Source of the DNA: a virus
Taxonomy: Duplodnaviria; Caudoviricetes
Direction: 5' to 3' (one strand)
Length of the DNA stretch: 59,534 nt
Virus record (IMG/VR): IMGVR_UViG_3300020393_000002
Span: 1 to 59,534 of that record
Shown: positions 1 to 59,534 of the stretch, piece after piece
How the letters are laid out: each line of letters begins with the position of its first letter
Position numbering within the stretch: position 1 is the first letter of the stretch
Made by a program: the position numbers and the translations under genes
The notes under the pieces: model-generated
Databases searched by the model: none
Told to the model about the DNA's origin: nothing
What the model saw: the letters and a program-made list of their open reading frames with translations, nothing else

Positions 1-52
1 TTGGGCTTACCCCTGAACAATATGCGCAACAATTATTGAAGGAATCAACAAA
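1..52. repeat. 52-bp direct repeat of the window end (circular assembly overlap)
   Basis: 1-52 is identical to 59483-59534; the scaffold ORF reads across the join to TGA at 57-59. Confidence 0.95.
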
Positions 53-498
53 TGGATGAGAACGTATTTGACAGAGAATCTAGAGAAACAACAACTAGAG
101 ATTCTGAAAAAAGGAAAGCAACATGGCAAAGACCATCAGCTTTACCTGACCCTGCACCCCAAGAAGGTGTTGAATATCGTTGGATAAGAACATCTGCTCT
201 CGGTCAATCAGATATGACAAATGTTTCATCTAAATTTCGTGAAGGTTGGGAGCCAGTGAAACTGGAAGACCATCCAGAGCTAAAAATACTTCCTGATGTA
301 GATTCTAAATTCAAAGGTAATGTAGAGGTTGGAGGATTGCTACTTTGTAAGAACTCCAAGGAAAACATGGATGCCAGAAGGGACTTTCAACAAAACCAAG
401 CATCTTCACAGATGCAGGCTGTTGATAATAGTTACATGAAGGAATCCGACCCCCGTATGCCAGTTCTCAAACCAGAGAAAAGCACACGCACTTCGTAA
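52..498 (+). CDS. conserved head-module hypothetical protein
   Basis: 148-aa ORF between scaffold and capsid genes; YRWIR and EGWEPV motifs. Confidence 0.7.
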   Translation: MDENVFDRESRETTTRDSEKRKATWQRPSALPDPAPQEGVEYRWIRTSALGQSDMTNVSSKFREGWEPVKLEDHPELKILPDVDSKFKGNVEVGGLLLCKNSKENMDARRDFQQNQASSQMQAVDNSYMKESDPRMPVLKPEKSTRTS

Positions 499-532
499 GT
501 AATATTAATAAATTAACCGAAGAGGTATAAAA

Positions 533-1132
533 ATGAGCAGCACAGCAGCACCATTTGGATTAAACCCTATCGGTAGATTCGACACAGGTTCATTAGAGGT
601 GTTTAGACAATACCCTATTAAATCTGGTGAAAGTACAGCTATAGTTAAGGGCGATATCGTTCAACTAGTAAATGCCAGTAATGCAACTACTATTGCAAAA
701 ATGACAGGCACTATGGATGGTTCAGCAACTGACTTATGTGGTATTTTCATGGGTTGCCGATTTACAGATCCAAATACTAATCAGTTGACTTTTAGTCAGC
801 ATTTTCCAGCAAGCACCGTAGCATCTGATGCAATGGCTTATGTGGTAGATGATCCTAATGTATTATTTACTATACAAGCTGATGGATCTTTCACAAACGA
901 AAGAGACATATACGGTAAAAACGCACCTGTAGTTCAAAATAGCGCTAACACAACACTAGGTATTTCTCGTGTTGCATTAGATGCTTCTGAAATATCTACA
1001 AATGCAGGTGATGGTATTAAAATAATAGACTATCTAGGCGGTGACTTAGGTGATGAAAAAGGAAGCAGCTTTCCAATATTGGTTTGCAAATTCAATTATC
1101 ATCAGCTTACATCAACTAGTGGCGCAGCTTAA
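533..1132 (+). CDS. putative capsid decoration/minor capsid protein
   Basis: 199-aa beta-rich ORF just before the MCP; GAGG RBS. Confidence 0.6.
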   Translation: MSSTAAPFGLNPIGRFDTGSLEVFRQYPIKSGESTAIVKGDIVQLVNASNATTIAKMTGTMDGSATDLCGIFMGCRFTDPNTNQLTFSQHFPASTVASDAMAYVVDDPNVLFTIQADGSFTNERDIYGKNAPVVQNSANTTLGISRVALDASEISTNAGDGIKIIDYLGGDLGDEKGSSFPILVCKFNYHQLTSTSGAA

Positions 1133-1144
1133 GGAGGTTGTAAT

Positions 1145-2050
1145 ATGGCTATTTCAAGAGCGCAACTCCTCAAGGAGCTATTACCCGGTCTAAACGCTTT
1201 GTTTGGATTAGAGTATGAGAAGTATGAAGATGAGCATACTGAAATTTATGAAGTAGAAAACTCAGAGCGTAGTTTTGAAGAAGAAGTAAAGTTATCTGGT
1301 TTTGGGGCAGCCCCAGTAAAGCCAGAAGGCTCTGCTATTTCTTATGATTCTGCACAAGAGTCATTTACTTCAAGGTACAACCACGAAACTGTGGCTATGG
1401 GCTTTTCAATAACAGAAGAGGCAATGGAAGATAATCTTTATGATTCATTGTCTGCTCGTTATACAAAAGCACTAGCAAGAGCGATGGCTTACACAAAGCA
1501 GACTAAAGCTGCTTCATTGCTTAACACAGGCTTTGACACATTCCAAAGTGGCGATGGTGTAACATTGTTTAACACAGCTCACCCAACAGTGGCTGGTGGT
1601 AACAATAAAAATAGATTGACAACAAATGCTGACTTGAACGAGACATCTCTAGAACAAGCAGTTATTGACATTGCAGCTTTCGTAGACGAAAGAGGCTTGT
1701 TAATTGCAGCAAGACCTAGAAAACTTATCGTTCCACCAGCGCTAATGTTTGTTGCAACTAGAGTGTTACAATCAGAGCTAAGAGTTGGGACAGCAGATAA
1801 CGACTTAAACGCAATCAGAACCAACGGATCTATTCCAGAGGGTTTTGCTGTTAATCACTATTTAACAGATACAGATGCGTTTTTCTTGACAACTGATGTT
1901 CCTAACGGAATGAAGATGTTCGTGAGAACACCAATGTCTACATCAATGGATGGGGATTTCAACACAGGTAACGTAAGATACAAAGCCCGTGAGAGATACT
2001 CATTTGGTGTGTCAGATCCTCTCGGAATGTTTGGTTCACCGGGAGCATAA
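1145..2050 (+). CDS. major capsid protein
   Basis: MAISRAQLLKELLPGLNALFGLEY N-terminus and RYKARERYSFGVSDP C-terminus typical of a widespread aquatic phage MCP family; AAGGAGG RBS; terminator follows. Confidence 0.9.
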   Translation: MAISRAQLLKELLPGLNALFGLEYEKYEDEHTEIYEVENSERSFEEEVKLSGFGAAPVKPEGSAISYDSAQESFTSRYNHETVAMGFSITEEAMEDNLYDSLSARYTKALARAMAYTKQTKAASLLNTGFDTFQSGDGVTLFNTAHPTVAGGNNKNRLTTNADLNETSLEQAVIDIAAFVDERGLLIAARPRKLIVPPALMFVATRVLQSELRVGTADNDLNAIRTNGSIPEGFAVNHYLTDTDAFFLTTDVPNGMKMFVRTPMSTSMDGDFNTGNVRYKARERYSFGVSDPLGMFGSPGA

Positions 2051-2057
2051 ACCCCTA

Positions 2058-2090
2058 AAGGGAGCTGTTCCTTTCCGGCTCCCTTCCTTT
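2058..2090 (+). terminator. probable intrinsic terminator after MCP
   Basis: AAGGGAGC/GCTCCCTT stem followed by CCTTT. Confidence 0.55.
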
Positions 2091-2137
2091 AACCCTTGAC
2101 TGCATTAGCAGACATTTGCCAAGACAAGGAGTTTGAC

Positions 2138-2689
2138 ATGGCTAATACAACTTTTAACGGTCCGGTCCGATCAGAGAACGGATTTCAAGTAATTTCAAAA
2201 AATGCAACCACTGGCGCTATTACTACAGTGGCAAGCACAGCATCTACTGGAATTGTAACCAATAAATTTATTAAACATGTAGGTTTTGCATCAGGTGTAA
2301 CCTGTAACACAACTGCAGGTGACAGTGACAATATTGGTCAATTTACTCAACCAGCTAATACAATCATTACAGATATAAAAATATTTTGTGACTCAGCACC
2401 AACACTAGGTAGCTCAGGTGATATCGGCTATGAGGTCGGTACAACAAGTTCAGGTGCGCAAATTGTTGCTGCTGTAACAGATGAAATACTAGATGGAGGA
2501 ACTACTGTAGTAGAACACAATGTAACAGTTACATCATTAGTTCTGCAAACACAGAGCGGCACGACTGCTCCAGCTTCTGTTCAGTATACATCTGCAGAAA
2601 GAACTATATTTTGTAATATCACAAATACACAAGATGCAACAACACAAGGTTCTTTTACATTCATAATCGAATACGTTCAAATAGCGTAG
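2138..2689 (+). CDS. putative virion structural protein
   Basis: Start moved to ATG 2138 (AGGAG RBS); MANTTFNGPVRS N-terminus; Thr/Ser-rich. Confidence 0.65.
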   Translation: MANTTFNGPVRSENGFQVISKNATTGAITTVASTASTGIVTNKFIKHVGFASGVTCNTTAGDSDNIGQFTQPANTIITDIKIFCDSAPTLGSSGDIGYEVGTTSSGAQIVAAVTDEILDGGTTVVEHNVTVTSLVLQTQSGTTAPASVQYTSAERTIFCNITNTQDATTQGSFTFIIEYVQIA

Positions 2690-2698
2690 GAGGTATAA

Positions 2699-2983
2699 AT
2701 GGCAGGTCGATCAGACGTAAAAGCCTTTAACTTTAACCAAGGTGACAGCGCTGCTGTTGTTGGTCCAGATAGAACAAGAATAAGACAGGTGGTTATTTTT
2801 GGAAATGCCGCAGGAGTGTTAACTATCAAAGATGGATCAGGAGGAGCAGACTTATTAGTTCAAAGTTTTCCAACAGGATTACATACTTTGAACATACCAG
2901 ATCAGGGTATATTAGCAGAAAGTGGTGCCTATATACACGGATTTACTGGATCTGGAAATAAGTTAACTTTGTTTTTATCGTAA
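2699..2983 (+). CDS. small structural hypothetical protein
   Basis: 94-aa ORF with AGGAGG RBS. Confidence 0.65.
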   Translation: MAGRSDVKAFNFNQGDSAAVVGPDRTRIRQVVIFGNAAGVLTIKDGSGGADLLVQSFPTGLHTLNIPDQGILAESGAYIHGFTGSGNKLTLFLS

Positions 2984-3273
2984 TGGCTACAAAAAAAGGG
3001 ACTATGAAAGGTCACACTATCAGCGGTGGGCATAAGCGGCCCACTAAAGCTGGTGCAGGTATGACTAAAAAAGGTGTTGCAAAATACCGAAGAGATAATC
3101 CCGGATCTAAACTCAAGACAGCAGTTACAGGAAAAGTAAAGCCCGGCAGCAAAGCTGCAAAGAGGCGTAAGTCTTTCTGTGCCAGATCTGCGGGTCAAAT
3201 GAAGAAGTTTCCTAAAGCAGCTAAGAATCCTAATAGTCGTTTAAGACAAGCTAGAAGAAGGTGGAAGTGTTGA
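2983..3273 (+). CDS. small basic protein (DUF6321-like)
   Basis: RRKSFCARS and SRLRQARRRWKC motifs; K/R-rich. Confidence 0.65.
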   Translation: MATKKGTMKGHTISGGHKRPTKAGAGMTKKGVAKYRRDNPGSKLKTAVTGKVKPGSKAAKRRKSFCARSAGQMKKFPKAAKNPNSRLRQARRRWKC

Positions 3274-3653
3274 TTAGTAGAGCATCAATTAAACAACAGA
3301 TGAAAGGTAATCGTATGAAAAAGAAACCTGTAATGAAAAAAAATATAGGAAAAATTCTTAAAGAAACAAGTCCAGTATTTGGAACTTTAACTGGCAAAGG
3401 TGGAATGGGTGCTTTGGCATCATCTGGTGCTTTAGGCGCTTTACCAGCCGCTATTGCTAGACCTAAAAGAAAAAAAGCTAAAATGAAAAAAGCAGCTAGA
3501 ATGAGCGCTTCATCTCCACAAATGCAGCCTAGTAGTCCTTCAGCTGGTATGGGCATGACAGAAATGACAAGAAGAATGGCTATGGGTGGAGAGATAAAAA
3601 GAACAAAACCTATAGATGGTATTGCAATGAAGGGTAAAACAAGAGCTATATGA
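3261..3653 (+). CDS. basic protein with MAMGG motif
   Basis: K/M-rich ORF ending DGIAMKGKTRA; start uncertain. Confidence 0.6.
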   Translation: MEVLISRASIKQQMKGNRMKKKPVMKKNIGKILKETSPVFGTLTGKGGMGALASSGALGALPAAIARPKRKKAKMKKAARMSASSPQMQPSSPSAGMGMTEMTRRMAMGGEIKRTKPIDGIAMKGKTRAI

Positions 3654-3808
3654 TTAAGCAAGAAGTTTGTCCTATATGTAAAACAGCATTAAAGGACACA
3701 AAAGAAAAGCAAGTACAATGTGTCACATGTAAAGCATTAATCTCTACTGAGATTGAATGGCAAAGTAGATACGGATACGATTGGGTACAGGAAGATGCCA
3801 AAACGTAA
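3650..3808 (+). CDS. small zinc-ribbon protein (not in ORF track)
   Basis: 52 aa, MIKQEVCPICK...QCVTCK; ATGA overlap with the upstream stop. Confidence 0.6.
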   Translation: MIKQEVCPICKTALKDTKEKQVQCVTCKALISTEIEWQSRYGYDWVQEDAKT

Positions 3809-4055
3809 TTATCGTGGTGAGTATGATAACTACCACAAGCAAACAGATCAGAAGAAACGTAGAGCTAGTAGAAACACTGCTAGATCTAAGATGAAGACTG
3901 CTGGTCGTGTTAAGAAGGGTGACGGCAAAGACGTTGCTCATAAGAATGGCAATCCTAGAGATAACAAGAAAAAGAATCTCACAGTGAAGCCAAAGTCAGT
4001 AAACAGATCTTTTGCAAGAACTAGTAAAGCTAGAAAAGTAAACAGGAGAGCTTAA
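3795..4055 (+). CDS. basic HNH-like protein
   Basis: DVAHKNGNPRDN...NL...NRS motif; likely start ATG 3795. Confidence 0.6.
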   Translation: MPKRNYRGEYDNYHKQTDQKKRRASRNTARSKMKTAGRVKKGDGKDVAHKNGNPRDNKKKNLTVKPKSVNRSFARTSKARKVNRRA

Positions 4056-4360
4056 TGAAACAACCTATGAGACTTAAATCTGGGGGATTTATATCTTCTG
4101 GAACAGATGCTGGTGACCTAAAAATACTGAGGACAGCAAAGAATATAGATGATGGAAGCGCCAATGGCATGAAAGCTGGAGGCAAAGTAAAGAAAAGTAG
4201 AGTCAATGAGGCAGGTAATTACACCAAACCCGGACTTAGAAAAAGAATATTTAATAGAATAAAAGCAGGCGGCAAGGGTGGAAGACCCGGTCAATGGTCT
4301 GCTAGAAAAGCACAGATGATGGCTAAAGCCTATAAGAAAGCAGGTGGCGGCTACAAATAA
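4055..4360 (+). CDS. small basic protein
   Basis: NYTKPGLRK...GQWSARKAQ...YKKAGGGYK; two xxGG motifs. Confidence 0.65.
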   Translation: MKQPMRLKSGGFISSGTDAGDLKILRTAKNIDDGSANGMKAGGKVKKSRVNEAGNYTKPGLRKRIFNRIKAGGKGGRPGQWSARKAQMMAKAYKKAGGGYK

Positions 4361-4371
4361 GGAAATACTAA

Positions 4372-4977
4372 ATGGACCCATTAACAATTACCGCTGCAAT
4401 GAGTGTAGCCAATAGCGCATTTAAGGCTATTAAAGGCGGCTTCGCAGCAGCAAGAGATATAGAACAGATGAGTGGGGACATAGGTAGATGGATGGGAGCT
4501 GTCTCTGATATTGACAATGCAGAAAAACAAGCAAAGAATCCTCCCCTTTTCGGAAAGTTGTTTAAAGCTGGATCTATAGAAGAAGCAGCTCTCGCTGCAT
4601 ATGCAGCAAAAAAGAAACTCGAAGAACAAAGATACGAGTTAAAAATGTTTTTAAATATGACTTACGGACCGCAAGCATATAATGATTTGTTAGCTATGGA
4701 AGGTCAGATAAGAAAGCAAAGGCAAGAAACTGTTTACAAGCAACAGCAGTTGAGAAGGCAGATAGGCGAAGCTGTAACTTGGTTTATTGTAGCAGCTATA
4801 ATCGGCGGTTTTGCCGTTTTAGTTGCTGGTATTTGGATAAAGCAATCTAGGGCTGATGGTTATAAATATAAACCAAAAGACTATACCAAGCAGCAAAAAA
4901 TATGGCAGGGTAAAACTAAAAAAAAAAATATACTACATGTAGACTTGCTAAAAGAATTAAATCAAAAACTGGTATGA
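4372..4977 (+). CDS. coiled-coil membrane protein, possibly extended by a -1 shift to 5132
   Basis: TM segment WFIVAAIIGGFAVLVAGIW; A11 run at 4918-4928. Confidence 0.7.
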   Translation: MDPLTITAAMSVANSAFKAIKGGFAAARDIEQMSGDIGRWMGAVSDIDNAEKQAKNPPLFGKLFKAGSIEEAALAAYAAKKKLEEQRYELKMFLNMTYGPQAYNDLLAMEGQIRKQRQETVYKQQQLRRQIGEAVTWFIVAAIIGGFAVLVAGIWIKQSRADGYKYKPKDYTKQQKIWQGKTKKKNILHVDLLKELNQKLV

Positions 4978-5128
4978 TGGCTTGTATTTACAAAGGTGGC
5001 AATGAAACATATGAGATGATGATCGAAAGCTGGTGTCCAAAGAAGTTTAAATGTGTTTACAATCCTTGGCAAAAAGAGCCTAATATAGATGATGTTATAA
5101 ATTCACTAAATAGTGCGGTTAAGAACAA

Positions 5129-5455
5129 ATGAAAACGAAACAAAAGAAATTACAATCATCAAGTAAGTACAATGAGTATGATATAGATGGAGATGGCATT
5201 GTTTCTGATGCAGAGCTTTCTAATATGAAAGAGATAAAGGAAACAGAAACAGCCTTACGCAAAAACCTTGCTCAACTAAGAATGGCAAGGTATACTTTAA
5301 TAGCTATGGGATTATTTACTTTTATGATGTTCATGCCTTTTATTAGCATAGAAAGAATTAATGCACTTGCAGAAATTTCTTCACTTTTCTACATTTCAGG
5401 CGCAGGCATCGTGGGTGCATACATGGGTACAACAGCTTGGATGAATAAAAAGTAA
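5129..5455 (+). CDS. two-TM membrane protein with EF-hand-like loop (holin-like)
   Basis: DIDGDGIVSDAE loop plus two hydrophobic helices. Confidence 0.6.
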   Translation: MKTKQKKLQSSSKYNEYDIDGDGIVSDAELSNMKEIKETETALRKNLAQLRMARYTLIAMGLFTFMMFMPFISIERINALAEISSLFYISGAGIVGAYMGTTAWMNKK

Positions 5456-5718
5456 TGGGCGGATTGAAAAAACCACAAAGGAGTTTAAAGGCTTGGGGTA
5501 AACAGAAGTGGCGAACCAAAAGTGGTAAACCTAGTACACAAGGGCCAAAGGCAACAGGTGAGCGTTACTTACCTGAAAAAGCAATTAAGGCTCTTTCGCC
5601 CTCTGAATATGCCCGTTCTACGGCTGCTAAACGAAAAGCAACTAGAGCAGGTAAACAAGTATCTAAACAGCCCAAAAAGATTGCAAGAAAGACGAGAGCT
5701 TATAGAAAGGTCAAATAA
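5455..5718 (+). CDS. small basic protein (DUF5872-like)
   Basis: WRTKSGKPS...GERYLPEKAIKALS motif. Confidence 0.65.
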   Translation: MGGLKKPQRSLKAWGKQKWRTKSGKPSTQGPKATGERYLPEKAIKALSPSEYARSTAAKRKATRAGKQVSKQPKKIARKTRAYRKVK

Positions 5719-6402
5719 ATGGCAGTAGTAGTACCAGATCTACCAGACTTGTTTGAAGAGGCTTATCTTAGAGCAGGCTCTGAAATGAGAACTGGTAATG
5801 ATTTAAGAAATATAAGAAGAAGTTTTAACATTCTTACTATGGAATGGCAAAACAGAGGTCTTAATTTATGGACAATAACATCAGGAACATTGTCTTTAAG
5901 TTCTGGAACTGCAACATATACCATGCCATCAGATACAGTTGATTTGCTTGAGCATACGATAAGGACAGGGACAGGAACGAGTCAGGTAGATACAAATCTT
6001 ACAAGAATAAGTGTTTCAACATTTGCTCAGATATCCTCAAAGAACACACAAGGTAAACCAACACAAATATTTGTACAAAGATTAGCAGGTTCAGTAACAG
6101 TAACAATGTACCCAGTTCCAGATAATCAAGACACATATACCCTATCTTTCTTTCGAGTTGTGGGAATTGATGGGATGTCATCGGGAATAGATGGGACAAC
6201 AACATCATTTATACCACCAAGGTTTGTTCCTTGTTTGGTATCGGGATTGGCTTACTATGTAGCCATGAAAGACCCTGAGTTAGCATCAAGGGTCACAGCG
6301 TTGAAACAAGAGTATGAGTTTCAATTTGAGCTTGCAGCAGGCGAAGATACTGAGAGTGCCTCTGCTAGATTTGTACCCTATAACACATTTTATGGAGCGT
6401 AA
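5719..6402 (+). CDS. putative head-tail adaptor
   Basis: EWQNRGLNLW, YPVPD and LVSGLAYY motifs; position after head genes. Confidence 0.6.
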   Translation: MAVVVPDLPDLFEEAYLRAGSEMRTGNDLRNIRRSFNILTMEWQNRGLNLWTITSGTLSLSSGTATYTMPSDTVDLLEHTIRTGTGTSQVDTNLTRISVSTFAQISSKNTQGKPTQIFVQRLAGSVTVTMYPVPDNQDTYTLSFFRVVGIDGMSSGIDGTTTSFIPPRFVPCLVSGLAYYVAMKDPELASRVTALKQEYEFQFELAAGEDTESASARFVPYNTFYGA

Positions 6403-6404
6403 AA

Positions 6405-6785
6405 ATGCCACAATACAAAATCAAAAGCGGTGATACATTATCACAAATAGCAAAAAGTAAAGGATTTACCTTAAAACAATTAAAAGCTGCAAATCCTAAA
6501 ATAACAGACATGAACAAGATTAGGGCTGGTGCAACATTGCAACTACCATATTCAGCAACAGGTTTAATGAGTAGAAAGAAAGATGTAGGAACATCCAGAA
6601 GAGGCCCTTACTCTGGAATGACCAAAACGCAGATGGCTAAGATGGCAGGAAAGTCAACAAAGAAAACACCAACTAAAGTTGCTTTGCCAAAGAAAAGACC
6701 AGCAATGGCAGTAAAACCAGCACAGAAGAAGAAGTTAGCTGGTGCCGCTGGTAGAATAGCAAGAAGAAAAGCAAGGAGAGCCTAA
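6405..6785 (+). CDS. LysM-domain protein with basic tail
   Basis: YKIKSGDTLSQIA...LKAANP...IRAGATLQLP LysM consensus. Confidence 0.85.
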   Translation: MPQYKIKSGDTLSQIAKSKGFTLKQLKAANPKITDMNKIRAGATLQLPYSATGLMSRKKDVGTSRRGPYSGMTKTQMAKMAGKSTKKTPTKVALPKKRPAMAVKPAQKKKLAGAAGRIARRKARRA

Positions 6786-7132
6786 TGCCTATTAAGATTG
6801 TTGCTAAGAAAAAGCCAAAAAAAGATCCATTTAGAGCTGATAAAACACAATCTTTAAATAAAGATTTTAGTAAAAGAACTGCAAAAGCCAATCAAGAAGC
6901 CATGAAAAATGTAAAAAAGAAAATGGGTGGCGGAATGATGAATAAAAAATCTATGGGCTATGCAGGTGGTGGTTCTTTAAAACCAGTGCCAGAAGGTAAT
7001 AAAGGCAAGGGTCTTAGTAAATTACCTACAGAAGTTCGCAATAAAATGGGTTTTATGAAAAAAGGCGGCAAAGTCATGAAAATGCGTGGTGGCGGAATGG
7101 CTGATAGAGGTATAAGTTTTAGAATGAGATAA
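6785..7132 (+). CDS. basic protein with repeated xxGG motifs
   Basis: KMGGG, YAGGG, MKKGG, MRGGG. Confidence 0.65.
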   Translation: MPIKIVAKKKPKKDPFRADKTQSLNKDFSKRTAKANQEAMKNVKKKMGGGMMNKKSMGYAGGGSLKPVPEGNKGKGLSKLPTEVRNKMGFMKKGGKVMKMRGGGMADRGISFRMR

Positions 7133-7148
7133 AAGTTAACGGTAACTT
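7133..7148. promoter_or_regulatory. palindromic operator AAGTTA-N4-TAACTT
   Basis: AAGTTAACGGTAACTT in an intergenic gap; one of 8 copies. Confidence 0.6.
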
Positions 7149-7151
7149 ATA

Positions 7152-7802
7152 GTGTCGAGATTAATATGTAATTTGCCTGCAATAAACTTGTGGGTAAGAA
7201 AAGAATACTTAAGAGACCATGAAGATGGTCATGGTGAGTTTGTGAAAGGTGTATGGATATCTTGTAAGTCCTTACCGGGTAGAGCTTTTTACTTTGAGAC
7301 ATACTTGCCAGAATACGGTGCAATGTTTGATAAGTTACCTATAAGTGCTTTTGTTAGTGAGCCTAAAACACCTAACCCTGATTTGCCTTTATATAATTTA
7401 CAGTTTTGGAATTGTATGGACTACAATGTAACATGTATACAAAAACAATTTATAGGGTCTATGAGTTACGAGGTGTATACGAGAGATGCAGGTTCAGTCA
7501 AAGGATCTTATGTTGCAACACTAGATAATTATCATGGTGATATAGATACAGTTGATTTTAGCACTAGCGAGACACCAGAAGAGCATAAGTCACATAATAT
7601 TATAGAATTAGAAAATGGTCAGTACTGTTTGTATCCAAATAATAGAACTAGAATATACGACAACAGCTTAACACCCGCAGAACCATTAACACCTGATTTT
7701 AAAGTTAGCACATATTATTATCAGGTAGAAAATGAGAATAAATTAGAAAGATTTGGAGATAGTGAAGAATATTTTTATAAATCTAAGAAAGAAAAGAAAT
7801 GA
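7152..7802 (+). CDS. conserved phage hypothetical protein
   Basis: NLP...VRKEYL, GAMFDKLPISAF, EHKSHN and YPNNR motifs. Confidence 0.75.
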   Translation: MSRLICNLPAINLWVRKEYLRDHEDGHGEFVKGVWISCKSLPGRAFYFETYLPEYGAMFDKLPISAFVSEPKTPNPDLPLYNLQFWNCMDYNVTCIQKQFIGSMSYEVYTRDAGSVKGSYVATLDNYHGDIDTVDFSTSETPEEHKSHNIIELENGQYCLYPNNRTRIYDNSLTPAEPLTPDFKVSTYYYQVENENKLERFGDSEEYFYKSKKEKK

Positions 7803-8320
7803 GTTATTCATCAGGTAGAAATGCATATGGAATATGTGACAAAACAGGATTTAGATACGATTTAAAAGACTTAGTGTTTGAATACAGAAATGGCAGTAAA
7901 ACTGGGTTGCGTGTTGGCATAGATGTAGTCGATCCAGACCATCCGCAAAACTTTATAGGTAGAATGAAGTTTAATGACCCACAATCTATAAAAGACGCAA
8001 GGCCAGATAGGGTAGAGCCTGCAACAGAAAGATTATTGTTGGTTAATCCATTCACAACTGCCGCTCCTGCTGGAGGAAACACTGTCGTAACAGTTACAGA
8101 AAAAAATCATGGAAGATCTACATCTGATGTTGTTAGATTTAGAAACTGTTTGGGTTTTGATGGTTTAACAGCCGCAAACTTTAATTTAGCTACAGGATAT
8201 GCTATAACTAAATTAACAGATGATACATATACTATTACTGTTGCTGCGGAATCTACCTCTGGATCAATTACAGGTGGTGGGGTGTTTGCCACAGTAGGAC
8301 CAGTTACTTTGGAGGCTTAG
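7799..8320 (+). CDS. virion protein with N-terminal CDKTG motif
   Basis: GICDKTGFRY...DHPQ then a beta-rich HG...GD-type domain. Confidence 0.6.
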   Translation: MSYSSGRNAYGICDKTGFRYDLKDLVFEYRNGSKTGLRVGIDVVDPDHPQNFIGRMKFNDPQSIKDARPDRVEPATERLLLVNPFTTAAPAGGNTVVTVTEKNHGRSTSDVVRFRNCLGFDGLTAANFNLATGYAITKLTDDTYTITVAAESTSGSITGGGVFATVGPVTLEA

Positions 8321-8968
8321 ATGAGCTTTACATTTGCGCAGTTAAAAACAGCAATACAGGATTATACTGATAATTCAGAAACATCTTTTGTAAATCATCT
8401 ATCCGACTTTATAAAAGCAGCCGAAGAAAGAATATTTAAGAATGTTGACCTAGAGATATTTAGAAAGAATGTTACATCAGCATTAACAACAAGTGATAAG
8501 TTTGTAACAATACCAACAGATTACTTAGCATCTTTTTCATTTCAAATCACTACAGCAGGCAGTGAGTCATTCCTTTTACAAAAAGATGTAAACTTCATAC
8601 AAGAAGCATATGATGCCTCGTCCTCTACAGCCAAGCCAAGATTTTATGCACAGTTTGATGCAAATAATTTTATCGTTGGCCCTACCCCAAACTCCAATTA
8701 TGCAATAGAATTACATTACTATTATAGACCAACTAGCTTAACTGCTGGTGCAGATAGTGGCACAACATGGTTAAGCACTAATGCACCATTTGCATTATTG
8801 TTTGGCTCGTTAGTAGATGCGTATATTTTTATGAAGGGTGAGCCTGATTTGATACAACAATATGAGAAAAGGTTTATGGATCAATTAACAAGACTTAAAG
8901 ATTACGGAGAGGCAAGAGAAAATACTGATGCTTACTCTGAGGGTCTACCAAGAGCGCAGAGAACATAG
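8321..8968 (+). CDS. putative tail adaptor/tubular protein
   Basis: LKTAIQDY, FIKAAEERI, GPTP, TWLS and LLFGSL motifs. Confidence 0.65.
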   Translation: MSFTFAQLKTAIQDYTDNSETSFVNHLSDFIKAAEERIFKNVDLEIFRKNVTSALTTSDKFVTIPTDYLASFSFQITTAGSESFLLQKDVNFIQEAYDASSSTAKPRFYAQFDANNFIVGPTPNSNYAIELHYYYRPTSLTAGADSGTTWLSTNAPFALLFGSLVDAYIFMKGEPDLIQQYEKRFMDQLTRLKDYGEARENTDAYSEGLPRAQRT

Positions 8969-8977
8969 GAGTAGAAT

Positions 8978-9409
8978 ATGGCAACAGCAAACGCAGCGAC
9001 CAATTATCTAGAAAGAAGATTGTTACATTTTATATTTAAAAATAACTCTCTCAGTTTTTCTAGTCCGGGAGACAGCATTTATGTAGGACTTGCAACAGCA
9101 GTAAGCGCAGCAGAGACAGGTTCTTTGACAGAGGCAACCTTCACAAACTATGCAAGACAGCAAGTAGGTGCTTCCAGTTGGACAACTATAGGATCTGATT
9201 CTACAGACACACAGACAGCGATAAATGCATCTAATATTGAGTTTCCAGCCTCTGGCGGAACAAACAATACAATAACACATGTATTTATTGCAGATGCATC
9301 TAGCAGTGGTAACATATTATTTGTTGGTGCATTAGATGCAAGTAAGGCAATAGCAAGCGGTGATATATTTAGAATAAATGCAGGCAACTTAACAATAGAG
9401 CTTAAATAA
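8978..9409 (+). CDS. tail protein
   Basis: YARQ, IEFP and ITH...DA...GN motifs of small tail proteins. Confidence 0.65.
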   Translation: MATANAATNYLERRLLHFIFKNNSLSFSSPGDSIYVGLATAVSAAETGSLTEATFTNYARQQVGASSWTTIGSDSTDTQTAINASNIEFPASGGTNNTITHVFIADASSSGNILFVGALDASKAIASGDIFRINAGNLTIELK

Positions 9410-10560
9410 TGGCATTAGTACTAAACGACAGAGTAAAAGAAACAACAACCACAACTGGTACTGGCACATTTACTTTAGCTGGCGCAGTTACAGGCTTTGA
9501 GACTTTTGGTGCTGGTGTTGGTAATTCTAACACAACATACTATGCGGTTACTCTACCGGGATCAGCAGAGTTTGAAGTAGGACTAGGAACATTAAATAGT
9601 GACTCTTCAACACTGGCCAGAACAACAGTGATAAGTAGTTCTAATAGTGACAGCGCAGTTAATTTTAGTTCTGGTACAAAAACTATATTCTGTACAATAC
9701 CAGCATCTAAGTCAGTGTTTTTAGATGCAAGTGGTAATGCAATTTTGACATCGGTAAGTGCAGATCTAGCTGTAGGAGATGATCTTACAGTTAATGGTGG
9801 GGTAATAGAGCTTAGAAGTAACAGTGGTGCTGTTGGTCAACTTAAATTATATTGTGAAGTAAGTAATAATCACGCACAAACTATATCACCACAGCCGCAC
9901 AGTGTGGCAGCCACAAACACTTTAACACTGCCCGGTGGCAGCACAATAGGCAATGCAAACGCAACTTTAGTTTCAGATACTGGCACACAAACATTAACAA
10001 ATAAAACCATTGATGCTTCTCAATTATCTGGAACTGTAGCAAATGCAAGATTAGATGTAGAACTACAGGCATTAGCTGGTTTAACATCAGCAGCAGATAA
10101 AGGTATACAATTTACTGGATCTGGAACTGCATCAACATATGATTTAACAACGGCAGGTAAAGCATTGCTTGATGATGCAGATGCCGCTGCTCAAAGAACA
10201 ACATTAGGATTAGGCACAGCCGCAGTTGCAGCAACTGGTATATCAAATACAAATGTACCAGTGTTTACATCAGGTGTAGTTGACAATGACTTCTTGCGTG
10301 TAGATGGCACCTCAATAGAGGGCAGAAGTGCATCTGAAGTATTAAGTGATATTGGTGGTCAAGCCTCATTAACTTTTGGTATATCAAACACAAATGCAGT
10401 GAAGATAGATAGTTCTAGTGTGGCAGATGATGAGTTTGCAAGATTTACTGCAAATGGTTTAGAGAGCAGAAGTGCATCAGAGGTACTGTCTGACATAGGT
10501 GCAACAACTGCTTCGGCAGCGGCAGATGAGGCTACAGCTTTAGCAATAGCGTTAGGATAA
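9409..10560 (+). CDS. tail fibre protein
   Basis: DRVKETTTTTGTG N-terminus, QTLTNKT, AAAQRTTLGLG, duplicated RSASEVLSDIG, C-terminal ALAIALG. Confidence 0.75.
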   Translation: MALVLNDRVKETTTTTGTGTFTLAGAVTGFETFGAGVGNSNTTYYAVTLPGSAEFEVGLGTLNSDSSTLARTTVISSSNSDSAVNFSSGTKTIFCTIPASKSVFLDASGNAILTSVSADLAVGDDLTVNGGVIELRSNSGAVGQLKLYCEVSNNHAQTISPQPHSVAATNTLTLPGGSTIGNANATLVSDTGTQTLTNKTIDASQLSGTVANARLDVELQALAGLTSAADKGIQFTGSGTASTYDLTTAGKALLDDADAAAQRTTLGLGTAAVAATGISNTNVPVFTSGVVDNDFLRVDGTSIEGRSASEVLSDIGGQASLTFGISNTNAVKIDSSSVADDEFARFTANGLESRSASEVLSDIGATTASAAADEATALAIALG

Positions 10561-10564
10561 TGAC

Positions 10565-10921
10565 ATGGCAAATACATTTAAAGTAATTACAAGAGATGTT
10601 GCCCCAGCCTCTGCTGGGTCGCCAGAAACTCTTTATACAGTTCAGTCTGGAAGCACAATTATTGTATTAGGATTAACACTGGCTAATGTGCATACAGCAC
10701 AAGTTACTGGAACAGTGCAACTTGTAAGTACAACAACGCAAACATCTCAGACACAAAATACCACGGCTCACATAGTAAAGGATATACCAGTGCCAGTTGG
10801 TTCATCAGTTGAAATCATGGCGGGAAACAAGATAGTTTTAAATGTAGGAGATATAGTAAAGATAGATTGTTCTGTTGCAGACAAACTATCAGTGACCATG
10901 AGTTATATGGAGATCACATAA
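10565..10921 (+). CDS. tail fibre-associated small beta protein
   Basis: MANTFK...LYTV...KIVL..GD...SYMEIT; similar to 21732-22112. Confidence 0.65.
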   Translation: MANTFKVITRDVAPASAGSPETLYTVQSGSTIIVLGLTLANVHTAQVTGTVQLVSTTTQTSQTQNTTAHIVKDIPVPVGSSVEIMAGNKIVLNVGDIVKIDCSVADKLSVTMSYMEIT

Positions 10922-12519
10922 TGCCATATATTGGTAATACAACGGGGAACAGATTTGTAGCTAGTAAACCAGCCACACAGTTTTCTGGTGATGGTTCTAC
11001 AACTGCATTTACATTAGAACACTCAGTGGCTTCTGATGAAGATATACTTGTGTCTGTTGATGGTGTTATACAAGAGCCATCTGTGGCTTATGCGGTAACT
11101 AACGGAACCACACTTACATTTACAGGCGCACCATCAAATAACTCAGGTAATAATATCTTTGTATATTATTTGTTTAGAACTGTAGCTACAGTTAATCATC
11201 CCGAACATAGTTCGTTAATAGCTACAAGCGGAACATTTACAGCAACAACCTCTCTTGGTTTACCTAAAGGGACCACAGCACAAAGACCTGCTGCTGCAAG
11301 TACAGAGGGTCACATACGTTACAATACAGAGAATAAACTTGTTTACTATTCTAACGGTACATCATGGTTAAAAGTTTCCTCTGCCATAACAGTTCTTAGT
11401 TCAGTTACTGGTAACATAGTTAATGGTATCGCAACTAATTTAACATTAGCAGGAACGGGTTTTTTAAATGATGGTTTGATTGTTTCTTTTACCCCAAGTG
11501 GAGGATCTGAATCGACTGTAACAGTTACGCCTACTTCTGACACTGCTGCCACAGTGGCAGTGCCTTCAGCTATTTATGGGCAATCAGCATCTACAGTTAT
11601 TGCTATTAAAGCTACAAATTCTGATAACACTGTATCAGCTACTATAAATAAAACCGTCATAGCGGCTCCTTCAGGAGGAACAGTAACCACCTCTGGAGGT
11701 GAGAGAATACATACATTCACTTCATCAGGTACATTTGTTAACACCACAACCTTAACTAATGTTGAGTATTTAATTATTGCTGGTGGCGGTGGCGGAGGTG
11801 TTGCAAACGGCGGTGGTGGCGGCGGAGGAGCTGGAGGATATAGAAATTCCTTTGACTCTGAAACCTCTGGTGGAAACTCATCTACTGAATCTAAAATATC
11901 ATCATTGTCTGCTGCTAGTTATTCAGTTGTCGTAGGTGCTGGAGGTGCTGGTAATGTGCATGGTGGAAGTGCTGGTAGTGTAGGAGTTCAAGGTTCCAAC
12001 TCTAGTTTTAATTCTATTGTTTCCACTGGTGGTGGTTTTGGTGGTGGCGATAACAGTCAATCTGGCGGAAACGGAGGTTCAGGGGGTGGTGAAGCTCGTA
12101 ATGATTCAGGCACAGCACCCGGATCTGGAACAACTGGTCAGGGTTTTGCTGGTGGTAGCTCTGGCACAAACGCTGGTGGAGGTGGAGGTGGTGCTTCAGC
12201 AGTAGGCGGAAATGGTGTAGCTGCTACTACTGGTGGTAATGGCGGTGCTGGTTTATCATCATCAATAACAGGTTCAGCAGTCACACGAGCAGGAGGAGGT
12301 GGCGGCGGTGCAGAAGCTCCTACCAATGATAGCGGAGGCATAGGTGGATCTGGCGGAGGCGGTAAAGGCGGTCAAGCAGGTTCTGTAGGATCAACACCCA
12401 CAGCTGGGACAGCAAACACTGGTGGTGGTGGCGGAGCATCAGGTGACTATAATACTGGCGGAAGCCATAATGGTCAAAACGGTGGTTCTGGCATTGTTAT
12501 AATAAGGTATGCACTATAA
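10921..12519 (+). CDS. tail fibre/receptor-binding protein with Gly-rich domain
   Basis: Start MPYIG at 10921; DGVIQEP, LPKGTTAQRP, IHTFTSSG, AGGGGG repeats, GGSGIVIIRY. Confidence 0.8.
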   Translation: MPYIGNTTGNRFVASKPATQFSGDGSTTAFTLEHSVASDEDILVSVDGVIQEPSVAYAVTNGTTLTFTGAPSNNSGNNIFVYYLFRTVATVNHPEHSSLIATSGTFTATTSLGLPKGTTAQRPAAASTEGHIRYNTENKLVYYSNGTSWLKVSSAITVLSSVTGNIVNGIATNLTLAGTGFLNDGLIVSFTPSGGSESTVTVTPTSDTAATVAVPSAIYGQSASTVIAIKATNSDNTVSATINKTVIAAPSGGTVTTSGGERIHTFTSSGTFVNTTTLTNVEYLIIAGGGGGGVANGGGGGGGAGGYRNSFDSETSGGNSSTESKISSLSAASYSVVVGAGGAGNVHGGSAGSVGVQGSNSSFNSIVSTGGGFGGGDNSQSGGNGGSGGGEARNDSGTAPGSGTTGQGFAGGSSGTNAGGGGGGASAVGGNGVAATTGGNGGAGLSSSITGSAVTRAGGGGGGAEAPTNDSGGIGGSGGGGKGGQAGSVGSTPTAGTANTGGGGGASGDYNTGGSHNGQNGGSGIVIIRYAL

Positions 12520-12528
12520 GGAATTATT

Positions 12529-12876
12529 ATGGCTCATTATGCAAAAGTATTAGATGGAAAAGTAATAAAAGTTATCGTGGCTGAAAAAGAATTTTTTGAC
12601 TCATTTGTTGATGACTCTCCCGGTGAATGGGTGCAGACATCTTACAACACTAGGGGTGGTAAGCATTTAAATGGTGGAACGCCATTAAGAAAAAATTTTG
12701 CAGGTGTAAATCATATTTATGACGGAGTTGGATTTTGCGAACCACAACCTTATCCTTCATGGACTTTAGATAAAGATACATATTATTGGAAACCACCATC
12801 TTCTATCCCAGATGATGGTAAAAAGTACACTTGGAATGAACAAGAAAAAAAATGGGAAGAAGACAAAAGGGAGTAA
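12529..12876 (+). CDS. fibre partner/chaperone
   Basis: MAHYAKV, WVQTSYN, RKNFAG and PQPYPSW motifs; follows the Gly-rich fibre. Confidence 0.7.
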   Translation: MAHYAKVLDGKVIKVIVAEKEFFDSFVDDSPGEWVQTSYNTRGGKHLNGGTPLRKNFAGVNHIYDGVGFCEPQPYPSWTLDKDTYYWKPPSSIPDDGKKYTWNEQEKKWEEDKRE

Positions 12877-12879
12877 CAA

Positions 12880-13761
12880 ATGGCATTAACAAAAGTAATA
12901 GGTGAGGGATTAGGTGCTGTAACACAAGATGGTGCAGCTACATTCAATGAAAGCTCTGCTGATGTAGACTTTAGAGTTGAGTCAAATGGTGATGCTAATG
13001 CAGTTTTCGTTGATGCTGGTAATGATAGAGTTGGTCTATTTACAAGCACACCTTCTACAAAACTTGATGTCGTTGGCTCACAATCAGTTAGTGCATTAAC
13101 TTTAAGATCAGGAGATGTCAATAATAGTGCAAATGGTGGAAAGCAAATTATTCTTGGCTTTAATGGTAGTACGTCTTATTCTCATGCAATAAGAACAAGA
13201 CATAACAGTAGTTCTAACACAAACAATGCTATGTATTTTGATGTTTGGCAAAGCAGCCAAAGTGCAAGTGATATAGGTAATAGGAATGTTGCAATATTTG
13301 ATGGGGATGCAATTACATTTCCTGTACAACCATCTATACAATTTCAAGGTAACAATGGCACTAATGAAAGTATAGCTTATCAAGATGCGTTTGGAGCTAC
13401 AGATAACTCAGATACAGCTTTTTCTACAGCAACTGGTACTAAAGCACACGCAAGGACAGGTATAACATATACAACTACTAATGGTCGCTTTACAGTATCT
13501 ACAGCAGGAATATATCTTGCATATTTTCAAGCATATTATAATGATGGTGCCACTCAAGACTGTAGAATAGCAATATATAAAAATGGCGTTAGACAGTTTT
13601 TATCACATTTTAAAAGTATGACTTATGGTACACTTCATGTTAATGCTAATTTAAACTGTGGAGCAAATGACTACATTTATTTTCAAAACGAAACAACAAC
13701 GACTCGTAGTTGGTATGTAGGTCCAGAACATCTTGGTGGATATATAATAAAAGTTGCATAA
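12880..13761 (+). CDS. tail spike with C1q-like C-terminal domain
   Basis: MALTKV, DVDFRVESN, NGRFTVSTAGIY. Confidence 0.7.
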   Translation: MALTKVIGEGLGAVTQDGAATFNESSADVDFRVESNGDANAVFVDAGNDRVGLFTSTPSTKLDVVGSQSVSALTLRSGDVNNSANGGKQIILGFNGSTSYSHAIRTRHNSSSNTNNAMYFDVWQSSQSASDIGNRNVAIFDGDAITFPVQPSIQFQGNNGTNESIAYQDAFGATDNSDTAFSTATGTKAHARTGITYTTTNGRFTVSTAGIYLAYFQAYYNDGATQDCRIAIYKNGVRQFLSHFKSMTYGTLHVNANLNCGANDYIYFQNETTTTRSWYVGPEHLGGYIIKVA

Positions 13762-13776
13762 TTTTAGGAGATATAG

Positions 13777-14046
13777 ATGGCAGAAATAAAAGTTACAGTG
13801 ACAGATACACAAATGAAATGTCTTAGTTATGTAGCGTATTCAGTTCAAGATTGGTGTGAAAATGCCATACACACTCGTGCTAAAGTAGGTCAAGATGAAA
13901 TTATAGCAGCTCTTGTAGCTCATTGTAACGAAAAAGGTATTGCAATAGCAACTGGAGTTGATAAGCAGATTGCCCAAGCGTTTGATTTAAAGGTAGTTAT
14001 GACTGCCGCAGAACAACAAGCAGAGAACGAAAAGAACAGTCCGTAG
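13777..14046 (+). CDS. fibre partner protein
   Basis: QDWCENAIHTRA motif; AGGAG RBS. Confidence 0.65.
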   Translation: MAEIKVTVTDTQMKCLSYVAYSVQDWCENAIHTRAKVGQDEIIAALVAHCNEKGIAIATGVDKQIAQAFDLKVVMTAAEQQAENEKNSP

Positions 14047-14056
14047 GAGATAATTT

Positions 14057-15280
14057 ATGCCGTATATAGGAGTCAGTCCACAATTTGGAGTTAGAAAAAA
14101 GCACACTTATACTGCCACGGGCGGACAAACAAGTTTTAGTGGTGCAGGATCAGAGGGCGTTACATTAAGTTACAAAGACAGTAATTATGTTGATGTATAT
14201 CAAAATGGTGTAAAGTTAGGTGATGCAGACTACACATCCACAAGTGGTACAGCTATTGTTTTAGCAACTGGTGCTACAGCAAATGATCTTGTAGAAATAA
14301 TAGTTTTTGATGTTTTTAGTATTTCAGACACTGTAAGTAAAGCAGATGGTGGTACGTTTGATGGCAATATTACTATGGGTGGCACACTTGCAGTTACAGG
14401 AACTACAGCTTTTACAGGTAGTGTATCAGGACTTGATGTAAATGGCACAGAGATAATATTAGATGCTGACGCAGATACAAGTATTACATCAGACACAGAT
14501 GACCAAATAGATTTTAAATGTGGAGGAGTGGATAGAGTTATAATAGGAGCTGATGGTAGTTTTACATCACAACCAGCTTCAAGTGGAACAATAGTTTTTA
14601 ACGAAGCGTCTAATGATGTAGATTTCAGAGTTGAATCAAATGACAATACTCATGGTATCTTTTTAGATGCTGGTGCTGGATTAGTTGGTATTGGTAATTC
14701 AAATCCAGATGGACATTATAATTTAGCAGATGATTTAGTTATAGGAAATGGATCTGGAGGAAGAGGGTTAACAATATACTCTGGAAACGATAGCAGCGCA
14801 AACATTGCTTTTAATGATGCTGAAGCTGATGCAATGACGGCTTATATTCAATATAACCACTCTACAAATCACATGCAGTTTAACACAAGTGTTGGCAATC
14901 AATTAGAAATCACCGATACAGATGGTCTTATTGAATATAATGGTGCGTTTGTACATTTTCATAGAGGTAGTGTTAATAACAATGCTTCAGTTTCTATAGA
15001 TATACCTGATATATCTAGTGCTGGAGCTACTATGGTTTATGCTTTTTATACTCATCATGCCATACAAAGTTATGGAGCGGCTAGAGTTTCAACACTTGGA
15101 ATGTATCTTGGCAGTGTTGTGTCAACTCACGATATACAAAACATAACTTCATCAGGTGGTGGTTCATGGTCATACAGTTCACCGGGAAGTAATGTGCTTA
15201 GAATAACTAAAAATGCAGGAACCTACATAGGTGGTGGTCACTATGTTGTTAGAGTTGAAACATATGCAGGTCCTTCATAG
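14057..15280 (+). CDS. tail fibre/receptor-binding protein
   Basis: MPYIG, YTATGGQTSF, VYQNGVKL, LDADADTSI..DTDDQIDF, DVDFRVESN. Confidence 0.75.
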   Translation: MPYIGVSPQFGVRKKHTYTATGGQTSFSGAGSEGVTLSYKDSNYVDVYQNGVKLGDADYTSTSGTAIVLATGATANDLVEIIVFDVFSISDTVSKADGGTFDGNITMGGTLAVTGTTAFTGSVSGLDVNGTEIILDADADTSITSDTDDQIDFKCGGVDRVIIGADGSFTSQPASSGTIVFNEASNDVDFRVESNDNTHGIFLDAGAGLVGIGNSNPDGHYNLADDLVIGNGSGGRGLTIYSGNDSSANIAFNDAEADAMTAYIQYNHSTNHMQFNTSVGNQLEITDTDGLIEYNGAFVHFHRGSVNNNASVSIDIPDISSAGATMVYAFYTHHAIQSYGAARVSTLGMYLGSVVSTHDIQNITSSGGGSWSYSSPGSNVLRITKNAGTYIGGGHYVVRVETYAGPS

Positions 15281-15288
15281 GAGTAAAA

Positions 15289-15654
15289 ATGTCAGAAATT
15301 GTAATATTTAATAAATCAGATAATTCATATTTAATGTCAGCAAGTAGTTTGCCAAGTGAAATTTATAAAGACGAGACAAAGTATGTCATTGCAAAACTAC
15401 CAGAGGGCGAAAAGTTTGATTTAAATTATTCTTATAGTCATAAAGATGGAGTTGCAATCAAAGGTGATCTTCTTCCAGTAGATAAAGATGCAGTAAAAAA
15501 ATTAGAAGATGAATGGAAAGCTCAACAGTACCAAAGAGACAGGCAAGAAGAATATCCAGATATAGTAGATCAACTTGATGATTTATATCATAATGGTATT
15601 GAGGGTTGGAAAAAAACTATTAAAGCAATTAAAGATAAGTATCCAAAGGGTTAA
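15289..15654 (+). CDS. tail fibre assembly chaperone
   Basis: YQRDRQEEYP..DQLDDLYH...W...IKAIKDKYPK motif. Confidence 0.7.
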   Translation: MSEIVIFNKSDNSYLMSASSLPSEIYKDETKYVIAKLPEGEKFDLNYSYSHKDGVAIKGDLLPVDKDAVKKLEDEWKAQQYQRDRQEEYPDIVDQLDDLYHNGIEGWKKTIKAIKDKYPKG

Positions 15655-15657
15655 TAA

Positions 15658-16875
15658 ATGACAAGAGCAAGTGATCTAGCAAGGTTGATAGGAGCAGGGG
15701 GTTCTCTTGAAGGAACTTTGTCTGTAGATACCATAAATGAAAAAACTTCAGGTAATGGGGTTACTATCGATAGTCTTAACATAAAAGATAGTGGTATTGG
15801 CGGTCAACAGATTGGGGGCCGTAAAAACCTTGTGTATAATGGTGATATGCGAATATCCCAGAGAGGGACCAGCTTTTCAGGTCTTACTTCTAGTGCTTAT
15901 ACTTTAGATAGAATAAAAATTTTTATGAATGGTGCAGGAACTTACACTGTATCACAATCAACTGATGTTCCATCAGGTCAAGGTTTTCATAACAGTATAA
16001 AAGTAGATAATACGACAAGCGATAATTATGGAACAGCAGGTGATTATGTAATGTTACGTTTAAATTCAATGGAGCAACAAGATGTGATGAAATTGAATTA
16101 TGGTGGTTCCTCCGCAGAGAAGGTAACAGTTTCATTTTGGGCAAAATTTTCTTATGCTGATACTTGGAATATAACTTTAGTAAACCATTACGCACAAAGA
16201 TCAAGCTTCAAACCTTTTACAATATCATCAGCAAATACTTGGCAAAAAATTGAACTTACATTTGATGGTGATACAAATAGTGGAGATGGTTTTGGAGTTA
16301 GTACAGCATTGGGATTAAGTATAGATTTGTGGTTGGGAGCAGGAAGTTCTTATAGCGGAGGATCAGCATCTGCGAATACTTGGGATGAGCGATCAAATAA
16401 TAACACATCTTTAGTTCCTGCATCAACTGATTTTGGCTCATCAACAGATCACGAACTTTATATTACAGGACTTCAATTAGAAATAGGCGAACAAGCTACT
16501 CCGTTTGAGCATAGATCATTTGGAGAAGAACTAGCTTTGTGTCAGAGGTATTTTTATGCACCTGTTAATGGAACTGCTCAGGCTTTTGGTATGGGTACTT
16601 ATTATGCAAGTAATTTGATAACAATGGTTCTTGACTTTCCTACAACAATGAGAGCTGCTCCGTCAGTAACTGCTGCGAATGGTACAAATTATTTTGTAGC
16701 TTATACTAATGGTCAAGGAGATGCTTTTAATACTTGGGATAATGTACAAAGAGGTTGTCCCAATTATATCGCTTTAGACGTTACTGGAGATGGTGCTAGT
16801 GCCACAGCAGGAGATGGTTGTGCATTAGCTACAAATAGTTCAGCGGCTTATATATTTTGTGATGCAGAGCTATAG
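15658..16875 (+). CDS. tail fibre with carbohydrate-binding-like domain
   Basis: NLVYNGDMRISQRG, VTVSFWAK, ITGLQLEIG..ATPFEHR...ELALCQRY. Confidence 0.75.
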   Translation: MTRASDLARLIGAGGSLEGTLSVDTINEKTSGNGVTIDSLNIKDSGIGGQQIGGRKNLVYNGDMRISQRGTSFSGLTSSAYTLDRIKIFMNGAGTYTVSQSTDVPSGQGFHNSIKVDNTTSDNYGTAGDYVMLRLNSMEQQDVMKLNYGGSSAEKVTVSFWAKFSYADTWNITLVNHYAQRSSFKPFTISSANTWQKIELTFDGDTNSGDGFGVSTALGLSIDLWLGAGSSYSGGSASANTWDERSNNNTSLVPASTDFGSSTDHELYITGLQLEIGEQATPFEHRSFGEELALCQRYFYAPVNGTAQAFGMGTYYASNLITMVLDFPTTMRAAPSVTAANGTNYFVAYTNGQGDAFNTWDNVQRGCPNYIALDVTGDGASATAGDGCALATNSSAAYIFCDAEL

Positions 16876-16883
16876 GGGGTAAC

Positions 16884-17054
16884 ATGAGTATTGAATCAGC
16901 AAAATATGGTAAAGACTTTGATGGTAATAATTCTTGTATAGCTGTTATCATGGATGGTGTAAGAATTTTAGTACCATTAGACCCTGCTAACAGACACTAC
17001 CAAGAAATCCAAGAATGGGTCAAGGAAGGCAACAAGATAGAGGATGCTGATTAA
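16884..17054 (+). CDS. small fibre chaperone (not in ORF track)
   Basis: 56 aa, VPLDPANRHYQEIQEWVKEGN motif; GGGGG RBS. Confidence 0.7.
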   Translation: MSIESAKYGKDFDGNNSCIAVIMDGVRILVPLDPANRHYQEIQEWVKEGNKIEDAD

Positions 17055-17536
17055 TGTTGGGTCACGCTGCTATAGCAGAAACTGCTCTTGCTGATGTAGG
17101 TGGCGTATTACAAGTAGCAACAGCAGAGATGAGTGGTATCTCATCTGCAAGTTCTGTTGGTGTAGGAGAGCTTGTAGGTGTTGCATCATTAAATGCTAAT
17201 TTTACAAAAACTACAGCAGGTATTTTAATAACTGGTGGTGCTAATGCAGATCTAAGTTTTGATTTTGCTCAGACCACAGAAGATATAAAAATTGTAAACT
17301 TTGTAGATGCAGTTTTTTCGACAGAGTTTACACAAACAACAGATGGTATAGCTATCCGTATTACATCAGCATCAGCAGATTTAAATTTTACAAAAACAGC
17401 ATCAGGAGATATAATGTTTGTAGACGTTGTAACAGATGCTACAACTGAAACATATACAGAGATTACGCCAAGTGGTGCAGAGACTTGGACAGAGATAACG
17501 CCATCAGGCACAGAAACTTGGACAGAAATACAGTGA
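17054..17536 (+). CDS. virion protein with C-terminal repeats
   Basis: MLG..AIAE N-terminus; three ET(Y/W)TEI repeats with an 11-aa period. Confidence 0.65.
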   Translation: MLGHAAIAETALADVGGVLQVATAEMSGISSASSVGVGELVGVASLNANFTKTTAGILITGGANADLSFDFAQTTEDIKIVNFVDAVFSTEFTQTTDGIAIRITSASADLNFTKTASGDIMFVDVVTDATTETYTEITPSGAETWTEITPSGTETWTEIQ

Positions 17537-17543
17537 GGTAAAA

Positions 17544-18173
17544 ATGGCAAGTACATATACATCAAATACTGGAATAGAAAAAATAGGTTCTGGAGAACAG
17601 GCAGGTACTTGGGGTAATACTACAAACAATAATCTTGATATAATAGACAGAGCCTTAAATGGATCTGTAACATTAACTATTACAGGTAACACAACACTTA
17701 CAACAAGTGACGGCACTTTATCTAATGGTCAGTTTAAAATTATAATATTAGCAGGATCTCCATCAGGAGCATTTAATTTAACAATAGACCCTAACGATCA
17801 ACAAAAATGGTATTTTATTAAAAACAGCAGTGGTCAAACTGCTACAGTAAAACAAGGTGGTGGCAGTGGTAGCACAGTTGCAGTTGCCACAGGATTGACT
17901 GCAATACTATTTGCAGATGGTACAGGCGCTAATGCTAATGTAACATCTATTGCTCCAACAGATTTAGTTGCAGATCCAACTCCCCAGCTTGGAGGAGACT
18001 TGGACACGAATGGAAACGCAATTTTATTTGGTTCTAGTAAATGGGCGATATCGTTAGATACTGGAGATAACGAATTATTATTTAAATATAATGGCACAAC
18101 AGTTTTTAAATTAGGATCTAATGGTGCGGTAACATCAGCTAATAATGTGACAGCATTTGGAACAAGTTTATAA
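17544..18173 (+). CDS. tail protein
   Basis: GEQAGTWG..TN.NL and PQLGGDLD motifs. Confidence 0.7.
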   Translation: MASTYTSNTGIEKIGSGEQAGTWGNTTNNNLDIIDRALNGSVTLTITGNTTLTTSDGTLSNGQFKIIILAGSPSGAFNLTIDPNDQQKWYFIKNSSGQTATVKQGGGSGSTVAVATGLTAILFADGTGANANVTSIAPTDLVADPTPQLGGDLDTNGNAILFGSSKWAISLDTGDNELLFKYNGTTVFKLGSNGAVTSANNVTAFGTSL

Positions 18174-19591
18174 TGACATTACAATCTAGTGGCGCAATAT
18201 CATTATCAGATATAAGGGATGAGTATAACAATGGCTCATCTGCCCCTATTTTATTAAATGATTATTACAGAGGTGGCTCTTTAGTTAGAGCAAATGCCGC
18301 CAACAATACAGCGACTAATTTATCAGCAGATGTGCCAACAAGTGCAAACAGCAGCCCATTATCTATTGATGATTTTTATGGACAAAAAAGAGCATTTAGA
18401 AAAACATATGCATCTACTGCCACAGACCAAAGTGGTGTTGCTGTTTTTGGTGATGACTTTGCAGTTAACTATCCAAAAGAAATAGTTATAAATTCATCAC
18501 AAACTGTAGGCGCTACTAGCACCTCTGCTCCAGCATTAAAAATAGATAGCACTGGTGCAGGTACAATAACTATAACTAACAATGGTAGTATAGAGGGTGC
18601 AGGTGGGGCAGCAGGAGCGGCAGGCGGTAATGCCTTACAAGTTGATGGCAGTGTTGCAGTAACTCTTGTTAATAATGGCACAATCAAAGCTGGAGGTGGC
18701 GGAGGCGGTAATGGTGGTGCTGGTGGTAAAGGTGTTTTTAGCGCTAATGCTACATTTTCTAGTTTGACAGATTTAGGTGGTGGAGGCTCATCTTCACCAC
18801 AAAACAATTCTCCGGGCTGGTTTACCACTTATGGTGGCCAAGGGAATAATTTAGATGGAGTTGGCGTTGTTGGTGATAGACTTTGGGGTGGTATTGGAGC
18901 GCAATTTAATAGAGGAATTAATCCAGCACAGTTTGATTTAAACTCTTTAGGTGGTGCAGGAACTGGTTTGAGTGGAGCGTGTGCAAACAGAGGTCCAATA
19001 TATTTTTCTGCACAAACTAATACAACTGGAGTTTATACTGTTACAGCTAATATTAGTTCTTTATATGGAAGCGGATATGGAACACCAAAAATTTCTGTAA
19101 GCACAAGTACGTCAAGCTCTGGTACTACTATATCTAATAGTGGCACAGTAGGTATTACAGCATCGACAACTACATATTTTACTGTTTTTGGTTCTTCCGC
19201 ACATCAAGGAACAAATTCTCCTAATTTTTATTATAACACTTTAAGTGGCACTGTTTCTGGTACTTGTTTAGCAACATCAAATGGTGGTGCTGGTGGAGCA
19301 GGCGGTGTTGGGCAAGGCTATAATCAATCTGCTGCATCTGGTTCTTCTGGAGCAAGTGGAGGATCTAATGCAGGATCTGGTGGAGCAGGAGGTGCTGGTG
19401 GGGCTTTTGGTGCCGCTGGAACAAATGGCAATGGTGGTGGCGATGGAAGCGGAACTTCTGTTAGTTTCCCATCTACAGCTCCCACAGTTGGTGCTAGTGG
19501 AAACGCAGGAGGAGCATCTGGCAAGTCAATACAAGGTGTTAGTAATGTAACATCAAGTGGCAGCGGTTCTTTAACTGGAGGTACAGCATAA
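18173..19591 (+). CDS. Gly-rich adhesin/fibre tip protein
   Basis: SGAISLSDI N-terminus, ITNNGSIEGAGG, polyglycine runs reminiscent of T-even gp38 adhesins. Confidence 0.65.
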   Translation: MTLQSSGAISLSDIRDEYNNGSSAPILLNDYYRGGSLVRANAANNTATNLSADVPTSANSSPLSIDDFYGQKRAFRKTYASTATDQSGVAVFGDDFAVNYPKEIVINSSQTVGATSTSAPALKIDSTGAGTITITNNGSIEGAGGAAGAAGGNALQVDGSVAVTLVNNGTIKAGGGGGGNGGAGGKGVFSANATFSSLTDLGGGGSSSPQNNSPGWFTTYGGQGNNLDGVGVVGDRLWGGIGAQFNRGINPAQFDLNSLGGAGTGLSGACANRGPIYFSAQTNTTGVYTVTANISSLYGSGYGTPKISVSTSTSSSGTTISNSGTVGITASTTTYFTVFGSSAHQGTNSPNFYYNTLSGTVSGTCLATSNGGAGGAGGVGQGYNQSAASGSSGASGGSNAGSGGAGGAGGAFGAAGTNGNGGGDGSGTSVSFPSTAPTVGASGNAGGASGKSIQGVSNVTSSGSGSLTGGTA

Positions 19592-21732
19592 TGCCTTTAA
19601 ATAAAATAGTATTTAAATCAGGTATTGTATCAGACATCACTCCTTACAGTAATGAAGGTGGCTTTGTTGATGGTGATAAAATAAGATTTAGATTAGGTTC
19701 TCCCGAAAAAATAGGTGGATGGGAGAAGTTTAGTCCTAATACATATTTAGGCAGTGCTAGAAGGCTACACAACTGGGTTGCGTTAGATGGCTCTGATTTT
19801 ATGGGTGTTGGTACGCACCTAAAATATTACATAGAAGAGGGTCAAACATTTAGTGATATTACCCCTATAAGAAGCACAACATCTGCTGGTGATATAACAT
19901 TTGCAGCAACTAATGGCTCTACTACAATAACTGTTACAGACCCTGCTCATGGAGCAAATGAAAATGATTTCGTTACATTTTCTGGTGCTGTTAGTTTAGG
20001 TGGTGTGATAACAGCTACAATATTAAATGCAGAGTTTCAGATAACATCATTGATAAGTTCTAATGCTTATACAATAACATCTAGTGTTGCAGCCAACTCA
20101 TCTGATACAGGTAATGGTGGCAGTAGTGTTATTGGTACATATCAACTAAATGTAGGATTAGATGTGACAGTTGGTGGCACAGGATGGGGCGCAGGACAGT
20201 GGAGCGGAACAACATCTGGTGCTTTGGCAACACAGTTAAATGAAGCACTAGACGCAAGTGAAACTGGCGTAGATGTTGATGACGAAACAGGCATGAACAC
20301 TGCTAATGATGTAATACTTGTAGAAGAAGAGCTTATGCTTGTATCAGCTACTGCTGATGACAATACCATGACTGTTACTCGTGGACATAGTGGCACAACT
20401 GCAGTAACACATGCAGATAACACCCTTGTAAGATTAGCTGTTGGTAATGCAGATTCTGCTAATGATTTTGTTGGATGGGGTAATGCCGCATCGGTTACAA
20501 CACCGGGTGCGCAAATCAGAACATGGTCACATGATAATTTTGGTGAGGATCTAATAATAAATCCTAGAGATGGTGGATTATTTTATTGGGATAAAACTAC
20601 TGGGCTTGGTAACAGAGCCATAGAACTTAGTGCTACAAGTACATTTTCAGGAGAAACAAGTGTCCCAACAATAGCTAAACAGGTTCTTGTGTCAGACCAA
20701 GATAGGCATGTTATTGTTTTTGGTTGTGATGGATTAGGCGCAACGCCAACAGCAACACAGGGTGACGGAATACAAGACCCATTGTTAGTTAGATTCTCAT
20801 CACAGGAAAACCCTGTTGATTTTTTTCCAACAACCACTAACACAGCAGGAGATCTTAGGTTAGGTGGTGGGTCTACATTTGTGCAAGCTGTAGAAACAAA
20901 AGAGCAAATATTAGTTTTTACAAATAAAACTTTACACGCAATGAGGTTTATAGGGCCGCCATTTACTTTTGGTATTAAAGAATTATCAAAGAACATAACG
21001 ATAATGAGTCCATCATCAGCCATAGCGATAGATGATAACGTTTACTGGATGGGTGTAGATACATTTTATATTTACTCAGGACAAACACAGCAGTTGCCAT
21101 GTACTGTAAAAGACAAGGTATTTCTTGATTTAAATATCGAAGAAAGAAACAAAGTACATGTTGGCGCTAATACAGAGTTTAGTGAGGTGTGGTGGTTTTA
21201 TCCTAGTGCAAGTAGCACAGAAATAGATAAATATGTAATTTATAATTATTTAGAAAATATTTGGTATTTTGGTACACTTGCTAGACAGGCATGGCTTGAT
21301 AGAGGCATAAGATCATTACCAATAGCTACAGGTGGTCAATATCTATTTAACCATGAGACTGGTTTTGATGATGATGGTAGTGCTATGACATCATTTGTTG
21401 AGTCTGCTCCAATGGCTTTGAGTGGAGCAGAAAGGTTTGCGTCTATTAATAGGATAGTCCCAGATATTAGTTTTGCAGGGTCTACATCTATTAATCCACA
21501 AGTTGATTTTACAATAAAAGCTAGAACACATTCAGGGTCTGGTTTTACGCAGACAGATGATAGCAATACATCACAAAGAACAGCAACTACACCTGTAGAA
21601 GTGTATACAGAAAAATTAGATGTACGGGTTAGAGGTAGAACATTTGCTATGCGTGTTGAGGCAACAGAGATAGGCACAGCTTTCAAGTTAGGCTCACCTC
21701 AAGTGAATATTGTACAAGATGGAAGAAGATAA
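19591..21732 (+). CDS. tail nozzle/DNA stabilisation protein
   Basis: 713 aa; RFRLG.PEKIGGW, VRFSSQEN, NTAGDLRL, EVWWFYPS, ends DGRR. Confidence 0.7.
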   Translation: MPLNKIVFKSGIVSDITPYSNEGGFVDGDKIRFRLGSPEKIGGWEKFSPNTYLGSARRLHNWVALDGSDFMGVGTHLKYYIEEGQTFSDITPIRSTTSAGDITFAATNGSTTITVTDPAHGANENDFVTFSGAVSLGGVITATILNAEFQITSLISSNAYTITSSVAANSSDTGNGGSSVIGTYQLNVGLDVTVGGTGWGAGQWSGTTSGALATQLNEALDASETGVDVDDETGMNTANDVILVEEELMLVSATADDNTMTVTRGHSGTTAVTHADNTLVRLAVGNADSANDFVGWGNAASVTTPGAQIRTWSHDNFGEDLIINPRDGGLFYWDKTTGLGNRAIELSATSTFSGETSVPTIAKQVLVSDQDRHVIVFGCDGLGATPTATQGDGIQDPLLVRFSSQENPVDFFPTTTNTAGDLRLGGGSTFVQAVETKEQILVFTNKTLHAMRFIGPPFTFGIKELSKNITIMSPSSAIAIDDNVYWMGVDTFYIYSGQTQQLPCTVKDKVFLDLNIEERNKVHVGANTEFSEVWWFYPSASSTEIDKYVIYNYLENIWYFGTLARQAWLDRGIRSLPIATGGQYLFNHETGFDDDGSAMTSFVESAPMALSGAERFASINRIVPDISFAGSTSINPQVDFTIKARTHSGSGFTQTDDSNTSQRTATTPVEVYTEKLDVRVRGRTFAMRVEATEIGTAFKLGSPQVNIVQDGRR

Positions 21733-22112
21733 TGTTAGTTACAAGTATACCACAATATGTGCAAGGCTTGACAAATGCTAAGTTAGACTTGACTACAACA
21801 AACATAACTACTTTGTATACAGCACCAACTACAGCAGATTTTAACGCATCTGTAATAAATAGCATAATAGTATCTAATGATTCTGGTAATTCAGATACAA
21901 TAACATTAACGGTTACTAATGGCAGTGATGTGTTTAGTCTTTTTAACGTAAAGGCAGTTGCGGCAAATACATCTATAGAGCTATTAACAAGAGATTTAAT
22001 ATTGCAAGAGGGCGAGATACTGAAGGCTACAGCAGCGACAGCAGATAGATTGCATATAGTTGCAAGTATACAAGAGTTTGCAATACATAGAACACCACAG
22101 GTAGATTTGTAA
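21732..22112 (+). CDS. tail-associated small beta protein
   Basis: TLYTAP...LILQEGEIL; similar to 10565-10921. Confidence 0.6.
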   Translation: MLVTSIPQYVQGLTNAKLDLTTTNITTLYTAPTTADFNASVINSIIVSNDSGNSDTITLTVTNGSDVFSLFNVKAVAANTSIELLTRDLILQEGEILKATAATADRLHIVASIQEFAIHRTPQVDL

Positions 22113-22312
22113 TGACAGCATTTATATTGGCATGTTATCTTAATGGAGTGGCTGATAGAGATGGAATTTATTTTAGAAGTGCGGCATCATGTATGGATTT
22201 TAGTCAAATGTTAAGTAATCAAACATACATGAAAGACAATGAACAATATACATACGAATGTATATGTAAACTTGTGCCATATGTTAATACAGACAAAGTG
22301 AGGGTATATTAA
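22112..22312 (+). CDS. small Cys-containing protein
   Basis: 66-aa ORF translationally coupled on both sides. Confidence 0.55.
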   Translation: MTAFILACYLNGVADRDGIYFRSAASCMDFSQMLSNQTYMKDNEQYTYECICKLVPYVNTDKVRVY

Positions 22313-22707
22313 TGTTACAAGCTCTTATAGGACCAGTTACAGGATTACTAGACAAGTTTATACCTGATGCAGATCAAAAGGCTAAGTTGGCTCACGAGAT
22401 AGCTACCATGTCCGAAAAACATGCGCAGGAGGCTTTACTCGCTCAGTTAGAAATAAACAAAGCAGAGGCAGCAAGTGGCTCTATATTTAAGGGCGGCTGG
22501 CGCCCGGCAGTTGGGTGGGTCTGTGCGATTGCTTTTGCCTATCACTTTATCGTAAAAGATCTGATTATATTTGGAGCAAGTTTTGCTGGTGTAGAACTAC
22601 CAGAGCTGCCGGATTTTGATATGGGTACACTTTTAACTGTTCTCGGCGGCATGCTCGGAATCGGAGGACTCAGGACATATGAAAAGCAGAAAGGTCTTAC
22701 AAAATGA
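22312..22707 (+). CDS. holin (3TM, GTA-release family)
   Basis: EINKAEA, GWRPAVGWVC, GMLGIGGLRTYEK. Confidence 0.8.
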   Translation: MLQALIGPVTGLLDKFIPDADQKAKLAHEIATMSEKHAQEALLAQLEINKAEAASGSIFKGGWRPAVGWVCAIAFAYHFIVKDLIIFGASFAGVELPELPDFDMGTLLTVLGGMLGIGGLRTYEKQKGLTK

Positions 22708-22835
22708 GTTTATATAGAAATATACATGCAAAAAGAAAAAGAATTAAAGCTGGTAGTGGAGAGAAAATGAGAAAGAAGGGCGCAAAGGGCGCACCCACTG
22801 CAAAAAACTTTAGACAAGCAAAAAGAAAGAAATAA
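22704..22835 (+). CDS. small basic protein (not in ORF track)
   Basis: MSLYRNIHAKRKRIKAGSGEKMRKKGAKGAPTAKNFRQAKRKK; ATGA overlap. Confidence 0.65.
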   Translation: MSLYRNIHAKRKRIKAGSGEKMRKKGAKGAPTAKNFRQAKRKK

Positions 22836-22837
22836 TT

Positions 22838-22975
22838 ATGGTGGCTAAACTTCATACAATTAGAAGAAAATTAGCAAAGAAACAAAAGCTAGGATTTAGT
22901 GAAAGAGCAAGAGCAGTAAATAAAGGTTTATTACCCAGTAAGGCTAAGAAAGATGGCAAAAAAAAGAGATCCTAA
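22838..22975 (+). CDS. small basic protein (not in ORF track)
   Basis: MVAKLHTIRRKLAKKQKLGFSERARAVNKGLLP...; fills the gap. Confidence 0.55.
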   Translation: MVAKLHTIRRKLAKKQKLGFSERARAVNKGLLPSKAKKDGKKKRS

Positions 22976-23240
22976 AGTTGGAACAGGAAAGAAACCAAAA
23001 GGTTCTGGCAGACGTTTATACACAGATGAGAACCCGAAAGACACAGTCGGCATCAAATTTGCCACAGAAGCAGACGCAAGAGCTACGGTTGCAAAAGTTA
23101 AGAGAGTCAGTAAACCTTTTGCGAGAAAGATACAAATCCTTACAGTTGGAGAGCAAAGAGCAAAGGTAATGGGTAAGAATAAAGTTGCCAGTATATTTAA
23201 AAGAGGCAAAGAAAGTATAAGAAAGGCACATAAAAAATGA
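22953..23240 (+). CDS. small basic protein
   Basis: GTGKKPKGSGRRLYTDENPKDTV motif. Confidence 0.7.
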   Translation: MAKKRDPKVGTGKKPKGSGRRLYTDENPKDTVGIKFATEADARATVAKVKRVSKPFARKIQILTVGEQRAKVMGKNKVASIFKRGKESIRKAHKK

Positions 23241-23342
23241 TGTGGTTTTGGTTAAGTTTATCTAAGTTTTTTAATAAAATTGGAAACTATTTTTATCACA
23301 AACATGTTATGTGTGTTAAAACAAAGACAAGGGAGTCAGTAA

Positions 23343-23789
23343 ATGGACATACAAAAGCTGCGACAGGAAATAGAGGCAGACGAGGGAAACGTAAATGAAA
23401 TCTATTTGGATCACCTCGGTTTGCCTACTTTTGGGATTGGTCATCTGGTCCGTGATACTGACCCAGAATATGGACAAGATGTAGGAACTCCTGTAAGTGA
23501 AGAGCGTGTAAATAGTTGTTTTGATAGTGATATACAAGGAACTATAACAGATTGTAAAAACTTGTTTGGAAACTTTGATGACTTGCCAGAAGAGGCACAA
23601 TTAATTTTATGCAACATGATGTACAATTTGGGGTACACAAGACTGAGTAAATTTAGTAAACTTAGAGCAAGTATATCAATTATGGACTTTACGGAGAGCG
23701 CAAATCAGATGTATGACTCGAAATGGAGAACACAAGTGCCTAACAGAGCAGAGCGTTTAATAAACAGAATGAAAGCATTAGGAGCGTAA
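23343..23789 (+). CDS. lysozyme/endolysin (T4-like GH24)
   Basis: DEG...IYLDHLGLPTFGIGHL with catalytic E-D-T spacing; DSKW..QVPNRA. Confidence 0.9.
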   Translation: MDIQKLRQEIEADEGNVNEIYLDHLGLPTFGIGHLVRDTDPEYGQDVGTPVSEERVNSCFDSDIQGTITDCKNLFGNFDDLPEEAQLILCNMMYNLGYTRLSKFSKLRASISIMDFTESANQMYDSKWRTQVPNRAERLINRMKALGA

Positions 23790-23790
23790 T

Positions 23791-24813
23791 ATGTTACCAG
23801 CAATATTAGGATATGCAGCATCCGCCTTAGCGCCCACCATAGGCATGAACGCTATGTTAGCCAGCGCTATAGGTAGTGGTATAGGATCATTGCTTCAAGG
23901 TGGAGATACACGGGACGTTTTAGAAGCTGCGGCTTTGGGTGGCATAGGTAGCGCAATAGGATCAGGAATGGCAGGTAGCGATGCTGTAAAAATGGGAGCT
24001 ATGGACACTCCAATAAAAGGTGCAACAACGCAGATTGCACCCGGTGGTGGCCCAATGTCAGTTCCAGCAGGGGGTCAGATACCAGATGTAAAAAATCTTA
24101 CATCACTGACGTCTGCCCCAACATTTTCAAGTCCTGATTTTTCTTTAGCTAATTTTTCTGGAGCAGGGCCTATAGGGGCAGGTTTAGGTGCGTCATTTGC
24201 AGCACCCCCACCTATGAAGATGCAAGAAGATAATTTTGTTGCGCCAAGAGGTCGACCTATATCTGGTGATGTAAGAAAAATGCCTGATGATTATGAGCCG
24301 GGCAAAGATCCAGAGTTTGATTTTGGCTTTCAAAGAAACTTCCAAGAAGGGGGTCTAGTGGCCTTAGGTAAAGAAATGAAAGGCGAGGGTCAAATGAATG
24401 ACAAAGAGCTTATCAGTGCGGCTGTAGAGGCCATTAAAGGTACATCTGAGAACCCAGAGGTAATATTAGGTCAGTTCTTAGCAAAGTTTGGCGAAGATGC
24501 GTTGAGAGATCTAGTTGATAAAGTGCAATCAGGTCAGTTTGATGAAAATACTGGCGAAGGTGATGGTATGGTAAAAGGCATGGGTGATGGTATGGATGAT
24601 ATGATACCTGCATCTTTAGAAGGAGAGCAAGATGTATTACTTAGTGATGGCGAGTTTGTTGTACCTGCTGATGTCGTTAGTGGCTTAGGCAACGGATCAT
24701 CAGATGCTGGAGCGGATAAGTTAGAAAATATGATGGATAGAGTAAGAGAGTTAAGAACTGGAGGTAAGATGCAGCCACCAGATATACCTGATGAGATGAT
24801 GTTGCCTGCATGA
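23791..24813 (+). CDS. internal virion protein
   Basis: Gly/Ala-rich N-terminus; FQEGG; GDGMDDMIPA...LSDGEFVVPADVV domain. Confidence 0.65.
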   Translation: MLPAILGYAASALAPTIGMNAMLASAIGSGIGSLLQGGDTRDVLEAAALGGIGSAIGSGMAGSDAVKMGAMDTPIKGATTQIAPGGGPMSVPAGGQIPDVKNLTSLTSAPTFSSPDFSLANFSGAGPIGAGLGASFAAPPPMKMQEDNFVAPRGRPISGDVRKMPDDYEPGKDPEFDFGFQRNFQEGGLVALGKEMKGEGQMNDKELISAAVEAIKGTSENPEVILGQFLAKFGEDALRDLVDKVQSGQFDENTGEGDGMVKGMGDGMDDMIPASLEGEQDVLLSDGEFVVPADVVSGLGNGSSDAGADKLENMMDRVRELRTGGKMQPPDIPDEMMLPA

Positions 24814-25238
24814 TTTGCACAGCAGTGCCTCGTGAGGCAATAGACATAGTATGGCCTGATGTAATCAATATGCTTAATAAGGCTGTAGAGACAAGTAAAG
24901 GTAAATATCACATAAATGATATTTACGAAGATTTAACAAAAGGTTTTTATAATCTTTGGTTAATTATAGATGATAAAGGTGAAGATAAGGTAGTAGCAGC
25001 TTTGACAACTAGATTAATAAAATACCCTAATAGAAGCGCCATGGCAATGGATTGGGTTGGCGGTAAAAGAATGGCAGAGTGGTTGCCTATTGCTATGGAA
25101 AAACTATCTAACTTTGCAAAAGACTGTGGATGCAGTCATTTAGAAGGCTATGGCAGGAAAGCGTGGATAAAGGTATTAAAAAGATATAATTGGAAACCAG
25201 AGTATATAGCTTATCGTATGGAGATAGACAATGGGTAA
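24810..25238 (+). CDS. GNAT-like protein in the ejection module
   Basis: WVGG..M.EW and FAKDCGC..LEGYGRKAW motifs. Confidence 0.55.
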   Translation: MICTAVPREAIDIVWPDVINMLNKAVETSKGKYHINDIYEDLTKGFYNLWLIIDDKGEDKVVAALTTRLIKYPNRSAMAMDWVGGKRMAEWLPIAMEKLSNFAKDCGCSHLEGYGRKAWIKVLKRYNWKPEYIAYRMEIDNG

Positions 25239-26163
25239 AGGTAGATCAAGACCACAACCAACAGAACAAACTGTAGTACAAAGTAATTTACCTAAATACT
25301 TTGAACCATATGCAGTTGATATGATTCAAAGAGCTGAAGCTGAAAGCAAAAGAGCTTATACGCCATTCGAAGGTCAAAGATTAGCAGATGAATCAGCAGA
25401 TTTAGGCACATCACGAGAAAGAGTTAGAGATATAGCTGACGCAGGTATTGCTGGATTACCAACAGCAATGACAGGTGTTCAGGCTGGTATGGGAAGAGCA
25501 GCGCAAGGTTTGGGTTTTCAGGCACAACAATTTGATAGTGATGCGGCACAGCAGTATATGTCACCGTATATGCAGAATGTAGTAGATGTACAGAAAGCAC
25601 AGGCTATTTTAGACGCTCAAAGAGCTGCAGCTGGAAGAGATGCGCAGGCGGTACAAGCCGGAGCTTTTGGTGGCAGTAGATCTGCAGTGCAGGACGCATT
25701 AGCTGGAGAGGCTTTATCAAGACAATTAGGAGAAATACAGGCTACAGGACAGCAAAGAGCCTTTGAATCTGCACAACAACAGTTTGAAAGAGACAGACAA
25801 GCTAGAGAACAAGCAGAGAGATTAGGTATTAGTGCTGGTGAAAGTCTAACACAGCAGTCTACACAATTAGCACAGTTAGGTGATCTTGCCAGAAAAGGCG
25901 ATATACAAGCAGCAGAACTGTTAGAAAAGATAGGCAAAGACCAACAAGCAAGACAACAGGCCGGATTAGATTTAGCCTACGAAGATTTTGTAAGACAAAG
26001 AGATTTTCCAAGAGAGAGTCTAACATTCTTATCATCAATATTGCGTGGTGTTCCTGTGCAACCATCAACTGAGACTGTTAAGTTTCAACAGTATAATCCT
26101 ATCCAAGAAGCATTAGGCACAGGTATAGCAGGTCTTGGATTATATAGAGGGTTAACAAGATAA
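25231..26163 (+). CDS. DNA ejection/pilot protein
   Basis: Gln/Ala-rich helical; YMSPY, AGAFGGSR. Confidence 0.7.
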   Translation: MGKGRSRPQPTEQTVVQSNLPKYFEPYAVDMIQRAEAESKRAYTPFEGQRLADESADLGTSRERVRDIADAGIAGLPTAMTGVQAGMGRAAQGLGFQAQQFDSDAAQQYMSPYMQNVVDVQKAQAILDAQRAAAGRDAQAVQAGAFGGSRSAVQDALAGEALSRQLGEIQATGQQRAFESAQQQFERDRQAREQAERLGISAGESLTQQSTQLAQLGDLARKGDIQAAELLEKIGKDQQARQQAGLDLAYEDFVRQRDFPRESLTFLSSILRGVPVQPSTETVKFQQYNPIQEALGTGIAGLGLYRGLTR

Positions 26164-28025
26164 TGAATATATTACAATTACAAGATGATTTAAAAAACTT
26201 TTCAGAAGAACAGTTAGTTAATGAAATGAGGAGGCCATCAGGAACGGCGCCACAATATCTTGTATTGTCTGAAATGAATAGAAGACAAAGAGTTAAGTCT
26301 GACTACCAAGCCGCACAAGCATCGGACCCGTCAACAGTGGCTGAGGAAGCGGTGGCTAGCGCAGGGGTTCCTGCATCTGGTATAATGGGTATGGCTCAGG
26401 CTATGGCTCCTAAAAGTGAAAGTTCACTTTCAGCTCCTAAACCACCTGCTATGATGATGCGTGAGGGTGGTGTTATAAGGGCGCAACAAGGATTGTCTAT
26501 AGCAGATAGAAATTTAAATCCCGGAAACATGAGATTAACTAATGATCCTTATTTTGGAACAACTGGAATAGCCAGTGGATACGCAACATTTGCTTCTCCT
26601 GAATTTGGATTAAGAGGCATAGCTTTAACAGCTGATAAATATGCCAAAGATCCAAATGTTAAAACATTAAAAGATTTTGTAGAAAAATACTCGCCTGCAG
26701 CAGATAATAATCCAAACAATAAACAATATGCAAAAGTATTAGCGGATAGTTTAGGGGTTGATGTAGATGATGAAATAGATTTTTCTGATGATAATGTTAA
26801 AAGAAATTTAATTCCAGCAATAACTAGATTTGAAGGATATAAAGGCCCAATAGACTCTAATATGGTTGATAGAGCAATAGCTGCATCTAAAGTTAAAGAT
26901 GATGAAAGCAAGGTAAATGAATTATTATCTGGAGTGGATTCTTTGTCTGGTGTAAAAAATAATATGGTTACATTTGATGGAAGACCTATAAAACCTAATC
27001 TTTTGACTCAAATGATGACATCTACAGGGGTGGCGTCAACTCAAGATGATAAAAATCAAGATAAAAGTCTTCTAGAAAAAATATTTACAACAAAAATACC
27101 GGGATCTGAATATATTGACCCAATAGGTCCTTTATATAGATTTGGAAGAGACAAAATGGGTCCTGCTATTTCGGAGTTTTATGATGACTATATCAAAGGT
27201 GCAAGACAAGGTGGTAAAGAAAAAAATATTTTAAGAGCTATAGAGGGTCCTGCAACAAAGAAATATTTAGACGAGCAAGAAAAAATAGAGTTAGGTGCTA
27301 TGTTAGAGAGTGATATAGATTATACTGAGCCTAAGTCATTTCTTGATACAATAAAACAAGCTGCATCTAGCTCAGACAACGAAACGCAGAGACAAAAAGA
27401 TATAAGAGAGGCAAATATTAAATCAGGTGAAATTGATAAACTTCCTGATGCAGGAATAGTTGCCGAAGGTATAACCCCAGAAACAACAAAACCATCAGTG
27501 GAAACAGGCAAAGGGGATCAAAAGAAAGCTCCTACATTAGATGAGCAGTTGGTTGCTATGCAACAAGATCTTGCAAAAAGCAGAGAGCAAGACAAGTATT
27601 TAGCTTTAGCGCAGGCAGGATTAGCTATTATGGCATCAGATAAACCTACACTTGGACAGGCAATAGGAGAAGGTGCTGGTGTAGGATTGCAGGCTTACAG
27701 AGATGCGCAAGAGAGATATCAAGAAGGCGTTGTGGATTTATTAAATGCAAGAGCTAAGTTAGCTAAAAATAAAAATGTTTTTAGTATGGATGATGCCTTA
27801 AATAGAGTTATTGGACTAACAAACTCTATAGCAAAGTTAGAGGAGCAAATAATAGAAGCTCAAGAGTTTCCTACAGAAGAGTCTAAAAAAACAGTAGAGG
27901 CATTAAAGCAAGAGCTTAAACAGACAAGAGCGTTAAGGGATCAGCTTACAAAATCTTACACAGGTATAAATCCAAACTATTTTAGTAAGGCAGAGGTACA
28001 AGCAGCTATTAAGAAGCAGGATTAA
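26163..28025 (+). CDS. ejection protein with lysozyme-like domain
   Basis: NLNPGNMR...F...EFG...YSP..DN...Y...ITRFEG pattern of virion muralytic domains. Confidence 0.65.
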   Translation: MNILQLQDDLKNFSEEQLVNEMRRPSGTAPQYLVLSEMNRRQRVKSDYQAAQASDPSTVAEEAVASAGVPASGIMGMAQAMAPKSESSLSAPKPPAMMMREGGVIRAQQGLSIADRNLNPGNMRLTNDPYFGTTGIASGYATFASPEFGLRGIALTADKYAKDPNVKTLKDFVEKYSPAADNNPNNKQYAKVLADSLGVDVDDEIDFSDDNVKRNLIPAITRFEGYKGPIDSNMVDRAIAASKVKDDESKVNELLSGVDSLSGVKNNMVTFDGRPIKPNLLTQMMTSTGVASTQDDKNQDKSLLEKIFTTKIPGSEYIDPIGPLYRFGRDKMGPAISEFYDDYIKGARQGGKEKNILRAIEGPATKKYLDEQEKIELGAMLESDIDYTEPKSFLDTIKQAASSSDNETQRQKDIREANIKSGEIDKLPDAGIVAEGITPETTKPSVETGKGDQKKAPTLDEQLVAMQQDLAKSREQDKYLALAQAGLAIMASDKPTLGQAIGEGAGVGLQAYRDAQERYQEGVVDLLNARAKLAKNKNVFSMDDALNRVIGLTNSIAKLEEQIIEAQEFPTEESKKTVEALKQELKQTRALRDQLTKSYTGINPNYFSKAEVQAAIKKQD

Positions 28026-28026
28026 G

Positions 28027-31000
28027 ATGGCAACATTTGACGTTAGCAATCCATTAGATGGCAGACTATATACATTTGAGATAGATGGTGACACTCCTAC
28101 AGAGCAAGAATCTCTTGAAATACAACAGTTTTTAGCTTTACGAGGTCAAGAGAATGTTGCAGAGCAAGTCCCTGATGATGGTAATTTATTTACAAAAGGT
28201 GTATCAAGAGGAATAGATCAGCTACAAAGAGCATATGGTGATGCTCTTGTAGGTGTTGGTAAGGGTTTTGGTATAGAGGGTCTTGTAAATTATGGGCAAG
28301 AAGTATCAGAAGAAAATACTAGACAATTAGAAGAACAAGCAAAGGATGCACGAAGATTAGATAGCATCAATGATCTTTCTACATTTGGTGACTATGCAGC
28401 ATCTACATTTGGCGAGCAGTTACCAAATTTAGCCCCATCAGTTATAGGCGGTGTTGTTGGTTCTATTTTTGGACCTGCTGGTACAGTTGGCGGTATTAAA
28501 ATAGGAACGATGATAGGTGCGGGCCTTGCTAATTTACCATACTTTTATGGCACTTTTGTTCCATCTGCCACAGATCCCGTTACAGGAGATGTTAATCAAC
28601 TAAAAGCACTCACATATGCAGCTCCATCTGCCGCCTTGGATACATTAGGTGATTTATTAGTTACTGCAGGATTTGCAGGTAAATTATTGTCAGGTGGAGG
28701 TTTGTTTACTAGGGCTGGAAAAGGCGTAGGTAAAGGTGTTGCAGCAGAGGTCCCGACTGAAATAGGTCAAGAAATATTACAAAGACATGCTGAAGGCAAA
28801 CCTCTTTGGAATCAAGAGGCATTAGACACATATATAGAAGTCGCTGCTGCCGCAGGTCTTGTTGGTGGTACAGTTAGTTCTGTTGGTAATATTGTAGGTG
28901 GAGATAAGGACAAACAGCCTGACAAGATTAGTCAATTAGATAGTGACGATAGAATAATGGCACAACAAGTTCAGACTATGAATACAAATGCTGTTAATTT
29001 TATTAATCAACAAAAAGATATAGAGAGTTTTAAAAGCACAGACGGCAAGTTTGTAACTCTCTCACAACTCCCAGATCATATTCAAGATGAAATAAAAGAT
29101 AAAAGAATACAAGAAATTACATATGCTGATGTCGTTTCTGGCACAACAGATTTCGATTTGGAGACAAATAAGGAGACTCTTACACAAGATGAGCTTGATG
29201 TTGCTATAGATAGAACTAATGATTTAGAAGCTGACACAAAAGATTTAGACTATAACAAAGTAAAAGATGCTGTTAAAAAAGAAGGGCAGTTTACACAGGC
29301 CATAGCTAAGAAGGCATTAAAAACTAAAAGTAAAAAGCCAATACCTCAATCTAAGATAAATGGAATCAGAGATAAGTTATTACAAAACAATATAATAAAG
29401 AAAGATAAAGCTAAGTTAGTTGCTACTTTATCTGAAGAGCAAGATATTAGGATTAAATCAGAGCAACTTAAAGCAAGAGTTAAGTCCATAATGAAAGACA
29501 TGGACAAACTACAAAAAGAAAAGAAAAAGTTAGGTGCTATAGGCGATTTATCTATAGATCAGGTTAATAGACTAGATGAGATTAATGGAGAGATAGATGA
29601 TCTAAGCAAGAAATACAGCGACACATCTAAAGCTGCCACTAATTTAGCAAGTAGATCAGACAGAAAGCTGGGTAAAAATGTAATTCGTCTTGGTCAAATA
29701 ATACCACCACTAGAGGCAAAAAATGCATTTGATAACGCAAATTTTAAAACAGATGAGTATAAAGCAAAACAAAATGCAGTACAAAAATCATTGAAGGCAT
29801 CTCTAGCTGCTATTGGATTAGGTAATATTAAGTTAGATTTTAAACCCATACTTACACCTAGAGGACAGCGGCCAGAAGAAGCAATAGCAGAGGGGACTGT
29901 CACAGAGGGTGTGTACTCTAATAAAACTATAGCACTTGCTATGGAAATATATGACCCAAGCCTTACAGAGACTGAGCTACAGCAAAGATTAGGCTCTGTA
30001 ATGAACCATGAAATAATACATGCTTTGTTTGAGTTAGGCGTATTTACACAGCAAGAGCAAAATATTTTAGTAAATGCAGCTAAAAATAGAAAATATGTAC
30101 AGATTATTAATGGTGAAAAGGTAGAAAGAAAATACACATATCTAGATAGAGCTAATAGAATGTATCAGACTAAGTCTGATGGCTCTAAATACACAGCAGA
30201 AGAGCAGGCAGAAGAGGCTATTGCTGAGTTGTACAGAGACTTTGCTGATGGCAAAATTGTGTTAGGTGGTAAACCTAAGACATTATTTGGTAGAATAATA
30301 AACTTTTTTAAGACATTATTTCAATCACATAAAGAAGCAGGATTTAATAAAGCTGGTGATTTATTTAGAGATATTGGCAGCACAAACTTTCAAAGAAGAG
30401 TATCTGAGGCTGAGAAGAAGAGCGCATCACCAGATGCTTTACAAGACTCAATAGAAAGAGAAAGTAGATTGGTTGGACCAAGCATTATACCTGATAACGT
30501 TCTAGAAACAGCACAGTTTATAAGAGCAAATAAGCAAAACTCTACAGATCAAACAAAAATAATGAACAAGCTATTTAAGAATAGACAGCTTGAAGAAGGT
30601 CAAATGGTCACAGTTAGACCTAATTTAAACGGCTTTGTGCAACTGGATGATGGCAGTATAGGGATGACGCAAACAGTACACCCTGCTAAATCATACGGCA
30701 CTGCGTTGGGATACGATAGCGTTGTTGCTATAAAAGATAGCGAGCTTATGGTGTCACCTCAGAAAAGAGCTGATATATACAAAGGTGTAACAAGAACTGG
30801 CGTTAAGCAAGACAAAGTCCCTATGGCTGGTGGTTATGGTGGAATAACAAATATATCCAGACAAGAGATAGAAGATATTGTTTCTAACCCTGATAACATC
30901 TTGTCTTTTAACCCGGGTAGCGAAGCCAGAGGTATAAATGGAACTCATTTATTTACAGATAAAAATGGATATGCAGTTAAATCTATAAAAGGTACAGCAG

Positions 31001-34000
31001 TTCATCTTGGTAGCAAGGTTTTTGTAAAAGGGAACGTTAACTTCTACACAGAGGATAATGCACCTAAGCCTGTGGATAACTTGCCGTCAGATGTAAAATA
31101 TGTACCTTTTGAGACAGAAGTCTCATTGATAGATAGAAAGAATCAGGAAAAGTTTAGTCAATTACGAGGTGAGATAAGAGCCAATATATCCGCAGCAACT
31201 GATAGCATAACTGGGTTAAGTGAACTGCAAAAGGCAGCAAACAAAGGTGATGAAGATGCTATGGTTGCGCTACAAGAAGTTGCAATAAACTCTGTTGATT
31301 ATTTAACTCAAGCAATACCAAATGTAGAAGTAGAGTCAACTCCAGCCTACGGCTTGTACGGTAGCGATCTAGAGCCTGCCGTAGGATTGAAGATAACATT
31401 TGATGAAGGAAGAAAAGATCTAGCTTTATCTGCTCTTGAAAAATTTGCTCGAAACTTTAATCAAGAACAAATACATGTAAGACAAAGAGTGACTGACAGA
31501 TTTGGAAGATTTAATAATCTAGTTGGTTATCAGTTTGGTGATGGTAGTTACAACACACCTGTGGTTAATTTTAGATTAACAGAGTCAATACCAACAAAAG
31601 AGCTATCAAGTATAATAGATAAAACAGGATTGGCAGGTTTTACTGTCACTGACAAATCATTACAGGCTTATTATTTAGGAGATCCAAATGACAGAACAGC
31701 AATCAGAGACTTCAGAAAATCAGTTAGAGGAGCAAGAAAACTTCTTGGACCAAGAATTTCAAGCCTTGATACAAGAGTTGAAAGACTCTGGGCTTACGGT
31801 TCAGGATACGGGGCCACAAATTCCTATGAACAAATTAGAGGCGACTTTCCACTCCCAGAGACCGATCAAGCAGACAAAACAGCAAATAGAATAGCTAATA
31901 GATTAGCGCAAAGACTAGTAGATCCAACTGTACAGGCTAAGACTCTTACAGACAAACAAAAGAATCTACAGATGGAAATAGCTAAAGACTATGATGCTAT
32001 GGGTATAAATAACTTAGATAACCCAACTGTTAGAAGAGCATATACTGAATTAGCACAAGAGGTTACAGAGCAATACAATGCGATGCCTATAAAGGTAGAG
32101 ATATATCAAGACGAAGGTGAGCCATATACAGGCGCTAGAATGTCAGAGGCTATGAGAAAAGATATACTTGCCAATAACCATCTTTATATTTTTGGAACAG
32201 AAGCTGCTACATTTGGGCCGGAAGGCGTGGTCTATGATAATCACCCATTATTAGAACCAACAAATATAGTAGATATAAACGGAAGACCTATGCTTGTTAA
32301 TGATTTATTACGAGCTGTCCACGATTACTATGCGCATACAATGTCCACTGTTGGCTTTGGGCCATTAGGAGAAGAGGCTGCATGGCGTAATCACATGATT
32401 ATGACTAAGAGTCCCTATGCAAGATGGGCTTTGACATCAGAAACAAGAGGACAAAATAGCTGGGTCAATTTTAACGAAAGCGCTTTAGGTGTAGAGAAGC
32501 TGTCAGATAGGCCGTTTGCAGAGCAAAAGGTTGATTTACTACCTGTTAAATATCTTATTACCAATGACCCTGAGGTTGATGCTAGTCTTGGTGAATTAAC
32601 AGATAGCAATTTTGATGCAGATCCTGAGAAATACTCTATCAAAGGTATAAAGCCTAGAGATTTAACAATATTAGATAGAATGGATGAGAATGGTCAATTT
32701 GAACAAAGGGCTAAAGTTGGTTCTGTAAAAATGACTGAGGCTGTGAAACAACTGCATGCAGAAAGAGGCAATATAACACTTGATATAAATAATGCAGAAG
32801 ATAGAGAACTTGCAGAATTAGCTATGTTTGAAGAGTTAAAAGCTCAGGTAGAAGCAGATGAGTCAGCTATTGGTTGGTATGATGATAAGATCAAACTTGC
32901 TAAAAAGTTATATGCAATATCAATTCCTATAATTAAAACTGATAAGAACGCTGAAGCTGCATTTGAATTTGTGTTAGCTATATCTTCTAACGGCGAGGCA
33001 GTCGTTGCGCAGAGTAATGCATTAAAAACACAAATGGAAAATTGGGAAAGAACTGGTGAGTTATTATTAGAAAATCAAGGCAGTCAAGCATCTGCTATGG
33101 AAAAGTCTTTTTTAACGTATAATATATTAAAAAAAGAAAAAGGCATGACAGACTTGGAGATAAAGAAGTTCTTGCAAGTTGTTAGATCAAAAAAAGAAAT
33201 AGAAAATGATCCACTAATACAATCTTTAACAAGCCTAACTGGTGGTAAAGTTACATTTAAACAAGAGACAGCAGATGAAATGGTGCCAATGTCTTTTATA
33301 TTTGGTAGCAAAATAGGTGCATTTTATCAAAATATAATAGGAAATTATGAATATCTTACTATGGATAGATGGTTTATGCGTTTTGTAAATAGAATATTTG
33401 GCGTGCCATTTAGAACAATAGGAGAAACAACTCTTGTAAAGAATAAACAAGATGCGCTTAGAGAGTTCCAAAAAGCATTAGAGTCAGGCACAGAAGATGA
33501 AATTAGTAGAATTAAAGTTGCAACAGATGAATTAGGCACAGATATAATTAATATATCGAATGTTGGAGAGCTTTCTACTTTAATAAATGGTAGATTTAAC
33601 AAAGATGTTGAAAGAATAAGAAGAAAGAAACTTGGAACAAAAGAATTTATAGACACATATAAAACAGAGTTTTTATCAAGAGCGCAAAGATTAGCTGAAA
33701 ACTTAGAGACAAGACTGCAAGAGACACCAAAGACACCGACTAACAGAAAACAGTTTAGGGTTTTATATAATAGAGTTATTGATAGATATAACAGACAGAC
33801 TAATAGACAAATAACTGTTGCTGACTCACAGGCTGTGTATTGGTACGGTGAAAAAAGATTATTTAAGAGCATCGGGGTAGCCCCGGGACAAGGTAGCGAT
33901 AACGATTATGTAGACGCAGCAATAGCATTTTTAAGAAAGGAAGGCATAGATGACCAAACCATTGGAGAAGCACTCCCCCCAACAGAGCGAGAGCGACTCG

Positions 34001-37000
34001 CTGATAAGCGAGGTGCAGGACAAGGATCTATCGATTCTACTGGACAGGTTGATACAAATATCGGGCATGAAAAAAGAGAGTACACCGAAGAAGAGTTAGT
34101 TGATTACGATCCGGCTAAAGACGTTGATCCTAAAGATTTAGAGTTAATTAAAGAAACAATAAACGATCAAAAGTTTGCCATGATATCAACTGGCAAACAA
34201 AACTCTGCGTATGGTGCAACAGGAGAGCTGGGTAAATATTTATACGGTGTTATAAATCTAGATAATAGAAGTCTTCCTGTGTTTTTTGTAGATGGTAAAC
34301 ATGAAGAAATACCCAGAGGTAATACATTTTTGTATAGTGGATTTGGAAACGATCACATTACAGCAGTAAGACCAACAACTGGTAAAAGCCATGAGCAAGA
34401 GTTATTAGAAACATTTAAATATAAAAATATAAAAGATTTGTTTTATGATAATCTTGCAAAATTATATTACCAGCAGAATAGGGATGACGTTAATAATGGC
34501 GTAGAGATTGTCAACACTACAGCAACAGGTGTTAGGCTAGAGTTTAACAGGACCCCACAAAGAGGGGCAAAGCAAAATAAATTTGTTATGCCTTTAAAAT
34601 TTGTTAAACGAGGAGAAAAGTTAGATGAGACAAGTCCTTCATTTAAGTTTGATTCTTTTGTTATAAGAACAGGTTATCCAGAAGAAAAACTATTTAAACA
34701 AAGTATGTTAAGCACTGCTTCTATGAATCAGCAAGAAACACCTATGAGTGGTGCTATAGAAAAAGGTATATCTAATACTAGAATAAAAATACAATACGAT
34801 AATCTATCTAGAGTTTTAGCAAAAGCTGGACATAAATTTAGTCTTGGTAGAATTGAAGAAGAAAATTTAAGAAAAGCCGCACAAAATTTATTAATTCAAG
34901 TTCAAGACAGATTTCTTCCTATTGGTGCTTTGATGGACAAGCTAAGAGAGAATGGTGCTGAGATTACTGATGCCATGGACACTTATATGCAAGAAGAATT
35001 ATTTCATGGAATAGCAGGTGCAAAAGTAGAAAAAGCACAAAAAGAATTTTTTAAACCAATGATTGAAACAATAGATACCTTAAATGTTAATCAAGACTCA
35101 TTAAATACATTGTCTAGAATATCTAATTTTTATAAAACAGCAATTGATGGCAGATATCCTAGTAGAAAAATGGCACTTGCAGACGCCATCCTTTACGCTG
35201 CGCATGCGAAGGAGAGGAATGATTATTTAAAAAATCCAATCGCATCTGGTATGCATACCAACGAGGCTGATAGAATAAATAAATGGATATTGACATTGCC
35301 TGACTCTGAGAAAACAAAGATAAAAAATATTAAAAACTTTGCAAAATCTATAGTCAAGAACACAAATGAAGAAAGAAAACAAGGTGGCCTTATTCCAGAG
35401 GTGTTTACTGATAAAGAAGGTAATCAGTATGAGAGAATATATGAAAACTATGTTCCACTAAGGGGTGACTTAAACTTTGAAGATGAAGCAGATAGTGACA
35501 GCAAGAGAGAAGAGAGAGCTGAAAACTTTGTAATACAAAATTTATTTGGTGCCACGAAGAGACCGGACCGTAAAGCAAGGGGAAGAATAAGATCAAAAGA
35601 GGGTGAAGCAGAAGATTTCTACGCAGAAAATATAGTTGCTACACTATTTGCACAAAATAATAAATCTATTGCAGATGCTGAAAGAAACAAGGTTGGTTTA
35701 AGTTATTTAAATCTTGTTAGAGGCATAGAAGATGGGACCACAGAAGTTAACGATAACTTAAAGAAAGAAATGCAGCACATAAGTGCGGTTTATTTTAATA
35801 AAGACGACATACCAAAGGATTTAGGCGAAAAAGAACAGTATCTAACTGTTAGAGAAAATGGCAGAAATGTTTACATAACACTTAACGATGCTAGAATAGC
35901 TAGGGCTATGAAAGGATTTATGACTCCTGATAGTGTAGGCGGCTTTACAAGAGCCTTAGGTAAACTGAATAGATATTTATCTAATATTAATACAACATAC
36001 AATCCATCTTTCGTTATACCAAACTTTGCTAGAGACTTAGGAACTGCTGGTGTAAATGTTCAACAGTATGACGAAAAAGGTTTAATGTCTGAAGTGCTTA
36101 AGAGTGCGCTACCTGCGGTGAAAGGCATATCTAAGAATTTAAGAGATGGAGATGTTGATAGCTTTTGGGCAAAAGAGTATACAAAGTTTGTAGAGTCAGG
36201 TGGTAAAAACGCAACCAACCAAATGAATGACCTTCAAGATCAAATGAATAGTATAAATAGTATACTTAGTGATGTGTCTGATAATAGTAAAAAAGGGAAA
36301 TTAGGCTTAGTTAAAAAAGGTTTTGGTAAATTAGGTAAGTTCTTAGATGATTACAATACAGCAGTTGAAAATGGTGTGCGTGTCTCATTATACACAGCGC
36401 TTGTAAAAAGAGGGGTTAGCACGGCTAGGGCTGCACAAGCAGCAAGAAACCTAACAGTCAACTTTGCGAAGGGTGGGGAGCAGAAGCAATTTTTAAATTC
36501 ATGGTATTTATTTTATAACGCATCAATGCAAGGATCAATGGCACTGATAAACGCTGCAGTTAAGTCGAAGCGGGTAAGAAAAGTGTGGGCTGGATTATTT
36601 GTTTATGGAGCTATGCAAGATGCATTTAACTCATTGTTGTCAGGTGATGAAGATGAAGATGGAATTAAAGACTATGATGAACTTCCAAGATATATATTAG
36701 AGCATAATTTTGTATTACCAACATTTGGTTTGGCAGAAGATAAGTTTATTACAATACCATTAGCATATGGTATGAACTTAGCTGTAAATGCAGGAAGAGC
36801 TGTTTCGAGAGCTGCTAGGGGCGAGTATACACCCGGGGAGGCTAGCCGGACCATATTTGGTACTGCATTTGAAAGTTTAAGTCCTTTTGGTGGTTTTGAT
36901 AATTTTTATAACTTGGCAGCTCCTACAGTGCTGGACCCATTTGTCAGTGTGGCTATCAACGAGGACTACAAAGGTGACCCTATATTTAAAGAATCACCTC

Positions 37001-37635
37001 AGTTTGCATCAAGACCTACACCTAATAGTCAGGCATATTGGTCAAGCACAAGTGGCACAGCAGTAACAATAGCTAATTTCTTAAACAGCATATCAGGAGG
37101 AGATGCAGTAGAAAGTGGCTTTATTGATCTTTCACCAGACGTTATGGAGTTTTGGTTTGATTATACAACTGGTGGTGTTGGAAGGTTTGTTCAAAGATCA
37201 CTAGAATCGCCTTTCAGGATATATGACGCTATCAACGAGGACTTACAAGCACCACTAACTAGTGTGATACCTTTTGCAAGAAAGGTAATAGCATCTCCAA
37301 GTGAGAGAGAAGATGTATCAAGTTATTTGGAAAATAGAAAAGCGTTATTCACGATACTAGCACGATACGACTTAGCCAGACGATCTGGTGATGTAGAATT
37401 AACAAGAGAAATATTCAGGGATAATAGAGAGCAGTTAAGTATTGTTCCAAGGCTCAAGGCAATAGACAACGCAAGAAACAGATTACTAAGACAAATAAGA
37501 GAGATAGAAAGAAACCCAAGACTAGATGAGAAAGTTATAAAGAACCTTATAAAGATAAGGAGGGATAGGATTAACGACCTCATGAGGCGTGGGCTTATCC
37601 TGATGAGGTCGGCTGGGTTTAGAGAGGCAAGTTAA
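28027..37635 (+). CDS. giant polyvalent ejection protein (HExxH peptidase, several effector domains, LPD38-like C-terminus)
   Basis: 3202 aa; HEIIH at 30007-30021; C-terminal IPLAYG, NEDYKGDPI, YTTGGVG. Confidence 0.8.
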   Translation: MATFDVSNPLDGRLYTFEIDGDTPTEQESLEIQQFLALRGQENVAEQVPDDGNLFTKGVSRGIDQLQRAYGDALVGVGKGFGIEGLVNYGQEVSEENTRQLEEQAKDARRLDSINDLSTFGDYAASTFGEQLPNLAPSVIGGVVGSIFGPAGTVGGIKIGTMIGAGLANLPYFYGTFVPSATDPVTGDVNQLKALTYAAPSAALDTLGDLLVTAGFAGKLLSGGGLFTRAGKGVGKGVAAEVPTEIGQEILQRHAEGKPLWNQEALDTYIEVAAAAGLVGGTVSSVGNIVGGDKDKQPDKISQLDSDDRIMAQQVQTMNTNAVNFINQQKDIESFKSTDGKFVTLSQLPDHIQDEIKDKRIQEITYADVVSGTTDFDLETNKETLTQDELDVAIDRTNDLEADTKDLDYNKVKDAVKKEGQFTQAIAKKALKTKSKKPIPQSKINGIRDKLLQNNIIKKDKAKLVATLSEEQDIRIKSEQLKARVKSIMKDMDKLQKEKKKLGAIGDLSIDQVNRLDEINGEIDDLSKKYSDTSKAATNLASRSDRKLGKNVIRLGQIIPPLEAKNAFDNANFKTDEYKAKQNAVQKSLKASLAAIGLGNIKLDFKPILTPRGQRPEEAIAEGTVTEGVYSNKTIALAMEIYDPSLTETELQQRLGSVMNHEIIHALFELGVFTQQEQNILVNAAKNRKYVQIINGEKVERKYTYLDRANRMYQTKSDGSKYTAEEQAEEAIAELYRDFADGKIVLGGKPKTLFGRIINFFKTLFQSHKEAGFNKAGDLFRDIGSTNFQRRVSEAEKKSASPDALQDSIERESRLVGPSIIPDNVLETAQFIRANKQNSTDQTKIMNKLFKNRQLEEGQMVTVRPNLNGFVQLDDGSIGMTQTVHPAKSYGTALGYDSVVAIKDSELMVSPQKRADIYKGVTRTGVKQDKVPMAGGYGGITNISRQEIEDIVSNPDNILSFNPGSEARGINGTHLFTDKNGYAVKSIKGTAVHLGSKVFVKGNVNFYTEDNAPKPVDNLPSDVKYVPFETEVSLIDRKNQEKFSQLRGEIRANISAATDSITGLSELQKAANKGDEDAMVALQEVAINSVDYLTQAIPNVEVESTPAYGLYGSDLEPAVGLKITFDEGRKDLALSALEKFARNFNQEQIHVRQRVTDRFGRFNNLVGYQFGDGSYNTPVVNFRLTESIPTKELSSIIDKTGLAGFTVTDKSLQAYYLGDPNDRTAIRDFRKSVRGARKLLGPRISSLDTRVERLWAYGSGYGATNSYEQIRGDFPLPETDQADKTANRIANRLAQRLVDPTVQAKTLTDKQKNLQMEIAKDYDAMGINNLDNPTVRRAYTELAQEVTEQYNAMPIKVEIYQDEGEPYTGARMSEAMRKDILANNHLYIFGTEAATFGPEGVVYDNHPLLEPTNIVDINGRPMLVNDLLRAVHDYYAHTMSTVGFGPLGEEAAWRNHMIMTKSPYARWALTSETRGQNSWVNFNESALGVEKLSDRPFAEQKVDLLPVKYLITNDPEVDASLGELTDSNFDADPEKYSIKGIKPRDLTILDRMDENGQFEQRAKVGSVKMTEAVKQLHAERGNITLDINNAEDRELAELAMFEELKAQVEADESAIGWYDDKIKLAKKLYAISIPIIKTDKNAEAAFEFVLAISSNGEAVVAQSNALKTQMENWERTGELLLENQGSQASAMEKSFLTYNILKKEKGMTDLEIKKFLQVVRSKKEIENDPLIQSLTSLTGGKVTFKQETADEMVPMSFIFGSKIGAFYQNIIGNYEYLTMDRWFMRFVNRIFGVPFRTIGETTLVKNKQDALREFQKALESGTEDEISRIKVATDELGTDIINISNVGELSTLINGRFNKDVERIRRKKLGTKEFIDTYKTEFLSRAQRLAENLETRLQETPKTPTNRKQFRVLYNRVIDRYNRQTNRQITVADSQAVYWYGEKRLFKSIGVAPGQGSDNDYVDAAIAFLRKEGIDDQTIGEALPPTERERLADKRGAGQGSIDSTGQVDTNIGHEKREYTEEELVDYDPAKDVDPKDLELIKETINDQKFAMISTGKQNSAYGATGELGKYLYGVINLDNRSLPVFFVDGKHEEIPRGNTFLYSGFGNDHITAVRPTTGKSHEQELLETFKYKNIKDLFYDNLAKLYYQQNRDDVNNGVEIVNTTATGVRLEFNRTPQRGAKQNKFVMPLKFVKRGEKLDETSPSFKFDSFVIRTGYPEEKLFKQSMLSTASMNQQETPMSGAIEKGISNTRIKIQYDNLSRVLAKAGHKFSLGRIEEENLRKAAQNLLIQVQDRFLPIGALMDKLRENGAEITDAMDTYMQEELFHGIAGAKVEKAQKEFFKPMIETIDTLNVNQDSLNTLSRISNFYKTAIDGRYPSRKMALADAILYAAHAKERNDYLKNPIASGMHTNEADRINKWILTLPDSEKTKIKNIKNFAKSIVKNTNEERKQGGLIPEVFTDKEGNQYERIYENYVPLRGDLNFEDEADSDSKREERAENFVIQNLFGATKRPDRKARGRIRSKEGEAEDFYAENIVATLFAQNNKSIADAERNKVGLSYLNLVRGIEDGTTEVNDNLKKEMQHISAVYFNKDDIPKDLGEKEQYLTVRENGRNVYITLNDARIARAMKGFMTPDSVGGFTRALGKLNRYLSNINTTYNPSFVIPNFARDLGTAGVNVQQYDEKGLMSEVLKSALPAVKGISKNLRDGDVDSFWAKEYTKFVESGGKNATNQMNDLQDQMNSINSILSDVSDNSKKGKLGLVKKGFGKLGKFLDDYNTAVENGVRVSLYTALVKRGVSTARAAQAARNLTVNFAKGGEQKQFLNSWYLFYNASMQGSMALINAAVKSKRVRKVWAGLFVYGAMQDAFNSLLSGDEDEDGIKDYDELPRYILEHNFVLPTFGLAEDKFITIPLAYGMNLAVNAGRAVSRAARGEYTPGEASRTIFGTAFESLSPFGGFDNFYNLAAPTVLDPFVSVAINEDYKGDPIFKESPQFASRPTPNSQAYWSSTSGTAVTIANFLNSISGGDAVESGFIDLSPDVMEFWFDYTTGGVGRFVQRSLESPFRIYDAINEDLQAPLTSVIPFARKVIASPSEREDVSSYLENRKALFTILARYDLARRSGDVELTREIFRDNREQLSIVPRLKAIDNARNRLLRQIREIERNPRLDEKVIKNLIKIRRDRINDLMRRGLILMRSAGFREAS
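31688..31894 (+). CDS. possible overprinted acidic ORF in the +1 frame of the giant gene
   Basis: AGGAG 6 nt before ATG; 68 aa, E/Q-rich. Confidence 0.4.
   Translation: MTEQQSETSENQLEEQENFLDQEFQALIQELKDSGLTVQDTGPQIPMNKLEATFHSQRPIKQTKQQIE
33950..34099 (+). CDS. possible overprinted ORF in the +1 frame of the giant gene
   Basis: AAGGAAGG 5 nt before ATG; 49 aa, MTKPLEKHS...LSILLDRLIQIS. Confidence 0.35.
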   Translation: MTKPLEKHSPQQSESDSLISEVQDKDLSILLDRLIQISGMKKESTPKKS

Positions 37636-37651
37636 AAGTTAACATTAACCT
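37636..37651. promoter_or_regulatory. operator copy (1 mismatch)
   Basis: AAGTTAACATTAACCT right after the giant gene stop. Confidence 0.5.
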
Positions 37652-37729
37652 CTAGAAGTTCACGATTTTAGTGTGTTAAGTTATACGCTGCCGAATCAAA
37701 TCGCTAGACATACACGAATAATAGCTTGT

Positions 37730-38059
37730 TTATAGCTTGATTGATCTTATGTTTGCTTGTTGAGTTCTCCAAGCCTCTATCTTAACTTCAGCAGATGCCC
37801 TAAAGAATCTCATACGTTCATCTTCGTATATCGCATCTTTCATTAACTTTAGGTGTTCTTTGTATTCATCATGTGCATAAGCCTCTCTTTCCTGAGCAGA
37901 AACAGATAGCTCAGGATATTTGCTCATGAGTATAGCCTTTATAGACTTTCTGTATTCCTCTAAGTATATTCTTGTTGCTCTAGCCTTAGCACATTTTTCT
38001 GAGTTATCTCTTAGCCAATCTACGGCTTTCTGCACTTCTTCTTCGCTAATAGACTTCAT
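37730..38059 (-). CDS. conserved helical phage protein (possible recombination mediator)
   Basis: AQEREAYA..EY and KIEAWRT.QAN motifs. Confidence 0.6.
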   Translation of the reverse strand: MKSISEEEVQKAVDWLRDNSEKCAKARATRIYLEEYRKSIKAILMSKYPELSVSAQEREAYAHDEYKEHLKLMKDAIYEDERMRFFRASAEVKIEAWRTQQANIRSIKL

Positions 38060-38277
38060 CTATTCTTTCCTTTCTTTATCTTAATTAATTCCCTCAGATA
38101 CCATTGTGCTTTTTCTAAATCTTCAAGAAGATTTTTATGCTTATATCTCCAAACGTATTTGATTACGTTTCCTTGAAGGTAGTACTCGTAACCCTCTCCT
38201 AATGCACTTTTTATTGCATCTATGCACTCTACCTTACCTTTTCTGTAGTGCTTTGGTCTGTTTACATTATCGTTCAT
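38056..38277 (-). CDS. DUF3310 (SaV-like) protein
   Basis: DNVNRPKHY..G..ECIDAI, GNVIKYVWR, EDLEKAQWYL. Confidence 0.85.
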   Translation of the reverse strand: MNDNVNRPKHYRKGKVECIDAIKSALGEGYEYYLQGNVIKYVWRYKHKNLLEDLEKAQWYLRELIKIKKGKNR

Positions 38278-38281
38278 TTTA

Positions 38282-38551
38282 TTACATCTCCAATAATCCA
38301 TGACAAGCCTTGCAGACACATATACATTTATCTATCTCTGCATTGACTTTCTTTATACATCTATCTTGACTAACTATCTCTGCAACGGCTTTGTATTTAG
38401 TTTTTGGCAAAACATGATGCCATTGCAAATTCCTAGGATTTTCATTATATCCACATCTTTCACAACCCCTTTCTATTTTTATTTGATTTACATAATCTCT
38501 TAATCTAGCTCTACTTCTCGCCCACTTACTTATCATTGTTTCTCCAATCAA
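38282..38551 (-). CDS. HNH endonuclease
   Basis: CERCG, WHH, EIDKC..VCKACH. Confidence 0.75.
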   Translation of the reverse strand: MIGETMISKWARSRARLRDYVNQIKIERGCERCGYNENPRNLQWHHVLPKTKYKAVAEIVSQDRCIKKVNAEIDKCICVCKACHGLLEM

Positions 38552-38972
38552 CTATTGGTTTAAATTCTTCTATATTGAAATGACACATGGGTTCTACATC
38601 TTGCCAATCTGATCTATCTACACGACCACCCTGACGGCAAACAAAATCGTTACTGAAATCAATCCAACCAATAACGTCTACCCACGATACTATTAAAACT
38701 GATTTTGTATTCGTTATACTTGCTAGTTCTCTTGCTTTTATAACTTTGTCTAGCGATATTATATAAGTTTGGAAATCGGACTTTCTATACTTTCGCCGTT
38801 TTACTTCACAGAAACCTCTTAAATTATCTGATTTGTAAAGAGCATAATCCAATCTGTATGACATGGGCAGTTTACAAAAATTGACATTCCACTTATTAGA
38901 AACAATCTTTATAATACTGCCCTCGTTTGACAAGTCATAGCTTGTCTCATATTTTGGTCTACTGTAGTCCAT
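38526..38972 (-). CDS. PD-(D/E)XK-like nuclease
   Basis: YRLDY...FCEVKRR. Confidence 0.6.
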   Translation of the reverse strand: MDYSRPKYETSYDLSNEGSIIKIVSNKWNVNFCKLPMSYRLDYALYKSDNLRGFCEVKRRKYRKSDFQTYIISLDKVIKARELASITNTKSVLIVSWVDVIGWIDFSNDFVCRQGGRVDRSDWQDVEPMCHFNIEEFKPIVDWRNNDK

Positions 38973-38974
38973 AG

Positions 38975-38990
38975 AAGTTACTATTAACTT
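38975..38990. promoter_or_regulatory. operator copy
   Basis: AAGTTACTATTAACTT at a gene junction. Confidence 0.6.
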
Positions 38991-39202
38991 TCAGAAGTTG
39001 CTGATTTGCTTTTTACCCAATTTTCAACATCATCTTTTTTCCAAAGTTTTTTCCTAGTTAAGATGGCATATCCCTTTGGAAAGCTATCGTCTTTTTTAAG
39101 AATAGAATAAAAAGACATTCTGCTTAAATGTAGGTATCTCATAACTTCATCAGAAGTCAGCCATTCATCATCTATACTACTATCATGGTTGTTGTCCGAC
39201 AT
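38984..39202 (-). CDS. AlpA/excisionase-like HTH protein
   Basis: WLTSDEV..YL.LSR.SFY...FPK...W...DVENW; start ATG 39202 with GAGG RBS. Confidence 0.75.
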   Translation of the reverse strand: MSDNNHDSSIDDEWLTSDEVMRYLHLSRMSFYSILKKDDSFPKGYAILTRKKLWKKDDVENWVKSKSATSES

Positions 39203-39212
39203 ATTTCCCTCA

Positions 39213-39536
39213 CTAGAATGGTTTGTTACTCTCTTTTTCTTTAGGAATATTTGCAGTAATCCTGAGCCATGGTTTGCCACTTTTAGCAATCTTCTTCCAA
39301 CCACTCAAATCCATGTCTAGATGAAACATCTTGTCTTTGTCTACTTTAGACCAATCGATATCAGGTTTTTGTTGCTCCCATTCCATAACTTGTTTTTTTC
39401 TTTTTGCAATCAAATCATCTAATACGTCAGATGTAATATGCAAGTAACCATTGTAGTCAGGAGAATTTTCCCCTCTTCTTTGTTCATTGGTAAATAAAGA
39501 ACCACTAGGTTTATAATCTTTTTCTTTGATAGCCAT
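39213..39536 (-). CDS. putative ssDNA-binding protein
   Basis: SGSLF.N...PDY.G, LSGW, SGK.WL, C-terminal PF. Confidence 0.6.
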   Translation of the reverse strand: MAIKEKDYKPSGSLFTNEQRRGENSPDYNGYLHITSDVLDDLIAKRKKQVMEWEQQKPDIDWSKVDKDKMFHLDMDLSGWKKIAKSGKPWLRITANIPKEKESNKPF

Positions 39537-40342
39537 TATGCACTCTCCTTTTTAGTATTTTCGCCTATCCATTTCATTAACTCTTTATATCCGTCTTCAT
39601 TTTTTTCTTTGTAAATAAGAAAGAGTTCTTCGTTTTTATTGTATAATTCTAGAGCTTGTTCATAGTTAAAATTATACATCTCTTTAATAAAACCTTTTGT
39701 TGAGGTTATTAAATCTTCTTCTGTATCTATCCTTTGCTCACTTTCATCTAGAGCCACTAGATACTTTGTTTCTCCAAAATACTTAACCAACTCAGCATCA
39801 GGAAAGTGTTTTATTATTTCTTTAATATTTTCATCTTTCTCTGCTAAATCATGAAGTTCTTCTTTTGGTGTTTTGTTTTCTCTAGGTGGTTTTTTGGTTT
39901 TTATTTCCTTACCCTCTTCAAGCTCGTCTATTTCAGCCTGAGAATAAAAGTCTCCATGAACACCCAAGAGTTTTAATATTACACGATCAATAGCTCTTTT
40001 CTCAGCCATGGCATAAGGATAAGAGCTTTGCTTTGCATATGTCTTATAATTGTCAGGACTAACCTCTCCAATCGACCAAGCAGTATTCTTGCCCTTGCCA
40101 TCATCTATGTAACCTTGAACAACAAGTGAAACTATTTTCTTTTCAGTATCACTTTCAATAATTTTAGGTGCATCAAACCACATACCAAGATGTGCAGATA
40201 TTTTTTCTAGTGCTTTGTGTTTTACAATCATAACACTTTGGTTTTGTGGTAATGACCATACTGCACTAGATCTGTCTTTAAGGTCTACAACCTCTCCAAC
40301 TTCTTTAAGAAGTTTTTCTAGTTTCTCATTTATTTGAGCCAT
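39536..40342 (-). CDS. putative ssDNA-annealing recombinase
   Basis: YPYAMAEKRAIDRVILK motif; lies between exonuclease and SSB. Confidence 0.5.
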   Translation of the reverse strand: MAQINEKLEKLLKEVGEVVDLKDRSSAVWSLPQNQSVMIVKHKALEKISAHLGMWFDAPKIIESDTEKKIVSLVVQGYIDDGKGKNTAWSIGEVSPDNYKTYAKQSSYPYAMAEKRAIDRVILKLLGVHGDFYSQAEIDELEEGKEIKTKKPPRENKTPKEELHDLAEKDENIKEIIKHFPDAELVKYFGETKYLVALDESEQRIDTEEDLITSTKGFIKEMYNFNYEQALELYNKNEELFLIYKEKNEDGYKELMKWIGENTKKESA

Positions 40343-40613
40343 TAAATACCCCCATAAGTTTTTTGATCCAAGCTATAATGAAGAAATCTTTGTATTCTTT
40401 TTGTGATTTCTTTGTAGCCTCTTTTATGTGCTTTTTATAAGCCTCTTCTTTTGTAGGTGGTTTTAATTTAACAACACCACTCTTCTTGACTTTCCTAATT
40501 ACTTTCTTAGGCTTGACGTAAGCCTCGTTCTCAGGTGTACTTGGGTCATCAGCAATAAACTTACCTTTTGCAGTTCTTGCTCTAACCCTCTTTTCTTTTT
40601 TTTCTTTTGCCAT
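40326..40613 (-). CDS. basic hypothetical protein
   Basis: RAR..KG.F.ADDP.TP.NEA motif; start moved to ATG 40613. Confidence 0.6.
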   Translation of the reverse strand: MAKEKKEKRVRARTAKGKFIADDPSTPENEAYVKPKKVIRKVKKSGVVKLKPPTKEEAYKKHIKEATKKSQKEYKDFFIIAWIKKLMGVFNGSNK

Positions 40614-40615
40614 TT

Positions 40616-41545
40616 TTATTCTCCTATGTATTGTTGACAAAACTGTGCAACAGAGCAGTAATTACCCTTGCACCTATTATATTCGCCTTGGCGAAATTCC
40701 ATTTCTAAATCTGTTTTTTTGGCATAGGCTTTGTCGGTTTCATTGTGCCAATCCATATATTTGATAGCCTCTTCTTCACTATCTAAAACTCTTAATGCCC
40801 TCTTCTGACCTTTCTTTTTTACTGCCCATGCATCATTTTTTTTCCATCTTTCCTCGTCAGAACAAAGAGGCATTTCTTCGTTTATGTCAAAATTTACCTG
40901 AGCATCTTGATGTTTATTAATCCTATCCCTGATATAACTTTCTCTTTCTTCTTTGCTCCACAAAGGTATGTCCACAACAACTATTGGTGTCTGTGGATAG
41001 TTTTCTTTTTTCTCGGCATCTCTTCTGTTCCAATCCCTCAGGATTGCACATATGTTGAGTTGCTTAACTTCTTTTTTTTGTTTTGAAAATTCTGTAAATA
41101 TTGGGTGGTAGTTGTTTTCACATAGGTAAGCATAACAATTTAACTGCCTTTCCCATTCTATCTTTCCGTAAATCACAGACCATACCGAGGTAACTTTATA
41201 ATCAACGATAGTAATCTTTCCGTCTGTTTTATCTATCTCTTGTCTATCTATAGCACCTGATAAAACCCAACCATCAACCTCAGAGTAAAGACGTTGTTCA
41301 GTTTCAGAATAAATATCATCTTCTGATCTTTCTAATATTGAATGTACTGAAGTTCCAAAGATTGACCATATCTGATCTACTGCATCAATCTCTATCTGAT
41401 CGTTATACTTTTGTCTCATTAAAGATATTTTAGGACTATCTATCAAAGACGTTACTGATATGTCTGCTTTACCTTTGTTGTATTTATCGTTTTTTATAAA
41501 ATCAACAAATGGTTGTGGCAAACCAAATTTATTGGTAATCTTCAT
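40616..41545 (-). CDS. Cas4/RecB-like PD-(D/E)XK exonuclease
   Basis: GTSVH, LSGAID, IVDYK, QLNCY, C-terminal RC..YC....FC. Confidence 0.8.
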   Translation of the reverse strand: MKITNKFGLPQPFVDFIKNDKYNKGKADISVTSLIDSPKISLMRQKYNDQIEIDAVDQIWSIFGTSVHSILERSEDDIYSETEQRLYSEVDGWVLSGAIDRQEIDKTDGKITIVDYKVTSVWSVIYGKIEWERQLNCYAYLCENNYHPIFTEFSKQKKEVKQLNICAILRDWNRRDAEKKENYPQTPIVVVDIPLWSKEERESYIRDRINKHQDAQVNFDINEEMPLCSDEERWKKNDAWAVKKKGQKRALRVLDSEEEAIKYMDWHNETDKAYAKKTDLEMEFRQGEYNRCKGNYCSVAQFCQQYIGE

Positions 41546-41569
41546 GTAAAACTCCTATGTGTAATTTTA

Positions 41570-41597
41570 GGTATATCATAGAGTATAATAATGTCAA
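41570..41597 (-). promoter_or_regulatory. sigma70-like promoter for the leftward recombination operon
   Basis: TTGACA-N16-TATACC upstream of the AGGAG RBS of 41545. Confidence 0.5.
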
Positions 41598-41983
41598 ATA
41601 AAATATATCCTAGTATAAAATTTGTTGTCGAGGGCGAACCAGCATCAAAGGCGAACTCACGAAAAATAGTAAGATTTGGAAAAAAATTTGGTGTGATTAA
41701 ATCTGAAAAAGCTAGAAATTATGTAAAGTCTTTTCAAGAACAATGCCCTAAATTAGAAAAACTTATTGAACTTGATGTCATTGTTGAGATAAAAATATAT
41801 TATCAGTCTAGGAGACCTGATTTAGATGAAAGCGTTATCTTGGACTGTATGCAAGGTTTTATCTATGCTAACGACAGACAAGTTAAGCAAAAACATATAT
41901 ACTGGGGTCTCGATAGGGAGCAACCAAGAACTCACATCAGAGTTACGCCTATGGAGACTAGTCGTGTGCCAAGCGATTTCTGA
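41591..41983 (+). CDS. rusA: RusA-like Holliday junction resolvase
   Basis: P.SKAN, RPDLD...ILD, NDRQV, PRT. Confidence 0.75.
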   Translation: MSNKIYPSIKFVVEGEPASKANSRKIVRFGKKFGVIKSEKARNYVKSFQEQCPKLEKLIELDVIVEIKIYYQSRRPDLDESVILDCMQGFIYANDRQVKQKHIYWGLDREQPRTHIRVTPMETSRVPSDF

Positions 41984-42185
41984 TAGCTATCTAGGAACGA
42001 GTAAAGAAAAATTAGCTATTGGTATATGGATTAGTGGCAATGACTGCGATCATGTGTGCGATCTCGCAGATTTAAATGCCGAGAATATCAAAAAAGCAAT
42101 CAAAGAAATTTTAGAGAGCAAACCTATCGTTGGAAGATATCTAGGCGAAAAACTAAAAAAAATAATTCAAAATTATTCTAACTAG
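41826..42185 (+). CDS. conserved phage hypothetical protein
   Basis: LWR.VV.QAI.D...W...VCDLA motif; true start probably downstream (41865). Confidence 0.55.
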   Translation: MKALSWTVCKVLSMLTTDKLSKNIYTGVSIGSNQELTSELRLWRLVVCQAISDSYLGTSKEKLAIGIWISGNDCDHVCDLADLNAENIKKAIKEILESKPIVGRYLGEKLKKIIQNYSN

Positions 42186-42250
42186 TATAACTAGTATATA
42201 CTAGTATATTTATTTATTACTAGTATTAGTATTACTAGTATATACTAGTA
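42181..42250. repeat. ACTAGT array (6 copies), candidate replication origin
   Basis: Copies at 42181, 42190, 42200, 42219, 42234, 42244 in near-pure AT sequence. Confidence 0.85.
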
Positions 42251-42325
42251 TAGGGCAAAAGTTATCGATAATTTAGGAATGTTTTCTGGCAGCCAATGGA
42301 GTAGGACACGATATCCTGAACTTAT

Positions 42326-42375
42326 AAGTTAAAGTTAACTTTTGTCTTGATTATAATTTTTTTTCTAATTATGTT
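42326..42375 (+). promoter_or_regulatory. operator plus sigma70-like promoter of the primase-helicase
   Basis: AAGTTAAAGTTAACTT (42326-42341), then TTGATT-N17-TATGTT. Confidence 0.55.
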
Positions 42376-42401
42376 TGCTGTGTAACACATGGAGAAAGAT
42401 T

Positions 42402-44180
42402 ATGGAAAATAACGAAAGCATCAAGTCTGATGCCCTGAGATTGGGTTTAGGTCAGCACAAAATATTCTGCCCTTTTTGTTCTAGTAAAAGGAAAAAGAAA
42501 CATATCAAAACATTATCATTAAAGGTTGAGGATAACTCGATAGTTTATAATTGTTGGCATTGTGCAGAAGATGGTGCAATAAAAATCAAACACAACAATT
42601 TTAGATTAATTAGGAGAGAACCTTTGAGCAAGGCAATAGAGGATAATTGGGATATCATAGACAACAAAGCAATAAACTATTTAAAAACACGAGGGATATC
42701 AAAAGATACTGCTATTTCCTCAGGTCTTAAATTAACTAAAAAATTTATATCCACGAGTAATAAAGAAGAGGATTGTATAGTATTTCCGTACTTCAATAAT
42801 GGTATTATCGAGTATGCAAAAATGAGAAGTTTCCCATCAAAGGGATTTACAAGTCATGGGTCAGCATTAAACTTTTACAACATTGACAGTATCAAAGAAA
42901 AAGATTGGGTAATAATTTGTGAGGGGGAAATTGATTGTCTGAGCTTTAAAGAGATAGGACTTAATCAGGTTGTGTCTATACCTCATGGAGCAGTTGCAAA
43001 AGTTGTTGACGGCAAGATTGACCCCAAGGAAGATACAAAGTTTAAGTTTATTTGGAATGCAAAATCAAAGCTAGATAAATGCTCAAAAATTATATTGGCA
43101 TTAGATAACGATAAGTCAGGTCAGGCAATGTCTGAAGAGATTGCTAGAAGAGTTGGCAAGGATAGATGTTGGAAAATAGAATATCCAAAAGATTGTAAAG
43201 ATGCTAATGAGGTTTTAACAAAACATGGTGCAGAGCAATTAGATAAGATAGCCACGACACCAATACCATATCCCGTATCGGGATTGTATGATGCCTCACA
43301 TTTTTTTGAGGAGCTTGACGATATCTACGAGCAAGGCATAGGCAAGGGTGTTTCGACAGGTTATCCTGAGGTAGACGAATTATACACCATTGTTGAGGGT
43401 CAGCTATCCGTGGTTACAGGACACCCATCAAGTGGCAAATCTGAGTTTATAGATCAGATAATGATTAATATTGCCAAGGAAAAAGGTTGGAAGTTCGGCA
43501 TATGCTCTTTTGAAAATGAGCCTAGAATACACATATCAAAGCTGATTAGTAAGTATTTAAGAAAACCATTTTTTGATGGTGCAACTGAGAGAATGACACC
43601 TGCTGATCTAGCCGTAGGCAAAAAATTTGTTCAAGAACATTTTAGTTTTTTGTATCAGGCAGATGGTTCTTTGTCTTCGCTAGACAGTATTATTGAAAGA
43701 ATGAAAGTTGCAGTAATGAGATATGGGGTCAGGGGCATTATCATTGACCCATATAATTATATTGCTAGAGACCCCAACACTTCTGAAACAGATTGGATAT
43801 CAGATATGCTAACTAAGCTGAGAGTTTTTGCTCAGGCTCATAGCATACATATTTGGTTTGTTGCCCACCCAACAAAGATGATGCGAAAAGATGACGGCAC
43901 AGTACCACCACCAAAGGGTTACGATATATCAGGTAGTGCCTCATGGTTTGCAAAGGCAGATGTAGGATTAACTGTTCATAGACCTAATCCATCTAACTCA
44001 AATATTAGTGAGGTCTTGATATGGAAGTGTAGGTTTTCATGGGTCGGTTCGATAGGCGAATGTAGCCTGATGTTTGATAAAGCAACCACATCATATAACG
44101 GCATGGGTAAATTTTTTGAAACTAATAAAATGCTTATGCCTGACATTGTAGAAGATGATGAAAAAGAAGTACCATTCTAA
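42402..44180 (+). CDS. DNA primase-helicase (T7 gp4/Twinkle-like)
   Basis: CPFC/CWHC zinc finger; TOPRIM EGEID, DND, KDANE; Walker A TGHPSSGKS; Walker B IIIDP. Confidence 0.92.
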   Translation: MENNESIKSDALRLGLGQHKIFCPFCSSKRKKKHIKTLSLKVEDNSIVYNCWHCAEDGAIKIKHNNFRLIRREPLSKAIEDNWDIIDNKAINYLKTRGISKDTAISSGLKLTKKFISTSNKEEDCIVFPYFNNGIIEYAKMRSFPSKGFTSHGSALNFYNIDSIKEKDWVIICEGEIDCLSFKEIGLNQVVSIPHGAVAKVVDGKIDPKEDTKFKFIWNAKSKLDKCSKIILALDNDKSGQAMSEEIARRVGKDRCWKIEYPKDCKDANEVLTKHGAEQLDKIATTPIPYPVSGLYDASHFFEELDDIYEQGIGKGVSTGYPEVDELYTIVEGQLSVVTGHPSSGKSEFIDQIMINIAKEKGWKFGICSFENEPRIHISKLISKYLRKPFFDGATERMTPADLAVGKKFVQEHFSFLYQADGSLSSLDSIIERMKVAVMRYGVRGIIIDPYNYIARDPNTSETDWISDMLTKLRVFAQAHSIHIWFVAHPTKMMRKDDGTVPPPKGYDISGSASWFAKADVGLTVHRPNPSNSNISEVLIWKCRFSWVGSIGECSLMFDKATTSYNGMGKFFETNKMLMPDIVEDDEKEVPF

Positions 44181-44628
44181 AAACGTCTACCAACGAGACA
44201 ACAAAACCCTCAAGCCTGAGTTCATAGGCAACACTAACAATGTGAGAATGAGAGTAGTTGACCAAAATGTTTTGGATAAACTGCTTTTAAATAATGTAAT
44301 TTGCCTGAGCCATTTTAAAACTTTGGATAAACTTTTAGGAGATTATAATAAGTCAGGTTTGGTTGGGGTAAAGGCTATGAATTATATGCCTCGTGTAGTT
44401 GGTGATAACAAAAATTTTGATGGACATAATATTCTAAGATCAAAAGTAATGGATTGCCTCAAGTATGTAAAAAAAGAATTACATAAAGATCACTACATAA
44501 TTTTAAATAAACTTTTGTCTAATCAGGAATTATTTTCCAAGGATATGGAATGGTTGGGGAATGAAGAAAATGTGGAAAGTCTATCTACGATAATAGATAA
44601 ATTTTATTTGATGTGGAATAATAGTTGA
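44155..44628 (+). CDS. hypothetical protein
   Basis: 157-aa ORF overlapping the helicase end. Confidence 0.6.
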   Translation: MMKKKYHSKNVYQRDNKTLKPEFIGNTNNVRMRVVDQNVLDKLLLNNVICLSHFKTLDKLLGDYNKSGLVGVKAMNYMPRVVGDNKNFDGHNILRSKVMDCLKYVKKELHKDHYIILNKLLSNQELFSKDMEWLGNEENVESLSTIIDKFYLMWNNS

Positions 44629-44686
44629 CACGAAACTTTTATGGGAATAATTATAAACTGTGAAAAACTCACAAACTATGTGTTAC

Positions 44687-44727
44687 GGCTAGGAGAGATT
44701 TCATGCTTTCTCCAATCTCTCCTAGTC
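44687..44727. terminator. hairpin between convergent operons
   Basis: Perfect 12-bp stem CTAGGAGAGATT/AATCTCTCCTAG. Confidence 0.55.
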
Positions 44728-44733
44728 CTCTTA

Positions 44734-44749
44734 AAGTTACCATTAACTT
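44734..44749. promoter_or_regulatory. operator copy
   Basis: AAGTTACCATTAACTT. Confidence 0.6.
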
Positions 44750-45022
44750 TTAGAAGTTTTCGAAAGTGCTAGACTTTCTAGCATGGTGCAAATTAGATGT
44801 AGGTTGTTTAACTACCCTACCAATATATCTATCGCTATCGCCATTTGGGTGGTCTTCAAATCTTTCATCTAGTCCAAGTTCTTGTGGGGTCATCTTTTCA
44901 TTTCTTTTATAAAGATCTCTTTGTAGGTCAACAATAGAGTTTCTGTATCTATGACCTTTAGATCTGCCTTTAAGTTTACTGTAAGTTGTTGCCATTATTA
45001 CAATCTCCCATTTAATAAGCAT
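44750..45022 (-). CDS. hypothetical protein
   Basis: FEDHP motif; likely start at the internal MATT after GGAG. Confidence 0.55.
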   Translation of the reverse strand: MLIKWEIVIMATTYSKLKGRSKGHRYRNSIVDLQRDLYKRNEKMTPQELGLDERFEDHPNGDSDRYIGRVVKQPTSNLHHARKSSTFENF

Positions 45023-45309
45023 ATACTCTTCATACAGAGCATTTAGTTAGTTTTGCTAGTATTCGTACAGAGGGGTCTGCAACCCCCTCTGTACAAGGCT
45101 CTGAGAGCCTTTTTTGTGCAAGTTTCCATATCTTAACATCACTATTATTTACGGAGTTCGTGTTTTGCCCATTGTAGCCATATGTATAATAATCTACATG
45201 GGGTTATGGCTACATAGGGAGATATAGCATTTAGGTAGGGGAGAATAATTCATAAAAAACCCCAAGGCATATGCACATACCCACCAAATAAAGGAGTGAA
45301 CTCCAACCC

Positions 45310-45501
45310 CTATTCTTTAAAAAAGATACTAAAAAAACTTATTAATACCATGGTCAATCCTACAGAACCTATAAACAAAGTAAAGATAATTCCCTCTATA
45401 CTTTGCATATAATATCCATCAGGATTAGCCAAGGTAACACTAGACATAAGCACAACACAAATGCCCATTAAGAATAATAAAAAACGATCTAAATTATCCA
45501 T
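45310..45501 (-). CDS. small two-TM membrane protein
   Basis: Two hydrophobic segments. Confidence 0.6.
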   Translation of the reverse strand: MDNLDRFLLFLMGICVVLMSSVTLANPDGYYMQSIEGIIFTLFIGSVGLTMVLISFFSIFFKE

Positions 45502-45709
45502 AATATTTTTTCTCCCATTCTTTAATTAAGTTTTTAATTTGCATAGCCATTTCATATCGACCATCAAGAATACCTAGCTCTCGACTATCAACATCATCTT
45601 CATGGCTATGGCTATTATAAGTGCTTATCTCTGAAGATATTTCTTTTTTAATCTTAGCGATAAGTTGATTAGATAAATCGTCAGGATTATTTCGCATTTT
45701 TATCTCCAT
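45494..45709 (-). CDS. hypothetical protein
   Basis: Overlapping ORF chain; GI.DGR.E.A motif. Confidence 0.6.
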   Translation of the reverse strand: MEIKMRNNPDDLSNQLIAKIKKEISSEISTYNSHSHEDDVDSRELGILDGRYEMAMQIKNLIKEWEKKYYG

Positions 45710-46016
45710 GAATATATTTCATAAAATTTTTCATATCTTCTTGAGAAAGATGAATTACTCCCTCTTCGACCCACTCTCCATTTTCAAACATATCTATACC
45801 ATTTTTGCTTAAAATAAATTCTCTAAAACTAGGAACTTTTAGGAAAGCCTCGACCATTAGACCATGAGATTTACTCATAGAAGATATACCACTTTCCCAT
45901 CTAGGAATAGTTGAACTTCCAAAGCCTAATAACCTTGATAGTTCTTTAGCATTTTTATATCCCAATTCTTTTCTCAGAGATTTCATTTCATTTACATTTA
46001 TAGTTTCGATCTGCAT
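45687..46016 (-). CDS. XRE-family HTH transcriptional regulator
   Basis: KSLRKELG...ELSRLLG...STIPRWESG. Confidence 0.8.
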   Translation of the reverse strand: MQIETINVNEMKSLRKELGYKNAKELSRLLGFGSSTIPRWESGISSMSKSHGLMVEAFLKVPSFREFILSKNGIDMFENGEWVEEGVIHLSQEDMKNFMKYIHGDKNAK

Positions 46017-46249
46017 TAGTACCCTCTTTTAATTACATTTAAATATTTATCTAGTAGATGGGCATTATGAAAATCTTGATCTTTCATTAGCTCTAGTCTT
46101 TTTTCATCTACTAACTTCTCGATATTTTTTATGGCATCATGCCAAGTGATTTCGTAATCGAAATCAGGTGGCAATTCTTTCCAATATATTTTTTTTCTAT
46201 CGGATAACCATTTTTTAGATTTTGCTTTATTATCTATTTTAGGCATCAA
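46016..46249 (-). CDS. hypothetical protein
   Basis: Coupled ORF in the early operon. Confidence 0.6.
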   Translation of the reverse strand: MMPKIDNKAKSKKWLSDRKKIYWKELPPDFDYEITWHDAIKNIEKLVDEKRLELMKDQDFHNAHLLDKYLNVIKRGY

Positions 46250-46470
46250 TAACTCCTTTCAGTTATTTTAATCATGTTATCAACATGGGTTTTAAATTCG
46301 ATTTCTTTTAATGGTCTACTATTAATTCCATAATAAAAGAAAACAACATTGTCAGGATTATCTCTTTTGGAGATATCGTGAATAAACTCGATATCCCCAT
46401 TGTCAGTAATCTTAATTCTGCTTTTGTAGACATAACCCCTATGATAGTAGTTCAGCTTTTTACTGCTCAT
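46246..46470 (-). CDS. hypothetical protein
   Basis: Coupled ORF with G-rich RBS. Confidence 0.6.
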   Translation of the reverse strand: MSSKKLNYYHRGYVYKSRIKITDNGDIEFIHDISKRDNPDNVVFFYYGINSRPLKEIEFKTHVDNMIKITERSY

Positions 46471-46487
46471 GCTAGACCCCCCTGAGT

Positions 46488-47540
46488 TTAGATGGCGAGT
46501 GAGTTTGTTATACCTGAGACTAATCGCCCTGATATAGTATTCTCAGCTATCCTGAGGTTCTCATTACAAGCAGTAAAACATTCGCCCATAGTATCGAACT
46601 GCTGAGGTGCAAATGTTCTGTCGCTATCTTCAATGTGTTGTTTACCCTCAGGGTGCTTTTCGTATGCCTTGTTCTGATAAGATACAAGATATAAATCTTT
46701 TATCACATCAATTAAGCCATGATGTGCTTTGATTATATCAGCCTTATAAACATCTATGCCCTGAGACTTTAACCTTTGTATAGGCATAGGCTTTGCCCTG
46801 ATAACCATACAAGGTCTAGACTTGTAAACAACAGAGGACAAGCCATGTCGGTATACTTGCAGATACCATAGAGGTGGTATCAACAATCCATTTCTTTTAT
46901 TCCAACTGTCCTTGTCTCCACTATTTTGAACTGTGTATACATTGTCCACACAAGTGAAATCTTTCTTATCATTTATTACAGATTTCTTTTCATTGTAAGA
47001 ACCATATCTATCAATAGCTAAGTCGGACATACCTTGAATACCTAAGCTAACACTTGTTCTATCGTGGTTTTCTCTCCACCACTCCTGACAAGTCTTTAAT
47101 GATACAGTTGCCCATTTCTTAATTACATCAGGCTTGTCTATAAAATCCTGATCTAATCTAGATCTTTTCTTAGCCTGATTTCTGTACTTTCTGATCTGAC
47201 CTAATAGATCAGCGACATACTGTAACGATCTTCTTCTATCGTAGTCAGTAAACTTATTCATCTTCTGAACCATTTGCCTAAAGCCGTTATCTTTAGCATC
47301 TCCGTCATAATCGTATTCATGTCTTCCATGCTTGTAATAATGGTGCATATCTCGCATCTCTAATCCTGAGAGACCATGTATCTCTTTGTATGCTTTTAGC
47401 ATCTCGGAGTTTTTACAACTCATAAAGTAATCGTAACACTCCATATGCTTGGCTTTTGTTTCTGCCTTGGTGGGATATTCTTTATTAGTCATGTAATCTG
47501 ATATAGATCTCATGGACATATTCTTTTTAAACTTATTCAT
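46488..47540 (-). CDS. hypothetical protein
   Basis: Long ORF; start moved to ATG 47540 (AAGGAG RBS). Confidence 0.7.
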   Translation of the reverse strand: MNKFKKNMSMRSISDYMTNKEYPTKAETKAKHMECYDYFMSCKNSEMLKAYKEIHGLSGLEMRDMHHYYKHGRHEYDYDGDAKDNGFRQMVQKMNKFTDYDRRRSLQYVADLLGQIRKYRNQAKKRSRLDQDFIDKPDVIKKWATVSLKTCQEWWRENHDRTSVSLGIQGMSDLAIDRYGSYNEKKSVINDKKDFTCVDNVYTVQNSGDKDSWNKRNGLLIPPLWYLQVYRHGLSSVVYKSRPCMVIRAKPMPIQRLKSQGIDVYKADIIKAHHGLIDVIKDLYLVSYQNKAYEKHPEGKQHIEDSDRTFAPQQFDTMGECFTACNENLRIAENTISGRLVSGITNSLAI

Positions 47541-47574
47541 TAAAAGCTCCTTAAAGTTAAGATTAAACCCACAG

Positions 47575-47590
47575 AAGTTAACAGTAACTT
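47575..47590. promoter_or_regulatory. operator copy
   Basis: AAGTTAACAGTAACTT; degenerate second copy at 47554. Confidence 0.6.
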
Positions 47591-47603
47591 CTATGGGCAT
47601 AGT

Positions 47604-48728
47604 TTAGATATTGAGGAAAGTTATTTCCCCAATCGGTGGTGTCTTTGCCCTGAGGTCAGTTGATACCCAAAGTAATGGGTAGTCGACATACTCAGGGAAA
47701 TCATGAAACCCCATGTCTGTAATGCAAACCATACTGTCGACATTTACATTATTGTCTTCAATATATTTGAACACACACATTGGGTCAGTACCCCCACGAC
47801 CTTTTACGTTTAGGTTCTCAATAATATCTCCTCTCTCATACCTCTCTTGTTTTTGTATAGAGGTATCAGCATAGTAAACAGTTATTGAGTTAGGTTGCAT
47901 ATCCTCAGAGATAGCATTGATTTCTCCGAGGGCATGGGATAGCTCTTTTCTAGAAACAGATGCTGAGGTATCTACCCAAATAATCACATCTCCACAAGAC
48001 ATCTTCAAAGTGCTTGGATTGTAAATATTGAAACAATGATAAGCTCTTCTATTCGGTCTCGCATATGTGTAGTTCTCAGGTTGATCTCCCCCAACAACTC
48101 TTCTAATTACAGAAGACCAATCAACTTGCGACCTTTCCATTTCTTTTATGATATCTTTAATATCACTTGGAAGATTACCAATTGATTTAGTATTCTGTAC
48201 TGCCATGGTTACTTGTTGCTTAATGATAGCCTCTTCTTTTTTAATCTGCTCTTCGGACATATCATTAGGCATAACCATACCCCAACTACATTGGTTAGGT
48301 TTTTTCTCAGCCTCGCTTTCCAATAGCTTATATATTTTCTCAGCACCCATATCATTATACTTAGGGTCATATAAGCCATCTTTCGGCATGGTCATACCTG
48401 ACTTAATCAAGATTGAGTTAATGGCATAATCAGTAGCTATATTCCATAGCTCCTTGTCTCTAGAACTCATTCTAAGATGATGCCTCAAAACTCTATGCAT
48501 AGCCTCATGGCATCTTACAAAGTCTAGCTCTGCCTCAGTTAATTTGTCAGACCACTCAGGATTATAGAAGATATCTTTTCCATCAGTTGCCATAGTTGGA
48601 ATATCTATCTTTTCTATCATCTCCATTTGAGTAAGGATTGAGAAATAAAATCCCCAACCCTTTTTCTCTTTGTCGACCATTAACTTGATATTAGATCTAG
48701 ATATTTTGGTTTTTAAATCCTTAACCAT
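47604..48728 (-). CDS. DUF2201-like metallopeptidase + VWA protein
   Basis: TMATDG, HEAMH, VDTSASVS (MIDAS), GRGGTD, ITD. Confidence 0.85.
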   Translation of the reverse strand: MVKDLKTKISRSNIKLMVDKEKKGWGFYFSILTQMEMIEKIDIPTMATDGKDIFYNPEWSDKLTEAELDFVRCHEAMHRVLRHHLRMSSRDKELWNIATDYAINSILIKSGMTMPKDGLYDPKYNDMGAEKIYKLLESEAEKKPNQCSWGMVMPNDMSEEQIKKEEAIIKQQVTMAVQNTKSIGNLPSDIKDIIKEMERSQVDWSSVIRRVVGGDQPENYTYARPNRRAYHCFNIYNPSTLKMSCGDVIIWVDTSASVSRKELSHALGEINAISEDMQPNSITVYYADTSIQKQERYERGDIIENLNVKGRGGTDPMCVFKYIEDNNVNVDSMVCITDMGFHDFPEYVDYPLLWVSTDLRAKTPPIGEITFLNI

Positions 48729-48736
48729 TTTATCTC

Positions 48737-49789
48737 CTATAATACAAGTTCTCTTAGTTTTTGATTAGTAGACATCTCTAGTCTTAGTTCCTTGTTCTGC
48801 AACAATTCCCTATCCTTAGCTACACTATCCTTAATGAAGTAAGCTAAAAACTCTCCATCAAGTCTATTTAAAAACTTTAGCATTGCACCAATGTTTTTGT
48901 CTGTAACCTTGCTGACCAAAGATGAAACAGTTGCAAACTGAATTGCTACCTCTGTAGGTAATTGTATACCCTCAGGGTTCTTTATAAGCTCGTCAATGTC
49001 AGGGCATTTCTCATGCAACCTGATATGAGTAAATAAAGATGCAGATGCAGTTTCGCCAATCTGACAACATACGGCAGTATAAAGATCATCTTCGTCTAAA
49101 TCCCATTGGAGAATGTCGCTAGTTCTCTCAAGTGATCTAGGTGTAGGAAATGCATCAGCATCACGATCAAACTTATGTAGAAACTCAGGCTGAAATCTAA
49201 CCCATGAAACAACCCTATGATCTTTCTTGTTAGCTGACATATAGTTTGTCCAATCATCTAGGTTAGGCTCTATAGCAAAAGAAGTTAATCTATCTTTAAG
49301 ATGCATAGGCATTTGATTAACCCCTGATCTATCCGACATTCTATTTCCAGCACATACAACGATATCCCCTATCGGAATATGATAATCTCCAATACGATAT
49401 TCATCAGCTATAGTTGCGAAAATATTCATGTTTAGAATAGGTGCTTGGGGTAGCTCGTCAAAGAAATACATGACACCATTATAACCCTCGTCTATCTTAG
49501 CTTGTCTTTCAGCATCACTAAGCAACCATTTAGGTCTAAGTGTCTTCATCTTATCCCCATCAGGCATCTGCAAACCACCAACGTCTGACGGCTCGTAAGA
49601 TGCTAGGTTAGTAGTTACAAGCCATAGCTTACATATATTAGCTATTCTTTTAAATGTGTAGGTTTTACCAATCCCCATTGTTCCTATGCCATAAGGACAA
49701 AAAGGTAATTTACCATCAGGTCTATTGATTGTATTTCTAATAGCCTCGATTATTATTCTTTCAGCTTGTTTAATTCTCATATTAAGCAC
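48737..49789 (-). CDS. MoxR-like AAA+ ATPase
   Basis: Walker A GTMGIGKT, Walker B FFDE, AGNR, PTPRS. Confidence 0.85.
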   Translation of the reverse strand: MLNMRIKQAERIIIEAIRNTINRPDGKLPFCPYGIGTMGIGKTYTFKRIANICKLWLVTTNLASYEPSDVGGLQMPDGDKMKTLRPKWLLSDAERQAKIDEGYNGVMYFFDELPQAPILNMNIFATIADEYRIGDYHIPIGDIVVCAGNRMSDRSGVNQMPMHLKDRLTSFAIEPNLDDWTNYMSANKKDHRVVSWVRFQPEFLHKFDRDADAFPTPRSLERTSDILQWDLDEDDLYTAVCCQIGETASASLFTHIRLHEKCPDIDELIKNPEGIQLPTEVAIQFATVSSLVSKVTDKNIGAMLKFLNRLDGEFLAYFIKDSVAKDRELLQNKELRLEMSTNQKLRELVL

Positions 49790-50051
49790 TCCTATTTTTT
49801 AAAGTTACACCATTGATTTGGTTTGTTTTGTAGAAAGTCTTACCACTTGTTAAAGTGATAGCTCCCTGATCTAATCTAAATCTACGATACTCATTCTTAC
49901 GAAAATCGTAGACAGTTACGAGGTTAGGAACGTCTCTATCCTCATACTTTAGAACACCCCAAAACTGACGTTCTGAGCCGTCTAATTTTTTAAAAACACC
50001 TTTGCAGATCTTGCCTTTAAAGTGCTTTGTAATTTCTAAATTTTTATTCAT
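49782..50051 (-). CDS. SH3/WYL-like (DUF2693-like) protein
   Basis: FKKLDGSER...G and VYD....YRRF motifs. Confidence 0.65.
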   Translation of the reverse strand: MNKNLEITKHFKGKICKGVFKKLDGSERQFWGVLKYEDRDVPNLVTVYDFRKNEYRRFRLDQGAITLTSGKTFYKTNQINGVTLKNRSA

Positions 50052-50220
50052 CTAGTAACTCCTCTATATCTATTTGCTGACTATGCAGTTCAGCTTGGTT
50101 AAATTGTTTAGCTATCTTTTGTTTCTCGATCTCAATATTCATAGCTATCTCATGTAGTCCATCAGCTATAAGATCAGCTATAATGCTATCTAGCTTTTGG
50201 ATAATTTCTAATTCGTTCAT
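50044..50220 (-). CDS. small acidic protein
   Basis: Start moved to ATG 50220 with AGGAG RBS. Confidence 0.6.
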   Translation of the reverse strand: MNELEIIQKLDSIIADLIADGLHEIAMNIEIEKQKIAKQFNQAELHSQQIDIEELLDE

Positions 50221-50300
50221 AGTAACTCCTATAGTTGTTATTGTTATTGCTCGATTGAACAAGCAGAGACACGAAATTAATCGTGCCTCAATTTGTGCAA

Positions 50301-51002
50301 TCAAGATGCTAAGGCACTCTCCATGCGAGAGATAACGTCATTATCCTCAGAGGTTTTCTTTTGGGCATCTGCTGAGGCTTTGTCGTGAGCCTCTCTTTCT
50401 CTTTTCTTATCTTGCAATACTTCCCAAATTTTTTGAACCTGATCTGCATCTAGGTCAGTTGGAATATAAACCTCTTCCTCTTTAACTGTGCCATCTTCTA
50501 GCTTAGTCTTTTGGTTCTTGACTTTGCCGAATAACTGCCTCGCAATCTTTTCAGCTAGATCTACATCTTTCTCTTTAGATACTGCCTTTTTGATATCGTT
50601 TTGGCTTTTGATATTCATACTAGCAAAGACTTCAAGTACTGCCTCAGGTGTTGCCTGAGTTGGTATATCGTCATTAAACTTTGCGATAAATTGTACAGAC
50701 TTTTCATAAAGAACTTTACTATTCGCAATAGACATTCCTACGGAATTTTGAAGATCAGTTCTGATATCTATTCCAACTTGTCTAGGTAAGTTGTCGCTAT
50801 CAGTTTTGTCAGCATCATAAATAGGCTTGGCATGGCTAATAGTTGTAGCGAATTGATCTAACTTCTTTTCTTGCATTGAAGTATAATCATCAGCTCTATT
50901 AGTTTTTAAAGATTGGAACTCGCTTTCACTAGCTACCAATCTTTTAATATTTTCTTCAGAGAAAAATACGTTCTTAGATTTTAATTTAGTCATAGTCTGC
51001 AC
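50301..51002 (-). CDS. hypothetical early protein
   Basis: 233-aa helical ORF; AGGAG RBS. Confidence 0.7.
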   Translation of the reverse strand: MQTMTKLKSKNVFFSEENIKRLVASESEFQSLKTNRADDYTSMQEKKLDQFATTISHAKPIYDADKTDSDNLPRQVGIDIRTDLQNSVGMSIANSKVLYEKSVQFIAKFNDDIPTQATPEAVLEVFASMNIKSQNDIKKAVSKEKDVDLAEKIARQLFGKVKNQKTKLEDGTVKEEEVYIPTDLDADQVQKIWEVLQDKKREREAHDKASADAQKKTSEDNDVISRMESALAS

Positions 51003-51004
51003 TC

Positions 51005-51190
51005 CTATATTGTTATTGGGTTTTGTTTAACTTTTATTTCTATTCCCATGCTCTTAATTATCTTTAGCTTATCAAGAGTAAAGGTCTTAGTTCCTAGCAA
51101 TTCAGAGAATTTACTAGCTAATTCGCAAGAGGGATAATATCTCTCCTGACCATAAACCGATTTGGTGGTTATCCACATTTCATTTTTCAT
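51005..51190 (-). CDS. small early protein
   Basis: VYG.ER.YP.C...LLGTKT motif; AAGGAG RBS. Confidence 0.7.
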   Translation of the reverse strand: MKNEMWITTKSVYGQERYYPSCELASKFSELLGTKTFTLDKLKIIKSMGIEIKVKQNPITI

Positions 51191-51201
51191 TAAGCAACTC
51201 C

Positions 51202-51495
51202 TTATGCAATTATTGTTCTGCCGTCATCTTCAACTTGAATTTCTTCAAGCTCGATTGATAAAATTTCATCATCATCAGCTAGGTAATCCTCAGGACAATC
51301 TACCCTATGCTTAGTGTGAAACTTATCCGAAACTTTAAGATAAAGTCTTTCTACTCTTTTAAGACGTTCAAAGAACTCGTCAATTTCCTTAGCCATATCA
51401 GGGAACTCTTCGCCCAAGCCATCTATTTGGTCAGCCGTTGAGTGCATACTCTGCATTAAATCCCATATCTTTTTGTGTAATTTTTCATAGTCCAT
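51202..51495 (-). CDS. small acidic early protein
   Basis: D/E-rich; AGGAG RBS. Confidence 0.7.
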   Translation of the reverse strand: MDYEKLHKKIWDLMQSMHSTADQIDGLGEEFPDMAKEIDEFFERLKRVERLYLKVSDKFHTKHRVDCPEDYLADDDEILSIELEEIQVEDDGRTIIA

Positions 51496-51522
51496 AATAG
51501 CAACTCCTATTTGTTAAATTAT

Positions 51523-51585
51523 CCTAGGACAAAGAGCAGTAATAACTGCTCAATGTTTCGACCTCTCTAGGTCTCGTCAGCTAGG
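51523..51585 (-). ncRNA. type I hammerhead ribozyme
   Basis: CCUAG CUGACGA GACC-UAGAGA-GGUC GAAA CA...UG UC^CUAGG; full core and three stems. Confidence 0.9.
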
Positions 51586-51850
51586 CTACATCATGCAATG
51601 ATCTTAGCTTTAATTTTAACTCTCTATTGATTTCAAAATGTTTAGCTAAATCTTGAAATCTTTTTGTTGGCTTTCCAAAGCAATCAGGATTGTCATACTT
51701 TCTAACTTTGGTCATGCCATGAACTCCATCTCTTTGATAGAAGATGGACATTACTTTGAGGTTATTATTTTTAATTACTGCAAAGTAATTTACACCATTG
51801 ATTGTCTTTTTAACTACGTTAGTAAATTTAGATTTCATTTCCCAATTCAT
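51581..51850 (-). CDS. small early protein
   Basis: AGGAG RBS; stop codon lies in hammerhead stem I. Confidence 0.7.
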   Translation of the reverse strand: MNWEMKSKFTNVVKKTINGVNYFAVIKNNNLKVMSIFYQRDGVHGMTKVRKYDNPDCFGKPTKRFQDLAKHFEINRELKLKLRSLHDVA

Positions 51851-51861
51851 AATAATTACTC

Positions 51862-52164
51862 CTATTCGCTATCTGTTAATTTAATTAAATGATCTACATC
51901 ATAGTTTGAACCATTTATCCAAATATCATGTAACTCCTGACCGATCATAGAGACTATAACTTTAGTTATTGGATTACATATTTGAGAAACTAAATTGTGA
52001 TCTAATTCATTTACTAAATCCATTGTCTCATAGTTACCAACAAACTTACCACCAAACTCCTTGTCTGTCGGACTATCTACATCAGCAATGTTTCCAAAGT
52101 TATAAGCATCAGATAAAAGTCTAAGTAATTTGATTTCGTCTTTATTTAGTTTTTTGAAATTCAT
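51862..52164 (-). CDS. first early protein
   Basis: GGAG RBS just downstream of the type III hammerhead. Confidence 0.7.
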   Translation of the reverse strand: MNFKKLNKDEIKLLRLLSDAYNFGNIADVDSPTDKEFGGKFVGNYETMDLVNELDHNLVSQICNPITKVIVSMIGQELHDIWINGSNYDVDHLIKLTDSE

Positions 52165-52187
52165 AATAGTAACTCCATAAGTTAATT

Positions 52188-52240
52188 AACTGTTTCATAC
52201 TTTTGTAATCATCAGGCACAACACACATTGCACTACAGCC
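52188..52240 (-). ncRNA. type III hammerhead ribozyme
   Basis: GGCUGUA^GUGCAA-UGUGUG-UUGUGC CUGAUGA U-UAC-AAAA-GUA-U GAAA CAGUU. Confidence 0.85.
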
Positions 52241-52452
52241 TAGGACAAGAGGGCAACCGAATTGCCCTCACTATCGTTATTTGAAAAGCCGTACAGATTT
52301 CTAATATGTCTCAAAAATCTCTGACTATCCGTAAATTCTCTAAATAGCCATGTCCTCAAACCTTGGCTTTTCTTTTACCATGGGGAGAGCCTACTTCCTC
52401 CAAGACCTCGCCCTTTCACGAGAATGGGATTTATTGGCAAACTGAGCCTGAA
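52234..52452 (-). ncRNA. putative structured leader RNA
   Basis: Gap with no ORF in the track and several nested helices, between promoter and ribozyme. Confidence 0.5.
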
Positions 52453-52457
52453 GTAAT

Positions 52458-52486
52458 TTTATAATCTTTTTGGAATAATAAGTCAA
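52458..52486 (-). promoter_or_regulatory. sigma70-like early promoter
   Basis: TTGACT-N17-TATAAA with AT-rich upstream sequence. Confidence 0.75.
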
Positions 52487-52717
52487 ACTTATAATGTACT
52501 ATTTTATACTTTATTTTACAGTAATATACATAAATGTACTGAAACCCAAGGTGGACAACAAAAATGACGAAACAACTTTTTTTGATATATCATACCTTGG
52601 AAGTGCTTTCGTTGCTGTGTGCGTCTTAAATCGCTGACAATCGATATTTCACGAAATGAGAATATAAATAGATGGTTGCAAAGCTACACTTTTATTAATT
52701 CGTGTGCTACTTTGTAA

Positions 52718-52733
52718 AAGTTACTATTAACTT
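52718..52733. promoter_or_regulatory. operator copy upstream of terS
   Basis: AAGTTACTATTAACTT, just after an extended -10-like TGcTACTTT. Confidence 0.6.
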
Positions 52734-52747
52734 TTGTGAGATAAAAA

Positions 52748-53272
52748 ATGTCAGATAAAAAAGATAAACCGAAATTAAAATTAGTCAGCAGTAATAAAGT
52801 CAAGAAAAGTTCCAAGCCTGAGCTGACGGCAAAGCAGTTGGGTTTTTGTAAAGACATAGTTGGAATGGGAAAAGATAAAGATGGCAATCCTAAAAAACCA
52901 ATGAGCTTAGTTGATGCATATGTAGCAAATTATAATGTTAGTCCTAAAACCAAGAACAACACTATAAGAGATATGGCAAGTAAGCTAAAAGCAAACCCAT
53001 TGATTACCCATACAATTTCTAGAATGTATGATGAATTAAAGCAGATTAATAAAGTGTCGGCGATAAAAAAAGAGGAAGTAATAATTAGAAAGCTAGAAGA
53101 GTTTATGAATAATGAAGAGTTCTCAGATACAGCAAGGGTTAGATCTGCAGAATTGATCGGCAAAAGTCTCAGTATGTTTACTAATGTTACTGAAATAAAA
53201 GAAAGTGATAAAAGTTCTGTGGAAGTTGAACAGCAACTTAGGGAAAAGCTATCTAAACTTTTAAAAGAGTAG
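52748..53272 (+). CDS. terS: terminase small subunit
   Basis: LTAKQLGF, AY..NY, ASKL..NP.I, RSAELIGK...MF; upstream of terL. Confidence 0.75.
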   Translation: MSDKKDKPKLKLVSSNKVKKSSKPELTAKQLGFCKDIVGMGKDKDGNPKKPMSLVDAYVANYNVSPKTKNNTIRDMASKLKANPLITHTISRMYDELKQINKVSAIKKEEVIIRKLEEFMNNEEFSDTARVRSAELIGKSLSMFTNVTEIKESDKSSVEVEQQLREKLSKLLKE

Positions 53273-53393
53273 TCGCTATTCACGAAATTTCAGTTAGTTT
53301 TGACCCTACCCACTCCCTACCACCCATGTCTGTAGGTGGCTAGCCGTGCCGTATACAGTTTATTTCACACATATATTCTACAATTTTTGGTAA

Positions 53394-53409
53394 AAGTGAA
53401 GGTTAACTT
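53394..53409. promoter_or_regulatory. operator copy (1 mismatch)
   Basis: AAGTGAAGGTTAACTT next to the ACTAGT array. Confidence 0.5.
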
Positions 53410-53416
53410 CTAACAT

Positions 53417-53549
53417 ACTAGTTTTTACTAGTACTAGTACTAGTATACCTTCCTTATACTAGTATTATATTATTATATAGTTAAGACTAGTACTAGTATT
53501 AAACTATATACTAGTATATACTAGTAACTAGTAATACTAGTATACTAGT
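53417..53549. repeat. ACTAGT array (12 copies), candidate packaging/terminus site
   Basis: 12 exact copies in 133 bp between terS and terL. Confidence 0.85.
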
Positions 53550-53552
53550 GGA

Positions 53553-53768
53553 GTGGAAAATTTGTCAAACATTATTTACTTAGATGACTACAGAAAATTT
53601 ATTCCTGAGGATGAGCCTGAGTTACAGGACCCTATCGTGATAGGCTGGGATGAAGACGATAGTCTTTTCATTGCTTCGTCTGTTGACACAGACAAGTGTT
53701 TGTGGATGATAGACTTAGCTAAAAAGATTATTGAGAGCAGTCCACCAAATATAAAAAACAATGAATGA
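53553..53768 (+). CDS. small acidic protein
   Basis: VIGWD.D..LF..SS...LW..D motif; overlaps the terL start. Confidence 0.55.
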   Translation: MENLSNIIYLDDYRKFIPEDEPELQDPIVIGWDEDDSLFIASSVDTDKCLWMIDLAKKIIESSPPNIKNNE

Positions 53769-55281
53769 TATTGCCAAGATAATTCAAAAGAACATGAGCC
53801 AGATAAGTTCACTGCCTCCTGATGAGAAGATGGAGGTATTGAAACTTCTTGAAGAATACGAGCAAGCAAAACAAAGAGAAGAAGCCAGAGATAGTTTTCT
53901 GCCATTCGTTAAATCACAATGGGCAGCTTTTATCCATGGAAGACATCATGAAATCATGGCAGATGCTTTCGAGAGGGTGGCCCGGGGTGATTTGAAAAGA
54001 TTGATTATTAACATGCCACCCCGTCATACCAAGTCAGAGTTTGCAAGTTATTTATTTCCTGCATGGTTTTTAGGGAGGTACCCCAATAAAAAAATTATCC
54101 AGACTGCACACACAGCCGAGTTATCTGTGGGATTTGGAAGAAAGGTTAGGAATCTTATACAGTCTGAAGATTTTCAAAAAATTTTCGCAGGCGTTACATT
54201 GTCATCTGACTCAAAGGCTGCAGGTAGATGGAACACTAACAAGGGTGGAGAGTATTTTGCTATAGGTGTAGGCGGTGCAGTAACAGGAAAAGGCGCTGAT
54301 GTTCTTGTTATTGATGATCCTCACTCAGAACAAGATGCAACAATAGGTGACTATAACCCTGAGGTTTATGACAAAGTGTACGAATGGTATACATCAGGAC
54401 CAAGACAGAGACTCCAGCCGGGTGGATCTATTATTTTGGTTATGACAAGATGGTCAAAAAGAGATCTAACAGGACAAATATTAAAAAATTACACACAAAG
54501 AGAGGGTTCAGGTGAGTGGGAAGTCATAGAACTACCTGCAATAATGCCCTCAGGTGATGCTTTGTGGCCAGAATTTTGGAAAAAAGAAGAATTAGACAGT
54601 TTAAAATCAGAATTACCTGTATCAAAGTGGAACGCACAGTACCAACAAGACCCCACATCGGAAGAAGGAGCGTTAATTAAGCGTGAATGGTGGAAAGAAT
54701 GGACAAAAAAAGACCTTCCGCCTTGCGATTCGATCATACAGTCATGGGATACAGCGTTTTTAAAGACACAGAGGGCGGATTATAGCGCCTGCACTACATG
54801 GGGCGTGTTCCATGGGCCGGATGACGAGGGTAAAACACGACCAAATCTAATTTTAATTGATGCATTTAAAGAAAAACTTGAGTTTCCTGATTTAAAACGA
54901 GCAGCATACGATAAATATTGGGAATTTGAGCCAGATCAAATGATTATTGAGGCAAAAGCAGCAGGATCGCCCTTGATTTTTGAGCTTAGAGCTATGGGAA
55001 TACCAGTTACGGAGTTTACACCGAGCCGTGGACAGGATAAGATAGCAAGAGTTAACAGTGTGACAGATCTATTTGCAAGTGGGGTTGTTTGGCACCCACC
55101 AACTAGATGGGCAGAAGAAGTTATTGAAGAATGTGCGTCTTTTCCATCAGGGGATCATGACGATTTAGTAGACTCAACAACACAGGCGCTGTTAAGATTT
55201 AGACAGGGTGGTTGGATTAGAACAACTATGGATGATTGGGATGATGAACCTAAATACAGAAGACCTGTGGAGTATTATTGA
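53761..55281 (+). CDS. terL: terminase large subunit
   Basis: MPPRHTKS, VIDDPH, MTRW, YQQ.P, QSWDTA, IEAKAAG, HDDLVD. Confidence 0.95.
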   Translation: MNDIAKIIQKNMSQISSLPPDEKMEVLKLLEEYEQAKQREEARDSFLPFVKSQWAAFIHGRHHEIMADAFERVARGDLKRLIINMPPRHTKSEFASYLFPAWFLGRYPNKKIIQTAHTAELSVGFGRKVRNLIQSEDFQKIFAGVTLSSDSKAAGRWNTNKGGEYFAIGVGGAVTGKGADVLVIDDPHSEQDATIGDYNPEVYDKVYEWYTSGPRQRLQPGGSIILVMTRWSKRDLTGQILKNYTQREGSGEWEVIELPAIMPSGDALWPEFWKKEELDSLKSELPVSKWNAQYQQDPTSEEGALIKREWWKEWTKKDLPPCDSIIQSWDTAFLKTQRADYSACTTWGVFHGPDDEGKTRPNLILIDAFKEKLEFPDLKRAAYDKYWEFEPDQMIIEAKAAGSPLIFELRAMGIPVTEFTPSRGQDKIARVNSVTDLFASGVVWHPPTRWAEEVIEECASFPSGDHDDLVDSTTQALLRFRQGGWIRTTMDDWDDEPKYRRPVEYY

Positions 55282-55487
55282 TGGATATGGTACATATAAT
55301 TGATGGGTTGATGGGTATAATCGTTCTAGGTGGAGGATGGTTCTTGGGAACGCAATCAAGAGAAATTAAAAGAATAGATATTTTATTAAATAAAACCAGA
55401 GAAGATTACGCAAAGCGTGATGATGTCACTGTTGCGATAAATAGACTTGAAGAAAAGATTGATAGAATTTTAGAGAGAATGAAATAG
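55278..55487 (+). CDS. small membrane-anchored coiled-coil protein
   Basis: N-terminal TM, LNKTRE.Y, RLEEKID. Confidence 0.65.
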   Translation: MMDMVHIIDGLMGIIVLGGGWFLGTQSREIKRIDILLNKTREDYAKRDDVTVAINRLEEKIDRILERMK

Positions 55488-55496
55488 GAGCATATC

Positions 55497-57926
55497 ATGG
55501 CCATAGAAAAACCTCTTGCACCAATAGACATAGGACCTAGACCAGTAGAGCCTACAGATGAACAAAAGGTAGAAGTTGAGGTAGTAAATCCCGAAGCAGT
55601 GTCTATTGAAACAGAAGATGGTGGCATGATAATAGACTTCGGAAAAGAAGAAGATACAGAAACATCTGAGTTTGATAGCAATTTAGCAGAGTTTATAGAA
55701 GATAGTGAGCTAGATAAACTAGCAAATGATTTACTGTCTAGCTTTGAATCAGATAAACAATCAAGAAGTGAGTGGGCAAAGAGTTATGTAAAAGGACTCG
55801 ATCTTCTAGGAATGAAAATAGAAGAGAGACAACAACCTTGGGCAGGTTCCTCTGGTGTATTTCATCCTGTTCTTACGGAGTCTATTGTTAGATTTCAGGC
55901 ACAAGCTATGGGAGAAATATTCCCTGCTCAAGGACCAGTTAGAACAAAAACTGTAGGTAAAATATCTAGAGAAAAAACAGAACAGGCAAAAAGAGTTGAA
56001 AACGAAATGAATTATCTCTTAACAGAAGAGATGACTGAGTATCGTGATGAGACAGAGCAAATGCTCTTTAAACTTCCTCTTGCAGGGTCAGCTTTTAAAA
56101 AGGTTTATTATGATCCTCTCTTAGAAAGACCCTGTGCTATGTTTGTCCCTGCAGAGGACTTTGTTGTATCGTATGGTGTTACAGACCTAATGACATGCGA
56201 AAGATACACACATGTCATGAAAAAGACACAAAACGAAGTTGCAAAACTGCAAGACAACGGATTTTACAGAGATGTTGACCTGCCTGAGCCAGAGCCAGAG
56301 TATACAGATATACAAGAAAAATATGATGATTTAGATGGTGAGAGTGGCGTTTTAGAGGATGATGATAGACATACACTTTTAGAAATGCATGCGGACATTG
56401 AGTTACCAGAGCCGTTTCAAGAAGAAGACGGAATAGCAAGACCACATGTAATAACAATAGAAAAATCATCTAGAACCATTTTATCCATCAGGAGAAACTA
56501 TTATGCAGATGATGAAAAGAAAAGAAAAAGACAATTCTTTGTCCACTATAGGTACCTCCCCGGGTTGGGCTTTTACGGTACAGGACTTATACACCTCATC
56601 GGAGGACTTGCAAAAAGCGCAACCTCAATCCTCAGACAACTTATCGATGCAGGAACACTCTCGAATTTACCGGCTGGTCTTAAGGCTAGGGGTCTTCGTA
56701 TCAAGGGTGATGATTCGCCTCTCATGCCGGGTGAGTTCCGTGACGTTGATGTACCGGGTGGTGCGATTCGTGACGCTATTACTTTCATACCTTACAAAGA
56801 ACCAAGTTCCGTACTCTACCAATTGCTCCAAAATATCGTTGACGAGGGGAGAAGGATTGGCTCCGTTGCCGATATACAAGTTGGAGACATCAACGCACAA
56901 GCCCCAGTAGGTACAACACTTGCATTGATGGAAAGATCAATGAAAGTCATGTCAGGAGTGCAGGCCCGTTTACATGCGGCGCTAAAGAAAGAGCTTAGAT
57001 TATTATCTAATATTGTGAAAGACTACATGGGTCCTGACTATGTTTACGAAATGGAAGGTGAGTTCTCAAGAACAAAAGACTTTGATGAGAGAGTGGATGT
57101 AATACCAGTATCAGATCCAAATGCAGCAACTATGTCTCAAAGAATTATGCAATATCAATCAGCATTGCAGTTATCCCAGCAGGCACCGCAATTATATGAT
57201 ATGGGTAAATTGCATAGACAGATGTTAGAGGTATTGGGAATAGATCAGGCAAAAGAAATAATTAAATTGCCTGATGATATAAAGCCATCAGATCCTGTAA
57301 CAGAAAACATGGCAATGTTAAAACAAGAGCCAGTAAAAGCATTTAAGTATCAGGATCACGAAGCACACATACAAGTTCATAGAGCTGCTATTGAAGACCC
57401 AAAATTAAGAGAAATAGTAGGGCAGTCACCATTTGCTGCGGCAATACAGGCAGCAATGACAGCTCACATAACAGAGCATGTGGCATTTCAATATAGAAAA
57501 GAGATAGAAGAAAGACTTGGTGTCCCGATGCCAGATGAAGAAAAACCTCTACCAGAAGATGTGGAAGAGGAGCTTTCTAGGATTACAGCAGAGGCTGCTG
57601 GTAAATTACTTACGAAGAACACACAAGAAGCACAGCAGATGGAGCAGCAAAAACTAGAAAAAGATCCTTTAACTCAAATACAAAGAAAAGAGTTAGAGAT
57701 AAAAGAAAAAGAACTGCAGCATAAAATAGACCTTGATAATGCCAAGTTAGAGCTTGAAAAGATGAAAGCTGACAATAACGAGGATATTCAAATGGAAAGA
57801 ATCAAATCTGAGAACAAAAGAGAAGGCGCAAGACTCGCTGTGGAAGTAGCAAAAGAAACAAACAAAGCTACAAAAGATGGGACAAAATTAGCTATAGAAC
57901 TTAACGAAAGTTTGAAAGATGGCTAG
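55497..57926 (+). CDS. portal protein
   Basis: 809 aa after terL; LPLAGSAFKKVY, QLIDAGTLSN, C-terminal coiled coil (P22-like barrel). Confidence 0.88.
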   Translation: MAIEKPLAPIDIGPRPVEPTDEQKVEVEVVNPEAVSIETEDGGMIIDFGKEEDTETSEFDSNLAEFIEDSELDKLANDLLSSFESDKQSRSEWAKSYVKGLDLLGMKIEERQQPWAGSSGVFHPVLTESIVRFQAQAMGEIFPAQGPVRTKTVGKISREKTEQAKRVENEMNYLLTEEMTEYRDETEQMLFKLPLAGSAFKKVYYDPLLERPCAMFVPAEDFVVSYGVTDLMTCERYTHVMKKTQNEVAKLQDNGFYRDVDLPEPEPEYTDIQEKYDDLDGESGVLEDDDRHTLLEMHADIELPEPFQEEDGIARPHVITIEKSSRTILSIRRNYYADDEKKRKRQFFVHYRYLPGLGFYGTGLIHLIGGLAKSATSILRQLIDAGTLSNLPAGLKARGLRIKGDDSPLMPGEFRDVDVPGGAIRDAITFIPYKEPSSVLYQLLQNIVDEGRRIGSVADIQVGDINAQAPVGTTLALMERSMKVMSGVQARLHAALKKELRLLSNIVKDYMGPDYVYEMEGEFSRTKDFDERVDVIPVSDPNAATMSQRIMQYQSALQLSQQAPQLYDMGKLHRQMLEVLGIDQAKEIIKLPDDIKPSDPVTENMAMLKQEPVKAFKYQDHEAHIQVHRAAIEDPKLREIVGQSPFAAAIQAAMTAHITEHVAFQYRKEIEERLGVPMPDEEKPLPEDVEEELSRITAEAAGKLLTKNTQEAQQMEQQKLEKDPLTQIQRKELEIKEKELQHKIDLDNAKLELEKMKADNNEDIQMERIKSENKREGARLAVEVAKETNKATKDGTKLAIELNESLKDG

Positions 57927-58113
57927 AAATGAAACCATATATACACCAATAATAAAAAAAGTTCAGGAGGAAATGGATGCTATCACTGACTATATTTCAT
58001 CCGGCAGACCTAAAAATTTCGAAGAATATCAAAGACTTGTCGGAAAAATGGAAGGATTGTCCATTGCTAGAGAACTGTTGCAGGATACAGAAAAGAAATT
58101 TATTGACGATTAG
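57919..58113 (+). CDS. small hypothetical protein
   Basis: EEYQRLVG..EGL motif. Confidence 0.65.
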   Translation: MARNETIYTPIIKKVQEEMDAITDYISSGRPKNFEEYQRLVGKMEGLSIARELLQDTEKKFIDD

Positions 58114-58228
58114 GGGGTTACAAAATGTCAATAGGTGTGTATATTTAAACTAGACTAGTAAAACTAGTAACGGGAATAAACCCGCATGGTAACGATAAGC
58201 CATAGAATTATCGCACAAGGAATCAGAG

Positions 58229-58600
58229 ATGTACTCTGCACAAAAAGTAGATTATGAGGAAGAACTAAAATTAAAACTTCCCCAGCCACAAGGTTATAGA
58301 TTACTCATAGCCATCCCAAAGGTTGAAGAAAAAACAGGAGCTGGTGTTTATATGCCAGACTCATTAACAAAAATGGAACAAACAGCTTCCATCGTAGGTC
58401 TCGTTGTAGAAATGGGGCCAGATGCATATCTGGATAAATCTAAGTTTCCTAATGGTCCATACTGCAAAAAAGGTGATTTTGTAATATTTAGATCTTATTC
58501 TGGAACTAGATTTAAAGTTAAGAATGAAGAGTTTCGTTTAATTAATGATGACACTGTGGAAGCAGTTGTTGATGACCCAAGAGGATTTATAAGAGTATGA
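58229..58600 (+). CDS. groES: GroES-like co-chaperonin
   Basis: PQGYRLLI, TGAGVY.P, GPDAY, GDFV...YSG, RLINDD.V.AVV. Confidence 0.85.
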   Translation: MYSAQKVDYEEELKLKLPQPQGYRLLIAIPKVEEKTGAGVYMPDSLTKMEQTASIVGLVVEMGPDAYLDKSKFPNGPYCKKGDFVIFRSYSGTRFKVKNEEFRLINDDTVEAVVDDPRGFIRV

Positions 58601-59534
58601 GTGATAATACAGCAGAAAAGCAGCAAGAAGAATTAGATCTAGAAGTAGAAATAATTGATGATGTTCCTGAAGAAGATAAAAACAAAGTCAGGAATGAAGA
58701 TGCGCCAAAGGATAATATTCCTGATGACGAAGAAATAAAACAATATAGCAAAGATGTTCAAAAAAGACTTAACAAGATTAAGTACGAATATCATGAAGAG
58801 AGAAGATTAAAAGAAGCCGCTGAAAGAGAAAAAGAAGAAGCGGTTAATAATCTTCAAAAACTATTAGATGAGAATAAAAAATTAAGAAAAACACTAGATG
58901 ATGGTGAAGGTGTTTTAGTTGAGCAGGCCAAGAAAAGAGTTGGTGCAGAAATAGACTCAGCTAAAAAAGAATACAAAGAAGCGTATGAGTCAGGAGATCC
59001 TGACAAGATACTAGAAGCTCAAGAAAAATTAAATAGAGCGCAGAACGAACAATTTAAAGTAGAGTCTTATAAGCCTCCGGTCAGAACACAAGATGTTTCT
59101 GATACTCCTAAAGAGACTGCACAACCAAAGGCTAAAGAAAAGTATGAGCCAACAGCGGCTGATAAAAAATGGTTAGAGCAAAACTCAGAGTGGTTTAATA
59201 AAGACGGCTATGAAGATATGACAGGATATGTTTATGGTATTCATTCTAAATTGGTAAAAGCAAAGATAAATCCAATATTAGAGCCAGATGAATATTATAG
59301 AAGAGTTGATGAGGGAATGAGAAAACATTTCCCAGAATACTTTAACAAGCAGGATGTTGAGACAGAAGAGGTAGACGCACCTCAGCGACCTGCTGGTACA
59401 GTGGTTGCCCCGGTTAATCGAAGTGCAAAAAAACCACGCAAAGTGCAGTTGACCTCTACCCAAATCTCTCTCGCAAATAGACTTGGGCTTACCCCTGAAC
59501 AATATGCGCAACAATTATTGAAGGAATCAACAAA
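58597..59534 (+). CDS. capsid scaffolding protein (continues to base 59 across the join; 314 aa)
   Basis: Acidic coiled coil; C-terminal LT..QI.LA.RLGLTPEQYA. Confidence 0.75.
   Translation, partial: MSDNTAEKQQEELDLEVEIIDDVPEEDKNKVRNEDAPKDNIPDDEEIKQYSKDVQKRLNKIKYEYHEERRLKEAAEREKEEAVNNLQKLLDENKKLRKTLDDGEGVLVEQAKKRVGAEIDSAKKEYKEAYESGDPDKILEAQEKLNRAQNEQFKVESYKPPVRTQDVSDTPKETAQPKAKEKYEPTAADKKWLEQNSEWFNKDGYEDMTGYVYGIHSKLVKAKINPILEPDEYYRRVDEGMRKHFPEYFNKQDVETEEVDAPQRPAGTVVAPVNRSAKKPRKVQLTSTQISLANRLGLTPEQYAQQLLKEST
59483..59534. repeat. 52-bp direct repeat of the window start
   Basis: Identical to 1-52. Confidence 0.95.

Follow-up and report, generated by a model that had tools for sequence, protein, structure and literature searches.

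In prophages, multiple hammerhead ribozymes of mixed types have been described which flank single genes or short variable blocks of genes (Perreault et al. 2011, PMC3088659). For three of these clustered arrangements cleavage was shown in vitro, and processing of the phage transcripts was proposed as their role (PMC3088659). The core of a hammerhead is defined in the same text as C3 U4 G5 A6 N7 G8 A9, G12 A13 A14, an A15.1-U16.1 pair and H17 (PMC3088659). A U10.1-U11.1 mismatch was described there as a surprising natural variant with more activity than other mispairs, and the search pipeline of that study rejected such mispairs unless they were tested (PMC3088659). Phage hammerheads that flank genes have thus been in print since 2011, and the case presented here, a pair of hammerheads of two types in a marine podovirus, refines this picture and does not overturn it. 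Our search of the open-access literature gave no paper that treats hammerheads in marine podoviruses of the pelagiphage-like kind.

The pair lies in a stretch of DNA of 59,534 bp (the whole stretch that was analysed, called the window in the following), which is a complete IMG/VR virus record with direct terminal repeats and a G+C content of approximately 37%. The gene content is podovirus-like, comprising a T7-type tail-fibre N-terminus, an LPD38-domain protein of 3,202 amino acids, a primase-helicase and a large terminase. The terminase shares approximately 55% identity with its counterparts in two uncultured aquatic phages and in the Pelagibacter phages HTVC027P and HTVC023P. The window is present in metagenome runs from 10 studies, nearly all of them labelled marine; at least a part of it was found in 20 of the 24 listed sequencing runs and half or more of its words in 18. 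The ribozyme region is the head of a minus-strand gene block that runs leftward from the divergent intergenic region adjoining the terminase genes. The host of the ribozyme pair is a free, complete marine podovirus, and the pair sits at the start of a leftward operon. The label "early genes", which the first-pass annotation had given to genes 2 and 3, is plausible from their position. The genes around the ribozymes and a possible promoter are located as follows:

52458..52486, minus strand: possible sigma-70-type promoter (TTGACT, 17 nt, TATAAA), read by eye and conserved in the relatives L005 and L006
51862..52164, minus strand: gene 1, an ORF of 100 amino acids with no family match above cut-off
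51581..51850, minus strand: gene 2, an ORF of 89 amino acids without a family match, whose UAG stop (51583-51581) is part of the 5' strand of stem I of the type I hammerhead
51202..51495, minus strand: gene 3, an ORF of 97 amino acids and the first gene downstream of the type I hammerhead

A search of the small genes around the ribozymes against PHROGs and Pfam gave nothing above cut-off, and at the DNA level the early region had no match among GenBank phages. The promoter scan of the region did not list the TTGACT-17-TATAAA site. Elsewhere in the window, Rfam family RF03012 (Mu-gpT-DE RNA) matched at 2094-2140 on the plus strand with 45.8 bits (gathering score 49, E=2.2e-7), directly 3' of a 301-aa ORF (1145..2050).

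On the minus strand from 51585 to 51523, a type I hammerhead had been proposed between genes 2 and 3; it is complete, and every listed element, coordinate and count was found to hold. This ribozyme (HH-I) and the features that depend on it are:

51523..51585, minus strand: type I hammerhead ribozyme HH-I, identified by sequence, RF00163 match, covariation and fold energy
51585-51581 (CCUAG) with 51527-51523 (CUAGG), minus strand: stem I, 5 bp
51580-51574, minus strand: core CUGACGA, from the sequence
51573-51560, minus strand: stem II with its loop, GACCU-agag-AGGUC, pairing as GACC(U)/(A)GGUC
51559-51556, minus strand: GAAA, of which GAA is 51559-51557
51556-51529, minus strand: stem III, ACA/UGU (3 bp), a UU/UU internal loop and the 7-bp hairpin GAGCAGU-uauu-ACUGCUC
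between 51528 and 51527, minus strand: predicted self-cleavage site, after GUC and before C, with C17 placed at 51528 by the Rfam alignment
51496..51527, minus strand: predicted 5' leader of gene 3 after the cut, 32 nt, with AGGAG at 51508-51504

All parts of the conserved core are present, that is, CUGACGA, GAA, the A15.1-U16.1 pair and C17, and the pairs G10.1-C11.1 and C15.2-G16.2 were found as well. The Rfam alignment has three helices, of which stem I is open and the other two end in loops, which is the type I topology, and its C17 coincides with the cut position named beforehand. The stop codon of the upstream ORF had also been placed correctly inside stem I, and so had the 32-nt leader: the AGGAG sits eight nt upstream of the AUG of gene 3, whose ORF starts at 51495.

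A comparison with the Rfam hammerhead models had been suggested as a check. RF00163 (Hammerhead_1) matched HH-I over its full length (model 1-45 of 45) with 29.8 bits and an E-value of 7.5e-5 in 1.8 kb or 0.0025 in the whole window, where it was the second-best Rfam match overall; the score is 4.2 bits under the gathering score of 34, and the scan of the whole window at gathering thresholds lists nothing, HH-I appearing only under E-value thresholds. HH-I has the same topology and core as RF00163 and aligns to it from end to end, but it carries a 22-nt insertion in stem III and a stem I of 5 bp, and the shortfall in score fits an insertion of this size in a model with a short stem III. A copy in contig L031, which differs from HH-I of the window by one compensatory pair in stem I (UCUAG/CUAGA), scored 34.6 bits and is above the gathering score. 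Three other type I copies introduced below (L027, L029 and L030) were not listed by Rfam at E<=0.1.

The hammerhead fold of HH-I was calculated to -24.5 kcal/mol versus -25.6 kcal/mol for the minimum free energy (MFE) fold, a gap of 1.1 kcal/mol. In the MFE fold of the window sequence a part of the core, GACGA, is paired with UUUGUC, which is an inactive alternative, and in the homologues L030 and L027 the MFE fold is the hammerhead fold itself. A type I descriptor of our own, which asked for CUGANGA, GAAA and UH together with stems II and III of 3 bp or more and a stem I of 5 bp or more, has one match in the window, namely HH-I. When the window was shuffled with its dinucleotides preserved, only 3 of 300 shuffles contained any match at all. 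An origin of the motif by chance is unlikely because of these shuffles and the Rfam E-values.

Close relatives were found via the flanking 89-aa protein and the downstream ATPase. Among eight related contigs, five contained an identical or near-identical HH-I (L002/L009, L003/L010, L004/L012, L005/L008 and L018/L031) and three lacked it (L006, L007 and L011), so that HH-I is dispensable. The flanking protein of L005 is no more than 46% identical, yet HH-I lies there inside an identical block of approximately 170 nt, with diverged sequence on both sides; the block extends past the ribozyme by approximately 75 nt on the upstream and 50 nt on the downstream side. These observations bear on the reading that the motif is an inactive relic or a chance look-alike and is conserved only through a recently exchanged block of DNA: the copies of the close relatives are identical and therefore silent on selection, the block in L005 extends beyond HH-I like a recombination tract, and three close relatives do without the ribozyme. 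In a further run (X3, record 10), a DNA contig of 171 nt matches the window only over the 70 hammerhead nucleotides (51519-51588, 5 differences); its flanks are unlike the window on both sides, the ribozyme being again a conserved island.

Since identical copies carry no structural information, viral contigs were scanned with the core and loop II as the sole fixed parts of the pattern. Nine stretches were obtained which, together with the window, amount to five distinct sequences; those beyond the window-type copies are L031, L027 (= L028), L029 and L030, and they depart from the window in stems I, II and III. In the alignment of the five distinct sequences all 12 pairs were kept (60 of 60 cells paired), 8 of them change on both sides, and the changes are compensated in all three stems. 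The covariation score and the percentage paired were reached by 0 of 500 shuffles and the number of doubly changed pairs by 7 of 500, figures which are based on five sequences found with a pattern that itself fixed the core and loop II; the measure of further pair types was not distinctive (422 of 500 shuffles reach the value). When the alignment was slid as a control, 27-34% were paired. Each of the five contexts places the start of the ribozyme within -9 to +3 nt of the upstream ORF's end and the ribozyme 76-88 nt ahead of the next start; the flanking genes are unrelated between the contexts. Distant copies in unrelated surroundings which keep every core nucleotide and compensate every change in a stem argue against a relic, as do the shuffled windows and the whole-window E-value given above, and we regard that reading as improbable. 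The consensus core, the compensatory changes in three stems among five viral copies and the L031 score above gathering bear out the assignment to type I made in the first reading.

Around stem I, an AG before it and an AUAA after it were invariant in the five type I sequences (alignment A3, window 51518-51590), although the scan pattern had left them free. They may be a tertiary docking element for loop II, as judged from this invariance; a pairing partner for loop II was not identified in the A3 alignment. Hammerheads depend on a tertiary contact of loop II with stem I to cleave fast at physiological Mg. A looser pattern, in which the AUAA was fixed, gave 53 stretches with 37 distinct sequences. 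Predicted type I hammerheads of the HH-I build are widespread in viral contigs, since 33 of these 37 distinct sequences satisfy all three stems.

The 7-bp hairpin in stem III gives rise to another reading, in which the region is mainly an intrinsic terminator or attenuator: the hairpin and UUUGUCCU would stop or pause transcription between genes 2 and 3, and the likeness to a hammerhead would be secondary. A terminator scan indeed flags this hairpin (7 pairs at 51551-51534, with 5 T among the 8 bases of the tail window) as the sole site in 50900-52900, but one such site is what shuffles lead to expect (mean 0.8, sd 0.8), and the U run is weak and interrupted. Further, stem III is closed by different hairpins in the homologues L027, L029 and L030, and no U run follows these, so that a GC-rich hairpin with a U tract is not kept in the homologues, and the core and stems I and II are conserved and covary, though a terminator needs none of them. 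A terminator as the main function is therefore very unlikely, and a self-cleaving HH-I is the reading followed below.

A type III partner cutting between 52234 and 52233 had been implied by the first-pass annotation. Such a motif (HH-III) was located upstream of gene 1:

52180..52243, minus strand: type III hammerhead HH-III, whose stem II is closed by a U10.1·U11.1 mismatch, identified by covariation and by covariance model R1
52240-52235 with 52193-52188, minus strand: stem III, GGCUGU with ACAGUU
between A52234 and G52233, minus strand: predicted cut, A17 being the cut nucleotide
52233-52228 with 52221-52216, minus strand: stem I, GUGCAA-ugugug-UUGUGC
52215-52209, minus strand: core CUGAUGA, from the sequence
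52207-52205 with 52200-52198, minus strand: stem II, 3 bp with a tetraloop of A's, followed by GAA

HH-III has the core and the three helices of a type III hammerhead, with stem III open. Positions 10.1 and 11.1 do not form a Watson-Crick pair and hold U·U in every copy. Relatives were found in L019, L020, L021 (two copies) and L023, in which the core and the loops are kept and all three stems are changed and compensated: all 14 pairs tested are kept across the six sequences, both sides having changed in 7 of them, and 0 of 500 shuffles match this result. Rfam did not recognise the motif, RF00008 giving no match in 51000-52800 even at E<=10 and none in the type III relatives L019 and L021 at E<=0.1. 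The implied partner was hence upheld by covariation and not by Rfam, and the covariation of the aligned sequences supports HH-III as a putative type III hammerhead. The fold itself is weak, with -6.9 versus -9.6 kcal/mol for the MFE fold.

The covariance model R1, built from the six type III sequences, found HH-III in the window with 84.4 bits and further copies in 11 other places among 19 sources (L019-L023 included) and in L031. The named phages nearest to the window (HTVC027P, 023Pt_psg01, DSL-LC04 and HTVC023P) gave no credible match to R1 or RF00163; the best R1 match in named phages (18.9 bits) was not a hammerhead on inspection. A scan of viral contigs for the U·U signature gave at least 119 stretches with at least 128 distinct sequences. 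Among the 128 distinct matches listed, 114 had all three stem II pairs, and the full type III fold was present in 110, with 81 different stem I sequences, whereas 18 failed; several contigs (e.g. L100 and L135) carry two or three copies. The members of this U·U type III family (L085-L161 and further) share an invariant U10.1·U11.1, a stem II of 3 bp, an RAAA loop and a loop I resembling UGUGU. In the phage group of the window, most type III copies are directly preceded by a GC-rich hairpin (L020 4150-4180, L021 3908-3934 and 4255-4280, window 52249-52269 on the minus strand), which would cap the 3' end of the upstream fragment after cleavage.

The two predicted cuts delimit the genes between them, and upstream of HH-III lies a leader:

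51528..52233, minus strand: predicted 706-nt two-gene RNA, derived from the two predicted cut sites, with ORFs of 100 and 89 amino acids
52239..52433, minus strand: untranslated leader of approximately 195 nt between the conserved promoter region and HH-III

The distance of 706 nt and the two ORFs within it are as the first reading had them, and this RNA would be excised if both ribozymes cleave. The genes enclosed by the ribozymes are variable: in five arrangements the cores are 611, 719, 282, 685 or 239 nt apart with different small genes in between, and the constant parts across the arrangements are the ribozyme blocks with their ribosome-binding sites. Even between near-identical phages, which agree to 98% in the rest of their sequence, the content of the cassette differs while the ribozyme blocks stay the same. 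The leader is variable as well: in relatives with 98% identity over the rest, unrelated sequence stands in its place, and at least two versions exist (window 52239-52433, L005 926-1113 and L002 2425-2612). Its folding z-scores (-1.97 for the window type and -0.41 for the L005 type) give no strong sign of structure, and an Rfam search of the leader gave no match. The leader ends in a hairpin and the 10-mer TTGTCCTAGG (52248-52239), and the same 10-mer ends HH-I (51523-51532, minus strand), both copies being preceded by a GC-rich hairpin. If one mismatch is allowed, the 10-mer occurs 4 times versus 3.3 expected. L007 and L004 have CTAGA at the end of the leader, and L007 and L011 keep the motif at the leader end without having HH-I. 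The 3' end of the leader was aligned with HH-I to see whether it could be a type I hammerhead in decay or a further substrate of this ribozyme; the identity covers only the last 10-11 nt, and neither CUGANGA nor GAAA is present. The shared 10-mer may be a remnant of recombination.

From the observed motif, its conservation and its covariation we infer cleavage in vivo, the chemistry of the ends and an insulating role. With good confidence HH-I is predicted to be functional and to cut co-transcriptionally after C51528, and together with HH-III would split the primary transcript and insulate the exchanged cassette. While the operon is being transcribed, the RNA would fold into a three-way junction and cut itself after C51528. 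The upstream fragment would keep nearly the whole of HH-I including the 7-bp hairpin, and would thereby be structured at its 3' end, which would bear a 2',3'-cyclic phosphate; the message of gene 3 and the genes after it would have a 5'-hydroxyl and a fixed 32-nt leader with the ribosome-binding site of gene 3. Cleavage by hammerheads leaves 5'-OH and 2',3'-cyclic phosphate ends, and the chemistry is proposed here because it is established for hammerheads. HH-III, located 650 nt upstream, would remove the variable leader of approximately 200 nt and give gene 1 a fixed leader, the body of HH-III staying on the 5' end of the message of genes 1 and 2. The products would be the leader RNA, the 706-nt two-gene message and the downstream message, and as an outcome the swapped cassette would be insulated from its neighbours in stability and translation. 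Since the stop codon of gene 2 lies in stem I, a terminating ribosome would have to melt HH-I, and cleavage probably precedes the first ribosome or follows its release. Contigs from RNA libraries were also inspected. One contig of a relative spans the HH-I cut site with 25 window-like letters on one side, which uncleaved RNA and carried-over DNA would produce alike; two RNA libraries contain small parts of the window, and another RNA contig covers a part of genes 1 and 2, contigs showing neither ends, strand nor cleavage.

The ends proposed for the 706-nt RNA lead to a further reading, in which it is released for circularisation by HH-III or by a host RtcB-type ligase and becomes a stable circular message with both genes. 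The 3' end left by HH-I, UUGUC, could pair with the 3' strand of stem III of HH-III, ACAG, by three Watson-Crick pairs and one wobble pair, which would place it beside the 5'-OH of G52233; in relatives, type III copies that lie in tandem have a single stem III in common. However, two of these pairs are dictated by the hammerhead consensus and carry little weight, and the type I relatives L027-L030 have no type III partner on the DNA examined. A joint of 51528 to 52233 was not found in the contigs of four runs, a kind of data that cannot exclude one. For clustered phage hammerheads the earlier study reports no circular or spliced products, as data not shown (PMC3088659). Circularisation of the 706-nt RNA, raised by the first-pass annotation, is pure speculation and in our estimate highly improbable.

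A wider version of the preferred model, in which the ribozymes insulate the cassette, would see HH-III and HH-I as the fixed borders of a plug-and-play cassette. As natural insulators they would provide each inserted gene set with a standard leader and an independent lifetime, their DNA would serve as the joint for recombination, and the released leader or a circularised cassette RNA would possibly be functional. Taken as a whole, this extension is rather doubtful.

With these findings, a well-supported pair of putatively self-cleaving hammerheads is added to an abundant group of marine podoviruses. Both HH-I and HH-III are missed by the current Rfam thresholds. The U·U type III subfamily is common in viral contigs, and pipelines which reject the mispair adjacent to the core would skip its members. 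Moreover, the locus is a test case for the questions why phages cut early transcripts by ribozymes instead of host RNases and whether cassettes bounded by ribozymes favour the exchange of genes.

Among known systems, the hammerheads of viroids and retrozymes belong to the same ribozyme class, and an RNA excised with 5'-OH and 2',3'-cyclic phosphate ends would be common to both; there, multimeric replicating RNAs are processed into circles, whereas here the genome is that of a DNA phage, the cargo is protein-coding and two types of hammerhead are involved. The U10.1-U11.1 hammerheads of Perreault et al. 2011 (PMC3088659) have the same mismatch as HH-III. What is described there as a variant is here an invariant feature of a large viral family with at least 110 distinct full copies. 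HHphage of the haloviruses HF1 and HF2 (PMC3088659) is a leader element a few nt before the start codon of an early helicase gene, which comes first in a polycistronic transcript, and resembles in this respect HH-III before gene 1. As far as it is described there, HHphage has an unusual insertion in the core and a 5' end mapped near the cut, whereas the copies in the window have consensus cores and are known from sequence. Closest to the window pair are the clustered hammerheads of prophages, such as the ardA triple in Agrobacterium tumefaciens and the cluster in Clostridium scindens (PMC3088659), which likewise combine mixed types in one transcript, consensus cores and variable bracketed genes, and for which the cutting of long phage transcripts into gene-length mRNAs was proposed in the text cited. 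In comparison to these, the pair described here, for which sequence is the source of evidence, belongs to a free marine podovirus; its particulars are the stop codon inside stem I, the combination of a type III (U·U) with a type I hammerhead, and the position of the two ribozymes at the borders of a hypervariable cassette.

What the first reader, a model, noticed from the sequence alone, without database searches (positions are those of the whole stretch)
52188..52240. Type III hammerhead ribozyme at the head of the early operon
Seen on the minus strand: stem III GGCUGU/ACAGUU, GUA cut after 52234, stem I GUGCAA/UUGUGC with loop UGUGUG, CUGAUGA, short stem II UAC/GUA with loop AAAA and an unusual U-U at its base, then GAAA. 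Known: loop I/loop II contacts accelerate natural hammerheads. Inference: the phage processes its first transcript with two ribozymes of different topology, a protein-free analogue of T7 RNase III processing.
Basis: partly seen in the sequence, partly recalled or inferred. Interest (0 to 1): 0.85.

Follow-up and report, generated by a model that had tools for sequence, protein, structure and literature searches.

The report
Hammerhead ribozyme before phage early genes
A small self-cutting RNA of a well-known class (a type III hammerhead) sits just before the first gene of a marine phage's early gene block, and many related copies in other phages show it is real, though this kind of arrangement has been described before.

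Summary
The motif is in the sequence exactly as described (minus strand 52240-52188, cut after A52234). It is a genuine, conserved type III hammerhead. A lax descriptor finds 1 hit in the window against 3 hits in 300 shuffles. A pattern that left stems I and III and the inner stem II pairs free retrieved 109 distinct viral elements. Stem I pairs 6/6 in 109 of 109, U16.1 is present in 109 of 109, and position 17 is never G. Covariation is strong.

Rfam misses this copy even at E<=10, but it hits a sibling with a G-C closing pair at 41.8 bits. The U10.1-U11.1 mismatch occurs in about half of the viral copies. It is already published as a natural, active variant (PMC3088659, section 8).

The element lies 23 nt before the ATG of the first minus-strand gene. 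Upstream lie a conserved sigma-70-like promoter and a roughly 217-nt structured leader. A type I hammerhead sits one gene downstream (51523-51585).

In the viral set, 120 of 131 copies end 7-44 nt before a start codon.

Cleavage itself is untested. Verdict: a new member of a known kind, of moderate interest.

The parts
52188..52240 (-). Type III hammerhead ribozyme, whole element. Stem III 52240-52235/52193-52188; stem I 52233-52228/52221-52216; loop I UGUGUG 52227-52222; CUGAUGA 52215-52209; stem-loop II 52208-52197; GAA 52196-52194.
   Evidence: Sequence read. R1 covariance model 74.9 bits. Covariation. Selection-free test.
52233..52234 (-). Predicted scissile bond, 3' of A17 (52234). The 5' product ends ...GGCUGUA with a 2',3'-cyclic phosphate. 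The 3' product starts with 5'-OH G52233.
   Evidence: Position follows from the hammerhead consensus (U16.1 H17). Position 17 is A 54, C 41, U 14, G 0 in 109 pattern-retrieved viral elements. Chemistry is established knowledge and was not tested here.
52197..52208 (-). Stem-loop II: U10.1 and U11.1 mismatch, 3 pairs UAC/GUA, loop AAAA.
   Evidence: Family counts for 10.1/11.1 are UU 54, GC 47, AA 7, GU 1 of 109. The two free inner pairs form in 109 of 109.
52458..52486 (-). Putative sigma-70-type promoter: TTGACT (52486-52481), 17-nt spacer, TATAAA (52463-52458). Start expected near 52450.
   Evidence: Read by eye. The TTGAC box aligns in 7 of 10 relatives. Not listed by the consensus scan, because the last base of the -10 hexamer is A. 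Inference.
52241..52450 (-). Structured non-coding leader. With 52240-52234 it gives a roughly 217-nt 5' cleavage fragment.
   Evidence: No ORF of 40 aa or more on this strand. Conserved in 12 sequences; RNAalifold gives 44 pairs, 17 with changes on both sides. Single-sequence fold -61 kcal/mol, z -1.71. No Rfam family.
52244..52275 (-). Covarying hairpin that ends 4 nt before stem III of the hammerhead. It would be the 3'-terminal hairpin of the released leader.
   Evidence: GAGGGCAA/UUGCCCUC, GGAGGCAA/UUGCCUCC, GGGAGCAA/UUGCUCCC.
52173..52176 (-). Shine-Dalgarno GGAG of the first gene, 8 nt before the ATG.
   Evidence: Similar GGAG boxes follow most family copies.
51862..52164 (-). First ORF of the minus-strand block (100 aa, no known family). 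ATG lies 23 nt after the ribozyme's last paired base.
   Evidence: No PHROG match.
51523..51585 (-). Second ribozyme: type I hammerhead between the 89-aa and 97-aa ORFs. Cut predicted after C51528. Its stem I overlaps the TAG stop at 51583-51581.
   Evidence: Sequence. Descriptor hit, and the same element in L002, L009, L048, L074, L096, L106 with one compensatory stem I change. Rfam RF00163 29.8 bits, E 1.3e-5, below gathering 34.

Best explanation
The element is a genuine type III hammerhead self-cleaving ribozyme.

It belongs to a widespread fixed-geometry subclass with these features:
- a 6-bp stem I closed by a UGUGUR loop;
- a stem II of 3 pairs plus a closing G-C, U-U or A-A, capped by RAAA;
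- an ACUGU/ACAGU stem III.

Proposed course of events:
1. Host RNA polymerase starts near 52450 at a sigma-70-like promoter (inferred).
2. It transcribes a structured leader of about 217 nt, then the ribozyme.
3. The ribozyme folds and cuts between A52234 and G52233 (inferred from the intact core and its conservation).
4. The leader is released ending in a hairpin and a 2',3'-cyclic phosphate.
5. The early mRNA keeps the folded ribozyme at a 5'-OH end, 23 nt ahead of its start codon.

A type I hammerhead one gene downstream cuts again. The likely benefit is a defined, structured, 5'-OH-capped 5' untranslated region that uncouples each message from upstream RNA and from 5'-end-dependent decay. 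This would be a natural counterpart of the engineered RiboJ insulator. That benefit is inference.
For: - All core positions are present.
- Chance is unlikely: 1 hit against 3 in 300 shuffles.
- In 18 hand-framed relatives, stem I is 100% paired, with all 6 pairs changed on both sides. 14 of 17 pairs overall show double changes, and 0 of 500 shuffles reach the score.
- RNAalifold predicts the hammerhead fold on its own.
- 160 model hits at E<=1e-3 in 87 sources. The best 150 were aligned, giving 128 distinct sequences that are 95.3% paired (this alignment is fitted to the model).
- Selection-free test on 109 distinct viral elements, retrieved by a pattern that fixed only loops, core and the 3' strand: stem I 6/6 in 109, and 0 when slid; U16.1 in 109; G17 in 0; stem III 5/5 in 94, 4/5 in 14, 3/5 in 1; inner stem II pairs in 109.
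- Rfam RF00008 matches sibling L046:1528-1582 over the full model at 41.8 bits, E 1.8e-7.
- A U10.1-U11.1 mismatch is a published natural variant and the best tolerated mismatch (PMC3088659, section 8).
- Position: 120 of 131 distinct copies end 7-44 nt before an ATG ORF of 45 codons or more, against 757 of 5240 random positions.
- Precedents: hammerheads flank genes in prophages and cleave in vitro and in E. coli. The HF1/HF2 hammerhead lies 13 nt before the first early gene, with a mapped 5' end within 3 nt of the cut (PMC3088659, section 6 and discussion passages).
Against: - No cleavage data exist. RNA contigs from public runs do not cover 52188-52240.
- Rfam reports nothing for this copy, even at E<=10.
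- G10.1, part of the most conserved stem pair, is replaced by U.
- The nearest-neighbour model puts the hammerhead fold 3.5 kcal/mol above the MFE for this copy. The median gap is 2.4 kcal/mol over 127 family members, and only 2 lie within 1 kcal/mol.
- Predicted ribosome-site accessibility is the same before and after cleavage (0.23 against 0.23), so unmasking of the ribosome site is not supported.
- Only 13 of 37 TerL-related loci with at least 1700 nt upstream carry a strong copy.
- The 4 nearest named phage records carry none.
- In genome contigs the position rule is weaker: 39 of 133.
Confidence: 0.8

Rival explanations
1. The fold is a conserved hammerhead, but the U-U copies such as this one are slow or conditional cutters. 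Cleavage would then be tuned by Mg2+ or another factor and act as a regulated switch rather than constitutive processing.
For: - G10.1-C11.1 is described as the most conserved stem pair (PMC3088659, section 8; PMC4209133 passage).
- Viral copies are about half U-U (54 of 109), against 18 of 136 in genome contigs.
- U-U goes with A17 (52 of 59) and G-C with C17 (39 of 44), which suggests two tuned states.
- Perreault et al. discuss slower phage variants that might respond to conditions (discussion passage).
Against: - The same paper reports that U-U supports more activity than any other mismatch.
- U-U and G-C copies share identical loops and geometry and sit side by side in one genome (L040, L046).
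- The U-U/A17 link may simply reflect shared descent.
Confidence: 0.12
2. The element is a hammerhead-shaped structure that no longer cuts. It would serve only as a 5'-UTR structure or as a protein-binding site through the conserved UGUGUG loop.
For: - Loop I and loop II are nearly invariant, which could also fit a protein site.
- There is no Rfam hit.
- The thermodynamic fold does not favour the hammerhead.
Against: Every catalytic position is kept, and position 17 is never G in 109 elements although the retrieval pattern did not constrain it. That constraint is expected only if cutting matters.
Confidence: 0.05
3. The motif is a chance match in an AT-rich intergenic region.
Against: - 3 hits in 300 shuffles.
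- Over 100 homologous copies with compensatory changes.
Confidence: 0.01

Closest known systems
Hammerhead ribozyme type III (Rfam RF00008, clan CL00010)
   Same: Three-helix junction open at stem III; CUGANGA, GAAA and U16.1-H17 core; full-length model match to a sibling copy.
   Different: This copy has U10.1-U11.1 and scores below E 10 in Rfam. Even the G-C sibling is below gathering (41.8 against 48.5). The loops are UGUGUR and RAAA rather than those of the Rfam consensus shown.
Natural U10.1-U11.1 hammerhead variants and clustered hammerheads flanking prophage genes (Perreault et al. 2011, PMC3088659; sections 6-8 and discussion passages read)
   Same: U-U at the base of stem II; short stem II; several ribozymes of different topology between short phage genes; proposed processing of polycistronic phage RNA.
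   Different: Here the setting is an uncultured marine virus whose nearest named relatives are HTVC023P-type pelagiphages at 52-55% TerL identity. The subclass has fixed loops and a tight distance to start codons. I could not see the paper's supplements (Dataset S1, Figures S4-S8), so this subclass may already be in them.
HHphage of haloviruses HF1/HF2 (PMC3088659, discussion passages)
   Same: A hammerhead a few nucleotides (13) ahead of the start codon of the first gene of an early polycistronic transcript, with a mapped 5' end near the cut.
   Different: HHphage is a high-salt core variant in an archaeal virus. The present element has a canonical core and follows a roughly 217-nt structured leader.
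RiboJ-type engineered ribozyme insulators (recalled; only a search listing was seen)
   Same: A type III hammerhead in a bacterial 5' UTR that cuts off upstream RNA and stays on the message ahead of the ribosome site.
   Different: RiboJ is synthetic, derived from a plant satellite RNA ribozyme plus an added hairpin. It is a functional analogy only, with no homology claimed, and the predicted ribosome-site exposure did not change here.
T7 RNase III processing of early transcripts (established knowledge, recalled)
   Same: Cutting of a long early phage transcript between genes, leaving structured ends.
   Different: T7 uses a host protein enzyme on double-stranded sites, giving 5'-phosphate ends. 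A hammerhead needs no protein and gives 5'-OH and cyclic phosphate ends.

Membership tests
Hammerhead ribozyme, type III | Three helices meeting at the core, with the open end at stem III | tested here: met
   for this copy. RNAalifold gives the fold unaided. All three helices carry compensatory changes. Stem I is 6/6 in 109 of 109 elements retrieved without constraining it.
Hammerhead ribozyme, type III | Core C3 U4 G5 A6 N7 G8 A9, G12 A13 A14, A15.1-U16.1, and H (not G) at 17 | tested here: met
   All present at 52215-52209, 52196-52193 and 52235-52234. U16.1 in 109 of 109 and G17 in 0 of 109 where the pattern left them free.
Hammerhead ribozyme, type III | G10.1-C11.1 closing pair of stem II (typical, not absolute) | tested here: not met
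   U52208 and U52197. The family has UU 54, GC 47, AA 7, GU 1 of 109. U-U is a published natural and active exception (PMC3088659, section 8).
Hammerhead ribozyme, type III | Score at or above the Rfam RF00008 gathering threshold | tested here: not met
   No match at gathering or at E<=10. Sibling L046:1528-1582 scores 41.8 bits against a gathering score of 48.5.
Hammerhead ribozyme, type III | Site-specific self-cleavage giving 2',3'-cyclic phosphate and 5'-OH ends | not testable with these tools
   Public RNA contigs did not cover the site.
Hammerhead ribozyme, type III | Tertiary contact between loop I and loop II (or a pseudoknot) for fast cleavage | tested here: inconclusive
   118 of 128 copies keep a 6-nt loop I and a 4-nt loop II. 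Loop I positions 1-5 and loop II positions 2-4 are over 90% invariant. No loop-loop covariation was detected, and no Watson-Crick pseudoknot is evident.
Hammerhead ribozyme, type I (second element, 51523-51585) | Core plus helices with the open end at stem I | tested here: met
   Descriptor hit with conserved copies in 6 loci and one compensatory stem I pair. RF00163 full-length match at 29.8 bits, E 1.3e-5, below gathering 34.

The most novel reading that the evidence does not exclude
These marine phages would use a dedicated, fixed-geometry hammerhead as genome-wide 'punctuation'. It would sit a set distance ahead of start codons, so that each early message begins with a 5'-OH, ribozyme-capped leader. 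At the operon head the same cut would mature a conserved, structured non-coding RNA of about 217 nt with a function of its own. The split into U-U/A17 and G-C/C17 forms would reflect two deliberately tuned cleavage speeds.
Probability: 0.3. Interest if true: 0.6.

Novelty: new member of a known kind. Interest (0 to 1): 0.4.

Why it matters
A 2019 review calls the biological roles of self-cleaving ribozymes in bacteria 'largely elusive' (PMC6765202, passages). Here a large natural set ties one hammerhead subclass to a precise place. In the viral set the ribozyme ends 7-44 nt before a start codon in 120 of 131 copies.

That makes the processing or insulation idea directly testable with reporters. 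It also offers compact natural insulator parts, and a ready comparison of U-U and G-C closing pairs in one scaffold. The class, the U-U variant and the phage-operon setting are all in print, so the advance is one of scope and context rather than of kind.

Tried and rejected
- Rfam at gathering score over the whole window, and at E<=10 around the site, gave no hammerhead. I explain this by the U-U pair and unusual loops, since a G-C sibling is found.
- blastn of the region against named phages gave no match. An 81-base query gave only one weak Vibrio phage hit at E 0.7.
- The R1 model found nothing in HTVC027P, HTVC023P, 023Pt_psg01 or DSL-LC04. The tool warns that an empty answer shows little.
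- Public RNA runs (shares 0.10 and 0.04) laid gave three short contigs. None covers 52188-52240. One contig spans the type I site at 51503-51659 with 8 differences. This is uninformative about cleavage, expression or habitat.
- Single-sequence folding does not recover the hammerhead. My first hand-written structure was out of register (+13 kcal/mol) and is discarded. The alignment-derived value (-6.1 kcal/mol) is used.
- Ribosome-site unmasking by cleavage is rejected for this copy.
- Type II descriptor hits were artefacts overlapping type III copies, or one weak hit inside a gene at 26680-26793.
- The stem III count was mis-indexed and is replaced.
- No tRNA genes were found.
- Paper searches with no relevant result: hammerhead with pelagiphage (one unrelated essay), with 'candidate phyla radiation' (none) and with Saccharibacteria (none). 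These cover only the held library.
- Supplements of PMC3088659 were not seen.

Full report
**Observation.** Read on the minus strand, 52240-52188 is GGCUGU-A-GUGCAA-UGUGUG-UUGUGC-CUGAUGA-U-UAC-AAAA-GUA-U-GAA-ACAGUU. A lax type III descriptor finds this one site in the window. In 300 dinucleotide-preserving shuffles of the whole window it finds 3 sites in total, on both strands. On the negative side, Rfam reports no hammerhead at gathering score or at E<=10 in two narrower searches. The single-sequence minimum-energy fold is not the hammerhead (z -0.16). By the nearest-neighbour model the hammerhead fold is -6.1 kcal/mol against -9.6 kcal/mol for the MFE.

**Setting.** The window is a complete 59,534-bp virus record with direct terminal repeats. 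The element lies in the 583-bp gap between two divergent gene blocks.
- To the right, on the plus strand, are a 174-aa ORF, the large terminase (53761-55281) and the portal protein.
- To the left, on the minus strand, is a run of small ORFs without known families (100, 89, 97, 61 and 233 aa), then an ATPase and an HNH-endonuclease-like protein.

The ribozyme's last paired base (52188) is 23 nt from the ATG at 52164, with GGAG at 52176-52173 between them. Upstream I read TTGACT-17 nt-TATAAA at 52486-52458. The TTGAC box aligns in 7 of 10 relatives whose flanks otherwise differ. The consensus scan did not list it. The nearest named phages are HTVC027P, HTVC023P and 023Pt_psg01, at 52-55% terminase identity.

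**Relatives and covariation.** The terminase has at least 596 relatives in the viral contig collection, and 80 loci were fetched.
- A regular expression and then a descriptor found the same element on the strand opposite the terminase in 16 of these loci, with up to four copies per locus.
- In 18 distinct copies framed without gaps, stem I is paired in 100% of cells and all six pairs show changes on both sides. Stem II pairs 2 and 3 covary. 14 of 17 pairs show double changes. No shuffle of 500 reaches the covariation score, and sliding the partner collapses pairing to 31-44%.
- These 18 were chosen by a descriptor that demands pairing, so the percentage paired is partly circular. The compensatory changes are not.
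- RNAalifold predicts the three hammerhead helices unaided.

**A wider, cleaner test.** The covariance model R1 gave 160 hits at E<=1e-3 in 87 sources. The best 150 were aligned and gave 128 distinct sequences, 95.3% paired. That alignment is fitted to the model. The pattern did not constrain the 5' strands of stems I and III, positions 16.1 and 17, or the inner stem II pairs. I therefore counted those directly in the 109 distinct pattern matches:
- Stem I forms 6 of 6 pairs in 109 of 109, and in none when slid by 1-3 nt.
- U16.1 is present in 109 of 109.
- Position 17 is A 54, C 41, U 14, G 0.
- Stem III forms 5 of 5 pairs in 94, 4 of 5 in 14 and 3 of 5 in 1.
- Both free stem II pairs form in 109 of 109.

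The absence of G at 17 is the signature expected of selection for cleavage, not only for shape.

**The U-U pair.** Position 10.1/11.1 is U-U in 54, G-C in 47, A-A in 7 and G-U in 1 of the 109. Rfam's RF00008 matches the G-C sibling L046:1528-1582 across its whole model (41.8 bits, E 1.8e-7, gathering 48.5). It does not report the U-U and G-U copies 500-900 nt away. That explains the Rfam silence at the window's copy. Perreault et al. 2011 (PMC3088659, section 8, read in full) already note natural hammerheads whose stem II starts with U10.1-U11.1. They also note that this mismatch supports more activity than any other, and that stem II is often only two pairs long.

**Position rule.** Of 131 distinct copies with flanks, 120 end 7-44 nt before an ATG that opens 45 codons or more. 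The figure is 757 of 5240 for random positions on the same strands. Most copies have a GGAG-like box in between and follow the previous ORF's stop by 20-40 nt. The window's copy is unusual in following a leader rather than a gene.

**The second ribozyme.** A type I hammerhead lies at 51585-51523 (minus strand), between the 89-aa and 97-aa ORFs. The cut is predicted after C51528, 32 nt before the next ATG. RF00163 matches it full-length at 29.8 bits, E 1.3e-5, below gathering 34. Relatives show one compensatory stem I change. The lax type I descriptor gave 95 hits across all loci, some of which are surely false.

**Mechanism.**
- Shown: an intact, conserved hammerhead core and helices; a fixed place before start codons; two topologies in one operon.
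- Inferred: transcription from the sigma-70-like promoter near 52450; self-cleavage; release of a leader of about 217 nt that ends in a covarying hairpin (52275-52244).
- Also inferred: a downstream message that begins with 5'-OH and the folded ribozyme. With the type I element, the ribozyme instead stays on the 3' end of the upstream message.
- The proposed benefit is defined ends, protection from end-dependent decay, and independence from upstream RNA. This rests on analogy with published proposals (PMC3088659, section 6; PMC6765202, passages) and with engineered insulators (recalled).
- One specific version, exposure of the ribosome site by cleavage, is not supported. Predicted unpaired probability of GGAG is 0.23 in both the full and the cut RNA.

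**What speaks against generality.**
- Only 13 of 37 terminase-related loci with at least 1700 nt of upstream sequence hold a strong copy (over 57 bits), and three more hold weak hits.
- The four nearest named phage records show none.
- In genome contigs only 39 of 133 copies obey the 7-44 nt rule, against 385 of 2660 controls.

**Comparison with the known.** The class, the type III topology, the U-U variant and clusters of mixed-type hammerheads between phage genes are all published. So is a hammerhead 13 nt ahead of the first early gene of haloviruses HF1/HF2, with a mapped 5' end nearby (PMC3088659). What I did not find in the held library is this subclass in relatives of pelagiphages or in Patescibacteria. 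The supplements of PMC3088659 could not be read and may contain it. I therefore file the finding as a new member of a known kind.

**Verdict.**
- Confidence that this is a real conserved hammerhead: about 0.95.
- Confidence that it cleaves in vivo: about 0.8-0.85.
- Confidence in the stabilising or insulating role: about 0.5.
- Interest: 0.4.

Noticed in passing
window 52241-52455 (minus strand); homologues in L261, L268, L239, L246, L183, L096, L245, L197, L101, L106, L084: The roughly 215-nt leader between the promoter and the hammerhead is a conserved, structured non-coding RNA with no Rfam match. RNAalifold on 12 sequences gives 44 pairs, 17 with changes on both sides. These include a long-range helix (GAAAAGCC/GGCUUUUC) and an internal hairpin that exists in two alternative versions. 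In L002 (99% terminase identity) the leader is replaced by unrelated sequence, while the promoter and ribozyme are kept.
   Followed up: partly
genome-contig loci L277-L356: The same fixed-geometry type III hammerhead (UGUGUR loop I, RAAA loop II) occurs in at least 120 stretches of bacterial genome assemblies. Most are labelled Patescibacteria (Saccharibacteria, Paceibacterota, Kaiserbacteria and others), including roughly 1-Mb chromosomes. R1 gave 136 hits in 80 loci, with up to 7 in 8 kb (L278). One such cluster lies among small ORFs, a TrmB-like regulator and a PemK/MazF-like ORF. I found no paper on this in the held library.
   Followed up: partly
alignment A3 (viral copies): The closing pair of stem II and the cleavage-site base go together: U-U with A17 in 52 of 59, and G-C with C17 in 39 of 44. 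In genome contigs the link is weaker: U-U with A 7, C 5, U 1. This may be shared descent or functional tuning.
   Followed up: partly
alignment A3 and A5: Two viral copies carry A at 16.1 together with GAAU in place of GAAA, which is the swapped U15.1-A16.1 pair. Perreault et al. report that variant as weakly active. A few genome copies have core changes: CCGAUGA 3, UUGAUGA 1, CUGAUGU 1.
   Followed up: no
loci L085, L089, L090, L098, L100: Type I hammerheads in related viral contigs also carry a U10.1-U11.1 closing mismatch (CUGAUGA-UUAGC...GCUAU-GAAA). The U-U variant is therefore not tied to one topology.
   Followed up: no
window 28027-37635 (+): A single 3202-aa ORF in a 59.5-kb phage genome. 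Not examined.
   Followed up: no

Follow-up and report, generated by a model that had tools for sequence, protein, structure and literature searches.

A cassette-like structured leader RNA between a predicted promoter and a hammerhead ribozyme in an uncultured marine phage

Small structured RNAs arise from the first part of the early transcript in several phages, as exemplified by HK022 put, P4 CI, and P1 c4. The put RNA consists of two stems and is roughly 70 nucleotides (nt) long, and the heteroimmune phages P1 and P7 carry allelic antisense immunity RNAs. The early mRNA of phage T7 is a polycistronic transcript that RNase III cuts between its units, and the upstream products keep a stable 3′ hairpin. 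Hammerhead ribozymes are defined by the core sequences CUGANGA and GAAA together with a cleavage triplet that follows the NUH rule, and RAGATH motifs are RNAs found in the neighborhood of hammerhead and twister ribozymes, for the most part in phage-like DNA. Among the hammerheads described in PMC3088659, a variant is located 13 nt ahead of the first early ORF in the HF1/HF2 halovirus, and tandem hammerheads flank the ardA gene in Agrobacterium. The locus reported here is comparable to the former in placement and, like the latter, has several hammerheads in one operon.

The window that we analyzed is a whole stretch of 59,534 nt of viral DNA (IMG/VR record IMGVR_UViG_3300020393_000002). The virus is a marine phage that has not been cultured and is a relative of the pelagiphages; its terminase is 52 to 55% identical to those of cultured Pelagibacter phages. 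Relatives of this phage are numerous among marine viral and metagenome contigs, and no similar DNA was found among GenBank phages. All the features described below lie on the minus strand, so that descending positions read 5′ to 3′. The early leftward operon begins with a structured leader RNA of approximately 219 nt (52452-52234), which a putative sigma-70-like promoter precedes and a type III hammerhead follows. This placement of a structured noncoding RNA had been suggested by a first-pass annotation made from the letters of the DNA; all the stretches that it listed were found where it had put them, and the homologue alignments supported its view. The TTGACT (52486-52481) and TATAAA (52463-52458) hexamers that it had noticed, separated by a 17-nt spacer, are indeed present upstream of the RNA and, as read from the sequence, constitute a putative sigma-70-like promoter (52458..52486), from which transcription is predicted to start near 52452-52450. 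A consensus scan did not list this promoter because the scan accepts only −10 hexamers whose sixth base is T; in the relatives, hexamers resembling a promoter occur at the equivalent position. On the other side of the ribozyme, an RBS (GGAG, 52176-52173) and an ATG (52164-52162) open the first early ORF (RBS to ATG, 52162..52176), which encodes 100 amino acids and belongs to no Pfam or PHROG family. No stop-free frame common to all homologues of the leader was found, in line with a noncoding RNA; nor do they all share a small ORF, and tRNA and tmRNA genes were not detected either.

Another ribozyme, a type I hammerhead, is located between ORF2 and ORF3 (51522..51586) and matched the Rfam family Hammerhead_1 at 29.8 bits (E value of 8.4e-6), which is below the gathering score of 34. 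Two of its homologues exceeded this threshold (34.6 bits in L028 and 38.1 bits in L073), and 19 distinct versions were present in the relatives, among which a C-G pair of stem I is exchanged for U-A. The Rfam family RAGATH-1-hammerhead also appeared in the scan that scored this ribozyme. A search of RNA-seq data gave two weak matches, and the two contigs that could be aligned covered only 51503-51659 and 51774-51970; the leader lies outside both stretches, which does not speak against its expression. Two other candidates in the phage were rejected. The conserved noncoding block just upstream of the promoter, considered as a second RNA, yielded 0 consensus pairs in RNAalifold with 8 sequences, and a 3202-amino-acid protein, considered as an N4-like virion RNA polymerase that would alter the promoter logic, showed only LPD38 in Pfam.

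The minimum free energy (MFE) fold of the isolated 219-nt RNA matches the proposed architecture of two domains and a 3′ hairpin. Its folding energy corresponded to a z score of −1.82, with 14 of 200 shuffled sequences folding equally well, compared with −0.89 for the antisense strand and −1.32 when the downstream UTR was added. Since these energies are only modestly better than those of shuffles, thermodynamics alone would be insufficient for the claim of a structured RNA, and it is the comparative evidence that carries it. In an alignment of 15 distinct homologues (A3), 94.4% of the pair cells were paired, compared with 37 to 51% with slid partners; changes on both sides were present in 16 of 54 pairs (1 to 4 when slid), and the covariation score reached 0.312 (0.03 to 0.09 when slid). 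Furthermore, RNAalifold predicted 62 pairs from 10 sequences, 21 of them with compensatory changes. It also chose a pseudoknot between AGGA(C) in the domain-2 junction and (G)UCCU in the 3′ tail, which showed no covariation and was broken in 2 of the 15 sequences. The homologues and the covariation that the first-pass annotation had proposed to look for were thus found. In A3, the covariation supports the closing helix and one arm of domain 2, an 8-bp hairpin, and stems I and II of the hammerhead, and on this comparative evidence the segment 52452-52234 is a real structured RNA, as originally observed.

Domain 2 (52283..52372) is a three-way junction made of a closing helix and two arms. The closing helix, GAAAAGCC/GGCUUUUC (52372-52365/52290-52283), was paired in 15 of 15 sequences, which represent four sequence versions with 4 of 8 pairs changed on both sides, exactly the helix that had been drawn before. 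Three pairs covary in the first arm, GGCUAUUU/GGAUAGUC (52349-52342/52330-52323), and another hairpin takes its place in 6 sequences. The second arm, AGAUUUUU/AGAAAUCU (52320-52313/52302-52295), hardly varies and contains zero pairs changed on both sides, and no variation at all was seen in the junction strands, AAGGUUUGAGGA and GUAC. The GC-rich 8-bp hairpin GAGGGCAA-UUCGG-UUGCCCUC (52269-52262/52256-52249), already noticed as preceding the cut, was paired in all sequences of A3 (100%), and 3 of its 8 pairs covary; in our view, it would cap the 3′ end of a released RNA. Of 71 distinct contexts, 60 have a hairpin of this kind that ends at most 16 nt before the hammerhead cut, whereas shuffled sequences gave a mean of 2.75. 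The domain-2 pattern was absent from 185,579 prokaryote genomes, which gives no link to a host or a prophage. Invariant junction and loop nucleotides beside covarying helices are typical of aptamers, and this speaks for a cis-regulatory leader, in which the RNA would sense a ligand, a protein, or folding conditions and set the expression of the early operon through hammerhead cleavage and, with it, mRNA stability or translation. Such a leader is the strongest rival of the explanation that we favor below, and we consider it possible but doubtful.

The behavior of the 5′ end of the RNA bears on the same question. The conserved 5′ element UCAGGCUCAGUUUGCCAA (52434..52451; consensus in the relatives, ACAGCCYCNNUUUGGCAA) is common to the type A leader of the window and to the leader types B and C of its relatives. 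In type C, this element supplies the 5′ strand of a helix of approximately 20 pairs, in which compensatory changes occur and whose other strand is the 3′ end; in type B, a pairing with the 3′ end beside the cut is predicted. Both arrangements are compatible with a cis-acting mechanism in which the 5′ element and the 3′ strand of the ribozyme, both of which contain ACAG, would compete for GRCUGU. In type A, the GRCUGU strand of stem III is able to pair with ACAG of the 5′ element; ACAG/CUGU and flanking pairs are possible, with 5 to 6 of 8 pairs formed where the register could be set, and CAG is joined to CUG of stem III in the MFE fold of the RNA from the window. The short distance of about 12 nt between the hammerhead and the RBS would also suit such control. 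However, the competing helix shows no covariation in type A: among the partners scored for the type A element (UGGUAAA, CCUAGRCUG, and CUGU), none had compensatory support.

One of these partners had been assigned to domain 1, which the first-pass annotation closed by UUUGCCA/UGGUAAA (52441-52435/52380-52374; 52374..52441). The two strands are complementary in the window and pair in the MFE fold, but a G.G mismatch interrupts them in 5 of 7 distinct relatives, no compensatory change is seen, and the helix was not upheld. The arms of domain 1 (52381..52428) are two hairpins, for which an alignment of 7 distinct sequences (A4) had 100% of the cells paired, compared with 33 to 57% when slid. The first, UCUCG/CGAGG (52423-52419/52410-52406), contains the CUCG/CGAG arm drawn earlier; its pairing held in A4, but it varies on one side only and hence does not covary. 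A hairpin also exists where GGAG/CUCC had been proposed, but that drawing gave way to a bulged hairpin, UGG(A)GGA/UCCCCA (52402-52396/52386-52381), with 2 covarying pairs. A possible pseudoknot CCC/GGG (52428-52426/52413-52411) is invariant, and covariation therefore offers no test of it. In hybrid relatives, a bulged hairpin is retained at the domain-1 site, with a wholly different stem as read by eye.

The RNA is bounded on its 3′ side by a type III hammerhead variant (52188..52240), recognized by motif search, homology, and covariation. It comprises stem III (GGCUGU/ACAGUU), stem I (GUGCAA/UUGUGC), and stem II (U.U followed by UAC/GUA), the latter two closed by loops, and all the core nucleotides are present (CUGAUGA, 52215-52209; GAAAC, 52196-52192). 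The cleavage triplet GUA fits NUH, and the cut is predicted between 52234 and 52233, after A52234. In the 15 sequences, the stems were paired in 100% of cases, with 4 of 6 pairs of stem I and 2 of 3 pairs of stem II changed on both sides and with stem III invariant. The wider subfamily comprises 55 distinct homologues, whose triplets are GUA (39), GUC (11), and GUU (5); all of them have at least 5 pairs in stem I (35 versions) and at least 3 inner pairs in stem II (10 versions), and the conservation of their core is true by construction, as the search pattern required it. At the base of stem II (10.1/11.1), the window has U.U, and the homologues have U.U in 40 cases, the canonical G-C in 14, and G.U in 1. 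Hammerheads with U10.1-U11.1 occur in nature (PMC3088659), and according to earlier work cited there, this mismatch allows more cleavage than any other mispair; the G10.1-C11.1 pair is thus not strictly defining. Rfam returned no hit for the hammerhead in the window at the gathering score and none at an E value of ≤10 in scans of 1001 nt and 151 nt. The ribozyme that the first-pass annotation had placed downstream of the RNA is accordingly a hammerhead with covarying stems, and it probably cuts the RNA free.

The leader segment "hairpin + UUGUC CUAGRC" was also considered as a substrate of the type I hammerhead, or as another option for the 3′ half of that ribozyme. This idea was rejected, as the sixth position of stem I would need three-way covariation. 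Of the 6 loci with both elements, the fit was found only in the window, L073, and L154, while L175 and L137 have a mismatch and the site in L181 differs at another base. The likeness between the leader and the type I hammerhead probably reflects a common hairpin-then-cut design.

The module of this hammerhead and a hairpin was found between ORFs in 49 of 88 contexts. In the type III subfamily, the hammerhead precedes an RBS in 48 of 55 homologues, at a spacing of 10 to 19 nt. The frequent location between ORFs indicates that the ribozyme may serve general mRNA processing and perhaps not RNA release. If so, the leader could be a by-product of such processing, an untranslated first segment that acts as a stable 5′ structure or a spacer (insulator) and has no function of its own. 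The second hammerhead between ORF2 and ORF3 would fit this explanation, as would the tandem hammerheads known in prophage polycistronic RNAs (PMC3088659). Nevertheless, a spacer would not be expected to keep five helices by compensatory changes together with invariant junction strands, and we regard this explanation as unlikely.

The relatives reveal that the RNA is exchanged as a block. In L001 and L024, one flank of the leader is 96.2% and the other 98.1% identical to the window, and 52433-52239 alone, the type A RNA body, is replaced by an unrelated type B RNA of 188 nt. The 39 leader-like contexts upstream of this type III hammerhead fell into 7 similarity clusters, and judged by their sequences there are at least seven leader classes in this slot across the relatives. 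The type C relatives have no leader hammerhead; their RNA is enclosed by its long terminal helix, which a CAA-rich linker follows, and has 17 compensatory pairs. A spacer would hardly be replaced by RNAs that covary too. Moreover, one RNA type was found ahead of at least six different first ORFs, and one first ORF is preceded by type A, B, C, or D, which speaks for the independence of the RNA from the downstream gene. For the cis-regulatory leader, this speaks against a gene-specific sensor, not against an operon-level one; if the RNA sensed a common metabolite, its exchange for an unrelated one between near-identical phages would also be surprising. Collectively, these comparisons suggest that the RNA looks like an interchangeable cassette, in effect a swappable RNA "gene," with the conserved 5′ element as its 5′ boundary and the hammerhead on its other side.

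In agreement with the first-pass annotation, which recognized no family, the leader gave 0 hits at the gathering score in the scan of the window against Rfam 15, whose families include riboswitches, RAGATH, IMES, GOLLD/ROOL, Y RNA, and 6S, and local scans at an E value of ≤10 returned only chance-level rows of the snoRNA and miRNA type. Rfam scans of 37 related loci detected type I hammerheads only, and nothing relevant was found for the type B and type C leaders at an E value of ≤10. By-eye likenesses of type C to a cobalamin riboswitch and of domain 1 of the hybrids to a fluoride riboswitch were dismissed, the former having no match at the gathering score or at an E value of ≤10 and the latter none at the gathering score. 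Besides this lack of a riboswitch family match, the layout of the locus also argues against a cis-regulatory leader of the classical kind: no terminator was called after the RNA, whose hairpin has no U tract; the RBS is unpaired in the predicted fold and lies beyond the ribozyme without sequestration; and the downstream ORFs differ among the carriers. Control by the hammerhead may take the place of a classical riboswitch platform. Judged by titles and opening abstract lines, none of the papers listed on phage hammerheads and ribozymes describes this RNA.

The explanation that we favor, and to which we give about half of our confidence, is that the leader constitutes a discrete noncoding structured RNA that is released by the ribozyme as the first early unit, acts in trans on a host factor, and is carried as a swappable cassette. 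In this model, the host RNA polymerase would initiate at the sigma-70-like promoter, and the nascent RNA would fold into the two hairpins of domain 1, the three-way junction of domain 2 with its invariant nucleotides, and the GC-rich 3′ hairpin. The type III hammerhead directly downstream would then cut after A52234 and free a presumably stable RNA that carries a triphosphate at its 5′ end, a capping hairpin at its 3′ end, and a 2′,3′-cyclic phosphate, leaving the mRNA of the first ORF with a 5′-OH and the ribozyme body ahead of its RBS. Early in infection, the freed RNA would bind a host protein or a defence component as a decoy or a sponge, rather than regulate the following ORF. The capping hairpin before the cut and the enclosing helix of type C suggest an RNA built as a separate unit, and it is modularity and swapping that point to a function in trans; cassette-like exchange between near-identical phages would fit the role of a decoy or a sponge. 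The overall interpretation given by the first-pass annotation is hence supported in part, namely, in its structured RNA, its hammerhead boundary, and the absence of a known family, whereas the put-like antiterminator that it had also offered is disfavored.

Such a processive antiterminator would act in cis, stay attached to the RNA polymerase that transcribed it, and suppress terminators further along, and the position of the leader directly downstream of an early promoter, as well as its stem-rich RNA followed by a terminator-like hairpin, would be in line with this. However, that hairpin was not called a terminator, and release by the hammerhead would part the RNA from the elongating polymerase, which argues against any polymerase-tethered mechanism. 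In addition, near-identical phages, whose host RNA polymerase is presumably the same, have unrelated RNAs in this slot, and the length of ~219 nt and the three-way junction are unlike the size and fold of put RNA. We therefore find a put-like function highly improbable. Even less credible to us is a leader-derived antisense RNA for immunity or exclusion, of the P4 CI or P1 c4 kind, which would pair with transcripts of its own phage. This RNA, too, would arise by processing of an early-operon leader, and it would exist as alleles in closely related phages. Nevertheless, a weak refutation is already at hand: neither transcript set of the genome showed complementarity of at least 12 nt to the RNA, the counts of 10- and 11-mers equaled those of shuffled sequences (11-mers, 2 versus 1.2 for early and 3 versus 3.5 for late transcripts), and there was no integrase or clear repressor among the ORFs scanned.

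A broader proposal, which we put forward tentatively and consider rather unlikely, is that the slot constitutes an RNA arms-race locus. In abundant marine phages, it would hold unrelated self-releasing RNAs of at least seven classes, each countering or hijacking a different host factor or defence and exchanged among genomes that are otherwise identical by recombination at the 5′ element and the ribozyme. These RNAs, which either the hammerhead would free or a long terminal helix would enclose, would be active in the first minutes of infection, and the slot would then be the RNA counterpart of the protein anti-defence gene islands that open phage early operons. If the released trans-acting RNA that we favor is real, the first product of these phages would be a folded RNA rather than a protein, cut out by its own ribozyme and as exchangeable as a gene cassette. 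It would further mean that several new classes of structured RNA exist (types A, B, C, D, and others) that Rfam 15 lacks, and that phage hammerheads have a concrete job, namely, to divide an early operon into units capped by hairpins. It would also suggest that RNA serves to take over streamlined marine bacteria or to counter their defences.

Compared with the phage and prophage hammerheads of PMC3088659, upstream of which nothing structured is described in that source, the present locus has a covarying 219-nt RNA between the putative promoter and the ribozyme, and this RNA is exchanged as a cassette; the capping hairpin before the cut belongs to the module here. The leader differs in size and fold from HK022 put, P4 CI, and P1 c4, and no antisense targets were found for it in this genome. 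It shares with the RAGATH motifs that structured RNAs of unknown function are tied genomically to self-cleaving ribozymes in mobile DNA, but it matches no RAGATH family of Rfam at the gathering score, or at an E value of ≤10 in the local scans. Finally, in contrast to the RNase III processing of the T7 early mRNA, the cutting here would be performed by ribozymes encoded in the RNA, and the first unit would be noncoding.

The main new result of our analysis is that the leader RNA occupies a swappable cassette. A 44-kb viral contig (related loci L001/L024) is 96.2% identical to the window on one flank (2738 nt) and 98.1% identical on the other (3374 nt), yet carries an unrelated 188-nt segment, designated type B, in place of window positions 52433-52239. 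The break points of this swap coincide with the end of the conserved 5′ element (52451-52434, minus strand) and with the CUGUA of the ribozyme. Among 88 distinct contexts upstream of type III hammerheads, 49 followed an ORF and 39 were leader-like; the latter formed 7 similarity clusters, in which the window's own leader (type A; 52452-52234, minus strand) and type B were linked solely by the shared promoter and 5′ element. Moreover, one RNA type can stand ahead of different first ORFs, and one first ORF can follow different RNA types.

Relatives were collected by querying with the first ORF (20 viral loci from 35 pattern matches), the 174-aa ORF (13 loci from 22 pattern matches), and an alignment of the first ORF (22 metagenome loci from 379 pattern matches). 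A pattern for the 5′ element matched at least 119 viral stretches; approximately 26 of the matches listed are true leaders, the remainder being chance matches, mostly in coding DNA. The domain-2 pattern was found in 14 viral stretches and in no prokaryote genome, and blastn revealed no similar DNA in GenBank phages. Rfam 15 did not match the leader RNA when the whole window was scanned at the gathering score, local scans at E≤10 yielded no relevant match, and a tRNA search found none. No published account of the leader RNA was found among the titles and abstract openings of the papers listed by literature searches, and the family seems not to have been described before.

The first-pass annotation had described a two-domain RNA followed by an 8-bp hairpin. 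All of its quoted sequences lie where it placed them, and folding of the 219-nt RNA alone reproduced this architecture, albeit with a z score of only −1.82, matched by 14 of 200 shuffles (antisense strand, z = −0.89). Comparative evidence came from 15 distinct sequences running from domain 2 through the hairpin to the ribozyme, in which 94.4% of 804 cells were paired, compared with 37 to 51% when the 3′ partners were slid by 1 to 3 columns. Changes on both sides occurred in 16 of 54 pairs (1 to 4 when slid), and the covariation score was 0.312 (0.03 to 0.09 when slid). The proposed domain-2 closing helix has every pair intact in all 15 sequences, among which it takes four versions (GAAAAGCC/GGCUUUUC, GAAAGGUC/GACCUUUC, GAUCAGCC/GGCUGAUC, and GAUAAGCC/GGCUUAUC), and the 8-bp hairpin likewise holds, with 3 covarying pairs. 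The first arm of domain 2 contains 3 covarying pairs and is substituted by a different hairpin in 6 sequences; the second arm is almost invariant, with no pair changed on both sides, and neither junction strand, AAGRUUUGAGGA or GUAC, varies. Type A contains two copies of the motif UUUGAG(G)AC (minus strand), one in the domain-2 junction (52356-52347) and one on the loop side of the second arm (52316-52308); both copies are invariant in the 15 sequences and may represent paired binding sites.

For domain 1, all 97 cells were paired in an alignment of 7 distinct sequences, compared with 33 to 57% when slid. A hairpin is supported where a GGAG/CUCC arm had been predicted, but its register had to be corrected to a bulged UGG(A)GGA/UCCCCA, which shows 2 covarying pairs, whereas the CUCG/CGAG arm is paired with one-sided changes only. 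The proposed closing helix UUUGCCA/UGGUAAA was not accepted, having a G.G mismatch without compensation in 5 of the 7 sequences. A possible CCC/GGG pseudoknot in domain 1 never varies among these sequences, and AGGA/UCCU is a candidate pseudoknot. No reading frame is shared across all leader homologues, and a conserved noncoding block upstream of the promoter, serving as a control for leader structure (8 sequences), yielded 0 consensus RNA pairs. The structured RNA noticed in the first pass is real, and its covariation makes it unlikely that the leader is a pure by-product.

More distant relatives carry type C in the same slot (loci L003-L007, L013-L020, L043-L048, and L063-L169; e.g., L013:2768-3000). 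For its 22 distinct sequences of 174 to 253 nt, RNAalifold predicted 42 pairs, 17 of them with compensatory changes. The 5′ element and the 3′ end of type C form a helix of ~20 pairs, beyond which there is a CAA-rich linker but no leader ribozyme. Type C also features a conserved CCCCCACAAUUC strand, a GAUGA-loop hairpin, and the motif GCGAUAUGG, and Rfam gave no match to it. Its long terminal helix might serve as a site for RNase III. Type B is represented by only 3 distinct sequences, whose few changes are consistent with pairing, and in its predicted fold the 5′ element pairs with the 3′ end beside the cut. Other relatives carry type D or further classes. In types B and C, the pairing of the 5′ element with the 3′ end would suit a cis-acting switch on hammerhead cleavage, the main rival to a function in trans, as would a GRCUGU strand able to pair with ACAGUU in the ribozyme or with ACAG in the 5′ element.

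The 59.5-kb window is a complete contig, and its terminase is 52 to 55% identical to those of the Pelagibacter phages HTVC027P and HTVC023P and two uncultured marine phages. From 52748 rightward lie the 174-aa ORF, the large terminase, another large ORF, further ORFs, and a 3202-aa ORF on the plus strand (28027-37635) that contains LPD38 (large polyvalent protein associated domain) as its sole Pfam domain. From ~52460 leftward, small ORFs without families are followed by genes for an ATPase, a DUF2201 protein, an exonuclease, and others. The gene layout on either side thus places the leader at the head of the leftward operon, which gene content and layout suggest is early. Early ORFs 1 and 2 (51250-52161) are replaced by shorter unrelated DNA in the related loci L022/L183 and L224/L021, and in a further mosaic segment (45699-46014) the ORF at 45687-46016, which weakly matches HTH_3, has been replaced in L224 and is missing from L183; in both cases the flanks are 95 to 98% identical.

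The predicted promoter consists of TTGACT, 17 nt, and TATAAA, and as the last base of the latter is 52458, a transcription start near 52452-52450 is plausible. A search of RNA-seq data yielded contigs covering 51503-51659 and 51774-51970 and none over the leader. In the intergenic region upstream (52500-52700), blocks such as CTCATTTCGTGAAA and GTTTC..TTTTTGTTGTCCACCTTG..TTACAG are kept even in distant relatives, yet give 0 consensus RNA pairs; they probably act at the level of DNA, in regulator binding, in packaging, or as an origin. Many relatives (L035, L038, L041, L154, L176, and others) contain TTTACA direct repeats spaced by ~11 nt and then TATTTGGGCTTGTAT, located 60 to 110 nt upstream of the 5′ element and just upstream of and overlapping the early promoter; the window's lineage has TTGACT-N17-TATAAA instead of these repeats.

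Putative self-cleaving elements recur within the operon. ORF2 and ORF3 are separated by a type I hammerhead (51522-51586, minus strand; 29.8 bits, gathering score 34); its homologues in L028 and L073 score above the gathering score, and among the 19 distinct versions in relatives stem I shows covariation from C-G to U-A. Trans-pairing of the leader with this hammerhead was considered and rejected. The window has a single type III copy, and relatives contain 1 or 2 extra copies between early ORFs (L007:1459-1515, L013:3963-4019, two copies in L114, and L187, L200, L210, L217, L218, L228, L229, L231, and L232), each closely preceded, at a distance of a few nucleotides, by a GC-rich hairpin and lying 10 to 19 nt ahead of a ribosome-binding site. 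A ribosome-binding-site-like motif follows the type III ribozyme at 10 to 19 nt in 48 of 55 cases. Of 71 distinct 60-nt contexts, 60 have a GC-rich hairpin that ends at most 16 nt before the cut, compared with an average of 2.75 in shuffles. Since such capping hairpins precede most cuts, the 8-bp hairpin is a general part of the module and not peculiar to the leader RNA. Two different contexts, L193:4100-4360 and L206:1400-1590 (both approximate), share an insertion of ~150 nt within the capping-hairpin loop immediately ahead of a hammerhead; this insertion could be a small element of a mobile or structured kind. As hammerheads and hairpins recur between ORFs ahead of ribosome-binding sites, ribozymes encoded in the early operon appear to divide it into units that each carry a stable 3′-terminal hairpin, and the leader RNA appears to be the first and the sole noncoding one.

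We argue that the leader would be an RNA product in its own right rather than a regulator of the downstream gene, because compensatory change maintains its fold, because it is bounded by a promoter on one side and by a self-cleaving element and capping hairpin on the other, and because it assorts independently of the downstream gene and is replaced by other folded RNAs in near-identical genomes. The first-pass reading of a ribozyme-released RNA is thus well supported by comparative evidence, though unproven. Release and swapping make the put-like antiterminator suggested in the first pass unlikely, and an antisense immunity RNA is also unlikely, given that the leader is no more complementary to the phage genome than expected by chance. 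In phages, host-takeover and counter-defence functions usually lie at the head of a mosaic early region. With the leader as a separate product at this position, we favour a trans-acting decoy or sponge.

Past A52234, the leader is bounded by a complete hammerhead core in which loops close stems I and II and stem III is open, making it a type III hammerhead. The Rfam models gave no hit to this element, probably because its stem II begins with U.U. The related loci contain 55 distinct homologues, in which only the stems are informative, as the search pattern required the core. Stem I has at least 5 pairs in all 55 (35 versions) and stem II at least 3 inner pairs in all 55 (10 versions), and the cleavage triplets are GUA (39), GUC (11), and GUU (5). 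Position 10.1/11.1 is U.U in 40 homologues, G-C in 14, and G.U in 1. As stated by Perreault et al. (PMC3088659), a U10.1-U11.1 mismatch can open stem II in natural hammerheads. Because the homologues include G-C at 10.1/11.1 and that paper describes the U10.1-U11.1 natural variant, the window element, a putative ribozyme, is homologous both to canonical hammerheads and to this natural variant described in print.
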